A stretch of 60,331 bases of DNA, from the IMG/VR virus record IMGVR_UViG_3300025120_000050, positions 1 through 60,331 of that record. One strand, written 5' to 3'. Origin of the DNA: a virus. Taxonomy: Duplodnaviria; Caudoviricetes. The notes beneath the pieces are model-generated. The model was not told the origin of the DNA, did not search any database, and saw nothing but the letters and a program-made list of their open reading frames with translations. Position numbers and translations under genes: made by a program. This document shows positions 1 through 60,331 of the stretch, piece after piece (within the stretch, counting starts at the first letter, position 1; each line of letters begins with the position of its first letter).

Positions 1-614
1 TATTTTACAATCTTATCACTCAACTCCTTTGGATATGGTGCAAGATGTTTGGATGCAGTCTCTGGATTAATCTTCCAAACATTAGATCTTTCATAATCTT
101 CTTTGACTAAAGACTGTTCCAATATATCATCTTCATATGATCTAACAACTTTATCAATCAAGAAGTCTGCTGTTTTCTGAAAGATAAAAATAGTCTCACT
201 TACAATATTAGGTTTGTATGCAACTGGTTTACGATGCTGATAGAAACCACCATTACGATTGATAGCAGCACCTTCTGGTTTTACCCAGACAATATCATCA
301 ATATATTTCCATCCCATCTTCTCCATTAAGGAAAAGAAATGAAATGGAATAGCAAGTCTCTTACTCTCATGTGCTCTACTTTCTCTTGCCTGAATCACAG
401 GAGATAGATTGACGGCACACATTCTTCCAGGTTTAGTAACCCGCAGAACTTGTTCAAATACATTAGTAAGAAACTGCAAATACTCCTCATAAGTGGGCCA
501 AATAGAATAAGACCTCGCATTATAATATGGAGGAGAAGTGCAAGTAAGATGCACAATGTCATCACCAATAGTTTTTAAGACTTCTTGAGAGTCCCCAAGT
601 AAGATTTTATTCAT
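1..614 (-). CDS. DNA methyltransferase, beta-class N4-C/N6-A type (3' end truncated by window edge)
   Basis: Not in ORF track. Manual translation from ATG at 614: MNKILLGDSQEVLKTIGDDIVHLTCTSPPYYNAR...LRVTKPGRMC...IVWVKP...NVWKINP...HLAPYPKEL. SPPY catalytic motif near the N-terminus and H-x-A-x-[FY]-P motif fit beta-class amino-MTases. ATGA overlap with the HNH stop. Confidence 0.9.
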   Translation of the reverse strand, partial: MNKILLGDSQEVLKTIGDDIVHLTCTSPPYYNARSYSIWPTYEEYLQFLTNVFEQVLRVTKPGRMCAVNLSPVIQARESRAHESKRLAIPFHFFSLMEKMGWKYIDDIVWVKPEGAAINRNGGFYQHRKPVAYKPNIVSETIFIFQKTADFLIDKVVRSYEDDILEQSLVKEDYERSNVWKINPETASKHLAPYPKELSDKIVK

Positions 615-1033
615 CCAATATTGCGAGCAGAAGATTTATTTGAATTACAGTCACCATTTTCAAGTGACTTTTTACCATGACAAAGTTTGCAGAAAGTCTT
701 CACATTACCTGGCACATTATTATAGTGGTTTCCATCAAGATGGTCAAGGTCAAGAGAGTTTTGGAAACCAATCCAACCATCACGAGGAACAGGACACTTG
801 AATCCAAGTTGCTCATCATGATTCTCACAGTAGTCCTTCTTGTGAATATTTACACCAGGAATAGTTTTTCCTTTTTTACGAGCATTAGTGCAACGAGAGC
901 ACTCGGATTTGAAGGACCAATACTTCCATTCACGGACAGTCACTTTATTACAGCAACCATCATTTACACAATCAGGAAGTTCATGCCCTTCGGCAAAGAA
1001 CTTTACTTTCTGTTGCTGTGAGAGAGAAGTCAC
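611..1033 (-). CDS. HNH endonuclease with Zn-binding Cys pairs
   Basis: LDLDHLDGNHYNN..NVKTFCKLCH HNH core plus additional CxxC pairs; GTG start. Confidence 0.85.
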   Translation of the reverse strand: MTSLSQQQKVKFFAEGHELPDCVNDGCCNKVTVREWKYWSFKSECSRCTNARKKGKTIPGVNIHKKDYCENHDEQLGFKCPVPRDGWIGFQNSLDLDHLDGNHYNNVPGNVKTFCKLCHGKKSLENGDCNSNKSSARNIG

Positions 1034-1056
1034 TCGGTTTGATTTCGTATGAACCT

Positions 1057-1113
1057 ATTATAAGGCAGATTGAGACGTAGTAGTGATAGAGTGGACAGTT
1101 CCTCAATTGGTTT
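1057..1113 (-). promoter_or_regulatory. Early-type promoter module (palindrome plus TATAAT) upstream of the HNH-MTase pair
   Basis: Minus-strand TATAAT at 1062-1057. GTGGACAGTT..AATTGGTT element begins at 1091, 28 nt from the -10, matching the geometry in the 42-52 kb early block. Confidence 0.7.
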
Positions 1114-1116
1114 CAT

Positions 1117-2766
1117 TTATCTATAATCCCACATGTAAGATCTATCCCCATATTCATCTGCTTTAAACCAAGTGTCACCCTCAGAATCTACAAAAATTTC
1201 ATCATCTAATCCATCATTTAAAAATCCAAATGGTGCCATGTCTTGTTCAATTTGATTTTTTTGTTCTTCATATAATCTTTTTCTAACATCTTGATCTGTC
1301 AGTTCCTTAAAATAATCCTGTGCTACTAACCAAGCATAAATTACCAAACACATTGCCAAGTCGTCATTACATCCTTCTTCTGCTTGAAATGAATTGTGTT
1401 TTGAAATGAATGTAGTTAGCTCAGAAATAATCTCATAATCATTAAAAATTAATTTATTTTCCTCAATCATTGTTTTTAAATTGAGTGATCCAACTTTTTT
1501 AACAGTCTTAGACATTTTAACACCAAGTTGTGTTTTTTTGCCTGAAAATCCCTGACCAACAATTTGACCTGCTCTACCTCTCATTGAACACATTAATAAA
1601 TTTTGATATTCAAGATCATATTGAATAATACTAGCCACTTGATCACCAATATCATTTACTTCACATAAAATGAATGCCTCATTATATAATTTTGCCATTT
1701 CCCAAATAACATTTGGAAACAGCATTGGTTTTATGTCATTTTTTCTATATTTTGCCACAATTTTGTGTGGAAACTCAGTAATATCAAAAATAACAAATGC
1801 AGAGTAATCTTCTCCTACACCTCTTGCTACATCAACAGTAATTACATAATCATTTTTTTCATCAGGAGGAGCATAGATGTCTATTCCTGCATTAGATTTT
1901 AAAGGATTTTCATAAACTAATGATTTTAATTTACTTGGAGCAACAAGAGTATCAACAGAACCTAAGAACTCACACTCAAACTCAATTTTAAATTGAGATT
2001 CTGATGTATTTGCTATTGTTTGTTGTTTCCATTTTTCATCTCTACCAGGAACTTCACTCCAATGAACATCAGTTGGAATATATTCATTTCTTCCTTTTTC
2101 AGCATCATGCCACATTCTATAGAAGTGGTTCATACCATGAGGGGTAGAAACTATGATGACTTTTGTGCTTTTACCAGAAGTAATAGTAGGATAAACAGAT
2201 GCAAAAAAGGAATCTGCAATATGATTGGGGACAAACGCAAATTCATCCAGGAAGAGAATATTAAATGACATGCCTCTGACAGCACTTGCAGATGTAGAAG
2301 CTGCTAATATTTTACTACCATTTTCTAACTCTAAAGATCCTTTATTCCATGAAACAATACCTTGCTGCATCCATTTTGGTAAGTTTTCATACGCAGTTTG
2401 TAATCTGCCTAAAAGTTCTCTAGCAGTTGCTGCTTTGTTAGCAAGGATGCCAATATTAACAGAGTCATTGAAAACCGCATAATGAAGAAGATAAGAAATA
2501 ACTGTAGTACTTTTGCCAGTTTGCCTTGGCATCTTACAGATGTTAAACCTATTCTCATGGAAGTTATTAATTAACTTTTCTTGAAAATGATATGGATTAA
2601 ATTGAGTTAGTCCCTCATCTAGAGAAACAATTTTTACATAATTTGCAGCAAAGTAAACAGGATCTTCCTTACACCTAATAAATTCCTCAATATTTTCTTG
2701 AGTAAATTCAATAGGTGTATTTGCTTTTTTTAAATTTGGATTTCCAAGATATACATTATCAGGCAT
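1117..2766 (-). CDS. gp17: Terminase large subunit (T4 gp17-like)
   Basis: YLGNPNLKK N-terminus, Walker A PRQTGKST, Walker B LFLDEFAFV, nuclease VDVARG and DDLAMCL motifs. Confidence 0.98.
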   Translation of the reverse strand: MPDNVYLGNPNLKKANTPIEFTQENIEEFIRCKEDPVYFAANYVKIVSLDEGLTQFNPYHFQEKLINNFHENRFNICKMPRQTGKSTTVISYLLHYAVFNDSVNIGILANKAATARELLGRLQTAYENLPKWMQQGIVSWNKGSLELENGSKILAASTSASAVRGMSFNILFLDEFAFVPNHIADSFFASVYPTITSGKSTKVIIVSTPHGMNHFYRMWHDAEKGRNEYIPTDVHWSEVPGRDEKWKQQTIANTSESQFKIEFECEFLGSVDTLVAPSKLKSLVYENPLKSNAGIDIYAPPDEKNDYVITVDVARGVGEDYSAFVIFDITEFPHKIVAKYRKNDIKPMLFPNVIWEMAKLYNEAFILCEVNDIGDQVASIIQYDLEYQNLLMCSMRGRAGQIVGQGFSGKKTQLGVKMSKTVKKVGSLNLKTMIEENKLIFNDYEIISELTTFISKHNSFQAEEGCNDDLAMCLVIYAWLVAQDYFKELTDQDVRKRLYEEQKNQIEQDMAPFGFLNDGLDDEIFVDSEGDTWFKADEYGDRSYMWDYR

Positions 2767-2773
2767 ATTTTAT

Positions 2774-4345
2774 TCAGCAATTCCAAGCTCTTAATGATTT
2801 ATTGATTCTGCTATCTGGATCATTAGCAGTTTTAGCAGAAGTTAGTTTTTTCTTCATGCCTTTCATTCTTGCACAGAATGAAGATCTTCTTTTATTTCCA
2901 ACTTTTTTGGATGGTGATTTTAAATCACTTCCTGGATTATCACGTTCATATGATTTTCTACCTTTTTCATTCAAACCCCCTTCAGGGTTTTTTCCAGACT
3001 TTTTTGTCCATGCTGCTGCCTCATCAACTTCAACTTTTTTTTTATTTGTAAGTTGTGCCTTGCGACCAGCAGGATTCTGCATAGCAATTCTGCGTTGCAT
3101 CTGCTTATTAGTTTCTTTTTCATCACCAACAGAGACAGCTCTCTGCTCTTTACCATATGCTTTATTAGACTGACGTGCCATCTTTTCTTTAGGAAGCACT
3201 TTATAACCTTCTTCTACTTCAGAATCTACATCAACATTTTCAACTTCTTCATATACTCCAGCATTTACAAACTGCTCACCTGGTTGAAAAGGAGATAAAT
3301 TATAATTTCTTATAGTAGAACCAGGATAGATTTTTTGAATGGCATCCTGAACTTCATCTCTCTTTGGTTTTCTAATTTCAGGGAAGAATAATTTTATCAT
3401 ATAAGTTTTTGCTCTCCATGAGAAAACAACACTATAAACATTTCCAGTTTGAGCAGGAATCCTTACAGATTCATCAATTTTCTCAGATGGGCATTCCTTC
3501 ATACCATGAATAGGGCACTCCTCATCTTTATGATTGTGAACACATTTTTTCTTTTCATCCAAATATTCTACTTCTTCTTTAGTTGCTGTCTTCCAACTAC
3601 CACCTGCTGCTTTATACTTCTTAGCAGCCCAACCATTAGCATATGCTGATGGATATACATCAAATTTTGCCTTTGCTTGTGATTTAAACTTAGACCACAA
3701 TGCAGGTTTAGTAGGAACATTCTTTTCTACAAGAATCCACTCATTTTCACATTCAATTTTTTCAAGAATTGCTTTTACCATAGGAGTATGTTCTTCCTTT
3801 GCATTCTTAGGAACACAATTAGGAACCATCTTACCACCTTTCTTCTTCATCCCAACTTGTTTATGGGAGTCCCAGCAAGGATCACCCTTACCCTCATCCA
3901 TGTGATCAGCAGACTTGTAACGCTTGTCACCTGCCTTCATCTTTTGATATGCAAGAGTATTTGCTTTCTTGTCAGCATTTGTGACAACCATACGATTGTC
4001 TTTTGGTGCTTCCTTCTTAGCAGGAGTTCCACCATATACTGCTTCATCAACAATCTCTTCTTTGATTTTATTTGAAGTCATGATTGGTTTTCCTCCTTTA
4101 CCTGGTCTGTCTGCAACTGGATCTTGTCTTCTTTTTCTTTTTACAGCAGAAGCTCTTTCTGCTTTAGACATTTTTGATGCTTTTTCATTAGAAAGACATT
4201 TAGGTTTTCCTTCACCCTCACCTCTAGCACATTTACCAATTCTTTCACCTTTTGTATTATAACGATCCCATCCACCACCTCCTTTACCACCTTCAGGTCC
4301 TGAACCAAACCATTTTCTTAGATCTTCTTTTTGAATATCTGACAT
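2774..4345 (-). CDS. Modular basic protein, candidate internal head polyprotein
   Basis: Series of Lys/Gly-rich modules separated by acidic linkers ending in hydrophobic-x-E. ATG at 4345 preferred over TTG at 4351. Late-promoter-like CTAAATA upstream. Confidence 0.8.
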   Translation of the reverse strand: MSDIQKEDLRKWFGSGPEGGKGGGGWDRYNTKGERIGKCARGEGEGKPKCLSNEKASKMSKAERASAVKRKRRQDPVADRPGKGGKPIMTSNKIKEEIVDEAVYGGTPAKKEAPKDNRMVVTNADKKANTLAYQKMKAGDKRYKSADHMDEGKGDPCWDSHKQVGMKKKGGKMVPNCVPKNAKEEHTPMVKAILEKIECENEWILVEKNVPTKPALWSKFKSQAKAKFDVYPSAYANGWAAKKYKAAGGSWKTATKEEVEYLDEKKKCVHNHKDEECPIHGMKECPSEKIDESVRIPAQTGNVYSVVFSWRAKTYMIKLFFPEIRKPKRDEVQDAIQKIYPGSTIRNYNLSPFQPGEQFVNAGVYEEVENVDVDSEVEEGYKVLPKEKMARQSNKAYGKEQRAVSVGDEKETNKQMQRRIAMQNPAGRKAQLTNKKKVEVDEAAAWTKKSGKNPEGGLNEKGRKSYERDNPGSDLKSPSKKVGNKRRSSFCARMKGMKKKLTSAKTANDPDSRINKSLRAWNC

Positions 4346-4369
4346 TGCCAAGGAGAGAGTCTTAATAGT

Positions 4370-4376
4370 TATTTAG
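4370..4376 (-). promoter_or_regulatory. Late promoter-like motif (CTAAATA)
   Basis: Variant of the T4-type TATAAATA late -10, about 25 nt upstream of the next start. Confidence 0.5.
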
Positions 4377-4960
4377 CAATCATTTATTAGTGATCCAACT
4401 GTAGATCCTGCTGCAGATCCAATATTTTGACCCAATAAAGTTGCCCACCCTGCTGCCAACCATCCAATATAAGGTATATTCATAACTGCTGGTACTGCTA
4501 CTCCAGCTGCTATAGCACTACCTGCCATTGCACCTTGTGATCGTGCGCCAGCGTCCGCCACTAAACACTCTTCTTCTCGGGCAGTCAACTTTCCCTCGCC
4601 GTCTCCTGCAACACCTCCTAAATTTCTAGTACCGTCCATAGTGAATTGGTCTTTACGCCACTCACGTCTTCTTTCATCACCACCTCCAAAAAATCCTTTC
4701 TTAGTTTTATCTAAAGACAGTGATCTTTGTGATTCAAGAATAGCAGGGTCATTTGCTCTATATTCTATACTATACCCATCTTTACCTGCTTCAACTTTGT
4801 ATGAAGAGTAAGGACCACGTGGGATATTAATTACAGGAGATTCATAAACAGATTGCTTTGATTCATGTTGAATAAGATGCCCTAAAACTCCAATATGAGC
4901 AATACCTATAATGGATCCCAAAGTTATTAGTACTATCTTTGCAGGTTTTACAGATTTCAT
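4373..4960 (-). CDS. Hypothetical membrane protein with glycine-zipper-like C-terminus
   Basis: N-terminal hydrophobic helix; C-terminal GAMAGSAIAAG..IPYIGWLAAGW..GSAAGSTVG. Confidence 0.7.
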   Translation of the reverse strand: MKSVKPAKIVLITLGSIIGIAHIGVLGHLIQHESKQSVYESPVINIPRGPYSSYKVEAGKDGYSIEYRANDPAILESQRSLSLDKTKKGFFGGGDERRREWRKDQFTMDGTRNLGGVAGDGEGKLTAREEECLVADAGARSQGAMAGSAIAAGVAVPAVMNIPYIGWLAAGWATLLGQNIGSAAGSTVGSLINDC

Positions 4961-4986
4961 ACCAATAACAATAGATACTGCTCATA

Positions 4987-4993
4987 TATTTAG
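4987..4993 (-). promoter_or_regulatory. Late promoter-like motif (CTAAATA)
   Basis: Intergenic, 27 nt upstream of ATG 4960. Confidence 0.5.
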
Positions 4994-4996
4994 CAA

Positions 4997-5656
4997 TTAA
5001 TCTTTTTTCTTAGTCTTCTTTTTCATTATATTGATGAATTTTCTATAAACAGCTGCTTCTGAAGTCTTACCCATCTCTCTTGCTCTTTGTTCCATAGCAA
5101 CTGCTGCTTGGATTTTATGAGCATGAGATCTTGACGATTTTCTTATTTTAGTTACTGATGCTTTAGCAGTAGCAACATCTTTAAATCCCAAACCATGAAT
5201 AGTTCCTTTGGGATTTTCATCAGTGTATAAATCAGAATGCTTTTTAGAATTAGCAGGTTGACCTTTTTTTCTGGGGATGCGAGGATTTGATTCCTCAGCA
5301 AACATTTTAAAATTTTTTCTTACTCTATTATAATTTCCTTCATCCATTTTATTTACAAATTCTTTTGATGCTGAAACCATTGCATCAATTGATGGACCAT
5401 CACCCATATTATTTCCAAGAGTTACTTTCATTACAGGATAAACTGAAGAGAAAGTATTATATCTGTTCTCTCCAGATTCTCCTGCTGTTTGAAAAGCTTG
5501 AGATAATAAGTCATCATCTTTAGGAAATAACCTTGGAGTTCTTCCTGCAACTGGTCCAGCAGCACTTGAATCATTTGAAAATGCTGCTGGTTCTCCAGGA
5601 CCATTTCCATGATTGGTTGGTGTTTCTAAAATAAATTCTTTAAATGATTTCATCAT
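4997..5656 (-). CDS. Candidate internal head protein with capsid-targeting-like N-terminus
   Basis: Start revised to ATG 5656 (ATGA overlap with upstream stop), giving MMKSFKEFILE, which resembles the T4 internal-protein CTS MKTYQEFIAE. Basic C-terminal domain. Confidence 0.7.
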   Translation of the reverse strand: MMKSFKEFILETPTNHGNGPGEPAAFSNDSSAAGPVAGRTPRLFPKDDDLLSQAFQTAGESGENRYNTFSSVYPVMKVTLGNNMGDGPSIDAMVSASKEFVNKMDEGNYNRVRKNFKMFAEESNPRIPRKKGQPANSKKHSDLYTDENPKGTIHGLGFKDVATAKASVTKIRKSSRSHAHKIQAAVAMEQRAREMGKTSEAAVYRKFINIMKKKTKKKD

Positions 5657-7608
5657 CCATCCAGTGCAACAGTGAGACCAAGAGTCATACCTGGCAGTGA
5701 CTGCCAAGAAGTACCATTATAGAATTCAATTTTTTTACTTGTTGTATTATATATCATAGCTCCTTCAAGAAAAGTTCCAGCACTAGTTGCATTATCCCTA
5801 GTAGTAGTTGTATACATTGCAGGATAAAAAGCAGTTGATGCTTTTAGTGTGGAGGCAGTGACAATCCCTGCATAATCAGCATTACCAGAAGATAGTATTG
5901 TTACTCCAATTCCAGTACCATCATCAAAATCATATCCAACATTAATCTCTGTTCTAGCAGTTACAATTCCAATGGAATCAACACTGATTTTATTTTCTGT
6001 TCTAAGAGTTCCACCAATAGTTACATTGCCACTAAATGTTGCAGAAGTTGCAGTTATAAAACCAACAGACATTCCAGTGCTTGAAGTATTTCCTTCAGTA
6101 AGGACTTCATCTAATGTTGTAGAACCTGATAATGCAGTACTTGCAATACCAACCCACTTTGATGTGGTTGAATTGTAAATAAGAAGTTGATTATCTGTTC
6201 CATCAAAAGAAACATCATCTAGATCTCTTATAAATCCTGCTCCACCACCACCCATAGTGGAAAGTTGAGTTGTTATTCTATTAATAAAAAGTCTGTAGTG
6301 CGCAGACAAATCATCTAAAGTAGCAAATTTTTTATCTAATGGAGTTAATGGATCAGTTTGATTTCCAGCAGTTTCTTTTTCATTTGGAGGTTCATTAAGA
6401 AGATATTGTTCAACTAATTGTTGTTGTTCTTCTTTTATTCTATCTTTTAAATTATTTAATTCTAAATTTAAATTTTTTAATTCTTCTCTTACACTTTTAA
6501 CTTCACTTTTAAAATCACTTCTTAAATCATCAATGTCTTTCTCATAGTATTTTACTTGAGGAAGATTGTTTACCTCTTCTTTTAATTTAGTAAAAACTTT
6601 TAGTAATGTTTCATCAGTATTAACACTCTCACGATTTATTCGTTTAATCTCTTTTTCAAGTGATTGTTTTAATTTATTTTGTTCACTTAATATTGCCTTT
6701 TTTAATTTTCTATCATCATCTTTAAATTCTCTATGATGCTCCCAAACTTTTACTGAAGTTTCCTTTAATTCATTAAATATATTATTCTTTACCTCTTGAT
6801 GATTTTCAATTATATTCTTTACATCAACCTTTAATTCAAAATCTTTTGTTTCAATAGTCTCATTTAACTCTGAAACTCTAAAGTCAATCTTCTCTTTAAT
6901 TAAATCAAGGTGTCCTTGAACCTTATTAAAGTCATCATCAATGATACTAAAAGTCTTTCCTATCCAAGAAAAGTCAGGAACCTCTTCTACTTTCTGAACC
7001 CAATCAGGAAAAGTGGGAATTGACTCCTTTACATCTTGAATTTTTGTTTTTAGTGCTTCAAGATCACTTTCATAGTACTTTACTTCTGGTAAAGATGAAA
7101 TTTCTTCCTTAATTAAATCAATTTTTTTGTAAATATATTCAATATCTCCATCATATTGTTTAATTTCAGGTATTTCAGGTATTTTTGACTCTATTTCAGT
7201 TAATTTTACTTCAAATTCTTCATTTTTTGCATCTAAATTATAAATTTTATCACTTTTAAGATCAAACCTTGATAAATTATCTTGAATTTCAATAATTTTT
7301 TCACTTAAATCACCTAATTCATCATCATAATACTTTATTTCAGGTATTTCTGGAATATCTTTTCTTACATCATTAACAAGACGTACTAATTCCTGCCATT
7401 CTGGTGCTTTTACTACATCTATAACCTCTAAAAATGATTCACCATTAGCATCTTCTATGGTTTCAGAATTATTTTCTTCTGGTTGTACAACAAATTCTTC
7501 TATAGAAGGAAGATTTTCTTCCTTAAAACTATCTAAAGAAGGTAAATCTTCTTGATTTTGTAAAAAATCATTGACTGACGGTAAATTTTCACCTTCTTTT
7601 TGTGACAT
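5653..7608 (-). CDS. Long coiled-coil/repeat protein with fibre-like C-terminus (probable virion protein)
   Basis: Repeated P[EQ][IV]K[YQ]Y[DE] motifs in heptad-rich sequence, then GGGGAG..LDDV and a Ser/Thr/Gly-rich beta region. Confidence 0.7.
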   Translation of the reverse strand: MSQKEGENLPSVNDFLQNQEDLPSLDSFKEENLPSIEEFVVQPEENNSETIEDANGESFLEVIDVVKAPEWQELVRLVNDVRKDIPEIPEIKYYDDELGDLSEKIIEIQDNLSRFDLKSDKIYNLDAKNEEFEVKLTEIESKIPEIPEIKQYDGDIEYIYKKIDLIKEEISSLPEVKYYESDLEALKTKIQDVKESIPTFPDWVQKVEEVPDFSWIGKTFSIIDDDFNKVQGHLDLIKEKIDFRVSELNETIETKDFELKVDVKNIIENHQEVKNNIFNELKETSVKVWEHHREFKDDDRKLKKAILSEQNKLKQSLEKEIKRINRESVNTDETLLKVFTKLKEEVNNLPQVKYYEKDIDDLRSDFKSEVKSVREELKNLNLELNNLKDRIKEEQQQLVEQYLLNEPPNEKETAGNQTDPLTPLDKKFATLDDLSAHYRLFINRITTQLSTMGGGGAGFIRDLDDVSFDGTDNQLLIYNSTTSKWVGIASTALSGSTTLDEVLTEGNTSSTGMSVGFITATSATFSGNVTIGGTLRTENKISVDSIGIVTARTEINVGYDFDDGTGIGVTILSSGNADYAGIVTASTLKASTAFYPAMYTTTTRDNATSAGTFLEGAMIYNTTSKKIEFYNGTSWQSLPGMTLGLTVALDG

Positions 7609-7649
7609 TGCTATTAGTATCCTTACTTTGGGATTTCTCTCCCTCTGAT

Positions 7650-8021
7650 CTATTTATTTGAATTATCCTTTAACAATTTCTGTAATTCAGCAGTTGATCC
7701 CACAAACAAAGCATTGTTTACTGTTGTTGGACCTTTACTTGTCTGCTGTTCATTAACATCTTTTAATTTTTGCTGAAGAGACATTAATTTATCAGTTGCA
7801 TCAGCAACATTTTTAATTAATTGGCCAGCAACTTCATATGCTCTTGGCATTTCACTTTCTTGTGCAAGTTCAAGAATACCATTAATTGCTTCCTGCCCCT
7901 TTTCAATAATTGAATAAAGATTACCTCTAGTATATTCGTAATCTTTTTCTACATCATTCTTATTAAGATGAGCAGGTCTTTCTTTTTCAATTGGTGTAAT
8001 GTTGATCATTTCATCATTCAT
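7650..8021 (-). CDS. gp16: Terminase small subunit (T4 gp16-like)
   Basis: DYEYTRGNL..PRAYEVAGQLIK..NNALFVGSTAELQKLLK; lies after gp15. Confidence 0.95.
   Translation of the reverse strand: MNDEMINITPIEKERPAHLNKNDVEKDYEYTRGNLYSIIEKGQEAINGILELAQESEMPRAYEVAGQLIKNVADATDKLMSLQQKLKDVNEQQTSKGPTTVNNALFVGSTAELQKLLKDNSNK
7651..7657 (-). promoter_or_regulatory. Late promoter (ATAAATA)
   Basis: T4-like late consensus overlapping the gp16 stop, upstream of the ORF starting at 7608. Confidence 0.6.
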
Positions 8022-9022
8022 GATACAACACCATCAAAACCAAAATTATCACCTATTTCAATAAACACATTATCTGCTTCAGTAATACTGAAGATTGCTG
8101 CTCCTAAAACATGTTCTTGCGCAGAAGTGTTCATCTGTGCTCTAGATACAGTCAAATTGTTACCAGAAATCTTAGTTACAAGCATGTTTTCTTCACCAAC
8201 ATAAATGTTAGTATTGTTAGTAACCTTTGTGCCATCTGCCACAGTGATTATTGTTTCTGTTAGATCAATATTCTCTGAAAGTTGAGTGATTTGAGAACCA
8301 TCATAATCTTTTGTTGCTTTAGGAACAACTGTATATGTTAGATCCCTTGAGTATGATCCTGTGCCTCTATTACCAGCAACAAGACCAATTTGAGTTTTTC
8401 TAATTACTTGATCTGTGACATCTGATTGTGGTCCAAACAGATAAGTCTTTGCAGTAAATCTTAAAGTATAAATTATAGCTCTTCTAGTATCAAAATTACC
8501 TTCATAATCATCTTCCATGCTTACACTATCCAATTGAATAGCAATATCTCTTTTTTCTTTTAAATTACCTAGAAAATTAATTGGAAGATGATATACTGGT
8601 TGAAAGTAAGGTAAAATCTGTTCTGCAATTTGAAGAATATCATCATTAAGTTTAGCCATTATTGCTAATTCAAATGACATATTGTAAGGAACAGGTAAAT
8701 AACCTTTTTTTAAATCTGTTCCTGTAGCAGGGTCTTTAACTACAAATGTTTGTGTTTGAGTTGTTTTTCTTGAGGGATCATACTGCATCCCATTAAATTC
8801 AAATGACATTCTTGGCAATGACATTTGAGTTGGTTTATTTAAATCTGATTGCTGCTCAAGTCTTGCTAAAAACTTTTGAGTAGGACCATAAGCCAAAGGA
8901 ACTTTAATAACACTTGTAGTGCTATCTGAGGAGTCTTTATGTCTTATTTCAATATTGTTGAATAATGATCCAAAAGAAATAATAACAGATCTAAAAATCT
9001 CGTTATAGAAATACTCAAACAT
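8018..9022 (-). CDS. gp15: Tail sheath stabilizer / tail completion protein (gp15-like)
   Basis: YFYNEIFR..FGSLFNNI..VPLAYGP.QKFL..LPRMSFE..EQILPYFQP; synteny. Confidence 0.95.
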   Translation of the reverse strand: MFEYFYNEIFRSVIISFGSLFNNIEIRHKDSSDSTTSVIKVPLAYGPTQKFLARLEQQSDLNKPTQMSLPRMSFEFNGMQYDPSRKTTQTQTFVVKDPATGTDLKKGYLPVPYNMSFELAIMAKLNDDILQIAEQILPYFQPVYHLPINFLGNLKEKRDIAIQLDSVSMEDDYEGNFDTRRAIIYTLRFTAKTYLFGPQSDVTDQVIRKTQIGLVAGNRGTGSYSRDLTYTVVPKATKDYDGSQITQLSENIDLTETIITVADGTKVTNNTNIYVGEENMLVTKISGNNLTVSRAQMNTSAQEHVLGAAIFSITEADNVFIEIGDNFGFDGVVS

Positions 9023-9043
9023 AGTATTTTTTTATTATACTAC

Positions 9044-9050
9044 TATTTAA
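9044..9050 (-). promoter_or_regulatory. Late promoter-like motif (TTAAATA)
   Basis: Intergenic, upstream of gp15. Confidence 0.4.
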
Positions 9051-9061
9051 CAATATTTTAA

Positions 9062-10453
9062 CTAAGGCATTCCAAAGGGGTTTGTTTCAGTGAAGTCAAT
9101 AACATTATCTGCTTTTGTTTCAATAATATCATTACTTGCAAAAGGATCAACTACATCATTAGTGTTAGTAAGTCTTATACTATAAGTTGCACCTGATTCA
9201 TTACCTATAATCTGTTCCCCAATACCAAATGCTCCATCAACAATTGATATTTCTAGAGTGTTATTAACAGAATCCCATTCCTTAACTCTTGCAGTAGTTC
9301 CTGAATTTTGACCAGTGATTATTTCATTGAATACAAAATTTCCAGTTGCTGTCACTCCTGGTGGCGTGTCAAATGTAATTGTAGGTGCAGATGTATAACC
9401 TAATCCTGGATTGGTAATAAACACTGATGTGATGATTCCAGCAGAATTCACATGTCCAACACCTGTTGCAGTTGTTCCAGATGTTGGTGCTGTAAATGCA
9501 ATATTTGGATTTGAAGTATATCCAGATCCAGCATTTGAAAGAGTAATTGTTTGAACAATACCAAGATTAGATGAAATGCCAGTGGTTGCTGCTGCTCCTG
9601 ATCCACCTCCACCACTTATTGAAATAGCAGGAGCTACGGTATATCCACATCCTGTATTAGTAAGAAGAATTGCAGATATTTTACCTCCAAAATTTCCATC
9701 ACAATTAATAAAATCATTTGTAACAGAAGCAATACCAACAGCAGTAACCTCCCCACTTGGTGCTGAAGAGAATCCAATTGTTGGTTGATGAGTATATCCA
9801 TTACCCATGTTTGTTATGGTTATACTACTAACACCACCAGTTGTACAGATTCCAACAGAACCTGCTGCAGTGATTGCTGATCCAATTAGTGTTAAAGTTT
9901 GTATATAACCAATTTGAGATATTTCATCATCAATAGTTTCTACCCCAGTGTCTATAACTTCATCTTCATATCTAAACAGTTCACATCTTAGTGTGTACAC
10001 ATAATTTTTCTTAAGTTGATAAAATGGCAATTCATGTTCAACATATTTAATTTCAAATAATCTATCACCTAGTGGGAAATAAATTATATCACCTTCTTTT
10101 GGTCTTGCTGATAACTCAATATTAGATAAATTTTTTGTAAGAGGAGTAATATAATTTTCAAATCTCTCTCTTGATATAATAAGAGTTAAATCATCTTGTT
10201 CTTGTATTCCAAATTTAGAAAGAACAGTTCCTTGACCACCATATCCTTCATAATTATCAACATACGCTTCAATTGGATAAGCATCATCAAATTTAGATTC
10301 AATTACTTCTTTTATTACAGTTGTTTTTGTTATGTATTTACGTGGAATGTAGAAAATCTCAACGCCATACATTTTTAGTTGTTCATTAACAAGGCTTTGA
10401 ACTAGACCCTGTTCACTTTTAGAACCATTTAGGAAATATGAATTTAAAACCAT
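9062..10453 (-). CDS. gp14: Neck protein (gp14-like) with inserted repeat region
   Basis: EQGLVQSLVNEQLKMYG..RPKEGDIIYFP..LFEIKYVEHE..FYQL; C-terminal DFTETNPFG; internal GxGYT-P repeats. Confidence 0.93.
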   Translation of the reverse strand: MVLNSYFLNGSKSEQGLVQSLVNEQLKMYGVEIFYIPRKYITKTTVIKEVIESKFDDAYPIEAYVDNYEGYGGQGTVLSKFGIQEQDDLTLIISRERFENYITPLTKNLSNIELSARPKEGDIIYFPLGDRLFEIKYVEHELPFYQLKKNYVYTLRCELFRYEDEVIDTGVETIDDEISQIGYIQTLTLIGSAITAAGSVGICTTGGVSSITITNMGNGYTHQPTIGFSSAPSGEVTAVGIASVTNDFINCDGNFGGKISAILLTNTGCGYTVAPAISISGGGGSGAAATTGISSNLGIVQTITLSNAGSGYTSNPNIAFTAPTSGTTATGVGHVNSAGIITSVFITNPGLGYTSAPTITFDTPPGVTATGNFVFNEIITGQNSGTTARVKEWDSVNNTLEISIVDGAFGIGEQIIGNESGATYSIRLTNTNDVVDPFASNDIIETKADNVIDFTETNPFGMP

Positions 10454-10455
10454 GA

Positions 10456-11319
10456 TTAACCTATTAAATCTAAAGGTGGAATTTCATATGTGCTCAACAT
10501 TTGTGTTCTTATTTCATCAACTTCTCTCTGACCATCATCATAAAGTTGTCTTCCATTAAATTCAATTCCACCTGGCAATTTTACACCTGAGAATTTAATT
10601 AAATTTTGACCCCACTGTCTTTTCATTATGGCTGTGAAATATCTTTTTAAAAATGTGTCATTGTAAACTCTGGAATAATCATTTGGATCAAGAGTTCTCC
10701 AACAATCAAGAACTATATAATCACCAACATTTATTTGATTGTAATCAATATCAAGATAAAGTCTATCTTGTCTTTGATTGAATCTTACTTGCTTATGTGT
10801 ATTTAAAAGAAAATTCAGTGTCTCCAAATAATTCATAGCCATTGAATATGAAAGTATATTAGTACTTCCTAAGTAATACATATCATTTAAAAATAATTGA
10901 TATTTAAAACTAAACATATTACTGACACTTATAGACTGAGCATCATCATATTGAAATATTTTATTTATTCCTATTACAGAAGGAGGGACTGGTATATAGT
11001 TTGAATTTTCATACCAAGTAGCAGTAGTAGTTCCACTACTTGGATATGATGTGGTTGCTGTAGTGGATGCTATGTCTTTATTATTATCTCCATCTGCTGC
11101 TTGAGGTCTTGCCTTACCTCTATCAATATCATCTTGAGTTACTTTATATTTTAAAAAAGTCTGAATAACACCGTCATAATGTCTTTCATGAAAAGTTTGA
11201 ATGGCATCATCCAATAGATCATCAATTTGCTCATCAGCAATATTAATTTCAACGACAGGAGCTCCTAACTGCCTTAAAGCATAGTCCACCAATCCTTGTC
11301 TAGTATCTGGTTGTGCCAT
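10456..11319 (-). CDS. gp13: Neck protein (gp13-like)
   Basis: LRQLGAPVVEINI..QWGQNLIKFSGVKLPGGIEFNG..PPLDLIG. Confidence 0.95.
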   Translation of the reverse strand: MAQPDTRQGLVDYALRQLGAPVVEINIADEQIDDLLDDAIQTFHERHYDGVIQTFLKYKVTQDDIDRGKARPQAADGDNNKDIASTTATTSYPSSGTTTATWYENSNYIPVPPSVIGINKIFQYDDAQSISVSNMFSFKYQLFLNDMYYLGSTNILSYSMAMNYLETLNFLLNTHKQVRFNQRQDRLYLDIDYNQINVGDYIVLDCWRTLDPNDYSRVYNDTFLKRYFTAIMKRQWGQNLIKFSGVKLPGGIEFNGRQLYDDGQREVDEIRTQMLSTYEIPPLDLIG

Positions 11320-11338
11320 TTATACGTATACTTTTTAG

Positions 11339-11345
11339 TATTTAG
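11339..11345 (-). promoter_or_regulatory. Late promoter-like motif (CTAAATA)
   Basis: Intergenic, 20 nt upstream of the gp13 ATG. Confidence 0.5.
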
Positions 11346-11346
11346 A

Positions 11347-11733
11347 TTAGAGTATACCTCCTTCAACAATTATATTACCTGAAAGCATTTTAAAATATGT
11401 AGATGCTGAACTAACTGCTGTAACTTCATAAAAATATCTTCCTGGTTTTAAATTTTGTGATATTGAAGATGAAATACCAACATTAAATTGACCATCTGCA
11501 GCACTTGTGATACCAATTGTTAACTGTGTGGTAGTATTTGGACCAAATGATGCTCCAATTGAAATAGATTTACTAATTCTACCAAACATAGTATATCCAC
11601 TAAAATCAAAAGATGCACTACTTAAATTATTTGCTTGAAATGTTGATTTAAAAGTAGATCCTCTATTGATAACTAGATTAGCACCATACGCCACACCAGC
11701 ATCTGGATTAAATTTAAATGTGTTATTGGCCAT
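11347..11733 (-). CDS. Small virion structural protein (Ig-like)
   Basis: NLVINRGSTF..LKPGRYFYEV..G-I-V pattern; position in the structural operon. Confidence 0.65.
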   Translation of the reverse strand: MANNTFKFNPDAGVAYGANLVINRGSTFKSTFQANNLSSASFDFSGYTMFGRISKSISIGASFGPNTTTQLTIGITSAADGQFNVGISSSISQNLKPGRYFYEVTAVSSASTYFKMLSGNIIVEGGIL

Positions 11734-11947
11734 TTGCTAATTTTTTAAGAAGGTTTTTAATATCATCTAGATCATTTTTCATGTCTTGAAAACTTTGTTC
11801 AAGATCTTCCACTCTTTCATTATTTTTAATCATTTTTTTTCTATTCTCAATATATCTATCAAAATCAGAGACATTATCATTTAAGATTGCATTACTATTT
11901 GTGTCTCTGTACAGTCCATCACGATTTTTTACTTTTAAATAAGACAT
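11723..11947 (-). CDS. Hypothetical short coiled-coil protein
   Basis: LYRDTNSNAILN followed by a heptad helix; coupled to neighbours by overlaps. Confidence 0.75.
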   Translation of the reverse strand: MSYLKVKNRDGLYRDTNSNAILNDNVSDFDRYIENRKKMIKNNERVEDLEQSFQDMKNDLDDIKNLLKKLANGQ

Positions 11948-14900
11948 TATGCTAAGGCAATTGCTCTAAGAGATCTGATTTGAGGAACAAATGCTTGATT
12001 TGTACTTGTTCCAATAATTTTAATTCTAAAAGAATTAAATGATGGTTGATTATCAATTGTAAATGTGTATTCTCTAAAGTTAGCACTGGAAGGATCGGGA
12101 GTATAAGCGTCAATTTTATTAACTTTTATACTTGATTTTCCATTATTATTAGCAGGATTTATAACAGCTCCACCCCTTGTAGAATCTATATTTTCAAAAC
12201 CAGGGAAGGGTACAAATACTGTTTGATCAAGAGATACTTGTTGATTTAGAGCATAGAAAACTCTAATATCACTTTCAGTATTAACATAAGCATTAAGTAA
12301 AACTCTCAAAGCTGTTGATGAATTACTCAAAGCAATATTTTTGGTTATATAAGTAAAGTTAGTTGGATCATTTTCATAAGATGAAACTCTTAAATCAGTG
12401 GCATAATTTGTGACTACAGAATTGACTCTATTTGAAATCAATTGTATTGATGATTGATCCAAATCAATCATAGGACTTAATTTTGGATTAGTTGTGGACA
12501 AATCTAATTTCATTGTAAGAGATTTGTTTCCTGGTAATGAATTTAAGAAAGTATTTTCATTTACTTTTGCAGAAACCATTCTCAAACTATTAAAGTAATT
12601 TTGTCTGTTAATAGTTATATTTTCAAATCCTTGATCAACAAATGGTGATTCATTACCACTTATGCTAGTTTCGCTAACTGTTCTTAGTGAAGCATCTATA
12701 TTTGTTTGAGTTGGAGTGATAACATTTATCACTGGTTTTACTATTGAGAATGGAACATTATAAGTAGCTTTACATTGTTCACCACCCACTTCTTTGGTTT
12801 CATTAAATTTGAGAGCAGAGAAACTTCCAGAACCAGTTCTATTAGTTCCATCAGTAGCCATTCCAACCTTAACATGATAAGAATCAAGAGTTATAGGATT
12901 AGATACTGTAACTTCATTTAAATTATGCTGTTTATTTATTCTTCTAAGTGATACTCCTCCCAATTCATACTTACTTACAGCAGCACTTGCACTGTGAGAT
13001 GTAGTAACAGTATTATCAACTCCTCTACCAACACCTGTAAGGGTAGTAACAGTTGTTCCAGTATAAGATATAATTTCATCACCAATCTTAACATATCCTG
13101 GATTGGTAGCACCAACAGCAATATTTTCAAATGATGTAAATATACCAACTGATGCAATTGTTATGGCATCAGAACCACTAGATGTATTTGAATACGCATT
13201 AATAAGAGATACTGGATCTAGATCACTTATAATATTTTTCAATTGAACAATATTTGAATTACTATGCATTCCATGATTCAAATGAGATACTTTAATGTGT
13301 TGTCCATCAGAAACATTTATAATTGAACCTGTTGGTACAACAGCTCCTCCAAGAGCAGCATTAATTGAAGTTGTTCCAACTCCTGGTTTTTGATAAAGAA
13401 GATCTCTACCTTCTATTGTACTAAAATCACCCTGAACACCAACAAGAGTTAATTCATTAACACCTGCTGTATCTGATACAGTAAGTCTTAATCCAGATCC
13501 AAGAGGATTTGCACCAATCTGTGTGGGAGTTAATACATCTCCAACAAAGTATCCTTTACCACCACTGTTTATAGTTGCAGCAATAGCAACTCCATTTTCA
13601 ATAGTAATGTTAGCAGAGGCATTGATACCTGTTCCAGTAACAGAAGTTAAAGATACATTATCATACTGCTGTCCTCCAACTGCTGGAGTAAATCCAAATC
13701 CAGGATTAGTGATGGTAAGAGGTGTTTGGGAGATTGAAGAACCAGATGAAACTAATTTTCCAGAAACAACTGTATCTTTTTGAGTAACTGTTGTTCCAGG
13801 AGTAAAATCAATATCTGCTACTGTAGTTCCTAATCCCACTCTCACCTCATTTCTGATAATTGTAATGGGATTATTTTTCATTACTTCCTGTGAAAATGGA
13901 AGATCTGGATTATAGAAATTAACAGTTCCATTACTTTGGAAATTTGCCCTATTTAATCTAAATTTCAAATCTTCAAACTGACTTGGAGTCCAAGTGGAAC
14001 CTGTTTGTGACTTGAAGAGAGATCCTAATGTTGGTTGAGTTGAAACAAGAGTTTGAGAACCTTCAGCAAAACCAATACTACTAATATCTATTTCACCAAG
14101 TCTTGAAATCCAAACTCTATAATTTGGTACATTAGAAAGAAGAACAACTGCATATTCTCTTCCAGAATTTAAGTAAACTGGATAATCAAATGTTACTCTT
14201 GTTGCTTCTGAACCATCATCAGATGTTCTAATTAAAGGAAGAGCGGGAGCTCCAGGATCAAGAACAACTAATGATCCAGCAATTCTCTTTGGAACAGGTA
14301 ATCCAAGTTCAGTTTCTCTTAATTCAACTTCAACTACATTTTCAAAATCAACAGACTGGAAGAAAATATCAATACTAGTGATGAATATTCCTTCTTCATC
14401 GTCAACAGTAAAGGTTTGAGCAAGGGGATCTCTATATACTCCAGTTTCAACTGTTGTTGAATCTATCACGTCTTGATCATCTATATTTTCATCTGAAGTA
14501 GTACCAACAACTTCTCTTCTAGTTTCTTCTCTATCATTTACAACAACTTCTGCATTTCTTAATGATAATGTAACCTCTTGATTTTGATCACTATCACCTT
14601 GAGAATAAAATGTTTCTTCTGCTGCAGTTGTTAATGAACCAGGTACTTTTGAATTATTAGAACTACTTGTAAGTCTAAATCTATTTCTTCCATTATCAAA
14701 AGATGGTGTTGATAAATTTGATGCATTAGGAACTTCAAAACAACCAACTAAACCTCCAACTCTATCAGTAATAAATCTCTTATTAGTAACATTTGCCTGA
14801 GCACCACTAGTTTGACCTACAATTCTCATTCCATCTGTAACATGACCAAATGATGCAGGAGCATTTTCATCAGATAAATCTTTAGTATCAATGTTTAATA

Positions 14901-17900
14901 TTGTTGAAGCAGCAGAGTACTGACTTGGAACAATATTATTTCTATCATATGGATTGTTTGTAAAAGTATCTGTTGGTTGTAATCTATTACCTGCTCTATG
15001 ATTTGAATTACACAATACAGCATTTAAAATAGGTGTAGTTCTTTGATTGGCAGTAGAAATAGTGGATTGTGAGAGATCTCTTCCTACAATACGTTCACCT
15101 GATTGGAAAGTTCCAGAAACCATTTCAATTTCAATCAACTTAGGTGTGCAATATGCTGTTGTTGCAACGTTATCAAAGAAAGAATATACTCTTGTGAAAG
15201 GTCTCATAGCTCTAGCAAAAAATTCAATATTTCTTTGCCTCATAGAGTGAATAATATCACGACTAACAATTCTATTACCAAAGGATTCAGTGTCTACTCT
15301 TTCAGATACATCAAATTGTATCCCTTCTCTTCTTTCATTATTAAAAGTTGTTGTAGTAGTTTGTGTTGTTTCCGTATTAACAATCTCATTAGTTTGTTGT
15401 TGCATTCGGAAACTACCTCTTATAGTACCTGCAGCAATCCCAAGTCTTTCAAAATTTTCCCCTGCAAAATCTGCTCTAAGTGTTGCTTCTTGTTGAAAGT
15501 TTCCTGCTGCTGAAAGTTGATTTACATCATCAATAGTTCCTTGTCTTAGACTAGTGTTTGTTCGTCTTCTTGTACCTCTAGTAGTATTACTTTCTGATTC
15601 ACTAGTTTGTCCAGTGAATTCCCAAGCTTCCCAAATAATATCACTTTGTCCTCTTCTACTACCAGATTCACCTTCAAGATCAACTTGTAATGCAGCAGCA
15701 ACTCCTTCAAGAGAACCCATCATATCAACTGCTCTAACTTCTAACTGAGTAGTATCAATCCAAACATCTGCAGTTGGATCAAGAGTGATATTTCCATCAT
15801 AGAAGGTGACTAAGAAAGGAGTTACACTCTCAGTTCTTGTGGCAAATTGTTGATTCAACCACTCTTGTTCTGTATAATCAAGTGAAAGTACAGTTGAAGT
15901 ATCCCCATCATTTTTAATATTTCTCTTTATATTTGTGCCAACAATATTGGCATATCTAGGATCACCAGTATTTGTTTGGGAACTAATTCCAGATATTGCA
16001 TCAGTGCCAATTTGAAGGTTAATTGCAGTGCAATAATGAGATGGTCTTAAAACTCCTTTTCTTTGATCAATTGCATTTTTTATTCTTACACCATAATCTT
16101 GTCCAGTAATGTCTGTAAATCCATCAACAAAAATACCATTTTTAAATCTATCAAGACCATTTGAATCAGCAACAAATTGATCTAAAGCCAAAGTTTCAAG
16201 AGCATTAAGAGAAGTATAATATTCTAAACTTCTTACTCTATTTTCAATTCTATTGATATCAGACATCTGATATCTCTTATATTGTAATGAACTAATTTTT
16301 ACATCTTTAGTTGTGAAAAGGTATGCTGGTAATTCAGCATTAGCAATTAAAATTCCATTTTGTGATGAATTAGGAGTTTCTGGGTTGTCTGAAGGTGTTC
16401 CTTTAATTACACTAAAAACTCCTTCTTGATTTAAGTAAATTGAATCAATTCTAGGGAGATAATATGAATAATCAATTGTAATTGATTCGTCACTAGCAAT
16501 TACATCTTTAGATGAATGTTGATTACCTGTAAAACTTCTTCCTAAGAATTCTAAAGGAGATCTGGATCCTTCAGAAACAGAAAAATTGCTTACTCTTGGT
16601 CTTGCATCAATCAAATCTGTATTTCTAACTCCAGATGTTATGGGTATTTCATTTGCATAATTAAATTCTGAATATGAATTTACTGTAGTAATGTCACCAG
16701 TATCTGAACTATTATATGATGCAGACATATAATATGCTTTTATCTTTCCATTAGGGACAGAAGCATCTGCTTTTCTTACAATTCTAGAATAATCATAAAT
16801 TGAATTTCTCCCACCACCAATTAGATTAAAATTATCAATAATATTTTTATCACCAATTGTAACATCAGCAGAGATTGCTCTCACGCCAGAATCACTAAAA
16901 GAAATGATTTCATTCTCTGCAAATCTTTTATTATTCCCATATACAAATTCAATACTATTAGCATCAATTTTTCCAATAACAATTGCTGCTGCTCCAGTAT
17001 TAGTACCTATTACAAATTCACCTATAGAAATATCTTCAGTGCTGTTAGTTGGACCATCCATAGACCCAGTGGTCATAGTAGGAGGTACTGGATCTGAATC
17101 GCTAGTTGATTCAAATAATCCATAAAGTGTTACAACATCAGGAACATTAAGTGAAATTATTTTATCCTGAATTCTTGTACCAAATGGATAATTACCATAA
17201 AGCAGTCCATCATTTAAAGTAGTTGAAATTCCTGAACTATTTGTACCTGAAGCTTGTAAATTTGATTTATCAATTAAAGTAAATGTACCTTCATTTTTTA
17301 CTTTTTGCTTATTTGTTAAACCTGTTTTTCTTAATGTTGCTACAATAGTTGTATCTGTATCTGCTCCAGAAAGACCAACAAAACGAGCATTTTGATTTCC
17401 ACTAGATAAAACAAGTTTTCCAGAATTTAATGGTTCAATTGTTCCATTTGATTTTGTTACTGAATATCTTTCATCATCATAATTTAAAAATACTTCTTTA
17501 TTTCCTGCTGTAATTACAGATGTATCTCCATTACTATCAATTGTAACACTGAATGATCTTCTAATATCCAAAACAGCATTTTCTAAATCTACAGACTCAT
17601 TTTTTAGTTTTGGAAGCACACTGTATAAAGTGTCATTATTACCAAAACTATTTCCAGAATCTATCTGATCTTGAAGATTTGTTTTTAAAATTGAAAAATC
17701 ATTAACAGTTAATGGTTCAACATTTAATTGACCAGTACAAATACCAGGAACTGATGCTACTGTTTGAATTATAATATTGTTAGTATTAATAGTTGATACT
17801 TCAGCAAAAGCAATATCTAATTGACCTGGTATGCTAAAACTTACAAGATCACCTACAGTTGTAATTCCAGGGAAAGTTAAACCAGAAGCAGTTACAGTTG

Positions 17901-19650
17901 AAACACCTCCAGAATTTTCTGTAATTGATGCTATACCAATAATTCTTGCTGTTGATGGAATAATGTCTGCTGTGAAAGTATTAGCAGTTCCTGTAATACC
18001 AAAAACTGATTTAAAATCAGAAATCCCATACGATGTGAAAGCAACAGCAGTTCTACCATTACTATCATCACCATCAAAGACAATTCGTTCTCCAATATGA
18101 AAATCTCCTTGTATATTATAAACAGTTGCTGCTGTCCCAACTTCAACTGGATATCTAATAAATCCAGTTGCACCACTAGATTTTCCTTCAATAAAAGTTG
18201 GTACAGTTAGAGTTGCATTTTGATTCAAAGTCATGTCAAGATATGGTTGTATGTCGTATACAGCCAAATCCCACTGATTTTCATTAAGATTATTTAAATT
18301 ATATGATCCAGATTCAAGAGAGAAATCATAGACTCTTGCCAAACCAATTTCTCTTCCTGGAGCAGCTAGAGAATTAATACCTACTCTTTTATCTCTAAAA
18401 CTTATTGTATAATCAGTATTGAATCCAACTCTTGGAGATCCACTTATTCTATTAAGAGTAAAGGTTGGACCAAAACCAAAATTAATTGATTGATTTTCAA
18501 GAGTCCTTGTTGTTCTTGGTTTTTCAAAATCTAAAAAAGTGGGGGTAGTTCTATCTACTTCAAAACCTCTTACATAGGCTTTTCCTGGTGAAATTTTATA
18601 TACACCTAACGATTCACGAGGATTATTCCCATCATCAGTTATTTGATTGACATTATAAATTCCTCTTTCATTTATTCCAAATAAACTCTCTTTTGCTATA
18701 GTAACAAATTCTTTTACATAATAGTGACCAGATTCATCAAAAGTTCTTCTCGCTAATTCTGCTCTAACGGAATTATTACGAGCAGACTGATTATTAATTG
18801 TTCTTAATTTACCATTTGTAACTACTGCTGTTTGAATAAAATTCTGGTCATCAAAATCATCTAAGTTTTTCTTAGATAAAGTTGCAGAAATTTTAAGTCT
18901 ATCTGCCCCAGGAGCTGTATAATTTGTAAATCCTTGAGCATTATCATTTAAACTATTATCTGATGAAGAAGAAACTAATTCCTCCTTTACAAAAAAACCA
19001 ATTCTATATGATGGAGTATTTGAATATTGATCAAGAATTAATAATTGATCATAGACGTCTACAAAAGTTCCTCTTAGAAAATATACTCCTTGACTGACTG
19101 CATATGATGAACCAGTTTGATTTGAATTAGTTGACAAACACTGAGCAAAACCTTCACCTGATGAAATAAATGTGTTTGAAAATTGAATATTTTCATCAGT
19201 ATTTAATACTTCTCCATCTTGAAAAGTAGCTTCATCAAAATTATTACCACTGTTTAAATAATTTACGTAAAGAGTATAATTTCCATTTTCTGATTGTGAA
19301 TCATCAATATATGTTACAATATTTGCAGTTACACCAGAAATTCTTCCAGTAATTTTTTTACCAACAAGTTGATCTAAGTAGAGACTTACAGGAATACCAG
19401 CATAAGATGAATTAATTTGAATTGCCTGAAAATTTTGGTAATAACTAGTGTTACCAGGAATTACTTTGGCACCTTCATTAAAAAAGTGATTACCTACGTT
19501 TTCAATTTGATCTTGAAAAATAGACTGAACATTGTTCAGTTCTCTAGCTTGAATTGGGTAACCAGGTTTAAATAATACCTTGTAATAGTTACTTATTGGG
19601 TCAAAATCGTCAAAGTAGGGAGCAACATTGAGATTAGTTTCCTGTGGCAT
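11947..19650 (-). CDS. Large virion structural protein (VrlC/DUF4815-like)
   Basis: MPQETNLNVAPYFDDF..VLFKPGYPIQAREL, APGADRLKI, RRTFDESGHY, RFKNGIFVD, DPLAQTF; follows gp8. Confidence 0.9.
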   Translation of the reverse strand: MPQETNLNVAPYFDDFDPISNYYKVLFKPGYPIQARELNNVQSIFQDQIENVGNHFFNEGAKVIPGNTSYYQNFQAIQINSSYAGIPVSLYLDQLVGKKITGRISGVTANIVTYIDDSQSENGNYTLYVNYLNSGNNFDEATFQDGEVLNTDENIQFSNTFISSGEGFAQCLSTNSNQTGSSYAVSQGVYFLRGTFVDVYDQLLILDQYSNTPSYRIGFFVKEELVSSSSDNSLNDNAQGFTNYTAPGADRLKISATLSKKNLDDFDDQNFIQTAVVTNGKLRTINNQSARNNSVRAELARRTFDESGHYYVKEFVTIAKESLFGINERGIYNVNQITDDGNNPRESLGVYKISPGKAYVRGFEVDRTTPTFLDFEKPRTTRTLENQSINFGFGPTFTLNRISGSPRVGFNTDYTISFRDKRVGINSLAAPGREIGLARVYDFSLESGSYNLNNLNENQWDLAVYDIQPYLDMTLNQNATLTVPTFIEGKSSGATGFIRYPVEVGTAATVYNIQGDFHIGERIVFDGDDSNGRTAVAFTSYGISDFKSVFGITGTANTFTADIIPSTARIIGIASITENSGGVSTVTASGLTFPGITTVGDLVSFSIPGQLDIAFAEVSTINTNNIIIQTVASVPGICTGQLNVEPLTVNDFSILKTNLQDQIDSGNSFGNNDTLYSVLPKLKNESVDLENAVLDIRRSFSVTIDSNGDTSVITAGNKEVFLNYDDERYSVTKSNGTIEPLNSGKLVLSSGNQNARFVGLSGADTDTTIVATLRKTGLTNKQKVKNEGTFTLIDKSNLQASGTNSSGISTTLNDGLLYGNYPFGTRIQDKIISLNVPDVVTLYGLFESTSDSDPVPPTMTTGSMDGPTNSTEDISIGEFVIGTNTGAAAIVIGKIDANSIEFVYGNNKRFAENEIISFSDSGVRAISADVTIGDKNIIDNFNLIGGGRNSIYDYSRIVRKADASVPNGKIKAYYMSASYNSSDTGDITTVNSYSEFNYANEIPITSGVRNTDLIDARPRVSNFSVSEGSRSPLEFLGRSFTGNQHSSKDVIASDESITIDYSYYLPRIDSIYLNQEGVFSVIKGTPSDNPETPNSSQNGILIANAELPAYLFTTKDVKISSLQYKRYQMSDINRIENRVRSLEYYTSLNALETLALDQFVADSNGLDRFKNGIFVDGFTDITGQDYGVRIKNAIDQRKGVLRPSHYCTAINLQIGTDAISGISSQTNTGDPRYANIVGTNIKRNIKNDGDTSTVLSLDYTEQEWLNQQFATRTESVTPFLVTFYDGNITLDPTADVWIDTTQLEVRAVDMMGSLEGVAAALQVDLEGESGSRRGQSDIIWEAWEFTGQTSESESNTTRGTRRRTNTSLRQGTIDDVNQLSAAGNFQQEATLRADFAGENFERLGIAAGTIRGSFRMQQQTNEIVNTETTQTTTTTFNNERREGIQFDVSERVDTESFGNRIVSRDIIHSMRQRNIEFFARAMRPFTRVYSFFDNVATTAYCTPKLIEIEMVSGTFQSGERIVGRDLSQSTISTANQRTTPILNAVLCNSNHRAGNRLQPTDTFTNNPYDRNNIVPSQYSAASTILNIDTKDLSDENAPASFGHVTDGMRIVGQTSGAQANVTNKRFITDRVGGLVGCFEVPNASNLSTPSFDNGRNRFRLTSSSNNSKVPGSLTTAAEETFYSQGDSDQNQEVTLSLRNAEVVVNDREETRREVVGTTSDENIDDQDVIDSTTVETGVYRDPLAQTFTVDDEEGIFITSIDIFFQSVDFENVVEVELRETELGLPVPKRIAGSLVVLDPGAPALPLIRTSDDGSEATRVTFDYPVYLNSGREYAVVLLSNVPNYRVWISRLGEIDISSIGFAEGSQTLVSTQPTLGSLFKSQTGSTWTPSQFEDLKFRLNRANFQSNGTVNFYNPDLPFSQEVMKNNPITIIRNEVRVGLGTTVADIDFTPGTTVTQKDTVVSGKLVSSGSSISQTPLTITNPGFGFTPAVGGQQYDNVSLTSVTGTGINASANITIENGVAIAATINSGGKGYFVGDVLTPTQIGANPLGSGLRLTVSDTAGVNELTLVGVQGDFSTIEGRDLLYQKPGVGTTSINAALGGAVVPTGSIINVSDGQHIKVSHLNHGMHSNSNIVQLKNIISDLDPVSLINAYSNTSSGSDAITIASVGIFTSFENIAVGATNPGYVKIGDEIISYTGTTVTTLTGVGRGVDNTVTTSHSASAAVSKYELGGVSLRRINKQHNLNEVTVSNPITLDSYHVKVGMATDGTNRTGSGSFSALKFNETKEVGGEQCKATYNVPFSIVKPVINVITPTQTNIDASLRTVSETSISGNESPFVDQGFENITINRQNYFNSLRMVSAKVNENTFLNSLPGNKSLTMKLDLSTTNPKLSPMIDLDQSSIQLISNRVNSVVTNYATDLRVSSYENDPTNFTYITKNIALSNSSTALRVLLNAYVNTESDIRVFYALNQQVSLDQTVFVPFPGFENIDSTRGGAVINPANNNGKSSIKVNKIDAYTPDPSSANFREYTFTIDNQPSFNSFRIKIIGTSTNQAFVPQIRSLRAIALA

Positions 19651-19656
19651 GATTTT

Positions 19657-21213
19657 TTAGAACTGCAAGATAATTTTTACGTCTTCTTTCTGCGATGCAG
19701 ACCTGGTAATTGATGGTCTATTATCAACATGAATGATATTTCCAGAATATTTTTCAAGTTCTGGATTTGAAATTCCCCTTGAAAAATTTTGACCCAAGTT
19801 GAAATCTCTATTATTTATTCTAGTAGAGATACCTGTAAATGAAGTCTCAATACTTAAAGCGTTTCCACTACTTGGAATAATATTATAACTACCACCAGTT
19901 ATAATATCTGCTGAAAATCTTTCAGCTGTAAATCCATAAGTTGGAGATGCATTTTGAGTTCCATCAGTATTAAAACCTGAATTGGATCTGTCTTGCCAAT
20001 ATTTCAAAACACCAGTAGTTTGATTGTATGAAACCACTCTTCCAACTGCTGTAGATCCTAAACCAACAGTTTGAGTAACTAAACTATCAGCTGTAAAGTT
20101 TGCTGAACTATATCCTGTACCAGTAAGTCTTAAAGCGTAAACAGCACTTCCTTTATCATCAGTAAATATACTATCAGTTTCATACTTTTTAGGATTTTCA
20201 ATAAGACCAATTCTGGCAAATTGATTACCAGTTACGAAATCTGGATTTTCTGAATCATTTTCAAATCTAGCATATAGTAAAACATTAAATGCTCCTAACT
20301 CTCTATAGATGTCACTTCCATGTCCACCAGGAGGGGGGACAATTACATTAAATATTGGATTTGTTGTGCCTACTGGTAAACCTCCAGCAACTAAATCAAG
20401 TGTTCCAAATGTATAATTTGATCCACCATTAGATATTGTTACAGAATCAATTTTTGAATCACTATTTACAACAACAGTTGCTGTTGCACCATTACCATCA
20501 CCATTAATTGGAACATTAGAATATGATTGAGCAGTTCCAAGACCAACTCCTCTTTCTTTTATTGATACAATTTTAATTTGACCACTTGCAGAAGCATTTT
20601 GTCTTACAGATGCATTATCTGAACTTGTGCTCCAATTACTTGGTACTGGGATATAATTTGTTGAATCAAACTTAATTGCTTGACTAGGTTTGATGGTATA
20701 TAGATATTTCCAAATATAACCATCACCACTACTTCCTGCTGCTCTTGGTTCAAGATCTGTAAATGTAGGTTCATCTAATGATGGACCCCCTCTAAAAGCA
20801 TTTTCAGGTGTTGCACTATTAAATAAACAAATGTAAACTCTATAATCAGAGTTCATCACATAATAATTTGCTGAATAAATGTTTGATGATCCTGATGGTT
20901 GAGAAAGATTATCAATAGTGATATCATTTCTCCACATATCATATGTTGTGCCAGATGCCCAAACATTTTTATTTACAACTTGAGTTGCATCACTACTATT
21001 GATTTTCTTAACTGAAAGCATGGTATCCCATACTTGATTAGTTTGATCTAAACTGTCAAGTGGAGATGGTGGATCAGAATCCCAAGTAGATTGATATGCA
21101 GTAGCATTGGGTAATCCAATAAAACCATAATAAGAATTAGTACTGGTTTGTACACCAGATACAAAATTCTTAGCACTCAAAATTCTTAATTGATCAGTTA
21201 TAATAGCAGCCAT
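19657..21213 (-). CDS. gp8: Baseplate wedge subunit (gp8-like)
   Basis: MAAIITDQLRI..DGYIWKYLYTI..YSGNIIHVDNRPSITRS..QKEDVKIILQF. Confidence 0.93.
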   Translation of the reverse strand: MAAIITDQLRILSAKNFVSGVQTSTNSYYGFIGLPNATAYQSTWDSDPPSPLDSLDQTNQVWDTMLSVKKINSSDATQVVNKNVWASGTTYDMWRNDITIDNLSQPSGSSNIYSANYYVMNSDYRVYICLFNSATPENAFRGGPSLDEPTFTDLEPRAAGSSGDGYIWKYLYTIKPSQAIKFDSTNYIPVPSNWSTSSDNASVRQNASASGQIKIVSIKERGVGLGTAQSYSNVPINGDGNGATATVVVNSDSKIDSVTISNGGSNYTFGTLDLVAGGLPVGTTNPIFNVIVPPPGGHGSDIYRELGAFNVLLYARFENDSENPDFVTGNQFARIGLIENPKKYETDSIFTDDKGSAVYALRLTGTGYSSANFTADSLVTQTVGLGSTAVGRVVSYNQTTGVLKYWQDRSNSGFNTDGTQNASPTYGFTAERFSADIITGGSYNIIPSSGNALSIETSFTGISTRINNRDFNLGQNFSRGISNPELEKYSGNIIHVDNRPSITRSASQKEDVKIILQF

Positions 21214-21231
21214 TAGCGTGGACTTTTTTCC

Positions 21232-21238
21232 TATTTAT
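21232..21238 (-). promoter_or_regulatory. Late promoter (ATAAATA)
   Basis: Intergenic between gp7 and gp8. Confidence 0.65.
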
Positions 21239-21243
21239 GGGAC

Positions 21244-24200
21244 TTATACTGAATATGCTTTAAACTTCAGTGGATTGAATCTTCTGACTAAAGAAGATGT
21301 TGAAATACCAGTATCAGAATAAGCAGAACCTATACCTGACAGTGTGTGAGCAGGGAATGATTTAGGTTTAGTTCTATCGTCAAAGGTAATTTTACCCCAA
21401 CTATAATTACCAATTTCATGACCTGAAGTACTTCCAATTCCAACAGGAATTCTATCAACATTTACAGTAAGTGTTCTTACTGAAGTAGTGACTCCAGAGG
21501 TATCTTCAACATATACAGTGATATTTCTATCTATAAACGATTTTACTTGATAAACACAATCAAGAGCAGTTGTTCCAACCCCCACTGTAGTGCCCCCAGA
21601 AGAGTCCTGAGCAGCAAAAGTAGAACCAACTGATAGGCTTGTACCATTTAGAACAAAATAATCACCTGTAGATATTCCACTAACTGTAACACCAGATCCA
21701 ACATTTGTGTCTCTCATAAATGAATATCTTGGAATATAAGTATCAAATTGTATAGTATTCTGAGATCCAGATTTAGCAGTTAATATTCCAACAATAACAC
21801 CATAATCACCTTTATACTCAGTGATATTAATTTTTTCACGTATTAATGGTGGTGACTCAATAAGAACAGATGGAGGATTAGTAGAAGTATATGCTAATCC
21901 AGTTGTTGTACCACCATACGAAACAGTTACAGAGGTCACTGTGCCTGCAGCACTAATTAATGAAGTTGCTTCTGCTCTGCCAGTTGTTCCTCCAAATCCA
22001 GCTGGATTTGATACAAATACAGATGGTGCTACAGTATATCCAGCTCCAGGATTAGTAATGCTAAATGATATAATTGTACCAGCAGTTCCTACAACTGCTG
22101 TTGCAGCAGCTCCAGTTAATGTCTTCTGATCATTAATTTCAATGATTTTTTGATGCTTATTTCTAACACTAGTATTTCCTATTTCATTTTTTGGATTAAA
22201 TGCTGGAACTAAATTATTTACATAACATTCTGTTGATCCAACACCTACAGATGTAATCAAATAAGATGATGGTCTACTAAGTGGTTCATATATTTCTCTA
22301 TCTTTTCCAATTTTTTTGGAATTGATAACTAAATCTTTAGTTTGCTTACACCAAGTAACTGGTCTTTGTAAGAGAGTATCACTTGTTATTCCTGGTCCAT
22401 TATAAAGAGTTGTTTGAACACTATCTACTGTATTGATTCCAGTAACTATTCTTTCTTCTTGATCTAAGAAGTATGATTGACCAGATCTTGGGTTATAATT
22501 AATATCAAGTGAATCACCTGGTTTAACAGTTTGTAAAACATCTCTAAAGACAACATCAATATCATCTCCAGTTCCTTTATAGTAAATGACCTTTACAGTA
22601 TCACCTACTTTAGGTGCTTCAGCAAATTCAACTATACTTCCACCATTAAAAATGAATGCAGATCCAGGTTTTTGGAGAACATCATTAATGAATATGATTA
22701 AAGTTTGTTCAACATCAATTAATGAACCTTTAGCAGACACAATTGAAATTGCTTCTTCATTAACTGTCAATCTAAAGGATCTTTCTTCTCCATTAAACTC
22801 ACTAGCAAATGAATCAAATATTTGGAACTGACCAAGTGACCATCCATTAAAATTATCTGTATATACATCTTGAATAGTAAGTGTGAAATCCTCAAATGTT
22901 AGAGATGTGTTTGTAGGAATTCCTGTAGTTCCACCTGTGGGGATAGTTAAAATTTCATTATTTCCATATGCATAACCATAACTATTAATTTTGAAGTCAA
23001 TTACACTAGAACCCTGTCCAACAACAATATCAACAGTAGCACTTCTACCAACTCCTGCTAACGATGAAGAATGATATTCAAGGGGAATATTTTCATATGA
23101 TAGAGGAGAATCAAATAAAATTAGTGGTGGATCTGAAGTTGTGAATCCTGTTCCTGGATTTGTAATTGCTACACTAACAATATTTCCATTACTAATATTT
23201 GCTGTTCCCAAAGTTTGAATAGGTGGATAACCCTCAGATAAAGCAACAGATACATTAACAGTAGTTTGAATACCTGATCTATAACCAGATCCACTATTGC
23301 CAATACTGACTGATGAAATTGTTCCTAATCCAGAAATAATACCTGTACCACCAGCAGAAACTAATGGTTGATATGCAAAACCAGCAGTATTCCCAACAGA
23401 AACAATAACACCACCTGTGGGTAAATTGCCTTTGGATGGATCATATCCTTCTGGTTGAATCAAACCACTAAATGTAATTGTTGAGATACCAGCATCCTCA
23501 ATAATTGTATAATTGTTTAATTCAGGTTGTTCTCCTCTTGGTAGTTGGAATATTCCATTTATCAATACAATTCCATTCCCAGTTGAAATTCCTGTTACAT
23601 TACTTGATTGTGATTTCAATATAAAATCACTCTTAATACCAGTAAATTGTGTTGATATATCGTCAAATATGTAATTTGTGGAGTAAGTTTCAGCAGATGT
23701 TTTTTGAGCAACATTCCTCATGAATGTTCTTCCGTGGAAACTAGATCTTGTAGTGATGCCACTAAAATCTCTAGAATCTGGAGGATTAGTAATACTGCCA
23801 ATAGGAACATTACCAAATGGTGCTGCAGCAAAACTTATTATATTACCAGCAATATTAAAATTACCTATCAATTTTGTAATGGTTGATCCAATTCCATGCT
23901 GAACTAATGTTGTTCCAAGTTGCTCTCTCAAAACACCAATTGCATTATCATTTCCAACTCCAATATCAGTTACTTTCATTATTTCATCATTAATTTGAAC
24001 TAAATCACCAGCAAAGAATGAAGTTATTCCAATTGTTGTAAATCTTGTATCAAAAATAATAGATGATGCTAGAGCTGTAGTGACAGATGATCCAACCACA
24101 GGAGATTGAATCATGTTATCAATAGTGAGAAGAGTTTTTGTATTTTGATTCTTTGCTGTGAATACATGAGAATCTCCATATCCAACATTTGTAAAATCAA

Positions 24201-27200
24201 ATGTCTCTGGATTAATTAAAAGTGATTTTTCTGCTGTTGCTGCGAATCTTAAAGATCCATCATCAACTTTAACAGCAAAAAGTTTTGTAGGTAATTTATC
24301 TGTAAGACCAATTCCAGGAACAGTAGCAGATGTGATTCCTATAGATTGTGATGTACCTGCACCTGAATTACTGTAAACTAATTCTTCACCAGTAACAAAG
24401 AAGTGTTCAGGTATTTTGACCAAATCAAGAGAGGTATTTGCAATTGATGGATTGCTACCATCAATAACTCTTCTAAAAATTTGCTTACCTTCATGAAGCA
24501 AATTAAAGTCCTTTGTAATATCAAGTTTTGTTCCTCTGTAAGAACCATTATCACTATTAACTTTCCAATTAAAATAATCTATTTGAGTTGTATTGGTATT
24601 ATCATCATAAGTTTGAAGATCAATTGCATAAGTTCTAACTTGAACATTAATGCTTGGTTTTGCTTTATAGGTTATACTTAAATCAGTTCCATTTTCTGAT
24701 ATGTTAACTTCACCTATAGTGCTACCTGTTGAGACATTTGCATACTCAACAAATTCTGCAGAAGTTTCTAATCCTTGTCTCAATACTCCCAATTCAAATG
24801 ATTCATAGACATTATTTGTTGAGTTAGTGACATTAATAAAATAATAACCACTATCGTAAGGTTCTGAAAGTGTGGCTACTGTAGTAAACCCTGGAGTTGA
24901 TGAAGAAGAGATACTTTTATAAGTTGATCTAAATCTACCAACATCTAGTGCAACTGTTCCAATACCAGTTTCAGAGGCACTTATAGCAGTGATTTGAGCA
25001 TTTGCAGTTAAGGCAGTAGTATTTGCATCAGGAATAAAATCAATTTTTACATTATTACCAGATAGATATGAATTGTAAGTTCCAAAACCTGTGAATGTGG
25101 CATTAGAATTATCTCCAATTCCACCATACTCTAAAAGGTGTACAGTGGTTCCATCATGAAGGAAGGTAAGTTCATTACCAAGATAGTTATCATTACTATC
25201 TTCCAACATTAAAAGAACTTTTCCTGACCTATAACTTGTTGCAATAGAAACAATATTTGTTGTGGTTCCCACTGAAACTGTATTTTGCTGACTAGATGTA
25301 CTTACAGCAGTGCCAACTGCTGTAATTGATCCAACTCCAGTATAATCATCAATTGCAGCAATATTGATAATAGAAGTATCATAATTGTTAACTTCAAATT
25401 TATTTGGATTAAATGTTAAATCCCATCCAGAAGATGTTACACGATAACTATAATGACCTAAATCTAATTTAGAATCTAGAATAGCATATTCATCCAAGTA
25501 TCCAAAATTATCATCTTGAGCTAAAGATAATATTGAAAACTGTCTTTCATCAGTAAACGTTCTATCTTTTACATATGCAAATATTTTATTATATTTCATA
25601 TTACTGGTGAAATCACCAATAGAACTAAATGAATCTGGTCTTTCATTACTATTGAATGAAGAACTAAAATCATCTATTGATAAGACTCTATTTCCAACAG
25701 ACTCAAAATAATCAGATAATATAGAACTTTCAAATAAGATTTCATTTGAATATAAACCACCATTTATAAATTCATGAGTCTCTCTCACATAATCAAAATT
25801 ATAAACACAATTTAAATCTACTAATGTTTGGATGTCAACAATAGTTTCGATATTTGAGTCTGAAGTTTGTAAAATATTTTGTGTTACATCATCTAATATA
25901 CTTACAATTTGAAGATCTCCAAATTTAACAAAACCAGCAGTATGATTTAAGGCATTAACAGCAGGATTCCATGTGTCAAAGGGAATCTTAGATTTAACAG
26001 CATATGAGAAATTTTGATAATATTCATTATTTGGAATTTTTTGGAAACTATCATTTAAGAATCCAACATCATCTTTCCATCCATTATAAACTGTAGCTCC
26101 TGCTCCAGTTTTTGATTCTGCATTAAAGTTAATTTTTCTGGATACAATTCCTTGAGTTTTTGAACTATTGCCTTGAATTAGATCTCCAACTTTTATTTCA
26201 TTGCTGGTTGAAATTTTAAGAATTTCTATATTTGAATTCCAAGAAAGAACTTTTCCTTCAACTCCACCACTTGTACACATTTCACCTTTTGAAAATTCAT
26301 TAGGAGAGAATTTTACATCAAACAGAGGGAAATGATCTTCTGGAATAACTCTACCCAAACTTGGTAAAAGTGCTACTCCTGGATTTTCAGTTATAGAAAG
26401 ATAATTTTCCAAAGAATATTCAATGTAACCACCAGGTCCACCAAGTTGAGGTACAGAATTTGTAACTTCAAATAAAGCAAAGTTAAAATCTGAAGAATTA
26501 TATCCTCTACCTGTTGTATTGAATCCCAGATTTATATTTTCAACTAATATTTTTTTACCAACAGCAAATGGGTAATCAGATGCATCACTAAATGTTGTAT
26601 TAAAGTGCAATCTTACTATTTGTAATGTTGAATTATAAGTTACTGAAGAAATTCCAACACCATTAGTATTATTTGTTGGAATCAGTGTTGGTTTTGTATT
26701 GTAAATTCCTGTTGTATTTTTAACAATTGATACACTGGTATCACCAATATCATATTGAAGATCTACATCATCTATAACTTTTTGAGTAAATCCATCAATT
26801 ACAATAAGTTTTGGAGCTTTTAAATAATTTTTACCACTTGATGTAATACCAATAAAATCAAAAGATGATAAAGGTTCAATTTTTAAAATTTCAGGTAAAT
26901 TTACTATAGGTCTTAATGTAATATCAGAGGGATAACCAAATCCAATATTATTAGTGTCAAAAGTATATGATAAAATTTCACCTATACTTTTACTTTGAGG
27001 TTCTAAAATTGCACCAGATCCCATATGAGATGTGATTGATGAAATTCCAGGTACTAATTCGTAAGAGGATCCTGTATTGAATACTTGAATACTTTCTATA
27101 ACCCCATATGCTGTTTTGGAGTCTGTAGTATATGAAATTGAAGCATTATTTACATTATAATTTTCATTTTCAGGTTTTTCTGGAATAGAAAATGTAAATG

Positions 27201-30200
27201 TAGTGGTTCCAATTCCAGAAATAGTTTTTAAACCATAAAAAATACTGTTAACAAGGTCAATTTGATTATTTGAAAATACATTTACATCACTAACTATTTC
27301 TGACTTAACTGCAGGCAATATTTCTTGATTATCACCAACAAATCTATACCAAAGATTTGATTTTTTAAATGAATCATTAAAATCAATTATTAAACTTGCA
27401 TCTGTGCTTACACCTATTGTGCCAGTTTTAACAACTTCAAAAATTTCATCCTCTCCAGATGTTAAAAATTCATTTGTATAGTTTAAATCACTATAAATCT
27501 TCAAATCAAAGGCAGAATAACTAACACCAGAATTAATAAATCCCAAACTTGAATCACTTAAATCAAATTTAAGTTTTTGGTTTTTTAATACACTAACATA
27601 TGGATTAATTCTAGATACAGTTCCTGCATTTGCTGATGAGAATTTAACAAAGTTTTTATTGCTAACATCTATTTTTTCACTACAAAGTTTAATCTTATCT
27701 TCACCATATATAACAACATAATACATTTTTTGATCAATTAAACCACTAATTACAGTAGATGCATTATAAACTATTTTATCTCCTGTATTGAATTTATGAT
27801 TGATAATTTTAATAGTATTTTCAACTACATTAACATCATTTGATGTAAATGTTTTTGGATCAAAAACAACTCTTCTATTATAATCGTTATATCTAACATC
27901 AATGGTTTTTGTTGATTTTGGTTTTAAATCAAAAAATACTTTATTGTTATTCTCCAATCCATGAGTAGAGGCTGTTGATACAGTAACTGTGTGAATTCCA
28001 ATCTTTCCTGTTACAACATCAGTTTTTACAGTTTTGAAACTATGGAAATCACCAGTACCAAAACCAGGGAAGAAAAGTAACCCTGTTGATGTTCCCAATC
28101 CAGAATATCCACCACCTGTACTAGCAAGTCCAACTTTATTTGTTGCTATTCCAATTAAATTGTTTGTTATAGGGGCAACATACAAAATACTATAATCAGA
28201 GAGTAAATTATACGTATCTGTAGTACCATTCCATGTGGATACTGCAGTTCCTGTAAAATTATTATAAGATACTATATCATTTAAGTTAAGTTTATGATTT
28301 GGTAGATATATTTGTTGCGATTGTAATGTTACTGCAGTTACACCAATAGCAGGATTTTTAAAGGTAATAGTTGTAGCAGTGCCCACTGCTGTGCCTACAC
28401 CAATTGCCTCTTCAGGTTCAAAATAAATTTCTTCATTTAAATTAAATGTGGTTGTAGATTTTATTGACCCAACATTAAAAGTAAATTTTCTTGGATCTTC
28501 TACTATTGAAGTAAGAGTAGAGTAAGATGTTCCTACAGTGCCATCTTGTTCTCTTACTACTCTAATTCTTCCACTTAAACTATCAATATTAAGAACTTTA
28601 ATTCTTTCTGCACTGATCTGTAATATATCATTAGGTCTGATTGTTGGATAATCTAAAATTCCAGTGACATAGAAATACGTTGTTAATCCTGTAACTGAAG
28701 TATTACCCACACCTAAGTTTAAATTGAAACTGTCAGTTCTTACTCCGATAAAATAATTACCACCAAATCCTGGTAAAGTCTTTGAAATAGATCCAACATT
28801 TACTAATGTACCACTCTTTAAATTATGAGGAACTGTTGAGAATCCAATAAATCTTGATTCGTTAATTCCTTCTAATGCAAATTCAACATCTATTTCTGTG
28901 CTAGATGTTGCTGCTGAAACAACTGCTTTACCTTTTACATTTTTAATTTTTGCATTAGCACCCAATCCACCAGAATTTTTATTATCAAAATTAATTTTAT
29001 CACCAACTTGATAATTATCTCCACCACTAAGTATTTTAATTGATTCAACACCACCAATACTTGCAGAACCTATAATAAATGATTGTTTTTTAAGATTATT
29101 TGAGTCAAAGATATAATCATAACCACTATATTTTGAAACAAAATTGTATGGATTTGTGTTTCTAAAATATCCTGTTCCAGCAAAATTAAAATCTTTTTGA
29201 TTTGAACTTTTTCTGTAGTTAAATGTATTTGGTTGTGAATTAAATGTATTACCTACAATGTAAGGGAATTTAGGTGCTTTAAACTTATTAAATAAACCAA
29301 ATGAACTATTGACTGATTCAATTGTGGCAAAATATGCATAACTGCCAAAAGGAAAATCTGGTGTTACAGAATATCTTCCATTATGCTCATCTAAATCCCC
29401 ATTACCATTAAATTCAAAATCTTCAACAAAAAACCCTTCAGGATAGAAAGACAAAGATGGTCTATTGTTTGATGTTATATTGAGTTTATATCCAGATTCA
29501 ATTAATTTAACTGAACCACCATCTGAGTTTTCATATCCATATGGGCCATATATTGGGTGTCCATCATATGCCCAACCAATTATGGGTGAATGATATTTAC
29601 TATTCAATTCACTTTTATTAACAGGATCAAGTTCTAAATCATCTACTCCATATAGAACTTCAAAATCTGAAATAGGATTAAGTTTTCTTCTTAATTCTCT
29701 TGGAGCATATAGATGTGAATATTGTAGAGACTCATTGTTAAAACTATTACAAATTACACCATCATCTTCACCAATAATATCTATTGATTTTTCAAATAAA
29801 TTAACAGTCCACTGATGAATATTAATATCCAATCTCTCTGCAGTGACTGGTGATTCAATAGTCAGTGATGATTTATTATCAAAACCTACTCCACCATTTA
29901 TTACTTTTATTTCTACTAACTTATTATCTCTTACAATTGGTGTAAGTTTAGCAAATTGACCATTACCATTTATTTTAATATTTGGAGGGCAATTATAATC
30001 TTTACCACCATCATTAACAATTACAGAAACAATTCTACCATTATTGATAATGGGGGTGACTTGAGCACCAGACCCTGATTTAAGTTCAATTTCTGGTGTT
30101 CTATTAAAATTAATAATTTCAGGTGATCCATAATTTGAACCACCATTGATAACTTCTATGAAATCAATACTACCTCTAAAGACAGGTTGAATTTTAGCAT

Positions 30201-33200
30201 TAAAATCTTGTCCAGAGAGTGTTGAAATTCCCAACACACCATTAATAGAAACAGAAATTGGTTCATAATTAAAAGTACCATTTCCTGTAGATCCCAGTGA
30301 CACATAAACATTATTATTTAAAAAATAATTTATTGTAGATCCTGTACCAATTTGAGATAAATTGAATCTATCATTATCAATTTTTTGAACATAGTAATCT
30401 GTATTGGAAACAATTCCTGAAATATTGACAGTGCTTGGAGAGTATCTTATTTTTTCGCCAGTTTGATATCCATGTTTTTCAATAAAAATAGTATTTGTGG
30501 ATGTTGTAACACCTGCTATATTTCTTTCTTTATTTTTATATCCTTCACCTGGATTTAAAATATGACATTTTGAAACAATTTTTTTCTTATCAAAAGATTG
30601 AATTGTTTGCAAACCAGTTCCATAATCAGTTATAGTTAGAGTATTAATACCAATTCTTGCATTTGATGAAGTTGAGTGCAGTCTTATATTTTTATCATCA
30701 ACAACTTCAACAAAATAATGATTAAAAGTTGATATGCCAGATATATTTCTACCACCATTTGTGAGGTAGATAATTTTTTCACCTGTATAAAATTTATGAG
30801 ATGTTGAGAATCCAATTCTGTGTGCAGATGATCCAACACCTATTGTAATTGATGTAGTTAAACCTGATGATGATTCTGATAAGAAGTTCACACCATGAAC
30901 AAGATCAATAGTTTCAACTTGAACCTGTGCAGGAACAACTGGATTTCCTCCAGTGATGGTTACAATTGGATCCTGAACATAATCAAATCCAGTGTCAGAA
31001 ATTCTTATTTCTTCTAATCTTCCAATCACTGCAGATTTTGCAGTAGCACCAACTCCAACACCATCACTTATATGAACAACTGGGGGATTGATAATATCAA
31101 ACCCATCACCTCTATCTACAACATCTATGGATTTTATATCACCAAAATATACAATATCATCAGATTTATAATTTAATATTTCAACTCCATTATTAAACAT
31201 ACCAATTTTTCCAGAGTATGTATCATAACCATCTTTGTTTTTGATTGGAGTTTTTACTTCTCTATAAATTTCTTGAGGAGAAACTTTTTTATTGTAGAAA
31301 GGTTGATATGTAAATTTATTATTTGTTACTGTACCTCCTGGAGAAATAAACTTATTATCAAAAAGATCAGATTTACTTCTAGCAATTTTGAAAGATCTAG
31401 AATTATCTCTTCCAATTCTTTTTACAAAGTAAACTCCTTCATCAATATTAGAAAATTTAGTTACTCTATCCTCATATTGTTGAACACCATTAAGAACAAA
31501 TGTTTCTATTCTTTCAAGAGTTGGAGAATAATAAACAGCATCACCAGTGTAGAGACCATGCTCTGATGAAAAAGTAAATGTATCTCCGCTTACATTTGAA
31601 CTTGAAAATATGATAACCTTATCATTTGTTTCAATTAAATCATTATTTCCATAAGTGGGAAAAGAATTTGATGAGAGGATAGTATCACCATTAAATTTTT
31701 GATAGGAATTTACAATATTTGTAAATGATTGATTTATTTCAGGATGGTTTTTGTAATTACCTTTTAGAATTTTATTTCTTGCAACCAATTCACCAGAAAA
31801 ACTATCAGGAATAGAACTTAATAAAATCTCAAATCTATCGCTACCAAGATTTTTTAAAACATTACCTTCAGTAATAACTTCTGAATCCCTTAAAATTTCT
31901 AGGGAATATCCTCTTTTTAAATAAGTATCATCAAAAGTTGTAATTATATACTTTCTTTCTGAAATATCAATCTCTTCAACATTTTGTATTCTCCATTTAA
32001 ATTTAAGATTATTAATTAAATTATTAACAGGTAAACTATTACCATCAATACCCAGTGACTGAAGTTCAGCTACATCATCTTTATTAAAATAATAAGTTGA
32101 ATCATCTATAATAAGATCAGTAAGTGTAGTAGAAATTCTAAATCTTATGTCATCATTAATAGTTGATGCATAATCATCAAAGAAAACACTAGTTGTATCT
32201 GCTATATTTGTTGTTATTCCTGTAATATCTAAAAATTGATTATCATTTTTACTTCCATATGTAAAATCAAACTCCTCATTACCAACATTAAAGGATATTA
32301 ATTCTCCACTATTTGGGAAACCAATAGTTGAATCTACATCAATTGTAGTCTGACCAACTGAAACATTGTTTAAAACTTTAGTTGATGGTATTGATTCAAA
32401 TGTTCCAAAAATTGATCCATCTAAATTAATATCTCTCTGGTATCCTATGTCTATGCTTATTTGAAGATACTGATCGTTATTATAAATTACTTTCTGTACA
32501 TTAGTAACTGTCCCCTTTGCTCCAGTTCTTAATTGTTGAATTGTTCTATTTTTTAATTCAAATGGATCACCTAGTATTGGTTCAATTACAAAATCTTTTG
32601 TTACACTATAATCAGCAGTTGATGGTTTAATTAAAAATTCACTTGGTTTGACTATATTTACTTCATCACCATATAGTGCTTGAAAAAGAATTTTTAAAGC
32701 TCTATCAGTCCCTTTTGCATCATAAAAACTTTTTGCGCCAAAAATAAAGTTTCTTTGATCCAATCCAGAAAATAAATCTCTACCAGAAAAACCTGGAACA
32801 AATTGATTTTTTACTTTATTAAAAAATTCTTCTAAGAAAAGAACGCTTAAATTTTCAATTTTAGAACCAGCAGCATGAGTTGCTGAAAAACTATTTTCAA
32901 AAACTAATTCATCTGGTTTATTGGGAGAAGTATAAGATACTATTCCACTAAATCCTCTTACACAATCAGTAAATGTTGTTTGTGTCTTTTTACCATAAAA
33001 TATAATCTCGTTATCAATTTTAATTAATCCATTCCTTTCAGGAAAACCATACGTAAAATTAGTATCTAGTTCAGTGGTGATTGTATCATCAACAAATGAA
33101 ATTGTGCTGGCCAAACCTGTTGAGGTTTTGATATCATATAAATTATCAACTTTTACATATTGATCAATATTGTTTAAAATATTTAAAGATCCACCATTAT

Positions 33201-33318
33201 TTTCAACAGACAGATAATATTGTTCTAAAAATTTTCCCAACAAAGGAAAATCATCCTGAATGTACCCAGGAAGCTGGTCTGATACAATGTCTTGTACTTG
33301 TACTCTATCTGTGTTCAT
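21244..33318 (-). CDS. gp7: Baseplate wedge initiator (gp7-like), 4024 aa
   Basis: QLPGYI..FLEQYY, FYDAKGT..LFQALYG, HSPIIGWAYDGHPIYGPYG, YYQNFSY..HTAGF; lies between gp6 and gp8. Confidence 0.88.
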   Translation of the reverse strand: MNTDRVQVQDIVSDQLPGYIQDDFPLLGKFLEQYYLSVENNGGSLNILNNIDQYVKVDNLYDIKTSTGLASTISFVDDTITTELDTNFTYGFPERNGLIKIDNEIIFYGKKTQTTFTDCVRGFSGIVSYTSPNKPDELVFENSFSATHAAGSKIENLSVLFLEEFFNKVKNQFVPGFSGRDLFSGLDQRNFIFGAKSFYDAKGTDRALKILFQALYGDEVNIVKPSEFLIKPSTADYSVTKDFVIEPILGDPFELKNRTIQQLRTGAKGTVTNVQKVIYNNDQYLQISIDIGYQRDINLDGSIFGTFESIPSTKVLNNVSVGQTTIDVDSTIGFPNSGELISFNVGNEEFDFTYGSKNDNQFLDITGITTNIADTTSVFFDDYASTINDDIRFRISTTLTDLIIDDSTYYFNKDDVAELQSLGIDGNSLPVNNLINNLKFKWRIQNVEEIDISERKYIITTFDDTYLKRGYSLEILRDSEVITEGNVLKNLGSDRFEILLSSIPDSFSGELVARNKILKGNYKNHPEINQSFTNIVNSYQKFNGDTILSSNSFPTYGNNDLIETNDKVIIFSSSNVSGDTFTFSSEHGLYTGDAVYYSPTLERIETFVLNGVQQYEDRVTKFSNIDEGVYFVKRIGRDNSRSFKIARSKSDLFDNKFISPGGTVTNNKFTYQPFYNKKVSPQEIYREVKTPIKNKDGYDTYSGKIGMFNNGVEILNYKSDDIVYFGDIKSIDVVDRGDGFDIINPPVVHISDGVGVGATAKSAVIGRLEEIRISDTGFDYVQDPIVTITGGNPVVPAQVQVETIDLVHGVNFLSESSSGLTTSITIGVGSSAHRIGFSTSHKFYTGEKIIYLTNGGRNISGISTFNHYFVEVVDDKNIRLHSTSSNARIGINTLTITDYGTGLQTIQSFDKKKIVSKCHILNPGEGYKNKERNIAGVTTSTNTIFIEKHGYQTGEKIRYSPSTVNISGIVSNTDYYVQKIDNDRFNLSQIGTGSTINYFLNNNVYVSLGSTGNGTFNYEPISVSINGVLGISTLSGQDFNAKIQPVFRGSIDFIEVINGGSNYGSPEIINFNRTPEIELKSGSGAQVTPIINNGRIVSVIVNDGGKDYNCPPNIKINGNGQFAKLTPIVRDNKLVEIKVINGGVGFDNKSSLTIESPVTAERLDINIHQWTVNLFEKSIDIIGEDDGVICNSFNNESLQYSHLYAPRELRRKLNPISDFEVLYGVDDLELDPVNKSELNSKYHSPIIGWAYDGHPIYGPYGYENSDGGSVKLIESGYKLNITSNNRPSLSFYPEGFFVEDFEFNGNGDLDEHNGRYSVTPDFPFGSYAYFATIESVNSSFGLFNKFKAPKFPYIVGNTFNSQPNTFNYRKSSNQKDFNFAGTGYFRNTNPYNFVSKYSGYDYIFDSNNLKKQSFIIGSASIGGVESIKILSGGDNYQVGDKINFDNKNSGGLGANAKIKNVKGKAVVSAATSSTEIDVEFALEGINESRFIGFSTVPHNLKSGTLVNVGSISKTLPGFGGNYFIGVRTDSFNLNLGVGNTSVTGLTTYFYVTGILDYPTIRPNDILQISAERIKVLNIDSLSGRIRVVREQDGTVGTSYSTLTSIVEDPRKFTFNVGSIKSTTTFNLNEEIYFEPEEAIGVGTAVGTATTITFKNPAIGVTAVTLQSQQIYLPNHKLNLNDIVSYNNFTGTAVSTWNGTTDTYNLLSDYSILYVAPITNNLIGIATNKVGLASTGGGYSGLGTSTGLLFFPGFGTGDFHSFKTVKTDVVTGKIGIHTVTVSTASTHGLENNNKVFFDLKPKSTKTIDVRYNDYNRRVVFDPKTFTSNDVNVVENTIKIINHKFNTGDKIVYNASTVISGLIDQKMYYVVIYGEDKIKLCSEKIDVSNKNFVKFSSANAGTVSRINPYVSVLKNQKLKFDLSDSSLGFINSGVSYSAFDLKIYSDLNYTNEFLTSGEDEIFEVVKTGTIGVSTDASLIIDFNDSFKKSNLWYRFVGDNQEILPAVKSEIVSDVNVFSNNQIDLVNSIFYGLKTISGIGTTTFTFSIPEKPENENYNVNNASISYTTDSKTAYGVIESIQVFNTGSSYELVPGISSITSHMGSGAILEPQSKSIGEILSYTFDTNNIGFGYPSDITLRPIVNLPEILKIEPLSSFDFIGITSSGKNYLKAPKLIVIDGFTQKVIDDVDLQYDIGDTSVSIVKNTTGIYNTKPTLIPTNNTNGVGISSVTYNSTLQIVRLHFNTTFSDASDYPFAVGKKILVENINLGFNTTGRGYNSSDFNFALFEVTNSVPQLGGPGGYIEYSLENYLSITENPGVALLPSLGRVIPEDHFPLFDVKFSPNEFSKGEMCTSGGVEGKVLSWNSNIEILKISTSNEIKVGDLIQGNSSKTQGIVSRKINFNAESKTGAGATVYNGWKDDVGFLNDSFQKIPNNEYYQNFSYAVKSKIPFDTWNPAVNALNHTAGFVKFGDLQIVSILDDVTQNILQTSDSNIETIVDIQTLVDLNCVYNFDYVRETHEFINGGLYSNEILFESSILSDYFESVGNRVLSIDDFSSSFNSNERPDSFSSIGDFTSNMKYNKIFAYVKDRTFTDERQFSILSLAQDDNFGYLDEYAILDSKLDLGHYSYRVTSSGWDLTFNPNKFEVNNYDTSIINIAAIDDYTGVGSITAVGTAVSTSSQQNTVSVGTTTNIVSIATSYRSGKVLLMLEDSNDNYLGNELTFLHDGTTVHLLEYGGIGDNSNATFTGFGTYNSYLSGNNVKIDFIPDANTTALTANAQITAISASETGIGTVALDVGRFRSTYKSISSSSTPGFTTVATLSEPYDSGYYFINVTNSTNNVYESFELGVLRQGLETSAEFVEYANVSTGSTIGEVNISENGTDLSITYKAKPSINVQVRTYAIDLQTYDDNTNTTQIDYFNWKVNSDNGSYRGTKLDITKDFNLLHEGKQIFRRVIDGSNPSIANTSLDLVKIPEHFFVTGEELVYSNSGAGTSQSIGITSATVPGIGLTDKLPTKLFAVKVDDGSLRFAATAEKSLLINPETFDFTNVGYGDSHVFTAKNQNTKTLLTIDNMIQSPVVGSSVTTALASSIIFDTRFTTIGITSFFAGDLVQINDEIMKVTDIGVGNDNAIGVLREQLGTTLVQHGIGSTITKLIGNFNIAGNIISFAAAPFGNVPIGSITNPPDSRDFSGITTRSSFHGRTFMRNVAQKTSAETYSTNYIFDDISTQFTGIKSDFILKSQSSNVTGISTGNGIVLINGIFQLPRGEQPELNNYTIIEDAGISTITFSGLIQPEGYDPSKGNLPTGGVIVSVGNTAGFAYQPLVSAGGTGIISGLGTISSVSIGNSGSGYRSGIQTTVNVSVALSEGYPPIQTLGTANISNGNIVSVAITNPGTGFTTSDPPLILFDSPLSYENIPLEYHSSSLAGVGRSATVDIVVGQGSSVIDFKINSYGYAYGNNEILTIPTGGTTGIPTNTSLTFEDFTLTIQDVYTDNFNGWSLGQFQIFDSFASEFNGEERSFRLTVNEEAISIVSAKGSLIDVEQTLIIFINDVLQKPGSAFIFNGGSIVEFAEAPKVGDTVKVIYYKGTGDDIDVVFRDVLQTVKPGDSLDINYNPRSGQSYFLDQEERIVTGINTVDSVQTTLYNGPGITSDTLLQRPVTWCKQTKDLVINSKKIGKDREIYEPLSRPSSYLITSVGVGSTECYVNNLVPAFNPKNEIGNTSVRNKHQKIIEINDQKTLTGAAATAVVGTAGTIISFSITNPGAGYTVAPSVFVSNPAGFGGTTGRAEATSLISAAGTVTSVTVSYGGTTTGLAYTSTNPPSVLIESPPLIREKINITEYKGDYGVIVGILTAKSGSQNTIQFDTYIPRYSFMRDTNVGSGVTVSGISTGDYFVLNGTSLSVGSTFAAQDSSGGTTVGVGTTALDCVYQVKSFIDRNITVYVEDTSGVTTSVRTLTVNVDRIPVGIGSTSGHEIGNYSWGKITFDDRTKPKSFPAHTLSGIGSAYSDTGISTSSLVRRFNPLKFKAYSV

Positions 33319-33321
33319 TTA

Positions 33322-35439
33322 TTAATATCCGTATCCTGATCCACCACCTGATCCACCACTAGAAGGTGTTGATGGTGAAGTAGTTGAAGGTGTTGATGGT
33401 GTTGAAGTAGTTGTTACAGTGCCAGTTGTTGTTCCCACTACTGTAGAAGAAGTTGTTGTACTATCTATCTGAGTTATAGGAGTGCTATATGAAGGTTCAC
33501 CTCTAACTAAACTATCCATGTCAAAACTTCCTGATACAACATAATTGCTACCAGATATATCCCCACCATCTGATATTGAGTCCAAAACTGTATCAATTTT
33601 TACAAAAGGCATATCAATTTGCAGATATAAATCCTGAAGTCCAACTACATCATTTGAATATGGTGTTGCTGATATTTCAATTAATGGAGAATTTCTATTT
33701 ACTGATGTATCAATTATTTTAATAGCAGTCAATTTAAGTTCTCCCTTAACATAATCAATAGTTCCAATATTTGATTTTACAATTACTGGTTCTGTGGATG
33801 AATTAAGTTTGAATAATAATAATGTACCAGTGGTTAAATCACTATTTGCTCTATCCCCAAGATAAACTGTATCACTTATTCCACTAACTTTAAATCCAGA
33901 AGATCTAATATTATATCCTAAAATTCTTCCACCATGTATTGGTGAATGTCCATGATTTCTTACAAAAAATCTATTACCAAAACAAATTTCATATTGAGCA
34001 AATTGATTGAATTTTACTTCAAGATCTCTTCTCATTTCAACTTTAGTCACATTAGATGTTATTGATCTGTGACTATCATCAATAACTTTTTGAAATTTAC
34101 TATATTTAAATCTACCACCAAACTTATTAATTTCTGTTGATTTAGAATATCTCTGAATATTATCTAATACTTGAGAACTAACTATTGAAGAACCAGGAGT
34201 AAGATTACTATTATAATATACACTTGACTTTGCTTCAATATAAAGATACTTTAAATCAATAATTTCAGGAATAATACCTGCAACAGAGTATTTTTTTAAA
34301 TTATTTAAAATGTTTCTCTTAACAGTAGAAGATAAATGTGTTCCATTTTCTGGTTTTACACTGATAAAAACCTTTCCATATTGAGGTGGATTTAAATCTT
34401 CTCCACCAAATGCTGATACAGATTCAGTTTCAGGATATACTTTTGGAATAATCGCTTCATAATCAGATGATGTTACTGCTCTATTTCTTGTTGAATATAT
34501 TTGTGTAGAATATTTTCTAATTGATTCAACACTTTCAATATCACCACCACCCTGAGATGATTGATTAACTGATACAACTGAAACTCCTGTGGTCACTGCA
34601 GAACCATTTTGATCTAATAATCTACCATTAAACGCGAAGTCAGCAATACCATCTGCAGGAGCTCCATCAGTAACGATGTAATCAGCTAAAATATATCCAA
34701 GATTACCTTCAGTTAATTTCTTTCCAAATATTCCATCACCAAATAAAAGTTCATATCTTTCATTTAAAACTTCTTGTAAGAAATACACTCTTGAAGATGA
34801 ATCAATATCATACAAACTATCTACTTTATTAAACAATTCTTTAACAGTACTTGTTTCATTAGGTTTAAGTGTTACCCTAATAAGATCTGTATCAATACCA
34901 GAATTACCTAAGATATACTTTTTATTTGGTATTCTTGGATCAACTGTAAAATTTTCTTGAACATAAAGTCCTTGATATATTGAGATATTATTAAATCTTG
35001 CTTTTCCGTCTGAATCTACCTTAACAGATTCTTCTCTATTAATTGAAAAGACATAATTTGTCCCACCAAATAATTGATTAGTAGTACAAACTGGACCAGG
35101 TTGTAATGTTATAGTTGAAACATTACTTGAAGCTCCAATATTTACTTCAAATGATACAATTGCAGTAGAAGCTTTTCTAGATTTTGGAATATAACCAATG
35201 TTTCTTGCTAAGGAAACAATATTTTCTCTTAAAGTTGCGCTATCAATAAACACTTCATTAGACAACATATTAGCGTTGTATGATGAAATGTAAGTATTAT
35301 ATGCTAAGATATCAATTACTTGTGATAAATTAGATCCTTCAAAATCATAATCAGTGAAATTGCTATTCGCCTTTAAATAGTCTCTTATAGAGACTTTTAT
35401 TTGATCAAAGTTTAGATTACTTAAATTGACTAAAGGCAT
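33322..35439 (-). CDS. gp6: Baseplate wedge subunit (gp6-like)
   Basis: LNFDQIK..FTDYDFEGSNLS..DILAYNTY..FIDSATLRENIVSLARNIGY; NRAVTSSDY; PPQYGKVFIS. Confidence 0.96.
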   Translation of the reverse strand: MPLVNLSNLNFDQIKVSIRDYLKANSNFTDYDFEGSNLSQVIDILAYNTYISSYNANMLSNEVFIDSATLRENIVSLARNIGYIPKSRKASTAIVSFEVNIGASSNVSTITLQPGPVCTTNQLFGGTNYVFSINREESVKVDSDGKARFNNISIYQGLYVQENFTVDPRIPNKKYILGNSGIDTDLIRVTLKPNETSTVKELFNKVDSLYDIDSSSRVYFLQEVLNERYELLFGDGIFGKKLTEGNLGYILADYIVTDGAPADGIADFAFNGRLLDQNGSAVTTGVSVVSVNQSSQGGGDIESVESIRKYSTQIYSTRNRAVTSSDYEAIIPKVYPETESVSAFGGEDLNPPQYGKVFISVKPENGTHLSSTVKRNILNNLKKYSVAGIIPEIIDLKYLYIEAKSSVYYNSNLTPGSSIVSSQVLDNIQRYSKSTEINKFGGRFKYSKFQKVIDDSHRSITSNVTKVEMRRDLEVKFNQFAQYEICFGNRFFVRNHGHSPIHGGRILGYNIRSSGFKVSGISDTVYLGDRANSDLTTGTLLLFKLNSSTEPVIVKSNIGTIDYVKGELKLTAIKIIDTSVNRNSPLIEISATPYSNDVVGLQDLYLQIDMPFVKIDTVLDSISDGGDISGSNYVVSGSFDMDSLVRGEPSYSTPITQIDSTTTSSTVVGTTTGTVTTTSTPSTPSTTSPSTPSSGGSGGGSGYGY

Positions 35440-35841
35440 TTATCTGGTTGATTCTAGGGAAAAGTTTAATTCCTGTGCAGGAACTGGAAGTCCAATAATA
35501 GTATATTGAATACCTATCTGATATAATAGAGCATCAACTTTAGGTGTAACAGTAACTTTACTAACTTTGATCCTAGGTTCAAAATTTGTTAAAGTATTAA
35601 TTATTTCACTTTTAATTGCTGTTGATGTAAATTTATCAATAGGTTCAAACAATAAGTTATTAATATTTGAACCTAATACAGGATTAAATGGTCTTTCACC
35701 AGGAACTGTAAGAATAAGATTGCGTACAGATCTTGCTATAGCATTAGTGTTCTTTAAAACAATCATATCTCTATTGATAGGATTAACTTTAAATGTAGCA
35801 CTGATATCTTTAAAAGATCTACTTACGCCTTCAATTGGCAT
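35440..35841 (-). CDS. gp25: Baseplate wedge subunit (gp25-like)
   Basis: FKDIS..SVRNLILT.PGERPFNP..GS..FEPRI. Confidence 0.95.
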   Translation of the reverse strand: MPIEGVSRSFKDISATFKVNPINRDMIVLKNTNAIARSVRNLILTVPGERPFNPVLGSNINNLLFEPIDKFTSTAIKSEIINTLTNFEPRIKVSKVTVTPKVDALLYQIGIQYTIIGLPVPAQELNFSLESTR

Positions 35842-35862
35842 TAATACCCTATATTCTTAAGT

Positions 35863-35869
35863 TATTTAG
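35863..35869 (-). promoter_or_regulatory. Late promoter-like motif (CTAAATA)
   Basis: Immediately upstream of the gp25-gp6-gp7 run. Confidence 0.55.
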
Positions 35870-35871
35870 TA

Positions 35872-36105
35872 TCAATCTTCATAGATTCTACACTCATCAG
35901 TTTCAGGATTTTCATCACAATACATTTCTAATGCTGAGGGATCATGGTGGTCACCTGCAGCAATATCTTTTGCATGTTCTTCAGCATAATGCTCAAGATG
36001 TTCTAATTCATCTTGAGTGTGACGCCTTTTCTGTGGGGAGATTGTAGAATCATCTAAAATTTCCTTATCAGTTTGGATATGCTTCTCTATTGATTCCATC
36101 GTCAT
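35872..36105 (-). CDS. cp12: CP12 Calvin-cycle inhibitor (phage auxiliary metabolic gene)
   Basis: C-terminal LEMYCDENPETDECRIYED CP12 signature; N-terminal SIEKHI..D..RRH..EL typical of picocyanobacterial/cyanophage CP12. Confidence 0.9.
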   Translation of the reverse strand: MTMESIEKHIQTDKEILDDSTISPQKRRHTQDELEHLEHYAEEHAKDIAAGDHHDPSALEMYCDENPETDECRIYED

Positions 36106-36775
36106 TTTTGTTTTCTGTACTATTATTTAACCGTTCTTTACTGGTTTTCCAGAAGTAACTGTCTTGATCCCCTAACCCCATTCTTTCATAACCATTTTCA
36201 ACTTGATAGTATTCTGTGGAAACTTTAAAGTCAGGGGTTAGTGGATTTTCAGGAGTTAGACTATTGTCATAAATCCTTGTCCTATTATTAGGATACAGTG
36301 CATACTGTCCATTAACAAGTTCTATTAAATTGTGTGACTTATGTTCTGCAGGATTTTCACTAGTAGCATAATCAATAACATCAGGATCTTGATGATAGTT
36401 ATCTAAAGTACAAACGTAATTGCCCTTCATGGTCCCATGATCCCTTGTATAGATCTCATAGTCCATAGATCCTATAAACTGCTTTGTGACTGCTACAACC
36501 CCATAATCCATACAGTTCCAGAATTGAAGGTTCTGTAGATTCATATCTGGATCAGGCAGTTCAGGTTCACTTAAGAAAGCACTAATTGGTAACTTGTCAT
36601 ACATTGCACCATAGTCTGGTAAATATGTTTCAAAATAAAATGCCCTACCAGGAATACTCTTAGCACTAACCCAAACACCTTTTACAAATTCACCATGACC
36701 ACTTTGATGGTCAGTTAGATATTCTTTTCGTACCCATACTTCTACAGAGGGTAAATTACAAATTAAACAAGACAT
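36068..36775 (-). CDS. Hypothetical protein of a type seen in cyanophages
   Basis: Long clean ORF (NLP..WVRKEYL.DH..GHGEF..GA.YDKLPISAF..EHKSHN..YPNNR); function unknown. Confidence 0.8.
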   Translation of the reverse strand: MSCLICNLPSVEVWVRKEYLTDHQSGHGEFVKGVWVSAKSIPGRAFYFETYLPDYGAMYDKLPISAFLSEPELPDPDMNLQNLQFWNCMDYGVVAVTKQFIGSMDYEIYTRDHGTMKGNYVCTLDNYHQDPDVIDYATSENPAEHKSHNLIELVNGQYALYPNNRTRIYDNSLTPENPLTPDFKVSTEYYQVENGYERMGLGDQDSYFWKTSKERLNNSTENKNDDGINREAYPN

Positions 36776-36817
36776 ATAGAGTTACGGAGAGATTTTCGCG
36801 CATATTATCTATCATTA

Positions 36818-36847
36818 AAAAAAGAAGAGGTCTAAACAACCCCTCCT
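36818..36847 (-). terminator. Putative intrinsic terminator
   Basis: Minus strand GGAGGGG-loop-CCTCTTC (G-U pairs) followed by a T-run. Confidence 0.45.
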
Positions 36848-37062
36848 TAATAATCAGAATCTGCAACACACATACCTAAACATCTGATATTATTTGTTGC
36901 AGTTCTTTTACAGTGTTGACAAAGAATCTTTGATTCTTCAATCTTATCTTCCTTGTCCTCTGTATCTTTTTTTTGCATTGTTACTACTAGTGGATGCATA
37001 CTTTGTATGTTTCCCTGCTCCTTGTCTTGTTTTCTTGGGTTGTGCTTCAATGAAATCACCAC
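36847..37062 (-). CDS. Possible small Cys-rich peptide (start uncertain; only the last ~30 codons are likely real)
   Basis: CQHCKRTATNNIRCLGMCVADSDY C-terminus; the 5' part overlaps a better ORF in another frame. Confidence 0.35.
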   Translation of the reverse strand: MVISLKHNPRKQDKEQGNIQSMHPLVVTMQKKDTEDKEDKIEESKILCQHCKRTATNNIRCLGMCVADSDY

Positions 37063-37090
37063 CCATCAAACTCTTCTTAACTTTTGCCAT
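36944..37090 (-). CDS. Small basic protein (48 aa)
   Basis: Manual translation: MAKVKKSLMGGDFIEAQPKKTRQGAGKHTKYASTSSNNAKKRYRGQGR; starts 11 nt after the upstream stop. Confidence 0.8.
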   Translation of the reverse strand: MAKVKKSLMGGDFIEAQPKKTRQGAGKHTKYASTSSNNAKKRYRGQGR

Positions 37091-37101
37091 AATTTAATAA
37101 A

Positions 37102-37887
37102 TCAAATAACTCTGTTCTTCTCATGACCAACTCTGATACGTGGATCACACCAAATATCAAATCCTGCCTCAATTGCATCTAAACAGAATGAGACATCCTC
37201 CCCACACATGTCCTGGACTGCACCAGATTCAAATACTTGCATCTTGGGGGCAAACCATGGGTATTTCATCTCCTCATGCTCAAAGACTCCCTTCTGAATC
37301 ATTACCCATCCAAATCCTGTGTAGTCAACAGTAAATGGTTTCTTACGCTTACTGATGCCATCTACCATCTCATGATTCATTACACCACCATTGTTTCGGA
37401 AATCATCCTCATCCAACCAGTGTGCTACTGATGTTGTACGTCCATCTTCTGTACTATACCATCCTGCAACAATCTCCTTATTCTCTCCTTCTGCTGGTAC
37501 TGCCATGTCACATAGCTGCCAGAACTTGTCTGTATTAAACACAATATCACTATCAATCCATAACTGATAGTCATACTCTAACTTACCATCCCATGGCACC
37601 TGATCTGGTCCACGCAATACATTAGCACCTAAACACTTACATCTTGCAAAGTTTACCATGGATGAGTAATCTTGACTGATCTGAATACTCATTCCATTTT
37701 GTACAATATCAAAACACAATTGTACAAAATTCTTCAGAAAGACATATGAGACACCACGTCCTGGTAAGCAAAATACAATGGTCTTTCCTCTCATCCTTTC
37801 TTTGATTGCCTGGAAATCCCACTCTGGGGGTTTCTCCTTAGTACTACTCACAGGCGTCTTCGCCTTTACAGTAAATCCTTTTGCCAT
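37102..37887 (-). CDS. GT-A fold glycosyltransferase-like protein
   Basis: DYQLWIDSDIVF (DxD), VDYTGFGWVMI, GEDVSFC, D..I.VGH.K motifs. Confidence 0.8.
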   Translation of the reverse strand: MAKGFTVKAKTPVSSTKEKPPEWDFQAIKERMRGKTIVFCLPGRGVSYVFLKNFVQLCFDIVQNGMSIQISQDYSSMVNFARCKCLGANVLRGPDQVPWDGKLEYDYQLWIDSDIVFNTDKFWQLCDMAVPAEGENKEIVAGWYSTEDGRTTSVAHWLDEDDFRNNGGVMNHEMVDGISKRKKPFTVDYTGFGWVMIQKGVFEHEEMKYPWFAPKMQVFESGAVQDMCGEDVSFCLDAIEAGFDIWCDPRIRVGHEKNRVI

Positions 37888-37910
37888 GATTGATAATTCA
37901 CTACAACTTC

Positions 37911-37939
37911 AGTTTAACAGTATATCTATGTCTTGTCAA
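37911..37939 (-). promoter_or_regulatory. Sigma70-type promoter for the glycosyltransferase
   Basis: TTGACA (37939-37934), 17 nt, TGtTAAACT (-10 at 37916-37911). Confidence 0.75.
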
Positions 37940-38142
37940 TAAGACGACTCATCAATTTCATGGGTGGTTTTCTCCACCTTTTCATATGAAAGATCTTCTT
38001 CCTCATAATTAGTGGTCATCAATCCTACCATCGCTTTCATTGAATTCCAGTGTATCTCAAATTGATTCTCTGTTAAACAATTATATACACATTTGTCCTT
38101 CAAGTATATGTGGTAAAAATTTTCAGCAGAAATTTTTTTCAT
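37936..38142 (-). CDS. Hypothetical protein
   Basis: 68-aa ORF on the coding strand (YHIYLKDKC..L.E..F..W..DLSYE). Confidence 0.7.
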   Translation of the reverse strand: MKKISAENFYHIYLKDKCVYNCLTENQFEIHWNSMKAMVGLMTTNYEEEDLSYEKVEKTTHEIDESSY

Positions 38143-38305
38143 TAAATGGATTTTCTTTTTGAATTATATATCATCCTCATATTGACTTAGAGGGTATATA
38201 CTTTTGTAGGTTAGGGTTCCTACCCTTTTTTCGTAGGGGGGGTCGCTACGCCCTTTGGGCCACATACACATACCCTCAGAAACACTGTCTGATTCACAAT
38301 ACTGT

Positions 38306-38334
38306 ATTCTATCACATGTACTGCTAAGTGTCAA
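38306..38334 (-). promoter_or_regulatory. Sigma70-type promoter P1 (minus)
   Basis: TTGACA, 17 nt, TGaTAGAAT. Confidence 0.8.
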
Positions 38335-38366
38335 CCAGGAGGCACACAGTGGGCATCAGATAGGGG

Positions 38367-38395
38367 TTGCAGTTACTCATGATGTGTGTTAGAAT
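38367..38395 (+). promoter_or_regulatory. Sigma70-type promoter P2 (plus), divergent from P1
   Basis: TTGCAG, 17 nt, TGtTAGAAT. Confidence 0.6.
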
Positions 38396-38459
38396 AAAAT
38401 GAAAAAAGTACTTATAAAATCTATGTGGGACAAATAGATTTCTATGTGGGACACATGGA

Positions 38460-38642
38460 CTATGGAATCTGTTCTAAACCAGTGATAACCTTCTGCTGTA
38501 TTTGTCCCACATAGGTTATTCCATGTGTCCCACATAACCTCTCATATTCTTTGAGCATTTGGGACACATGAGCAACACAGGAGGATGGAACTCTGATTCT
38601 CTCAGTATGTCCCAGGTTTGGCAATTTCTTGGAGAATGGCAT
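38460..38642 (-). CDS. 60-aa putative DNA-binding (ribbon-helix-helix-like) protein
   Basis: MPFSKKLPNLGHTERIRVP beta-strand-like motif followed by two helices; own promoter P3 upstream. Confidence 0.55.
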   Translation of the reverse strand: MPFSKKLPNLGHTERIRVPSSCVAHVSQMLKEYERLCGTHGITYVGQIQQKVITGLEQIP

Positions 38643-38691
38643 AAGTCATGTGGGACACATAGGATTTGCATGATTTTCATTTGTCCCACAT

Positions 38692-38720
38692 AGATTAGCA
38701 CAGGTTTCGTAGGTTGTCAA
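38692..38720 (-). promoter_or_regulatory. Sigma70-type promoter P3 (minus), drives the 60-aa ORF
   Basis: TTGACA, 17 nt, TGcTAATCT. Confidence 0.7.
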
Positions 38721-38766
38721 CTATGTGTCCCATATAAAATCTATGTGTCCCATATGAATTTGGGTG

Positions 38767-38795
38767 TTGACATGTGAGATAAAGTGTGATATACT
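38767..38795 (+). promoter_or_regulatory. Sigma70-type promoter P4 (plus), divergent from P3
   Basis: TTGACA, 17 nt, TGaTATACT (near-perfect consensus). Confidence 0.8.
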
Positions 38796-38933
38796 GCTGC
38801 CTTAGATCACTAAAAGATCTAAGGTTTAAACAGGTTTATAACAATCTATTTGGGACAAATAAAACACTAATATACATTTAAAAAGACATTTATTAATGAA
38901 TTTCTATTTGTCCCACATAGAAAAGTATCATTA

Positions 38934-39134
38934 TTAGGTATTAAGTTGATCCCAAGTCATAGAACCATAGAGATCAATTACCTCTTCTTTTATATCAATC
39001 TCTTCCCAATCTTTGATGTTTTGTGTGATACCATCAACAGCAATATTAACCAGGGTATCCATATCCATACTATCTACAATCATCTCTGCATAACGTTGCT
39101 TTAGGAGATCAAGTTTAGAGTCAGAGGTAATCAT
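38934..39134 (-). CDS. Hypothetical early protein
   Basis: YAEMIVDSMDMDTL acidic helical small protein; ATGA overlap with the upstream gene. Confidence 0.75.
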   Translation of the reverse strand: MITSDSKLDLLKQRYAEMIVDSMDMDTLVNIAVDGITQNIKDWEEIDIKEEVIDLYGSMTWDQLNT

Positions 39135-39277
39135 TGGATTTCAGAAGATGGTGGTTGAAGTAATCTTTCTATAGTGTTATTCCTCTCTTGAATTGTTTCC
39201 ATTAGATTTGAATCTAATAGTTCAATGAGTAGATTAGCACTAAGAAGTACAAATAAAGAGATTAGAACAAGTCTCAT
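39131..39277 (-). CDS. Small membrane-anchored protein (48 aa)
   Basis: Manual: MRLVLISLFVLLSANLLIELLDSNLMETIQERNNTIERLLQPPSSEIQ. Confidence 0.65.
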   Translation of the reverse strand: MRLVLISLFVLLSANLLIELLDSNLMETIQERNNTIERLLQPPSSEIQ

Positions 39278-39289
39278 ACTGTGTGTTAC

Positions 39290-39403
39290 TTAAGGTTTAA
39301 AGAACTTAGAGAGTTTAAGTAATGAATTACTGATAAGTGTTCTAACCTTATTACTATTCCAACAAACATAAATGATGAATAGGAGGAAGAGAAGACTACA
39401 CAT
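39290..39403 (-). CDS. Small hydrophobic protein (37 aa)
   Basis: Manual: MCSLLFLLFIIYVCWNSNKVRTLISNSLLKLSKFFKP; fills the gap in the operon. Confidence 0.5.
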   Translation of the reverse strand: MCSLLFLLFIIYVCWNSNKVRTLISNSLLKLSKFFKP

Positions 39404-39408
39404 AATAA

Positions 39409-39501
39409 TCAATAGAGTGCTTCAATTGCTTCAAGGATGAGTAGAATATCATTACCATTCTCTGCATTTTCAAGAGCAATAAAGAGATCAGACTTAGACA
39501 T
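39409..39501 (-). CDS. Small protein (30 aa)
   Basis: Manual: MSKSDLFIALENAENGNDILLILEAIEALY. Confidence 0.55.
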   Translation of the reverse strand: MSKSDLFIALENAENGNDILLILEAIEALY

Positions 39502-39566
39502 TTAAAAGTGTTAGATAAGGTGTGTGATTAGTGGGTTTTAAGTCATCACTAGGACTATAAGATTAA

Positions 39567-39914
39567 CTAAGCAAAGATGAAACCATTAGTGAAATCATAG
39601 GTATTGAAGACTTTACTTTGTCCTGCCATTCCTACAAACTTATCAACATACCACTGAAAGTTCTTTTGAAATACTCTCTCTCCATCTATACAAAATTCAG
39701 AGCAAAGTGCATTTAGTCTGCTCTTTGTTGTAGTAGTCTGCCAACCACCATCAAAGATTGTCATAGAGTTATCATCAATCTCAGCAATCTTGTTGCCATG
39801 GAGACGTACAATAGAGATGTTTTCTTCCTCATTAAAGTGAACAGTTGTGTTTGAATTAGACCAGTTTTGATTGTTGTGAATAGCAGCAATCATTTGGGAT
39901 TCAATCTTACGCAT
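39567..39914 (-). CDS. Hypothetical early protein
   Basis: MRKIE..V.LHGNKIA..GGWQT.TTKSRLNAL..VFQKNF.W. Confidence 0.85.
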   Translation of the reverse strand: MRKIESQMIAAIHNNQNWSNSNTTVHFNEEENISIVRLHGNKIAEIDDNSMTIFDGGWQTTTTKSRLNALCSEFCIDGERVFQKNFQWYVDKFVGMAGQSKVFNTYDFTNGFIFA

Positions 39915-39955
39915 GAGAAAAAGTGATGAAGAAAAGTGTAAAGAAGTAGAAAGAA

Positions 39956-40063
39956 TTAACGCAGAGTCAGATAACCATGCTCAACAAACAAGTCAATCAA
40001 CTTTACACATTGGTTGCCTGTTTCCATTCTGGAGAAGTGAAATAGAAGGTCTGAGAATTTCAT
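39956..40063 (-). CDS. Small protein (35 aa)
   Basis: Start revised to ATG 40063 because the track's extension runs through the promoter. Confidence 0.5.
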   Translation of the reverse strand: MKFSDLLFHFSRMETGNQCVKLIDLFVEHGYLTLR

Positions 40064-40121
40064 TTTAAAAAGAGTGAAAGAGTGAAAGTTTTGTGATGGG
40101 TGCTGTCCCCTCCACTCATCT

Positions 40122-40215
40122 AATATGACATATCTGAAAATTTGGGGTAGTTCACCATGATACAAAACTCAGAAAGAAAACCTTAAGGTTGCTTGTGACA
40201 GTTGACCAACTGGTT
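40122..40215 (-). promoter_or_regulatory. NtcA-type promoter module, copy 1
   Basis: GTATCATGGTGAAC (GTA-N8-AAC, 40163-40150), 22 nt, TGtCATATT; upstream AACCTTAAGGTT palindrome and CAGTT..AACTG element. Confidence 0.6.
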
Positions 40216-40221
40216 TCTTGT

Positions 40222-40467
40222 TTATAACTTTCCACTTACAAATGAATCTCCCACAACATAACTGTAATCATCTAATGTTCCATCTTGTTCACACTTAAGA
40301 TGCCATCTTGTCATATCTACAACATCTTTTTTCTGTAATCCTGTTAACATCTTTCTACCTTCTTTTGTCATGGTAGAATGTAAACCATACCTAGTCTTCC
40401 AAACATAGAATACTTCATCAATTAATTCTGACCCCTCTGGTACATTTACTTTTGAGTCTATTGTCAT
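40222..40467 (-). CDS. Hypothetical early protein
   Basis: ORF track frame; start at MTIDSK; ends V.GKL. Confidence 0.75.
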   Translation of the reverse strand: MTIDSKVNVPEGSELIDEVFYVWKTRYGLHSTMTKEGRKMLTGLQKKDVVDMTRWHLKCEQDGTLDDYSYVVGDSFVSGKL

Positions 40468-40468
40468 A

Positions 40469-40651
40469 TTAATGACCATTAGTGTAATCTCCTAAGAGTT
40501 GATAATGTCCTTTGACATTGTAATATCCAACCTCTGCATATCCATACTCTTCAGAGAGATTAAAACAGAGATCCCATGCCCTATCAAGATCATTGAAACA
40601 ATCAGTATTTTCATAAGGATCAGATGGACATTTGACAAGATAGTGAGTCAT
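40469..40651 (-). CDS. Hypothetical early protein
   Basis: CPSDPYEN..LDRAWDLCFNLSEEYGYAEV. Confidence 0.75.
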   Translation of the reverse strand: MTHYLVKCPSDPYENTDCFNDLDRAWDLCFNLSEEYGYAEVGYYNVKGHYQLLGDYTNGH

Positions 40652-40657
40652 CTTTAA

Positions 40658-40870
40658 TCAACCTCCAAACATTTGATCAAATAACTGTTGTGAACTCACC
40701 TTTAATTCTTCCCTGTGTTCTTGACACCATCTCTCATGATCTTCCATTCTTTTGATAGCTAAATCACGAGGTAATCCTTCGTGCATAATGATATTACCAT
40801 TTGGAAGTTTGTGTGGATACATCATAGATTTGCGAATTGTGAGGTTAGAAAGTTGTTGAATTGGATTCAT
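40658..40870 (-). CDS. Hypothetical early protein
   Basis: Tightly packed minus-strand ORF. Confidence 0.7.
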   Translation of the reverse strand: MNPIQQLSNLTIRKSMMYPHKLPNGNIIMHEGLPRDLAIKRMEDHERWCQEHREELKVSSQQLFDQMFGG

Positions 40871-41085
40871 TAGTTGATTGCCTCAGAATATACATCATAG
40901 AAGAAATCCCATGCCAATAAATCAGCAACAAAGGGTTCTGATTGATCTGCTACCCAATCATATGCCATATCAATATCAGCACCTGTTTCTAATACAAATG
41001 ACTGTAAACCTTGCATTGCAGAGATAAATTTTTCATCATTCATGATGCCTTTGAATCTCATACTCATGTTTTGTGTTTTGTTCAT
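40870..41085 (-). CDS. Hypothetical early protein
   Basis: ATG 6 nt downstream of a CATACT -10 box. Confidence 0.7.
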   Translation of the reverse strand: MNKTQNMSMRFKGIMNDEKFISAMQGLQSFVLETGADIDMAYDWVADQSEPFVADLLAWDFFYDVYSEAIN

Positions 41086-41091
41086 ACTGAT

Positions 41092-41185
41092 AGTATGGCA
41101 GAGATCACAGGATTTCGTAGTTCACCGTGATACAAAACTCAGGAAGAAAACCTTAAGGTTGCTTGTGACAATTTTTTGACTGGTT
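41092..41185 (-). promoter_or_regulatory. NtcA-type promoter module, copy 2
   Basis: GTATCACGGTGAAC (41133-41120), 22 nt, TGcCATACT; 41117-41170 matches 40147-40200 at 52/54 nt. Confidence 0.6.
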
Positions 41186-41337
41186 TGCTTTGGTTGGTGG
41201 TATGCTGTCTCATCCCTCCTTTGTCATCTTGAGAACCCTGACCACCACTAGAGTCAAAACTTCTTTTTTTCATAATTCTATCAGGGATGAGGGTTAGATC
41301 ATCTCCTGCATCTAAATTATGCAAAAAACACTAAGTA

Positions 41338-41541
41338 TCATTCATAGCAATTAAAAAACATGTGATCAGTATTAAGAATTGGATGTGCTTCTCCAGTCCA
41401 TGCTATATTGAATCCCTTGTAATTATCATCCCCTGTGCATACAGTTGCTGTCTGGTCTAAGTAATGCTCAGGCAACTCATTTAGAATCTCTTTCAACTCC
41501 CTATAAGTTGCCCTGTTCCAATCTGCTTTTGGGAGATACAT
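41338..41541 (-). CDS. Hypothetical early protein
   Basis: TYRELKEILNELPEHYLDQTATV. Confidence 0.7.
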   Translation of the reverse strand: MYLPKADWNRATYRELKEILNELPEHYLDQTATVCTGDDNYKGFNIAWTGEAHPILNTDHMFFNCYE

Positions 41542-41542
41542 T

Positions 41543-41824
41543 TTAGACTAACTCCTGTTGTTGTTGCATAAGTTGCTCCTCTGTAGCCTCATCCACACAG
41601 TCTTGAATCATTGTGTAGATGTAATCAATGTTGCCTACATCATCAAAGATACGTGCAACAAGTGCAGGGTCATTTACCTCAATATCATAATCAACCTCAC
41701 CATTTTCATCCTTCATATGAATATCTTCCTTGGTGTAAATCCATGCGCCACATTCTGCATCTTCTCCCTGTTCTTTGATCATAGATGATACTCTGTCTTG
41801 AAGTTGCTTGAGAGTGTAATTCAT
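41543..41824 (-). CDS. Hypothetical acidic early protein
   Basis: ORF track; tight packing. Confidence 0.75.
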   Translation of the reverse strand: MNYTLKQLQDRVSSMIKEQGEDAECGAWIYTKEDIHMKDENGEVDYDIEVNDPALVARIFDDVGNIDYIYTMIQDCVDEATEEQLMQQQQELV

Positions 41825-41866
41825 TTGTGTTTGTGATTGAAGATAGGGAAATCAGTTGGCATGATG

Positions 41867-42034
41867 TTAGTTGAGTTCGACGATTTCAGTGTTAAGAACC
41901 TCACCATAAATCACCTCTGATTCATGTAACATAAAGTCCATAGATTCGAGTGCTGTTTTTGCTTCTTCTTCAGTATCAAATTCATATGAAGTTGTGATTT
42001 GTTCAGTGACGTGGATTGCAAAAACCGATGCCAT
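41867..42034 (-). CDS. Small acidic protein (55 aa)
   Basis: Manual: MASVFAIHVTEQITTSYEFDTEEEAKTALESMDF...TEIVELN. Confidence 0.65.
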   Translation of the reverse strand: MASVFAIHVTEQITTSYEFDTEEEAKTALESMDFMLHESEVIYGEVLNTEIVELN

Positions 42035-42064
42035 TGTTTGAGTTTGAAGAGTGTGAGTTAAGAG

Positions 42065-42232
42065 TTAGAATACGTTAGTCCATGCCTGATGCTTTGCAGC
42101 ACTAATCCTACCATCTTTGAGTAATCCATCACACACTTGACAGAATACTTCAAATTTCTCCAATCTTGTCAGATTAGAATCAATTTTTTTTGAAGTTTCA
42201 CCTACAACTTTGAGCAATTGTGTTTTGAGCAT
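42065..42232 (-). CDS. Small protein (55 aa), similar to 43399-43572
   Basis: Manual: MLKTQLLKVV...FCQVCDGLLKDGRISAAKHQAWTNVF. Confidence 0.7.
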   Translation of the reverse strand: MLKTQLLKVVGETSKKIDSNLTRLEKFEVFCQVCDGLLKDGRISAAKHQAWTNVF

Positions 42233-42278
42233 GATGTTAGATAGTGTTAGTTGGCAGATGTTAAGTTGATCTTTGATA

Positions 42279-42548
42279 TCATAGTTCCTCCATCATTTCA
42301 TCAAGTTCAACTAAGTTAAGATTAACATCATCCCACTTTACTCCATCTAAAGTTGTAGCACCTTCCTCAAAATTACGACTAACAAAATCTTGATAAGAAT
42401 AAGAACGACGGGCTAAGTTATACAAACCTTCATCATTTTGAATCCAAAGTGATACATTCCAGGTCTCATAATTTTCCCAACCATTATACGTGGTGTCTTC
42501 AATTGTGGTTTGAAAAGTTGAGTTAGTCATGGTTGCTTTGTTTTCCAT
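42279..42548 (-). CDS. Hypothetical early protein
   Basis: YNGWENYETWNVSLWIQNDEGLY motif; start moved downstream of the promoter (ATG 42548, alternative 42530). Confidence 0.8.
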   Translation of the reverse strand: MENKATMTNSTFQTTIEDTTYNGWENYETWNVSLWIQNDEGLYNLARRSYSYQDFVSRNFEEGATTLDGVKWDDVNLNLVELDEMMEEL

Positions 42549-42554
42549 ACTGTT

Positions 42555-42611
42555 AGTATGGCACAGAATCAAGGACTTTAGGGGGAATGGTGGACAGTTC
42601 CACAACTGGTT
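42555..42611 (-). promoter_or_regulatory. Early promoter module (palindrome plus extended -10)
   Basis: AACCAGTT..AACTGTCCAC, 29 nt, TGcCATACT. Confidence 0.75.
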
Positions 42612-42620
42612 TATTTCTCT

Positions 42621-42800
42621 TTACTTAGTAGCATAAGTTTGAGCAATTGCATCAGTTTTGAATCTTCTGCATAACTTAAACAACAGTTTTAAATCATCCT
42701 TGATTACATATCTGAATGAAGATGATTCAATGATAAAGTGATCATCTTCCAACCATACTTGTGGAAGTTTCTTCTTATGAATTGGAAAATCAACTGGCAT
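42621..42800 (-). CDS. Small protein (59 aa)
   Basis: Manual: MPVDFPIHKKKLPQVWLEDDHFIIESSSFRYVIKDDLKLLFKLCRRFK... Confidence 0.65.
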   Translation of the reverse strand: MPVDFPIHKKKLPQVWLEDDHFIIESSSFRYVIKDDLKLLFKLCRRFKTDAIAQTYATK

Positions 42801-42804
42801 GATG

Positions 42805-43026
42805 TTAATAAGAAATTGATAGTAATTTAGTGGATGATATAATTAACAAGAATGCCAACATGATTACCACATCCCATGATTTTGTTCTGATGAAAAATGG
42901 CACAGAAATAAAATCACCAACAAACTGCATAATCACTCCTAATGATAGATTCACATGAAGAATGATAAAATATGCAGTGACTATAAGACATGATCCAATA
43001 ATCCTAGCAAGTGTATCAATCTTCAT
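42805..43026 (-). CDS. Small multi-pass membrane protein
   Basis: Two to three hydrophobic segments; PFFIRTKSWDVVIM. Confidence 0.75.
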   Translation of the reverse strand: MKIDTLARIIGSCLIVTAYFIILHVNLSLGVIMQFVGDFISVPFFIRTKSWDVVIMLAFLLIISSTKLLSISY

Positions 43027-43367
43027 CGTACATAGAGGAATGAACCATAAGGATCTACCATTTCAGGATACATCACAAGTTGATCAATCCAGAACCTAAT
43101 ACCTTTTGCAGGTGCTTTATATGATGCTGGTTTGTAACATGCACCAGTCTCTTTGTCAATGAACATGAACACACCATTGTTTGAAAAACTGTTATCAGCA
43201 TGAACCCTGAATTGATTCACCTTGATATACTTTTTACCTACACTATATTCTAACTTATTGTATGTGCTATTAGAAGATTCAATAGCAGCAACTTTCCATT
43301 CATTGTTAACAACCTCAAGTAAACCTTGAGTTTGAAATTCAGTTTTAGATTGAGTGATTGTTGTCAT
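43023..43367 (-). CDS. Hypothetical early protein
   Basis: GKKYIKV..FIDKETG..YKPASYKAPAKGIRF..D.YGSFLY; start revised to MTTITQ. Confidence 0.8.
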   Translation of the reverse strand: MTTITQSKTEFQTQGLLEVVNNEWKVAAIESSNSTYNKLEYSVGKKYIKVNQFRVHADNSFSNNGVFMFIDKETGACYKPASYKAPAKGIRFWIDQLVMYPEMVDPYGSFLYVR

Positions 43368-43398
43368 GATGATAATAAAAAAATTTGTAAAGATTGAA

Positions 43399-43572
43399 TC
43401 AGAAAGGGTTAGTCCAAGACTCATACTTTTTCATGGTGATATATCCCTCTCTACAAAGTTCATCAGTGAATATACCCCATGCCTCACGTTTGGCAACAGA
43501 ATCTGTTGATCCACCTACCTTCCAATTGTATTTGAATTGTTGAAGTGCTTGTGCTTTGGTGGTTGATCGCAT
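43399..43572 (-). CDS. Small protein (57 aa), similar to 42065-42232
   Basis: Manual: MRSTTKAQALQQF...WGIFTDELCREGYITMKKYESWTNPF. Confidence 0.75.
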   Translation of the reverse strand: MRSTTKAQALQQFKYNWKVGGSTDSVAKREAWGIFTDELCREGYITMKKYESWTNPF

Positions 43573-43597
43573 CAGGTTGAATTCCTTTGACTCTTCT

Positions 43598-43655
43598 AAT
43601 ATACATGATTTTGATGCCTTGTGGGGAAATAGTGGACACTAAGTCAACTGGCACA
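43598..43655 (-). promoter_or_regulatory. Early promoter module
   Basis: TGTGCCAGTT..TAGTGTCCAC, 28 nt, TATATT. Confidence 0.7.
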
Positions 43656-44288
43656 ACCCACTAAGTAACCCATTGCAAAGAATTCTAGATTCTTTTTAGC
43701 ATTTCTTGTCTTTGATTTGAGTATCTTAATTGCTAGTTTCTCTTTATCACTTTTGCGTTTTATATCACATTCTTTATCAATAATTGACTGGATGCTATCA
43801 ATCATTTTCTCATATTTGACTTTTTCTGATTCACACTGACAAATGATTATTGCTTTCTTTAAGTTATAGATGCTTTCTTTCTGTTGCACATATGTTTTTG
43901 CAGGAATCTGTTTATTTACAATCTCTCTCAGTTCTTCTATGCTCTTATTAGTTACAACTTCACACTCTCCATTAATTATATCAATATTATTGAAATAATT
44001 GCACATTTCAGGTAGAATTTCATCTTCAAATTGTTGAGAATTAAATTCAAACCATTCACCAGATGTAGAAAACTTTTTATATTTTTTATGAAAATATACC
44101 TCATGCTTTTGTGCTTCCTTACCAGCATTAAATGCTGCAATTAAATGTATCTTACCAGGATTTCCAGTTTGAACACCTTTGATGCGATCATTAACATTGT
44201 TGCTGATACCAATTTTCACATTCATTGTTTTAGTGATACCTCTGATCTCAGAGAACATCACATAAACTTGGGTAGTAGTTTGCATCAA
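43644..44288 (-). CDS. GIY-YIG superfamily (T5orf172/MUG113-like) nuclease
   Basis: VYVM..VKIGISNNVNDRIKGVQTGNP..HE..FH..GEWFEF. Confidence 0.8.
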   Translation of the reverse strand: MMQTTTQVYVMFSEIRGITKTMNVKIGISNNVNDRIKGVQTGNPGKIHLIAAFNAGKEAQKHEVYFHKKYKKFSTSGEWFEFNSQQFEDEILPEMCNYFNNIDIINGECEVVTNKSIEELREIVNKQIPAKTYVQQKESIYNLKKAIIICQCESEKVKYEKMIDSIQSIIDKECDIKRKSDKEKLAIKILKSKTRNAKKNLEFFAMGYLVGCAS

Positions 44289-44626
44289 TTAGAAGAAATG
44301 AATTGATTGTAAAGTACAGTTTCCATATGATATGCTTGATCTTCTCTTACATTATCACTTGCAATTCCTTGCTCATTTTGAACAACATGAACTAATTCAT
44401 GCAGTAATGTTGTAATATAATCTTTCTTATTCAATTTGTTATGTATTTGAATAAATTGCTCTTCACCATTAACCTCAGTGAATCCAAAAGCATTATCATC
44501 ACTTAAATTAGTGTGAAATACTTCTACATCACTATTGATAATATATTTGGATGTAAAGAAATCAAAAACATCATTAGCAACATTTATGTGAGGAGATTTG
44601 CCAGAAGTAAAAAACATTTGACTCAT
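44285..44626 (-). CDS. Small HExxH zinc metallopeptidase-like protein
   Basis: TLLHELVHVVQ..E..AY..E. Confidence 0.75.
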   Translation of the reverse strand: MSQMFFTSGKSPHINVANDVFDFFTSKYIINSDVEVFHTNLSDDNAFGFTEVNGEEQFIQIHNKLNKKDYITTLLHELVHVVQNEQGIASDNVREDQAYHMETVLYNQFISSN

Positions 44627-44832
44627 GGATTGTTACCATCATCTTTCTTTTTTTCAATCCTAGGACCAACCCAGACCATGCCATTTTCTTTCCAATATGT
44701 AACAAATGCCCTGCGTAGTTCTAGCAGTTCATCATACCTTGATTTTTGCTCTTTAGTGAAGGTAAAGTTTTGATTTTTCAAAACTTTCTTCATTTCATTT
44801 AGTTCAGTGAGAACAGCAGAAGAATTGTTCAT
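44623..44832 (-). CDS. Hypothetical early protein
   Basis: Start revised to MNNSSAV. Confidence 0.7.
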   Translation of the reverse strand: MNNSSAVLTELNEMKKVLKNQNFTFTKEQKSRYDELLELRRAFVTYWKENGMVWVGPRIEKKKDDGNNP

Positions 44833-44839
44833 GATTATT

Positions 44840-45058
44840 TTAGTTAGTGGGGAAGTTTTTGACAACTGCATCACATAAGATGCGAATTAAATCTTCCATA
44901 TCATTTTCATTAATTTTATCATCCAAAAATTGTGAAGTTACAATACAATCAATGTCCTCCATTAGTTGTTCTCTTTGTGATAACATTTGCATCATTTCAA
45001 GTTGATTGTTTATTTCAAGAGTGTGAAAATAGGATTTAATTAGTGACATAATCACCAA
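44840..45058 (-). CDS. Hypothetical early protein (start uncertain)
   Basis: REQLMEDIDCI..LCDAVVKNFP. Confidence 0.7.
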   Translation of the reverse strand: MVIMSLIKSYFHTLEINNQLEMMQMLSQREQLMEDIDCIVTSQFLDDKINENDMEDLIRILCDAVVKNFPTN

Positions 45059-45306
45059 CGAGTTTGAATCAGTGCAGAGTTGAAAAGTTGTGGTTCTGTG
45101 TGCATATCAGTCACTTCATAGTTGTAACCATAAACACGATTATCAACCTCTTTTTTAAATGATTCTGTGTTAATATATGACTTAGATTGCATGTCATTAG
45201 CAAATGTAACTGTCTTATACATTAGACGCTCACTAATACTTCCATCAGCATATTTGACAGGGTAGAAATCAACAACCATGTTTCCATGTTGTGCTGTGAG
45301 TTGCAT
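45052..45306 (-). CDS. Hypothetical early protein
   Basis: First gene after a promoter module. Confidence 0.75.
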   Translation of the reverse strand: MQLTAQHGNMVVDFYPVKYADGSISERLMYKTVTFANDMQSKSYINTESFKKEVDNRVYGYNYEVTDMHTEPQLFNSALIQTRW

Positions 45307-45334
45307 GTGAAAGGTGTGTTTCTTTGACTCTTAT

Positions 45335-45390
45335 AGTATGGCACCCTATGGGGTAGAAATCAAGTCAGGTTGTGCCACTTCCTGAACTGG
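45335..45390 (-). promoter_or_regulatory. Early promoter module
   Basis: CCAGTTCAGGAAGTGGCACA, then TTGATT, 17 nt, TGcCATACT. Confidence 0.75.
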
Positions 45391-45470
45391 TTTTTCTGGT
45401 GCTGCTATGTTATACAAAAACATGGTAGAAGTTCCCATAAAAATGAAAAATATGAATTTTAAAATTTTCA

Positions 45471-46364
45471 TTAGTCAGTCCTCCTGAATCTTCCTTGTGT
45501 CATGTTAGCATGACTGAAAACAGTTCTATCAACCAACTTCATCATTCCATAGTCATTACTAATAACAAACCCCTCACCTTTACACTTCAAACCACATGGA
45601 AGAAAAGAATTTGGAGCATCATGAACTATAAGACTATCCAATAGATCTTCTTTCATTTCAATCACCATCTGATAGATATTGACCAGATAGATGCAACCAA
45701 GCACATCAAGTAGTTCACTATCAGTAAGATCAACACCATCACGAATCAAGGCATTGATTTTAATCTTAGCAGCAGATGCTTCCTTATCTGTCATGAACTG
45801 GATACTTTTTGTATCAATATCAGTCATATCAAATACTGAAGAGATTCTGTCTACACTAGGTTGCACCCATTTGATGATAGCAGTATCATTGAAATACTCT
45901 TTGAGAGGATGTGCTTCTGCCTCCCACATTTCACCCTTGATAGTGTATTCAGTGTGAGGAGCAATGATGATCTTTTGCATCACCTTCTCATTGAATTCAT
46001 ACACTAAAGTGTTAGGTTTCACAAACTCAGTGCGACCAAAACCCATCCAATCTCCCTGATAAACCTTATCAGTTCTAGGGATGTATTTGAAGCAATAACT
46101 AAGAATCTCAAACACATTCATCTGATGACCAAAGTGATCAAAAATATCATCTATGCTATAACATAGTTTGATCTTTTTCTTGTTGAATGCACTTTTGGTA
46201 CAAACAAAAAACTTACCATTGTTTGGATTAGTACCCCACACAATAGCAGGAGCACCATCAATTTTCATGCTGATGTGAGAATCAGAATCATACATTGCTC
46301 TGATAGCGTCAAGATCTCCAGTGAGAATAAGATCTTCAGGATGTTCAAGGTGTGTGTTTTTCAT
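45471..46364 (-). CDS. DUF6267-like protein (ligase-type nucleotidyltransferase motifs)
   Basis: MKNTHLEHPED, K[I]DGAPAIVWG, YQGD, PNT..Y, EGFV, KLVDR..FS.AN. Confidence 0.75.
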   Translation of the reverse strand: MKNTHLEHPEDLILTGDLDAIRAMYDSDSHISMKIDGAPAIVWGTNPNNGKFFVCTKSAFNKKKIKLCYSIDDIFDHFGHQMNVFEILSYCFKYIPRTDKVYQGDWMGFGRTEFVKPNTLVYEFNEKVMQKIIIAPHTEYTIKGEMWEAEAHPLKEYFNDTAIIKWVQPSVDRISSVFDMTDIDTKSIQFMTDKEASAAKIKINALIRDGVDLTDSELLDVLGCIYLVNIYQMVIEMKEDLLDSLIVHDAPNSFLPCGLKCKGEGFVISNDYGMMKLVDRTVFSHANMTQGRFRRTD

Positions 46365-46370
46365 ACTGTT

Positions 46371-46430
46371 AGTATGTCGCAGAATAGAGTAAAAGTCAAG
46401 GGATAGTGGACACTTCTATCAACTGTCACA
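46371..46430 (-). promoter_or_regulatory. Early promoter module
   Basis: TGTGACAGTT..AAGTGTCCAC, 6 nt, TTGACT, 17 nt, CATACT. Confidence 0.8.
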
Positions 46431-46662
46431 AGGGTAATTTTGCAACTGATCTCTTTTTTCTACACTTATCAATGAAATTACGGGCACTAATTGAGTTTCT
46501 GCATTTTTTAACCTGTTTCCCTTGATGGATGACCACTAGACCCTTGCCACACGGGACAGCAGCATAAAAATGATTTATATCATCCCAATCACCAACTGTA
46601 AACCCTAAAGGTCCACATTTGGGGTCAAGTATGCTACTGTTAGTTGGTTGTTTGTTCTTCAT
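46426..46662 (-). CDS. Hypothetical early protein
   Basis: ORF track; ATGA overlap with the helicase. Confidence 0.7.
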   Translation of the reverse strand: MKNKQPTNSSILDPKCGPLGFTVGDWDDINHFYAAVPCGKGLVVIHQGKQVKKCRNSISARNFIDKCRKKRSVAKLPL

Positions 46663-47849
46663 CTACGAATCTCACTGATAGCGGGTTGACCTTGATTAAA
46701 CACAACATCAACAACTGCTTGAACTTTCTTGGCAGTGCTGATACCTACTCTGTCATAAGTGGGGATACAAACTAACCCAAACTTCTTCTCACTTCCACCT
46801 AGACGGATCACACGACCAATAGACTGACTGATACCAATGTAATCCATGTTACGCATGAAGATGACTGCCTCAAGTCCACTGACGTTAATACCCTCAGACA
46901 AAATAGAGTGGTGAAGAACAACAAATTTCTTGGTCTTGTCCTTGCCCCAAGTGTTCAAAGTGTCAAAGAATACGTCACGATTGACTTTCTTACCATCAAT
47001 GATTGCACCTGTCTTTGATGTGATTGTCATCCAAGAATAACCACGTTCAGCAAGTTGTTGGCAGAAATCTGAATGAGTAAAAAGATTGATGATTTGCTTT
47101 GTTGTACGAGCACAGATCAAAGTCTTGCTAATACTGTTGTCATCAATAGTCTCAAGCAGATTATCACAATCATCAGCAAACATTACCTTGCGACCTTTAA
47201 CCATAGGCAATTGCTTGACTACAACTTTAGGAGGGAGAATGTAACCCTGTTCAACCAACTCAGGAGCAGGAACATTGCACAGAACCTGACCATAAACACT
47301 CCAATTCATGCCTGGTTTGGTAGTAGCAAGGGAATGTTTGGGTGTTGCTGTAAAGAAATAACAACGATTTGCTTCATTAGCAAAGAACTCAGTAGCAGGA
47401 AAGAAGTGACGTTGAACACTGTTATGTGCCTCATCAAAATAGATGTTGTTCACCTCAATATCTGCTTCCATAACACGATGGAGAGAATGATAAGAGGTAA
47501 AGATGATAACATTCTCACCTACTGCACGTGCAGTATTAGCAAAGACATAAATGTCATCTGCTTTTGTTGTAGAATAGTGGTCTGTTTCACCACTATGAAC
47601 GTGCATCACATGTGTGTGAGTTGTATCAATCAACTCAAGGAACTCACTGCACAGTTGTTCTGCTAACAGAATACGTGGAGCAACAACAACAGTTGTCATT
47701 CCATTGTCAATATACTTACAATTCTCCACAACATCTTGAATCATACAGATAGTTTTACCACCACCTGTAGGCACAATAACTTGACCCTTATCATAGGCAA
47801 GCATACTATTAAGAATGCGTTTCTGATGAGGACGAAGAGTGATCATCAA
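46659..47849 (-). CDS. Superfamily 2 (DEAH, ResIII-like) helicase
   Basis: LRPHQ, PTGGGKT, DEAH, TATP, LSEGINV, QSIGRVIR. Confidence 0.92.
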   Translation of the reverse strand: MMITLRPHQKRILNSMLAYDKGQVIVPTGGGKTICMIQDVVENCKYIDNGMTTVVVAPRILLAEQLCSEFLELIDTTHTHVMHVHSGETDHYSTTKADDIYVFANTARAVGENVIIFTSYHSLHRVMEADIEVNNIYFDEAHNSVQRHFFPATEFFANEANRCYFFTATPKHSLATTKPGMNWSVYGQVLCNVPAPELVEQGYILPPKVVVKQLPMVKGRKVMFADDCDNLLETIDDNSISKTLICARTTKQIINLFTHSDFCQQLAERGYSWMTITSKTGAIIDGKKVNRDVFFDTLNTWGKDKTKKFVVLHHSILSEGINVSGLEAVIFMRNMDYIGISQSIGRVIRLGGSEKKFGLVCIPTYDRVGISTAKKVQAVVDVVFNQGQPAISEIRR

Positions 47850-47869
47850 TGTGTGACTTGTATGAATAC

Positions 47870-47914
47870 ATCATGACATAAAAAAAGACCCCTGTCAAGG
47901 GGTCGTGGACACTT
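47870..47914 (-). repeat. 45-bp direct repeat copy A (fused terminator/promoter)
   Basis: Minus: AAGTGTCCAC-GACCCC-TTGACA-GGGGTC-T7-ATGT-CATGAT; 44/45 identical to 48991-49035. Confidence 0.9.
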
Positions 47915-48927
47915 CAAATTTTGTCCAAAGAAATGATTGTTTTTTCTTTATTAAGCACTTGTGGGATAAATCCATCAAGTGTCAAAAAGTCATAAATTTC
48001 ATCATTTTCTTCAAAATCTGTTAATTGAACACTATTTGCTTCTTGAACAATAGACCTAATAGTTTGATTATATTTTACAAATTTGTTTACCATTTTATTC
48101 CTCTCTTTACTAGCATCTGCTGCTGAGGTACAGTTCAAGTATCCATATACTTTTGGATTTTTCCCATATTTGGTGCGATATTTCATGACATTGGACAACA
48201 TGGTTTCAAATGATGCTCCAGTTTTATTATTCAAAACTGCAACATGTTTAGTATCAATACCTGTTAATAGTTTTACTCTATTCTGTGCTTTTTTAGAATC
48301 AAATGATTCCATAGTTTTAGATGCGTTTTTTTGATCAAAAACTTTATCAACTATTTTTGTTTTGTTAGTATCAGTCAATGAGTTTTTAATACCATCAAAC
48401 CACTTAAAACACATTGCTCTTGTTACATCTTTTTTCCTATCAATATATTTACTCAAACGTGTTTCAAAGTCAGATGATGATGCTTTTTTGGAAGAAGCAT
48501 GATCATTACATCCCAATCCCAACTCATCTTTGAAATCTTCAATATCATATCCTTCAACAATATCACCAATGAGAAAAATAATTGAATTTTGTTCATTAAG
48601 TGAGTGAGCAGCATATCTGGTAAATCCTTCACCTAGAGGGAATTTATCATTCTCATTTTTTGCTCTTACTACAATGGGAGGAACTACAGATGTATCGATA
48701 CCTTTAGTCAAAAAACTTGACCTTAGATCATCTCTATTAATCTTATCAGTTCCTTGTGCTCTTGCATCATTAACCTCTTGTCCCTGTTCATTAGTATTGT
48801 CAACTTGAGACAATTCTAATTCAACAAATTCAAGATTAACAAATGTGCGAAACTTTGGAATTTTACAATTTCTAGCATATAAAGAAATTGGTGGTACACT
48901 GCACTTACTATCAAGTTTGTAAAACAT
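47914..48927 (-). CDS. Hypothetical protein, possibly with a ParB/Srx-like N-terminal domain
   Basis: LRSSFLTKGI..PPIVV..GEGFTRYAA resembles the ParB G-x-x-R motif; ATG 48927 preferred over TTG 48978. Confidence 0.6.
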   Translation of the reverse strand: MFYKLDSKCSVPPISLYARNCKIPKFRTFVNLEFVELELSQVDNTNEQGQEVNDARAQGTDKINRDDLRSSFLTKGIDTSVVPPIVVRAKNENDKFPLGEGFTRYAAHSLNEQNSIIFLIGDIVEGYDIEDFKDELGLGCNDHASSKKASSSDFETRLSKYIDRKKDVTRAMCFKWFDGIKNSLTDTNKTKIVDKVFDQKNASKTMESFDSKKAQNRVKLLTGIDTKHVAVLNNKTGASFETMLSNVMKYRTKYGKNPKVYGYLNCTSAADASKERNKMVNKFVKYNQTIRSIVQEANSVQLTDFEENDEIYDFLTLDGFIPQVLNKEKTIISLDKI

Positions 48928-48990
48928 TTTTTTGTTTTTTGTAAGGGAACAAATTGATTTGGAGACTAGGTCTCTCAACTCAACAAATAT

Positions 48991-49035
48991 ATCATGACAT
49001 AAAAAAAGACCCCTGTCAAGGGGTCATGGACACTT
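48991..49035 (-). repeat. 45-bp direct repeat copy B (fused terminator/promoter)
   Basis: Same as copy A with one substitution. Confidence 0.9.
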
Positions 49036-49044
49036 AAGAAATTG

Positions 49045-49218
49045 TCACCAACGATCTGGTGTGCTCAGATCTTCAACATAAGTATTAATATTTTCAGATC
49101 CTTGAATATCAAGAACTTTCTCCCAATCAATGTTATGTGGATTAAAATCTTCCATAACATCAAGTTCAAGAGTGATGCGAAACTTAGACTTTTGACCCTG
49201 TAAATAAGAAACTGGCAT
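49045..49218 (-). CDS. Hypothetical early protein (57 aa)
   Basis: MPVSYLQGQK..RITLELDVMEDFNPHNIDWEK; AGGAG RBS upstream. Confidence 0.75.
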   Translation of the reverse strand: MPVSYLQGQKSKFRITLELDVMEDFNPHNIDWEKVLDIQGSENINTYVEDLSTPDRW

Positions 49219-49242
49219 GGTTGATCTCCTGAGCACTCTGTA

Positions 49243-49301
49243 AATATACTCTATTAATAAAGAAGTGTCAAGATCTTAAAGTCAGTTCAAATACTGGCAC
49301 A
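49243..49301 (-). promoter_or_regulatory. Early promoter module
   Basis: TGTGCCAGT..AACTGAC, then TTGACA, 17 nt, TATATT. Confidence 0.7.
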
Positions 49302-49305
49302 TATC

Positions 49306-49983
49306 TTATTTAGAAATGTAACCTTCTTTGACTAGATACTCTCTAGTAAGTGGAGTTGGTTTATACACATTCCACATTTGACCAGCAGCACATGCAGAAA
49401 GTGCTTTCTCTGTCATACCCTCAGTACGTCCTGCCCAATATGCTTCTTTCTCCCAAGGAATTGCACCTGGTTGAAACTTATAAGTTTTTTTTACAATGTT
49501 TTGATACATAAGAGGAACTTGATCTTCAGGCAAAATAATAGCAATCAAACTGTTATCAATAGTTCCTGCCATACAATCTTGTGCTGCGTGCCATCCTTCA
49601 TGACGCATCACACTCATTAATGTACCAGGACGATTCATGAATGTTCTATTAAGATAGAAGTTATTACTTACTGTATGATAGACACCACGATGACCAACAG
49701 GGAAATACTTCTCATCTGCTAGAAACACCTTAACTCCGACCCTATTGAGAGAGGTGAGCATTCTGTTGAACTCATTAGAAACAGGATAATAACTAGCAGA
49801 GTTGGGGTAATTACTAGAAATATCAAGGAGAGTAGTGATTTCTTTGACATCATCCTTACACTCCTGAAGCAACATGCACCCCATTGAATGATTACTGTAA
49901 TATTCATCATCTTTGAGAGGATCTGCCATTACAGGAACAGATATCAAAGCAATAGATGCTATGACAGACAATAATTTTTTCAT
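49306..49983 (-). CDS. Signal-peptide-bearing HExxH metallopeptidase-like protein
   Basis: N-terminal MKKLLSVIASIALISVPVMA; MRHEGWHAAQDC and WEKEAY. Confidence 0.75.
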   Translation of the reverse strand: MKKLLSVIASIALISVPVMADPLKDDEYYSNHSMGCMLLQECKDDVKEITTLLDISSNYPNSASYYPVSNEFNRMLTSLNRVGVKVFLADEKYFPVGHRGVYHTVSNNFYLNRTFMNRPGTLMSVMRHEGWHAAQDCMAGTIDNSLIAIILPEDQVPLMYQNIVKKTYKFQPGAIPWEKEAYWAGRTEGMTEKALSACAAGQMWNVYKPTPLTREYLVKEGYISK

Positions 49984-50005
49984 TTTTCTTTCTTTTAACA
50001 GAATT

Positions 50006-50215
50006 TTACTTGAATCCTTTTACTTTGTCAAGTACATCAACATGAGACAAAAATTGACTGGGTGTCTGAAACCATCTTAATTGTACTTCTTCCCATGATT
50101 CATATTCTTCACCATTACCATTTGAAAATACAATTTTGTAGTTGTGTCTATCATATGGTTTTTCACATGATAATCTAAAATATCTTGAATCACTTGAATC
50201 AATACACTGTGTCAT
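50006..50215 (-). CDS. Hypothetical protein
   Basis: KPYDRHNYKIV..SWEE..WF..VDVLD..KGF. Confidence 0.75.
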   Translation of the reverse strand: MTQCIDSSDSRYFRLSCEKPYDRHNYKIVFSNGNGEEYESWEEVQLRWFQTPSQFLSHVDVLDKVKGFK

Positions 50216-50224
50216 TTTTATTCT

Positions 50225-50458
50225 TTAATTACGTTTAGTACACCAATAACCACCATTAGGTTTATCTGCACAAACATACACATTTGTGCCAGTATTGTTC
50301 CAGTGTCTAATTACTCCAGAAACAATAACCATATTAGTAGTGAGCAGACTGACAAATATGATACTGCGAATGATAGCAACATAATTGTCATAAGGTTTTG
50401 TTTTATCATCACTGAAACTCCCTAATGAATACTTCCATATCTGCCAAAGTTTTACCAT
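50225..50458 (-). CDS. Small membrane protein
   Basis: WKYSLGSFSD..D..VA.IRS..TN..IV.GV.RHW. Confidence 0.75.
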   Translation of the reverse strand: MVKLWQIWKYSLGSFSDDKTKPYDNYVAIIRSIIFVSLLTTNMVIVSGVIRHWNNTGTNVYVCADKPNGGYWCTKRN

Positions 50459-50681
50459 ATTTATTTTTTCTTGTATGAACGTATTCTAATTCATTCCATT
50501 GTGTTGGATAACATAATAAAAGTGTATGAATATATTTGTGTCTTTCGTTCTTGGTGTACTCACAATTGGGTTTTGGTTTTATACCAGTTTCAATTGTGAT
50601 ATATGAATTATCTACAAAATATACCCAACCTTTGTCTTTACCCCATATAACATAGTCATCAATCTGTGGTTTGTAACTCAT
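50409..50681 (-). CDS. Hypothetical protein
   Basis: Y.P..DDYVIW..GWVYF..YITIE..LLCY..W.EL.Y. Confidence 0.75.
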   Translation of the reverse strand: MSYKPQIDDYVIWGKDKGWVYFVDNSYITIETGIKPKPNCEYTKNERHKYIHTLLLCYPTQWNELEYVHTRKNKYGKTLADMEVFIREFQ

Positions 50682-50956
50682 AAAAATGCTGCCATCAATG
50701 GATTTAGCTTCAATTGCATGGCACTATATGGGGTAGTATTTTTTATATTAACTACTTTACCTGGTTTTTTGTGGTTGATGGGAGCAATATATTCGCTTGT
50801 TTTGTTATTGAAGAAACCCCAAATACTACTGGGATGCTTATCATCACCAAAAGTGAAGTCCATAGAACAATTTTTGATCCAAATTCTGGTGAGTCTGGTG
50901 TTGAATTCTTCAGTCCAGTATTCATAACCTTTGGGAGCAGTGTGAAAGTTTTTCAT
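50678..50956 (-). CDS. Hypothetical protein
   Basis: IWGF..APIN.KKPGK.V....TTPYSAMQL.LNPL. Confidence 0.75.
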   Translation of the reverse strand: MKNFHTAPKGYEYWTEEFNTRLTRIWIKNCSMDFTFGDDKHPSSIWGFFNNKTSEYIAPINHKKPGKVVNIKNTTPYSAMQLKLNPLMAAFL

Positions 50957-51099
50957 AATGGACGAACTTGACAGTTTTTACAACCTTCTTTTGATACAAT
51001 TTTTTCAAACCATACAGCATCTTCAATATTAAAAAATACTGCTGATTGTTTAGAAAATTTTGACTTCTTAGGTTTGTCGTAAGTTAGAAGAAATTTCAT
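50953..51099 (-). CDS. Small protein (48 aa)
   Basis: Start revised to MKFLLTYDKPKK. Confidence 0.65.
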   Translation of the reverse strand: MKFLLTYDKPKKSKFSKQSAVFFNIEDAVWFEKIVSKEGCKNCQVRPL

Positions 51100-51307
51100 T
51101 TTGAAACTCCATAATAATGTCTTCTTTAGAATGTCCAATATCCATCAGATACTTAACAAAGTAAGAGATATATTCTGATAGATTGACATCACAGTCAAAT
51201 GTTATCTCAGTTTTAGTGCTGTTGGTAGTCTGAGGAAACATAATGTCATAAGTTCCAAAGACAATTTCTTCTTTATAATAAGAAAAAGTAGATTTGCTAT
51301 TATTCAT
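51068..51307 (-). CDS. Hypothetical protein
   Basis: ORF track; ATGA overlap. Confidence 0.65.
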   Translation of the reverse strand: MNNSKSTFSYYKEEIVFGTYDIMFPQTTNSTKTEITFDCDVNLSEYISYFVKYLMDIGHSKEDIIMEFQNEISSNLRQT

Positions 51308-51537
51308 GTTACAAATTGAGTGACAACTTTACTAGGTACATCTTCATGTAAGGCAAATTTTTCTGCTTTACTAATATTCTGTCTTAATTTAGTATAGCAA
51401 CCTAAATTAAATTCGTTATCCTCAGATACAATCACATCAAAACATTGATTATCATCTTTGGCAATGACATTCCATACTCCTCCATATTCAGAATGGGGGA
51501 ATGGTACAAAGTGATCGATCACATACATGAATTTCAT
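51304..51537 (-). CDS. Hypothetical protein
   Basis: Y.IDHFVPFP.SEYGG.W.VIA. Confidence 0.75.
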   Translation of the reverse strand: MKFMYVIDHFVPFPHSEYGGVWNVIAKDDNQCFDVIVSEDNEFNLGCYTKLRQNISKAEKFALHEDVPSKVVTQFVT

Positions 51538-51566
51538 TTGATCAATAAATCTCCATAGTTTTTAAA

Positions 51567-51606
51567 ATAATAGCAGAAAAAGTCCCTAATGGCAAATTAG
51601 GACTTT
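51567..51606 (-). promoter_or_regulatory. Terminator hairpin with -35 in its loop, plus -10
   Basis: AAAGTCCTAAT-TTGCC-ATTAGGGACTTTTT; TTGCCA, 17 nt, TGcTATTAT. Confidence 0.7.
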
Positions 51607-51740
51607 AGTTTTCTAACCAAATATTCTGCCCAATCTTCTAACTTATCAGGATGAACTGATCTAATGTCTGAATCCTGCACTGCTTTGCGAATGGATTCTA
51701 TCTCCTCAATTTTTAATTTTTTATTCTTTTTCAGTGTCAT
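51597..51740 (-). CDS. Small protein (47 aa)
   Basis: Manual: MTLKKNKKLKIEEIESIRKAVQDSDIRSVHPDKLEDWAEYLVRKLKS. Confidence 0.6.
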   Translation of the reverse strand: MTLKKNKKLKIEEIESIRKAVQDSDIRSVHPDKLEDWAEYLVRKLKS

Positions 51741-52008
51741 AAGAGGAATTGTTTGGAGAGTCGTAATTGTGTAAACTTTTAATATTAGCAGGCACTACTA
51801 CATGATTCCAAGCACGTTTAGATGCTTTATCATATCCATCAATAAAAACAGGTAGAAAAGATTTTAATGCTTCAACACCATTACTAATCACAGTGGAATC
51901 ATTTTTTTCAATACCATCTTGTATGTATTCAACCATACCTTCAATGGCAACGATCTTGTTGAACTCTGTCTCAAGTTCACTCATTACTTCCCAAGTCTTA
52001 TTAGACAT
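51721..52008 (-). CDS. Hypothetical helical protein
   Basis: Start revised to MSNKTWE. Confidence 0.7.
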   Translation of the reverse strand: MSNKTWEVMSELETEFNKIVAIEGMVEYIQDGIEKNDSTVISNGVEALKSFLPVFIDGYDKASKRAWNHVVVPANIKSLHNYDSPNNSSYDTEKE

Positions 52009-52202
52009 TAGATAATCTCCCAATTTAAATCATTTTCTTTACTCATCCAAAAATGGTATCTCCCACTAATGGATGACAAAAACATCATGTTTTGATCTTC
52101 TTTCTCAAGTCTACATGAATGCAGTTGATCCATCAAGTTGTGGAATCTATTCTTTGCTTTGATACTCTTTGGTTTGACTGTAATGAATTTAGTTTTGTTC
52201 AT
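52008..52202 (-). CDS. Hypothetical protein
   Basis: V.PKS.KAKNRF.NLMD.LHSC..FLSSI..YHFW..D.NW. Confidence 0.75.
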   Translation of the reverse strand: MNKTKFITVKPKSIKAKNRFHNLMDQLHSCRLEKEDQNMMFLSSISGRYHFWMSKENDLNWEII

Positions 52203-52250
52203 AATGTACTTAGAATTAACGAGAAGATTCTCATCAAACCCTACAAGGCT

Positions 52251-52279
52251 AATTTAGGCGTGGAAGGGAGAAATGTCAA
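52251..52279 (-). promoter_or_regulatory. Sigma70-type promoter
   Basis: TTGACA, 17 nt, TAAATT. Confidence 0.65.
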
Positions 52280-52295
52280 TAGTATGTAAAGATAA

Positions 52296-52394
52296 TTAAC
52301 TAAGAGCACGAATTACTACATCAGTAATTCTTACACCCCAGTTCATCATCCAGACAAATGATGCAATAAAGATCAGTTTGTGTGTAGCAGTCAT
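52296..52394 (-). CDS. Small hydrophobic protein (32 aa)
   Basis: MTATHKLIFIASFVWMMNWGVRITDVVIRALS; GGAGG just upstream, downstream of a promoter. Confidence 0.65.
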   Translation of the reverse strand: MTATHKLIFIASFVWMMNWGVRITDVVIRALS

Positions 52395-52416
52395 CCTCCT
52401 CTGTATGTCTCCACAT

Positions 52417-52472
52417 ATTATAAGACCCCTCAGAGGACTTCTAAGGGGTTTGTGGACAGTTTGTGAGGTGTC
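52417..52472 (-). promoter_or_regulatory. Early promoter module with hairpin at the start of the early block
   Basis: AACTGTCCAC, 29 nt (containing an ACCCCT..AGGGGT hairpin), TATAAT. Confidence 0.75.
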
Positions 52473-52473
52473 T

Positions 52474-55400
52474 TTATCTAGCGTTAGATTGACCACCATA
52501 CAAATTGAATTCTGGTGCTTCTGCCCATGCACAGTAGATATAAGTTGATGCAGCATTATAATTGTCATTATTTCCTCCAGTAATCTTAAATCCATTTGAA
52601 AGGAAATCAAGATTATATCCAGAGTTATCTACATTTGCACCATCAGTGTTTAACTTTAATCTTCCATTTAATGGGTTTATAGTATCTCTCTTATTATCAT
52701 AAACAATCCAATTTCCTGTACCCAATCTCTTAATCCACAACAATGATGGACGAAAACCTAATTCTACAAATGGTCCGTCAGCAGCATCGCTATCATTATT
52801 TCCAGTATAAGATCCAAATTTCTGTAGTCCAGGTACATTGTGCCAGTGAAATGAAATGAAGTTTCTAGAAACTCTATTTACATTATTGTATCCAGATCCA
52901 ACAGTAAAAACTGATGATGTTGGATCAAAATCACCCCAAGGTCCAGTAGCATCTGTTATATCACCATCATCAAATTCAAGATATTTTAAATTTGGTTTAA
53001 CATTAGAAGCAGAATGATAAATTGTCCATGCTGTTGAACTATCTGTCAACTGTTTTATAATCATGAAATCAGGTTTTTGTGAGAGACCGTGAGGGATAGT
53101 CTTAGCAGATGAATTATTTGAACCAGCATACTTAATGATACTAAATCCTTGTTTTGTTCCAACAGATGCACCAGTTGCAGCAAGAGATGGAGAATTAGTA
53201 GGTGTTACTCCATTATCAATAAGGAGTTTATCATCAATTCTCCATCCATAGAGTATCATACCAGCAGCATTAACTGTGGTTTTGGTGATTGTTATGGAAG
53301 TAATAGGACCACTAAAAGGCACTGTAGTGACGTCACTAAACGCAGGGTCTACTGTTGCACATGGCGTTAAATTAAAGGTTGTGGTTCCATTAATAGTAAT
53401 TGTACCAGATGTACCTGAAGTGATTCCACCAAATAAACTAACACTTGAATTACATTGAACAGCTGGACTTAAGGTCAATCTGACAGATACAGCAGCAGAT
53501 CCATCACCATTACAATGTGTGTAATTAGTTAAGTCAGCATCAAACATAGCTGTTTTAGCTAAGAAATTTCCACTGTTTCCTGTAGTGGTAACATTATTAC
53601 TCCAAGTTTGAGTTTGATTATAAGAGGCACTATTCAGAGAACCAACACTCATATTAGCAGCAGCAGCACTTGCGTAACCTACATCATCAATATTAAAGGT
53701 GTTTTTATTTCCACCAGCTTTAAAATTATACGTTGTATAAGTTCTACTACCAGTAAACCAATTGGAATCAGATTCATATCCATTACCATTAACATTTGCA
53801 ATTGCTAATCCACTACCATCAGCATTTGTTGTATCTGACTTTAGTCCACCATTAAAACCACGCACAGAATCTGCCCAAATCCAATATTCACTATTAGATG
53901 TAGATTTTGCAATCGTAAGATCAGTTTTAAAATCTAAATCTGTAATTTTATATTGTGCCTGTAGACCTGATCTAACATCTACAAAATTAGTAGGACGTGT
54001 AATCACAGTCTCTGGTGTTACATTAGCAGCATTAAGTGGTTGGAAACCTTCTGGTGGTGCATACTTGAAGGGTTTTTGTCCAAAGTTAGAACTCCAACCA
54101 AAGTTTGCTCCACTACTATATGTTCCTACAGTAAATGTAAATTCTCCAGATAAACCAGTATATGCTATTCCTCTAGAAACTCCATTTTTATAAAATACCA
54201 GAGTGCCTTTATCTAAATTAAATGCTACACCAATTGTATCTCCTGTTGTATATGAACCTCCATAAGTAACAGTGGCATTACTATTAAATTTATTTCCAGC
54301 TTGATTATAAGAGTATCCTCCAGAATAGAATCCTATTCCATAAGCCAATAGTTGGTCTGTTTTTATAATTCCAATTTCATGATAATTTGAAGATCCAGTA
54401 ACTGTTCCTTCAAAATACCACTTACCAGAACTAAAAGCAATAGTTCCATCAACTCTTCCTTGACCTGAAGATGATGTATTGGCAGCATCTAAGTTTCCAT
54501 TAGTAAGAACAATATTAGTTTGAGGACTCTTATCAAGAGGATTTAAAGTGCAATAACGGGTCTCTTGTCCACGAACTGCATTTATATCAGTTGTGAATGG
54601 GTTGAAGTTATCTGCTGATACATTACCGTTTAATTTAATTCCAACTGGTGGACTATTTGTTGTCACACCATTACTTGTAACTTCTCCACCAAGAATAGGA
54701 GCACCTAAATCAGTTGGAGTATATCTAACACCAGCAACTTGACCACTAAATCTACCACTCTGTACATCACCAAATGTTATTGGACTTGTAGGGTCTCCAT
54801 CACTACTTGTTTGTTGTGCAACCAGAACACCATCAACAAATAATTTCAAATCTGATGTACTATTTGTTGTCATTCTAATATGATACCATCTTCCAATTTC
54901 AGCAACTACACCAGAATCTAAAACACCAAATGATCCAAAGACATTAAATTTTAGTGACCCGTCACTTGGAAAACCAAAACTGGTATCATTACCATTAGTT
55001 CCATTCCATCCAAGAATATATGGAGCAGATGTAGTTGCTGTTTCTAATCTAATATATCCATCAATAGTCCACGCAGATGCAGGTGTTACAGCATAGGATA
55101 GATATTTACCATCTTTAACAAAGTTGGCAGCATTTGTTATACCAAATTTGTTAGCATCAGCTGATAAAAAACTGGTAGAACCTCCATTTGCAGTTAGAGT
55201 GCGATTATTTCCAGAATCATCATTAATATCACTATTTACGGGCCACATGGCATAAGCAGTTCCTGTTACAGAGGGAATAACTGCTGTCTTTTGTGGTCCT
55301 TCACTATTTGACTGACAACACAGAAGTTTTGTATTGGTTACATTAGTCAGTGTTCTTGTTGGTGGATTAAATTCTGATGTATAAACAGAAGAACCATTTA

Positions 55401-58080
55401 CAAATCTTGCATTAGAAATAAATCCTGGGAAATATTCTCCACCATAACCCCATCCAGTAATTAAATCTGTGAATACATCTGAATTATTATCTGTTGCTTC
55501 CCAAATTTTCCTGCCATCTACAAAACCACGAACAGTGGTTCCTGATTTTGTTAACGCTATATGCGTCCACTTATTAAAAGCAGCAGTATTAATTGTTCCA
55601 CTACCTGCGTTGTCGGTGTAGAACTGATATTGTCCTAACCTAATTCTAAACTGGGTATAGGCGTCTCCATCCGTACTTTCATCAGCACTCATAATTCTAT
55701 AAGTTCCCCCAGCGCTACCAGTGCAATAGAAGTAACATTCCATGCACCAATTAGAACTTGCTGCTAAAGTACCAGGTCCAGTTACTGACAAATAATCACC
55801 AGTACCATCAAAACTCACAGCACCATCAGTGACTTTAGCAAGTTTAGAACCACCACTTACACCTGATGGAGTATTTGGGAGAATGTCTGGGGATGTTGCA
55901 GGAACCACAAAGTTACTGGTGTATTTTGCTACTCCTTTATAAACACGAAAGTCTGAAATATTTCCCACCCAAAGATAACTGGTACTGTAATATCCACCAA
56001 TAGCTAAGTATGTTCCACTGTAGTTCCTTGAATCTGAAATTGTTGTGGCATCTTTAACACCATTCACAAACAGATTTAAAGATGTAGAACTACGAACCAA
56101 TGCTAAATGAACCCATTTATTTGTAATAACTGCTGTTGAAAATGGTGTTGAAGTATTATTTGCATATGATCGGTAAACACTACCATTTGTTTGTAAAGTA
56201 ATAGTATCCGATTGTGTTGCAGCCAATCCGCCAGAAGTTGTTGATATTTGGAAAATACCATCTTCAGCACTGGCAGCAGAGGTTTGATAAACCCAACACT
56301 CAATAGTAAAATTACCCGTACCAAATGTTAAATCAGCACTACTACTACTACTTAAATAGTCACCACTACCATCAAATACAAAACTTCCACCATAGAAGTT
56401 ACTAGCAGCATTTGAAGCAACAGGATCACCATTTGATGTAATTGTCTTTGTTGTGCTTCCACTATTAACAGAATTACTTACATCATTCGCACTACCAACT
56501 AATGGAAGTGCAAGAGTATTCTTCCAGGCATAAGGGTCTGCTTTGGTTTCATCAGTTGTTATACTGATACTATTACCCATACCACTATGGTTAGTGCAAT
56601 AATAATATAACGTATTTGGAGCATTATGTGGAACAGTAAAACTAATTACGTTTGAAACAGAAGTATTTGTTCCATTAGTATACTCTGTACTTCCAGCAGC
56701 ATCAGCAGCAGTAGCAAATCTTAGTGGGTGACCAGTAGAAGCATTATAATCAAAGGTATAGGTCGCACCTCTTATAAAACTAAATGTAGGTTGAGTTCCT
56801 TCATTTTCAAATACATATTTTCCACCACTATTTGTTGCCGATGTTGTTGTATACTGAGCACCTACTTCACTACCAAATACACCAGGTCTTGCTACATTAC
56901 CACCACCATCTGTGTTTAGGATAGGTCTTGCACCTGTTGCTTTAGGAAGTGCTACTGAACCACCAAAGTTTACTGGTGTCCAGTTGTTTCCTTTACCAGA
57001 TTTATCTTCTCCAATTAGTGAGTTTCCATCCATTGGGAGGTAGAATGAGTTACTTGCAGATGGGGTTTGAGTCTGTCCCGTAATAATTGTTCCGTCTATG
57101 CGTAAAGCATAAACAAGTTGCGTGTGTGCCCCAGATGTATATGCAATCCGAATAGAAGATAGACTACCACTTGTGTGGGTAGTAATGTTGAACCAACTTT
57201 GCGAACCAACTGATGGCAAACTTGATGGAACAGTGCCATTAATCTGGAAACCATCCCATCCATTAGATGCAAGTACACTAAGTTCAATCGTAGTGCCAGT
57301 TTTTGGTGTCGCAAAAGTCATTAGCTGATAACGATCACCTGATGCAGCAGCTTGCCAGTATGTGCCTGTGCTACCATCAAACATATCGGCAGGTTCTCTA
57401 TTTAAATAATTTGAACCACCTGATATTACATAATCACCTACTGGAGCAAATGTTCCTTCATACTTTTTAGGTCTCCAAGTATTAGTGAGTCCGTCAGTAT
57501 ATCCAAAATTTTCAGGTCCAAGTGCTAGTCCGTCTATCAGATAGACCTGAGACATTTCACCCTTGAAGGTATTACCATTCCAAAGATACCCAAGATAATG
57601 AGGTTCAGCAGTAGAATTAACCCAAGACTCATAATTTTGTCCACCAGCAAAAGTATTGGTGTTTCTAGATATCTCTACACCATTGACATATATTGTAGAA
57701 TCAGTTTGATATCCTGATCCAGTAGAATCAAAAACAGCAACAATATGATACCATCCAGTATCTCTCAAGAGATTATTTGATGTTATTTCTACCTTATCAG
57801 AACTACCAGTTTTTGATGCAATTGCAATATCAGAGGCTAGTGATTTATAAGTATAAATCTGAGTAAAATCACTGCTACTGTTTCCAGCAACAAGAAGAGG
57901 TTCTGATTGAGCGGCATTTTCATTAAATTTAATCCAACTACTATAAGTCCATGTCCTTCTATTTCCATTGGATGAAGGTGTTCTTGTTAAATATCCACCA
58001 TTAAACTTCAAACTACCATCAATAACCTGAGCACCAGATGCCCTATCAGATGTAACTACCTGAGGTAATGCTATTCCCAT
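52474..58080 (-). CDS. Tail fibre / receptor-binding protein with LamG/ConA-like and SPRY-like modules
   Basis: RTWTYSSWIK..WYHIV, FDG.GDYL..FTIECWVY..WVHLALVR, SSGKWYFE..GDTIGVA..NFGQKPF, IPHGL..P, YIYCAWAE.P. Confidence 0.85.
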   Translation of the reverse strand: MGIALPQVVTSDRASGAQVIDGSLKFNGGYLTRTPSSNGNRRTWTYSSWIKFNENAAQSEPLLVAGNSSSDFTQIYTYKSLASDIAIASKTGSSDKVEITSNNLLRDTGWYHIVAVFDSTGSGYQTDSTIYVNGVEISRNTNTFAGGQNYESWVNSTAEPHYLGYLWNGNTFKGEMSQVYLIDGLALGPENFGYTDGLTNTWRPKKYEGTFAPVGDYVISGGSNYLNREPADMFDGSTGTYWQAAASGDRYQLMTFATPKTGTTIELSVLASNGWDGFQINGTVPSSLPSVGSQSWFNITTHTSGSLSSIRIAYTSGAHTQLVYALRIDGTIITGQTQTPSASNSFYLPMDGNSLIGEDKSGKGNNWTPVNFGGSVALPKATGARPILNTDGGGNVARPGVFGSEVGAQYTTTSATNSGGKYVFENEGTQPTFSFIRGATYTFDYNASTGHPLRFATAADAAGSTEYTNGTNTSVSNVISFTVPHNAPNTLYYYCTNHSGMGNSISITTDETKADPYAWKNTLALPLVGSANDVSNSVNSGSTTKTITSNGDPVASNAASNFYGGSFVFDGSGDYLSSSSSADLTFGTGNFTIECWVYQTSAASAEDGIFQISTTSGGLAATQSDTITLQTNGSVYRSYANNTSTPFSTAVITNKWVHLALVRSSTSLNLFVNGVKDATTISDSRNYSGTYLAIGGYYSTSYLWVGNISDFRVYKGVAKYTSNFVVPATSPDILPNTPSGVSGGSKLAKVTDGAVSFDGTGDYLSVTGPGTLAASSNWCMECYFYCTGSAGGTYRIMSADESTDGDAYTQFRIRLGQYQFYTDNAGSGTINTAAFNKWTHIALTKSGTTVRGFVDGRKIWEATDNNSDVFTDLITGWGYGGEYFPGFISNARFVNGSSVYTSEFNPPTRTLTNVTNTKLLCCQSNSEGPQKTAVIPSVTGTAYAMWPVNSDINDDSGNNRTLTANGGSTSFLSADANKFGITNAANFVKDGKYLSYAVTPASAWTIDGYIRLETATTSAPYILGWNGTNGNDTSFGFPSDGSLKFNVFGSFGVLDSGVVAEIGRWYHIRMTTNSTSDLKLFVDGVLVAQQTSSDGDPTSPITFGDVQSGRFSGQVAGVRYTPTDLGAPILGGEVTSNGVTTNSPPVGIKLNGNVSADNFNPFTTDINAVRGQETRYCTLNPLDKSPQTNIVLTNGNLDAANTSSSGQGRVDGTIAFSSGKWYFEGTVTGSSNYHEIGIIKTDQLLAYGIGFYSGGYSYNQAGNKFNSNATVTYGGSYTTGDTIGVAFNLDKGTLVFYKNGVSRGIAYTGLSGEFTFTVGTYSSGANFGWSSNFGQKPFKYAPPEGFQPLNAANVTPETVITRPTNFVDVRSGLQAQYKITDLDFKTDLTIAKSTSNSEYWIWADSVRGFNGGLKSDTTNADGSGLAIANVNGNGYESDSNWFTGSRTYTTYNFKAGGNKNTFNIDDVGYASAAAANMSVGSLNSASYNQTQTWSNNVTTTGNSGNFLAKTAMFDADLTNYTHCNGDGSAAVSVRLTLSPAVQCNSSVSLFGGITSGTSGTITINGTTTFNLTPCATVDPAFSDVTTVPFSGPITSITITKTTVNAAGMILYGWRIDDKLLIDNGVTPTNSPSLAATGASVGTKQGFSIIKYAGSNNSSAKTIPHGLSQKPDFMIIKQLTDSSTAWTIYHSASNVKPNLKYLEFDDGDITDATGPWGDFDPTSSVFTVGSGYNNVNRVSRNFISFHWHNVPGLQKFGSYTGNNDSDAADGPFVELGFRPSLLWIKRLGTGNWIVYDNKRDTINPLNGRLKLNTDGANVDNSGYNLDFLSNGFKITGGNNDNYNAASTYIYCAWAEAPEFNLYGGQSNAR

Positions 58081-58090
58081 TTATCTACCC

Positions 58091-59668
58091 TCAGTTAAAG
58101 TTAAGTGATGCGCCAGCAAGCAGTTGTGTTCCTGCTGTTCCTACCCTATTTACCGTGAATGAAATCAAACTAATTGCTCCACTTGCAGTCGGTAATGATG
58201 GTGTAGAACCTGATGGGAATAAGAAATATGTGCTAAATCCTACAGTTGTAATACCAGAATTGATAATCCTTACTGTATGACTATCTGCTTCTGTTCCACC
58301 AGACACTGTGATGGTTGTAATGCCAGATGCAGTAATCTTATGGTCTTGTGCTGCTGTAAGGTTCAGTGTGGTAACAATACCAGATGATACAAGTGCTTCT
58401 GTGGTAATTCCAGCAGCAGGTTGTGTGGCAGCAACATTAGAATTGGTATTTACAGCATTGCCCATGTAAGCATGAGCAGAACACTGATAATGAAGCACTT
58501 GTGGAGTGCTATCTGTTACAACTATTTCGGTATATGTTGATGTGGAAGTAACATTCGTGGTATATGCGGTAGTTTTATCTGCCTCAAGATAGAATCTAAA
58601 TGGATGACTTGTCATGTCACTTGAACTTAGAGTAAATCTATAAGTTCTACCAGGTGTTAATGTAAGGAACGGAGATTGTATTCCATCAATTAAATATGCA
58701 TTACTACTTCCTGTTCCATTATATCTGTGTGCTGTGGTCTTGGCAGCAACTGTGACCGCAAAGTTTACTGTAGTGCTAAAAGGTGCTCTTAGATAATCAT
58801 ATCCTGCAAATGCCGTTCCAGTTACCAACCCAACAGCATTAATACCACCAGCAAGAACTTTAATTCCAGTCCTTGCCGTTACAATACCAAGAGAATCAAT
58901 ATTAGTTACATCTTCGTATGTAAGAACACCAGTGAATGTTGCAGCAACACCAACGAGATTTCCAATTGTTATATTTGGTGCGCCAGATAATCCAGCAGCA
59001 GTTCCTGATGTATTTTGAGTTCCTGATTGATTGACTCCAGGAAGGTTAATATCTCCAGATCCATTAAAAGCAACACCACCAATATTTCTGGACGCTGCTA
59101 AAACTGTTGCAGAACTGGCATTACCAGTCAAAGCACCAACAAAACCACCAGTTGATGTTGTTACACCAGTAACTTCTAAATTATTTTGTATCTTAACTTT
59201 CTTTGTGGTAGTAACACCGAGTACACCATCATAGTTACTCCAAGTGCCACCAGCACCTGCTGAACCACCACCACCAGAAATACTTACATCAATGGTTCCA
59301 CCATTTAGTGAAATGGAATTACCAGTTCCTACAAAATTAAGAGTATTTACATTTCCAATCAGTGCTCCACCAGATTGAATGCCAATTCTATTTACATCAC
59401 CTAAATTAAATGCCTTATATGCAACACCTTCTAAAACATCACCATTAATCGCAGCAGATATCAAAGAAATAGTAGAGGTATCAGTCGCACTATAATCGAC
59501 TCCCTCTATTAGTTTTGCTCCATTCAGGAATAAATCTAAATATCCAACTGTATACCCAGATGAAAAGGTAAAGTTTGTTGTAACTCCAGTCGGGGAAAAA
59601 GTCTGCCTTGCAACAGTTACAGCCGAATCACTCGGTGCCCTTCCAATATATCCGTTGCGATCTGCCAT
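58091..59668 (-). CDS. Tail fibre-like structural protein
   Basis: GYIGRAP, TYEDVTNIDSLGIVTAR, RNIGGVAFNGSGDINLPGVN, TP..LHYQCSAHAYMG. Confidence 0.85.
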   Translation of the reverse strand: MADRNGYIGRAPSDSAVTVARQTFSPTGVTTNFTFSSGYTVGYLDLFLNGAKLIEGVDYSATDTSTISLISAAINGDVLEGVAYKAFNLGDVNRIGIQSGGALIGNVNTLNFVGTGNSISLNGGTIDVSISGGGGSAGAGGTWSNYDGVLGVTTTKKVKIQNNLEVTGVTTSTGGFVGALTGNASSATVLAASRNIGGVAFNGSGDINLPGVNQSGTQNTSGTAAGLSGAPNITIGNLVGVAATFTGVLTYEDVTNIDSLGIVTARTGIKVLAGGINAVGLVTGTAFAGYDYLRAPFSTTVNFAVTVAAKTTAHRYNGTGSSNAYLIDGIQSPFLTLTPGRTYRFTLSSSDMTSHPFRFYLEADKTTAYTTNVTSTSTYTEIVVTDSTPQVLHYQCSAHAYMGNAVNTNSNVAATQPAAGITTEALVSSGIVTTLNLTAAQDHKITASGITTITVSGGTEADSHTVRIINSGITTVGFSTYFLFPSGSTPSLPTASGAISLISFTVNRVGTAGTQLLAGASLNFN

Positions 59669-60204
59669 TAGTTGACTCCTGTCAAGATGCTGATATTTGC
59701 ATCAATTGCGTTTGCAGTGTCACAGTAAATCTTGATAGAATCACCAGATTCAAGAAGTGTTTTACCTGTATCAGAGATAACAAATGAACTTCCAGCAGGA
59801 ACAGGAATTTTACTTGCTACTGCTACAGTAACTGATGCACTAGTATCTGTGACTTCGACGGTTAGACCAACTTGACCGTTGGTATTATTAGCAAAAGTTC
59901 CACCGATTAAAATAGTTTTAACTCCAGTAGAAGTGTAAAGTGTATGTGGATTTAGAAACTTTACATTCTGACTTGATACTGCAGCAGTGTTTGTCGAATT
60001 TCTATCACAGGTCACTATACCAACACCAATTGAAGAAACTTTTGTTCCACCAAGGTAATTGCCAGTATCAACTAAATCACCAATTGATACCCCTCCAGTA
60101 GAGATGCCCGTAATTTTGTTGGTCGTGATGCCAACAGAACCACCGGTACTGCTGGTTACAACACCTACCGCTCTTGCTAATTTATTTGAAAAAGACTCTG
60201 CCAT
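59668..60204 (-). CDS. Tail-associated structural protein
   Basis: MAESF..IPVPAGSS..GK..LESGD.I family pattern, between fibre genes. Confidence 0.75.
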   Translation of the reverse strand: MAESFSNKLARAVGVVTSSTGGSVGITTNKITGISTGGVSIGDLVDTGNYLGGTKVSSIGVGIVTCDRNSTNTAAVSSQNVKFLNPHTLYTSTGVKTILIGGTFANNTNGQVGLTVEVTDTSASVTVAVASKIPVPAGSSFVISDTGKTLLESGDSIKIYCDTANAIDANISILTGVN

Positions 60205-60224
60205 CGTTTTTTAAGTGTTAGGAT

Positions 60225-60231
60225 TATTTAT
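60225..60231 (-). promoter_or_regulatory. Late promoter (ATAAATA)
   Basis: Upstream of ATG 60204. Confidence 0.6.
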
Positions 60232-60331
60232 CAACCGCCAAGTGCGATTACGAGACCAAGTGAGACACTCGGTTGAATGTTTACTGTTGCTATTCCAGCA
60301 GGAGTAGCAGAACCAGCAGCAACTGTAATAG
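60231..60331 (-). CDS. 3' end of a fibre-like gene (partial)
   Basis: Manual: ...ITVAAGSATPAGIATVNIQPSVSLGLVIALGG*. Confidence 0.7.
   Translation of the reverse strand, partial: ITVAAGSATPAGIATVNIQPSVSLGLVIALGG

Follow-up and report, generated by a model that had tools for sequence, protein, structure and literature searches.

T4-like cyanophages are among the most abundant of marine viruses, and we know of neither a phage-encoded early repressor nor a mapped replication origin in this group. In phage P22, the Arc and Mnt proteins (~50-80 amino acids) read the major groove with a β-ribbon made from two chains and so switch early promoters, and in the ParG/parH and R1 ParR/parC systems a ribbon-helix-helix protein sits on an array of degenerate boxes around its own promoter.

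Three further systems resemble the locus described below. Omega (ω2) of pSM19035 is a 71 amino acid protein with an unstructured N-terminal arm that forms a ribbon-helix-helix dimer, and that binds, and represses through, 6-10 short repeats, direct or inverted, embedded in promoters including its own (PMC4627068). In the plant TCP domain (AtTCP15, AtTCP10), two chains form a ribbon-helix-helix-like dimer; its R-I-R or R-V-R strands contact GGNCC or GTCCC at the centre of the site, and the class II site, GTGG-TCC-CCAC, is a palindrome apart from its central TCC (PMC9841405). T4 oriE combines a cluster of repeats with dependence on an early promoter, according to a T4 review (PMC3016281).

We analysed 60,331 bases from a T4-like cyanomyovirus, hereafter the window, a fragment that CheckV rates as 28% complete; its nearest isolates are 76-81% identical to it over parts of the region. 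The initial annotation had counted about 12 motif copies in some 500 bp, and a whole-window search for ATNTGGGACANAT with at most one mismatch bears this out: there are 13 matches, of which 11 are exact and all lie within 38423-38918, and a degenerate twelfth copy at 38605-38617 was found via the core TGGGACA. The only two one-mismatch matches lie at 29539 and 48157, leaving 0 exact copies outside the array, in agreement with the earlier observation that the window holds no comparable cluster elsewhere. Shuffled sequences gave a mean of 2.37 matches and a maximum of 7, with 13 reached in 0 of 100. The core itself occurs 14 times in the window, where 6.97 are expected, and 12 of the 14 occurrences are within 38426-38915. 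By strand, there are 5 forward and 6 reverse exact copies in the record against 0 and 0 in the backwards control, a count that covers the 60-kb record (28% of a genome).

On the plus strand, five copies read GGGAC (38423, 38444, 38557, 38648, 38848) and seven read GTCCC (38500, 38523, 38605, 38679, 38723, 38743, 38906), precisely the division described earlier. The centre-to-centre gaps are, in order, 21, 56, 23, 34, 48, 43, 31, 44, 20, 105 and 58 bp; eight of the 11 fall no more than a quarter turn from whole helical turns, and the gaps of 21, 23 and 20 bp are the three pairs, 20-23 bp apart, that had already been noticed, as had the longer outer dyads, which are indeed present in the sequence. 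Pooling 39 distinct instances from close relatives gives a site of ~17 bp, T-ATGTG-GGA-CA(C/A)AT-AG, and arm position 3/11 is unpaired in seven of 11 window copies. What the initial annotation missed is that four copies lie inside a 60 amino acid gene and that the remaining copies lie on or beside promoters. The features of 38143-38939 are listed here.

38143-38300, minus strand: highly conserved leader, preceding a 68-aa gene at 37936-38142
38306-38334, minus strand: promoter TTGACA-17-TAGAAT, 11/12 match, serving the next minus-strand block
38423-38435, plus strand: copy 1, ATGTGGGACAAAT, downstream of the small gene's stop
38444-38456, plus strand: copy 2, ATGTGGGACACAT, 4 nt past the small gene's stop codon
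38460-38642, minus strand: 60-aa gene P0001 (MPFSKKLPNLGHTERIRVP...), of an unannotated family; proposed motif binder
38500-38512, minus strand: copy 3, within the 60-aa gene, codons YVGQI
38523-38535, minus strand: copy 4, within the 60-aa gene, codons LCGTH
38557-38569, plus strand: copy 5, within the 60-aa gene, codons HVSQM
38605-38617, minus strand: copy 6, degenerate (core TGGGACA only), within the 60-aa gene, codons LGHTE
38648-38660, plus strand: copy 7, ending 5 nt before the gene's ATG, a position kept in the family
38679-38691, minus strand: copy 8, directly downstream of the small gene's proposed -10
38694-38722, minus strand: proposed small-gene promoter TTGACA-17-TAATCT, placed by eye, with a 3/6 match at its -10
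38723-38735, minus strand: copy 9, abutting the small gene's -35
38743-38755, minus strand: copy 10, 11 nt ahead of the outward plus-strand promoter's -35
38767-38795, plus strand: outward promoter TTGACA-17-TATACT, 11/12 match with TG extension, against gene flow and kept in relatives L032, L054 and L056
38820-38939, no strand: AT-rich tract of 120 bp, GC 0.21, downstream of the outward promoter
38848-38860, plus strand: copy 11, in the AT-rich tract
38906-38918, minus strand: copy 12, lying 15 nt below the stop codon at 38934 that ends the upstream 66-aa gene

A promoter scan lists two sigma70-type promoters that match at 11 of 12 positions, at 38767-38795 (plus) and 38334-38306 (minus), in a region where promoter-like sites (7, against 6.8 in shuffles) are not above shuffles. 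The proposed promoter of the small gene is missing from the scan because its -10 matches at only 3 of 6 positions; in relatives the small-gene promoter reads TTGACA-17-TAGACT, or TTGAC(C/T) followed by the palindrome and TATAAT. When the window is aligned with L032, L054 and L056 (75-83% identical to it), the motif copies and three promoters are kept while the spacers drift. No ORF lies behind the outward promoter, and the AT-rich tract, which holds copies 11 and 12, is kept alongside that promoter in the same three relatives. Just after the outward promoter's start there is a 9-bp hairpin (CCTTAGATC...GATCTAAGG, window 38806-38830) with two GATC sites, which is not conserved in L054.

On one side the array is flanked by small genes of PHROG families with unknown function and on the other by a block leading to baseplate genes; within the window this block comprises the 68-aa gene, a glycosyltransferase-like gene and a ferredoxin-labelled gene, and the isolates have annotated baseplate wedge genes at their syntenic loci. 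All flanking genes are on one strand, with no switch of transcribed strand. The leader at 38143-38300 (minus strand) is better conserved than the coding DNA that surrounds it, is nearly identical in L032 and L054, and contains CGTAG-CGACCCCCCC-CTACG plus further hairpins. It folds, yet compensating changes are seen in 0 of 30 predicted pairs and it has no Rfam match; over 37500-39500 as a whole, Rfam returned miRNA noise only (E 0.1-0.6). Of four RNA-library runs, three yield short contigs of low depth that map to 38448-38769 and 38776-38925, and the fourth covers 37900-38128 only; these contigs carry no strand or start information, may stem from DNA carry-over and leave 38135-38447 uncovered, a signal too faint to draw on. 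Elsewhere in the window, downstream of a gp6-like gene, a single minus-strand ORF of 4024 amino acids (21244-33318) presumably encodes a giant structural protein.

The minus-strand ORF 38460-38642 encodes 60 residues, MPFSKKLPNLGHTERIRVPSSCVAHVSQMLKEYERLCGTHGITYVGQIQQKVITGLEQIP. Orthologues, collected as contigs via a two-copy DNA pattern and then via the protein, always have exactly 60 codons at 50-80% identity. Pairwise dN/dS in frame is 0.12-0.35, and pN/pS is 0.25-0.44 in frame but 0.95-6.0 in the two other frames. Because its length is fixed, its dN/dS low and its pN/pS frame-specific, the ORF is a real gene under purifying selection. The DNA of copy 4 is constrained beyond this: its 15 nt (codons 36-40, LCGTH) are invariant in eight distinct orthologues, all five third positions included, whereas other conserved codons (P2, K6, R35, L30, Q49, L56) vary synonymously, which shows selection on the DNA word itself. 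An operator within coding sequence would make a single stretch of DNA serve two purposes.

The gene belongs to a family of unannotated 54-60 amino acid proteins, found here in uncultured viral contigs only. Pfam (searched with three and then 22 members), PHROGs and NCBIfam give no match to it, and tblastn of the small protein against 50,697 phage isolate records, which we assume to include T4, gave nothing. A word-indexed protein search returned one cluster only, a 98% identical copy, and the ESM Atlas returned unnamed viral clusters only; no relative turned up in pattern scans over 185,579 species genomes, weak evidence of absence given that a single N-terminal peptide pattern was used. HMMER against 1.84 billion proteins, by contrast with the curated collections, gave 61 cluster representatives at E ≤0.001, 14 of them at E ≤1e-10, so this is a gene that annotation has missed. 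A protein search of IMG/VR gave 64 loci, many of them near-duplicates, most of which code for 54-aa forms (MPFTKKFPxSGETxHIRVP...); the contigs reach 284 kb. Across the family M1, P2, F3, K6, P8, G11, T13, R17, P19 and G38 are invariant; R17 is invariant in the 22-row alignment A3 and present in at least 90% of the 43-row alignment A4, and the 60-aa subgroup has R15-I16-R17 where the 54-aa subgroup has H-I-R. In the large contigs inspected the small gene comes after a 411-aa ORF, putatively the helicase annotated in S-RIM12.

Some relatives are longer. P0011 and P0025 naturally carry the domain twice, in tandem within a single chain, the N-terminal part of P0025 looking nuclease-like by eye (YYIGKG...NR), and P0033, P0038, P0040 and P0061 are long forms (165-237 aa) in which the domain is N-terminal to a conserved extension of unknown family. 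The long forms have no relative in species-representative genomes, and no Pfam domain is found in P0025, P0033, P0038 or P0061. An E1_dh piece in P0012 is probably a chimeric call and was discarded.

How closely the motif and the gene are associated can be judged from the IMG/VR loci. In 50 of the 64 loci an exact copy of the generalised motif lies no more than 45 nt before the ATG, and at more than 600 bp from the gene there are only two exact copies in 262,942 bp. Once duplicates are removed, 38 upstream sequences are left; the motif is present in 28 of them and in each case stops 5-8 nt short of the ATG. Of the 64 loci, 14 have no exact palindrome before the gene, and 13 have none even at one mismatch. 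On the coding strand the central triplet at this position is TCC in 14 sequences, GGA in six, TCA in five and TGA in three, so the orientation of the site flips between lineages at a fixed place. Covariation of the strand residues with the central triplet was not found, the same residues accompanying TCC and TCA centres.

Each of the 10 close loci carries 6-11 copies within and around the gene, and these loci represent two different gene neighbourhoods; the underlying two-copy DNA scan returned 53 loci, and the 44 with 0-1 copies of the 13-mer were left out. In L068-L072 it is the palindrome that fills the spacer separating TTGAC(C/T) from TATAAT, and another copy stands before the ATG (read in L068, L069, L071 and L072, the upstream 60 nt of L070 being identical to those of another locus). 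L066 and L067 have copies in or beside TTGACT...TATACT/TATAAT boxes, plus one before the ATG. An array is lacking in most relatives, which have just one palindrome ahead of the gene, and in the 54-aa subgroup the single copy lies between an ATAAAT-like box and the ATG. Five large relatives carry 2-4 motif sites per record, 15 matches in total against one in the backwards control. Site positions, which cover G001, G002 and G004 but not G003 and G005, amount to nine places: three are the gene's own operator, one per record, and five more lie 1.4-8.2 kb away, one of these five being listed on both strands. The extra sites in two of the three placed records, four in all, are between small genes.

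Other repeats accompany the gene in some relatives. Clusters of 3-4 perfect copies of TTTTCCACA, presumably the cyanobacterial DnaA box, lie near the homologous small gene in L086 (232-364), L088 (2688-2802), L068 (85-128) and L073 (4298-4339), and in L086 and L088 they replace the palindrome upstream of the gene. The 56-aa homologue in L095 is preceded, at 2650-2890, by the words TCGTTCT/TCGTTAT some 10 times, with three tandem 21-bp units among them. Motif pairs in L036, L034, L012, L019 and L041, records with no relative of the gene, were set aside as unrelated or incomplete.

To model the protein we used home-made alignments. The AF2 monomer (pLDDT 92.5) has an extended segment at residues 1-19 followed by helices at 20-40 and 42-57, and the model of the tandem homologue P0011 (pLDDT 72.8) shows a strand at 13-19 with helices at 20-39 and 43-56 and then, again, a strand at 77-83 with helices at 84-103 and 106-123. 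The homodimer model scored 0.82 against 0.00 for the best control, with at least 98% contact agreement among runs and partner pLDDT of at least 86; among proteins of solved structure, 20 of 30 one-chain pairs attained this mark, as did one of 23 single chains. The model supports pairing of the protein as a homodimer. Contacts with the least predicted error include 16-16, 17-15, 18-16 and 15-18, which would form an antiparallel ribbon of R15-I16-R17-V18 from both chains.

The models show the strand-helix-helix topology, ~45 residues long, of the ribbon-helix-helix (Arc/MetJ/CopG) fold, and a dimer made through an antiparallel two-stranded ribbon with alternating outward polar residues appears in the model only. 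None of the curated ribbon-helix-helix sequence models in Pfam match; RHH_1, detected in all 14 control genomes, has no match at E ≤1 in the six-frame translated window. Foldseek and VIA, run with both models, gave low, tied rows and no clear fold family. Since the architecture fits but sequence models and structure searches give no match, we liken the protein to the ribbon-helix-helix clan rather than placing it there: as modelled, it would work like a ribbon-helix-helix repressor, without being filed as a proven member.

Taken together, these results make it reasonably probable that the array is the 12-site operator set of an autoregulated, ribbon-helix-helix-like repressor that is encoded inside it and acts over divergent early promoters. 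Autoregulation usually shows itself in a site kept at a constant place ahead of the gene, as here in 28 of the 38 distinct upstream sequences, where it lies 5-8 nt from the ATG. The initial annotation had proposed a protein-bound array, and the part of that proposal that we favour is a regulatory hub, given that the motif is tied to a small DNA-binder-like gene over 64 loci and overlaps promoters; its suggestion of an origin found no support in the tests made here.

The switch would work as follows. The 60-aa product would dimerise via its two R15-I16-R17-V18 strands as one antiparallel ribbon, one dimer binding each site, with the ribbon reading the asymmetric centre GGGAC/GTCCC and the N-terminal arms reading the palindromic flanks ATGT/ACAT. 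Occupied copies 7-10 would cover the gene's own promoter and leader, and occupied copies 1-6 the coding sequence and 3' flank, so that protein on the -35/-10, leader and intragenic sites would repress the small gene's own transcription. Copies 10-12 flank the outward promoter on both sides, and copies 9-12 would control it; copies 1-2 may reach the downstream promoter through cooperative contacts. Early accumulation of the protein would then shut off its own and the divergent transcription, at a point that lies on the junction between a small early gene block and the block leading to baseplate genes. Judged by titles and the starts of abstracts, none of the papers that a literature search returned concerns a cyanophage ribbon-helix-helix protein of this kind, and searching for the site's four 10-letter words gave unrelated studies among the matches listed. 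The 60-aa protein and its 13-17-bp site form a concrete, testable pair and, if the pair holds, would offer a compact, orthogonal repressor-operator part for cyanobacterial work.

The initial annotation also named a replication origin, which we consider unlikely. On that account RNA from the outward promoter 38767-38795 would act within the AT-rich tract as a primer or R-loop, on the model of T4 oriF/oriG; the repeats would serve as iterons and the small protein would bind the origin, roles like those suggested for T4 oriE and RepEB. A strong promoter without an ORF does oppose the gene flow here and fires into 120 bp of GC 0.21 containing copies 11 and 12; both promoter and tract are kept in L032, L054 and L056, and perfect TTTTCCACA boxes, 3-4 of them, stand beside the homologous gene in L086, L088 and L068. 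The copies, however, are quasi-palindromes that face either way and are set unevenly, 20-105 bp apart, rather than direct repeats at even spacing, and the flanks are transcribed from one strand with no GC-skew turn at 38.5 kb. There are 0 TTTTCCACA boxes in the window, and no DnaA-box module lies near the homologue of the neighbour gene at 49.0-49.9 kb. Most relatives carry the single palindrome, and the syntenic array that was to be looked for in related isolates has no comparable counterpart in S-T4 or S-SKS1. The T4 review finds that oriE iterons have never been linked to origin activity (PMC3016281). An origin role would be compatible with autoregulation, and the two can coexist. Near the syntenic place in S-SKS1 (L129) we noted an intergenic pair, ATACGGGGGCATA and ATAAGGGGGCATA, 17 bp apart at 4107-4136, whose sequence is unrelated to the array.

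The small gene could also be merely the regulated target of palindromes bound by another factor, for example a host regulator or host DnaA, but we regard this as improbable. By eye TGTCCCACA and TTTTCCACA agree at seven of nine positions, and true TTTTCCACA clusters replace the palindrome beside the gene in L086 and L088. Both mismatches to the DnaA box, however, fall on T2 and T4, which are important for DnaA binding, and the motif accompanies the gene into different genomic contexts and distant phages while keeping its place 5-8 nt before the ATG. T4 uses autogenous translational operators, and a palindrome acting as a hairpin in leader RNA, as translational operator or 5' stabiliser with the other copies incidental, would suit the 54-aa subgroup, where the lone copy, placed between the ATAAAT-like box and the ATG, would come at the start of the mRNA. 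This we think highly improbable: the mismatch at arm position 3/11 goes uncompensated, there is no Rfam match, and copies lie in a promoter spacer and upstream of -35 boxes and occur in both orientations. Duplex DNA fits better than an RNA hairpin because the centre flips between lineages and arm position 3/11 is unpaired. The earlier suggestion of methylation-dependent control, in which the sites would be targets of a BsmFI-like, GGGAC-specific methyltransferase or restriction system, takes its appeal from a core that is the BsmFI word. It has next to no probability in our view, as the conservation spans 17 bp, far past the pentamer, and the window contains 30 GGGAC/GTCCC words, 12 of which belong to the array, where ~31 are expected, which means that the word is neither avoided nor enriched outside the array.

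At T4 oriE with its RepEA/RepEB genes, as at this locus, short repeats cluster next to an early-type promoter and very small genes, in both cases within a T4-like genome; an iteron origin of that type, in contrast to this array, would have evenly spaced direct repeats. What would correspond to an oriF/oriG-type R-loop, namely the promoter at 38767-38795 and the tract of GC 0.21 at 38820-38939, is seen at the level of sequence only. Unlike the ParG and ParR systems, the phage gene has no evident partner ATPase next to it, and a partition role in a T4-like phage is unlikely. Arc and Mnt are similar to the phage protein in size and in the predicted ribbon, with no detectable sequence or fold match between them; Arc has one 21-bp operator, in contrast to the 12-site array here.

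The TCP domain offers a weak likeness. The phage site ATGTG-TCC-CACAT has in common with the class II TCP site both the central pentamer GTCCC and the design of an asymmetric centre; against the 11-bp TCP sites GTGGGNCCCAC and GTGGTCCCCAC the pentamer is shared, and the arms are ATGTG/CACAT rather than GTGG/CCAC. In the protein, R-I-R-V-P fits the R-V-R/R-I-R of the TCP saddle strand, with H-I-R in the 54-aa subgroup. Searches of the PDB placed Arabidopsis TCP15 at E 0.12 (A3) and 0.55 (P0001), aligned as G..RIR.P..C.A.V.Q, and a C-terminal piece of SopB scored about equally; TCP is not listed in the A2 or A4 profile searches. The D-R-H loop and β1-β2 hairpin of TCP are absent from the phage model, where the sequence is L-G-H-T-E. 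We treat the likeness as a lead, and it may reflect convergent chemistry, arginines on guanines. That the family is a viral relative of the TCP domain by common descent, a minimal ribbon-helix-helix protein with an R-I-R ribbon on GGGAC/GTCCC that doubles as origin and switch binder, seems to us very doubtful. To our knowledge, the TCP DNA-binding domain is regarded as plant-specific, and such kinship, if true, would point to the source of a plant transcription-factor fold.

Omega of pSM19035 differs from the phage protein in sequence, with no match between the two, and the phage gene has no partition ATPase nearby and belongs to a lytic-type T4-like phage. The Omega heptads are 7 bp long and contiguous, whereas the phage sites are quasi-palindromes of 13-17 bp, 20-105 bp apart, several of them intragenic. 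What the two systems would share is a small protein with an arm and a ribbon-helix-helix-like dimer (predicted for the phage protein), and a series of repeats placed in promoters that include its own.
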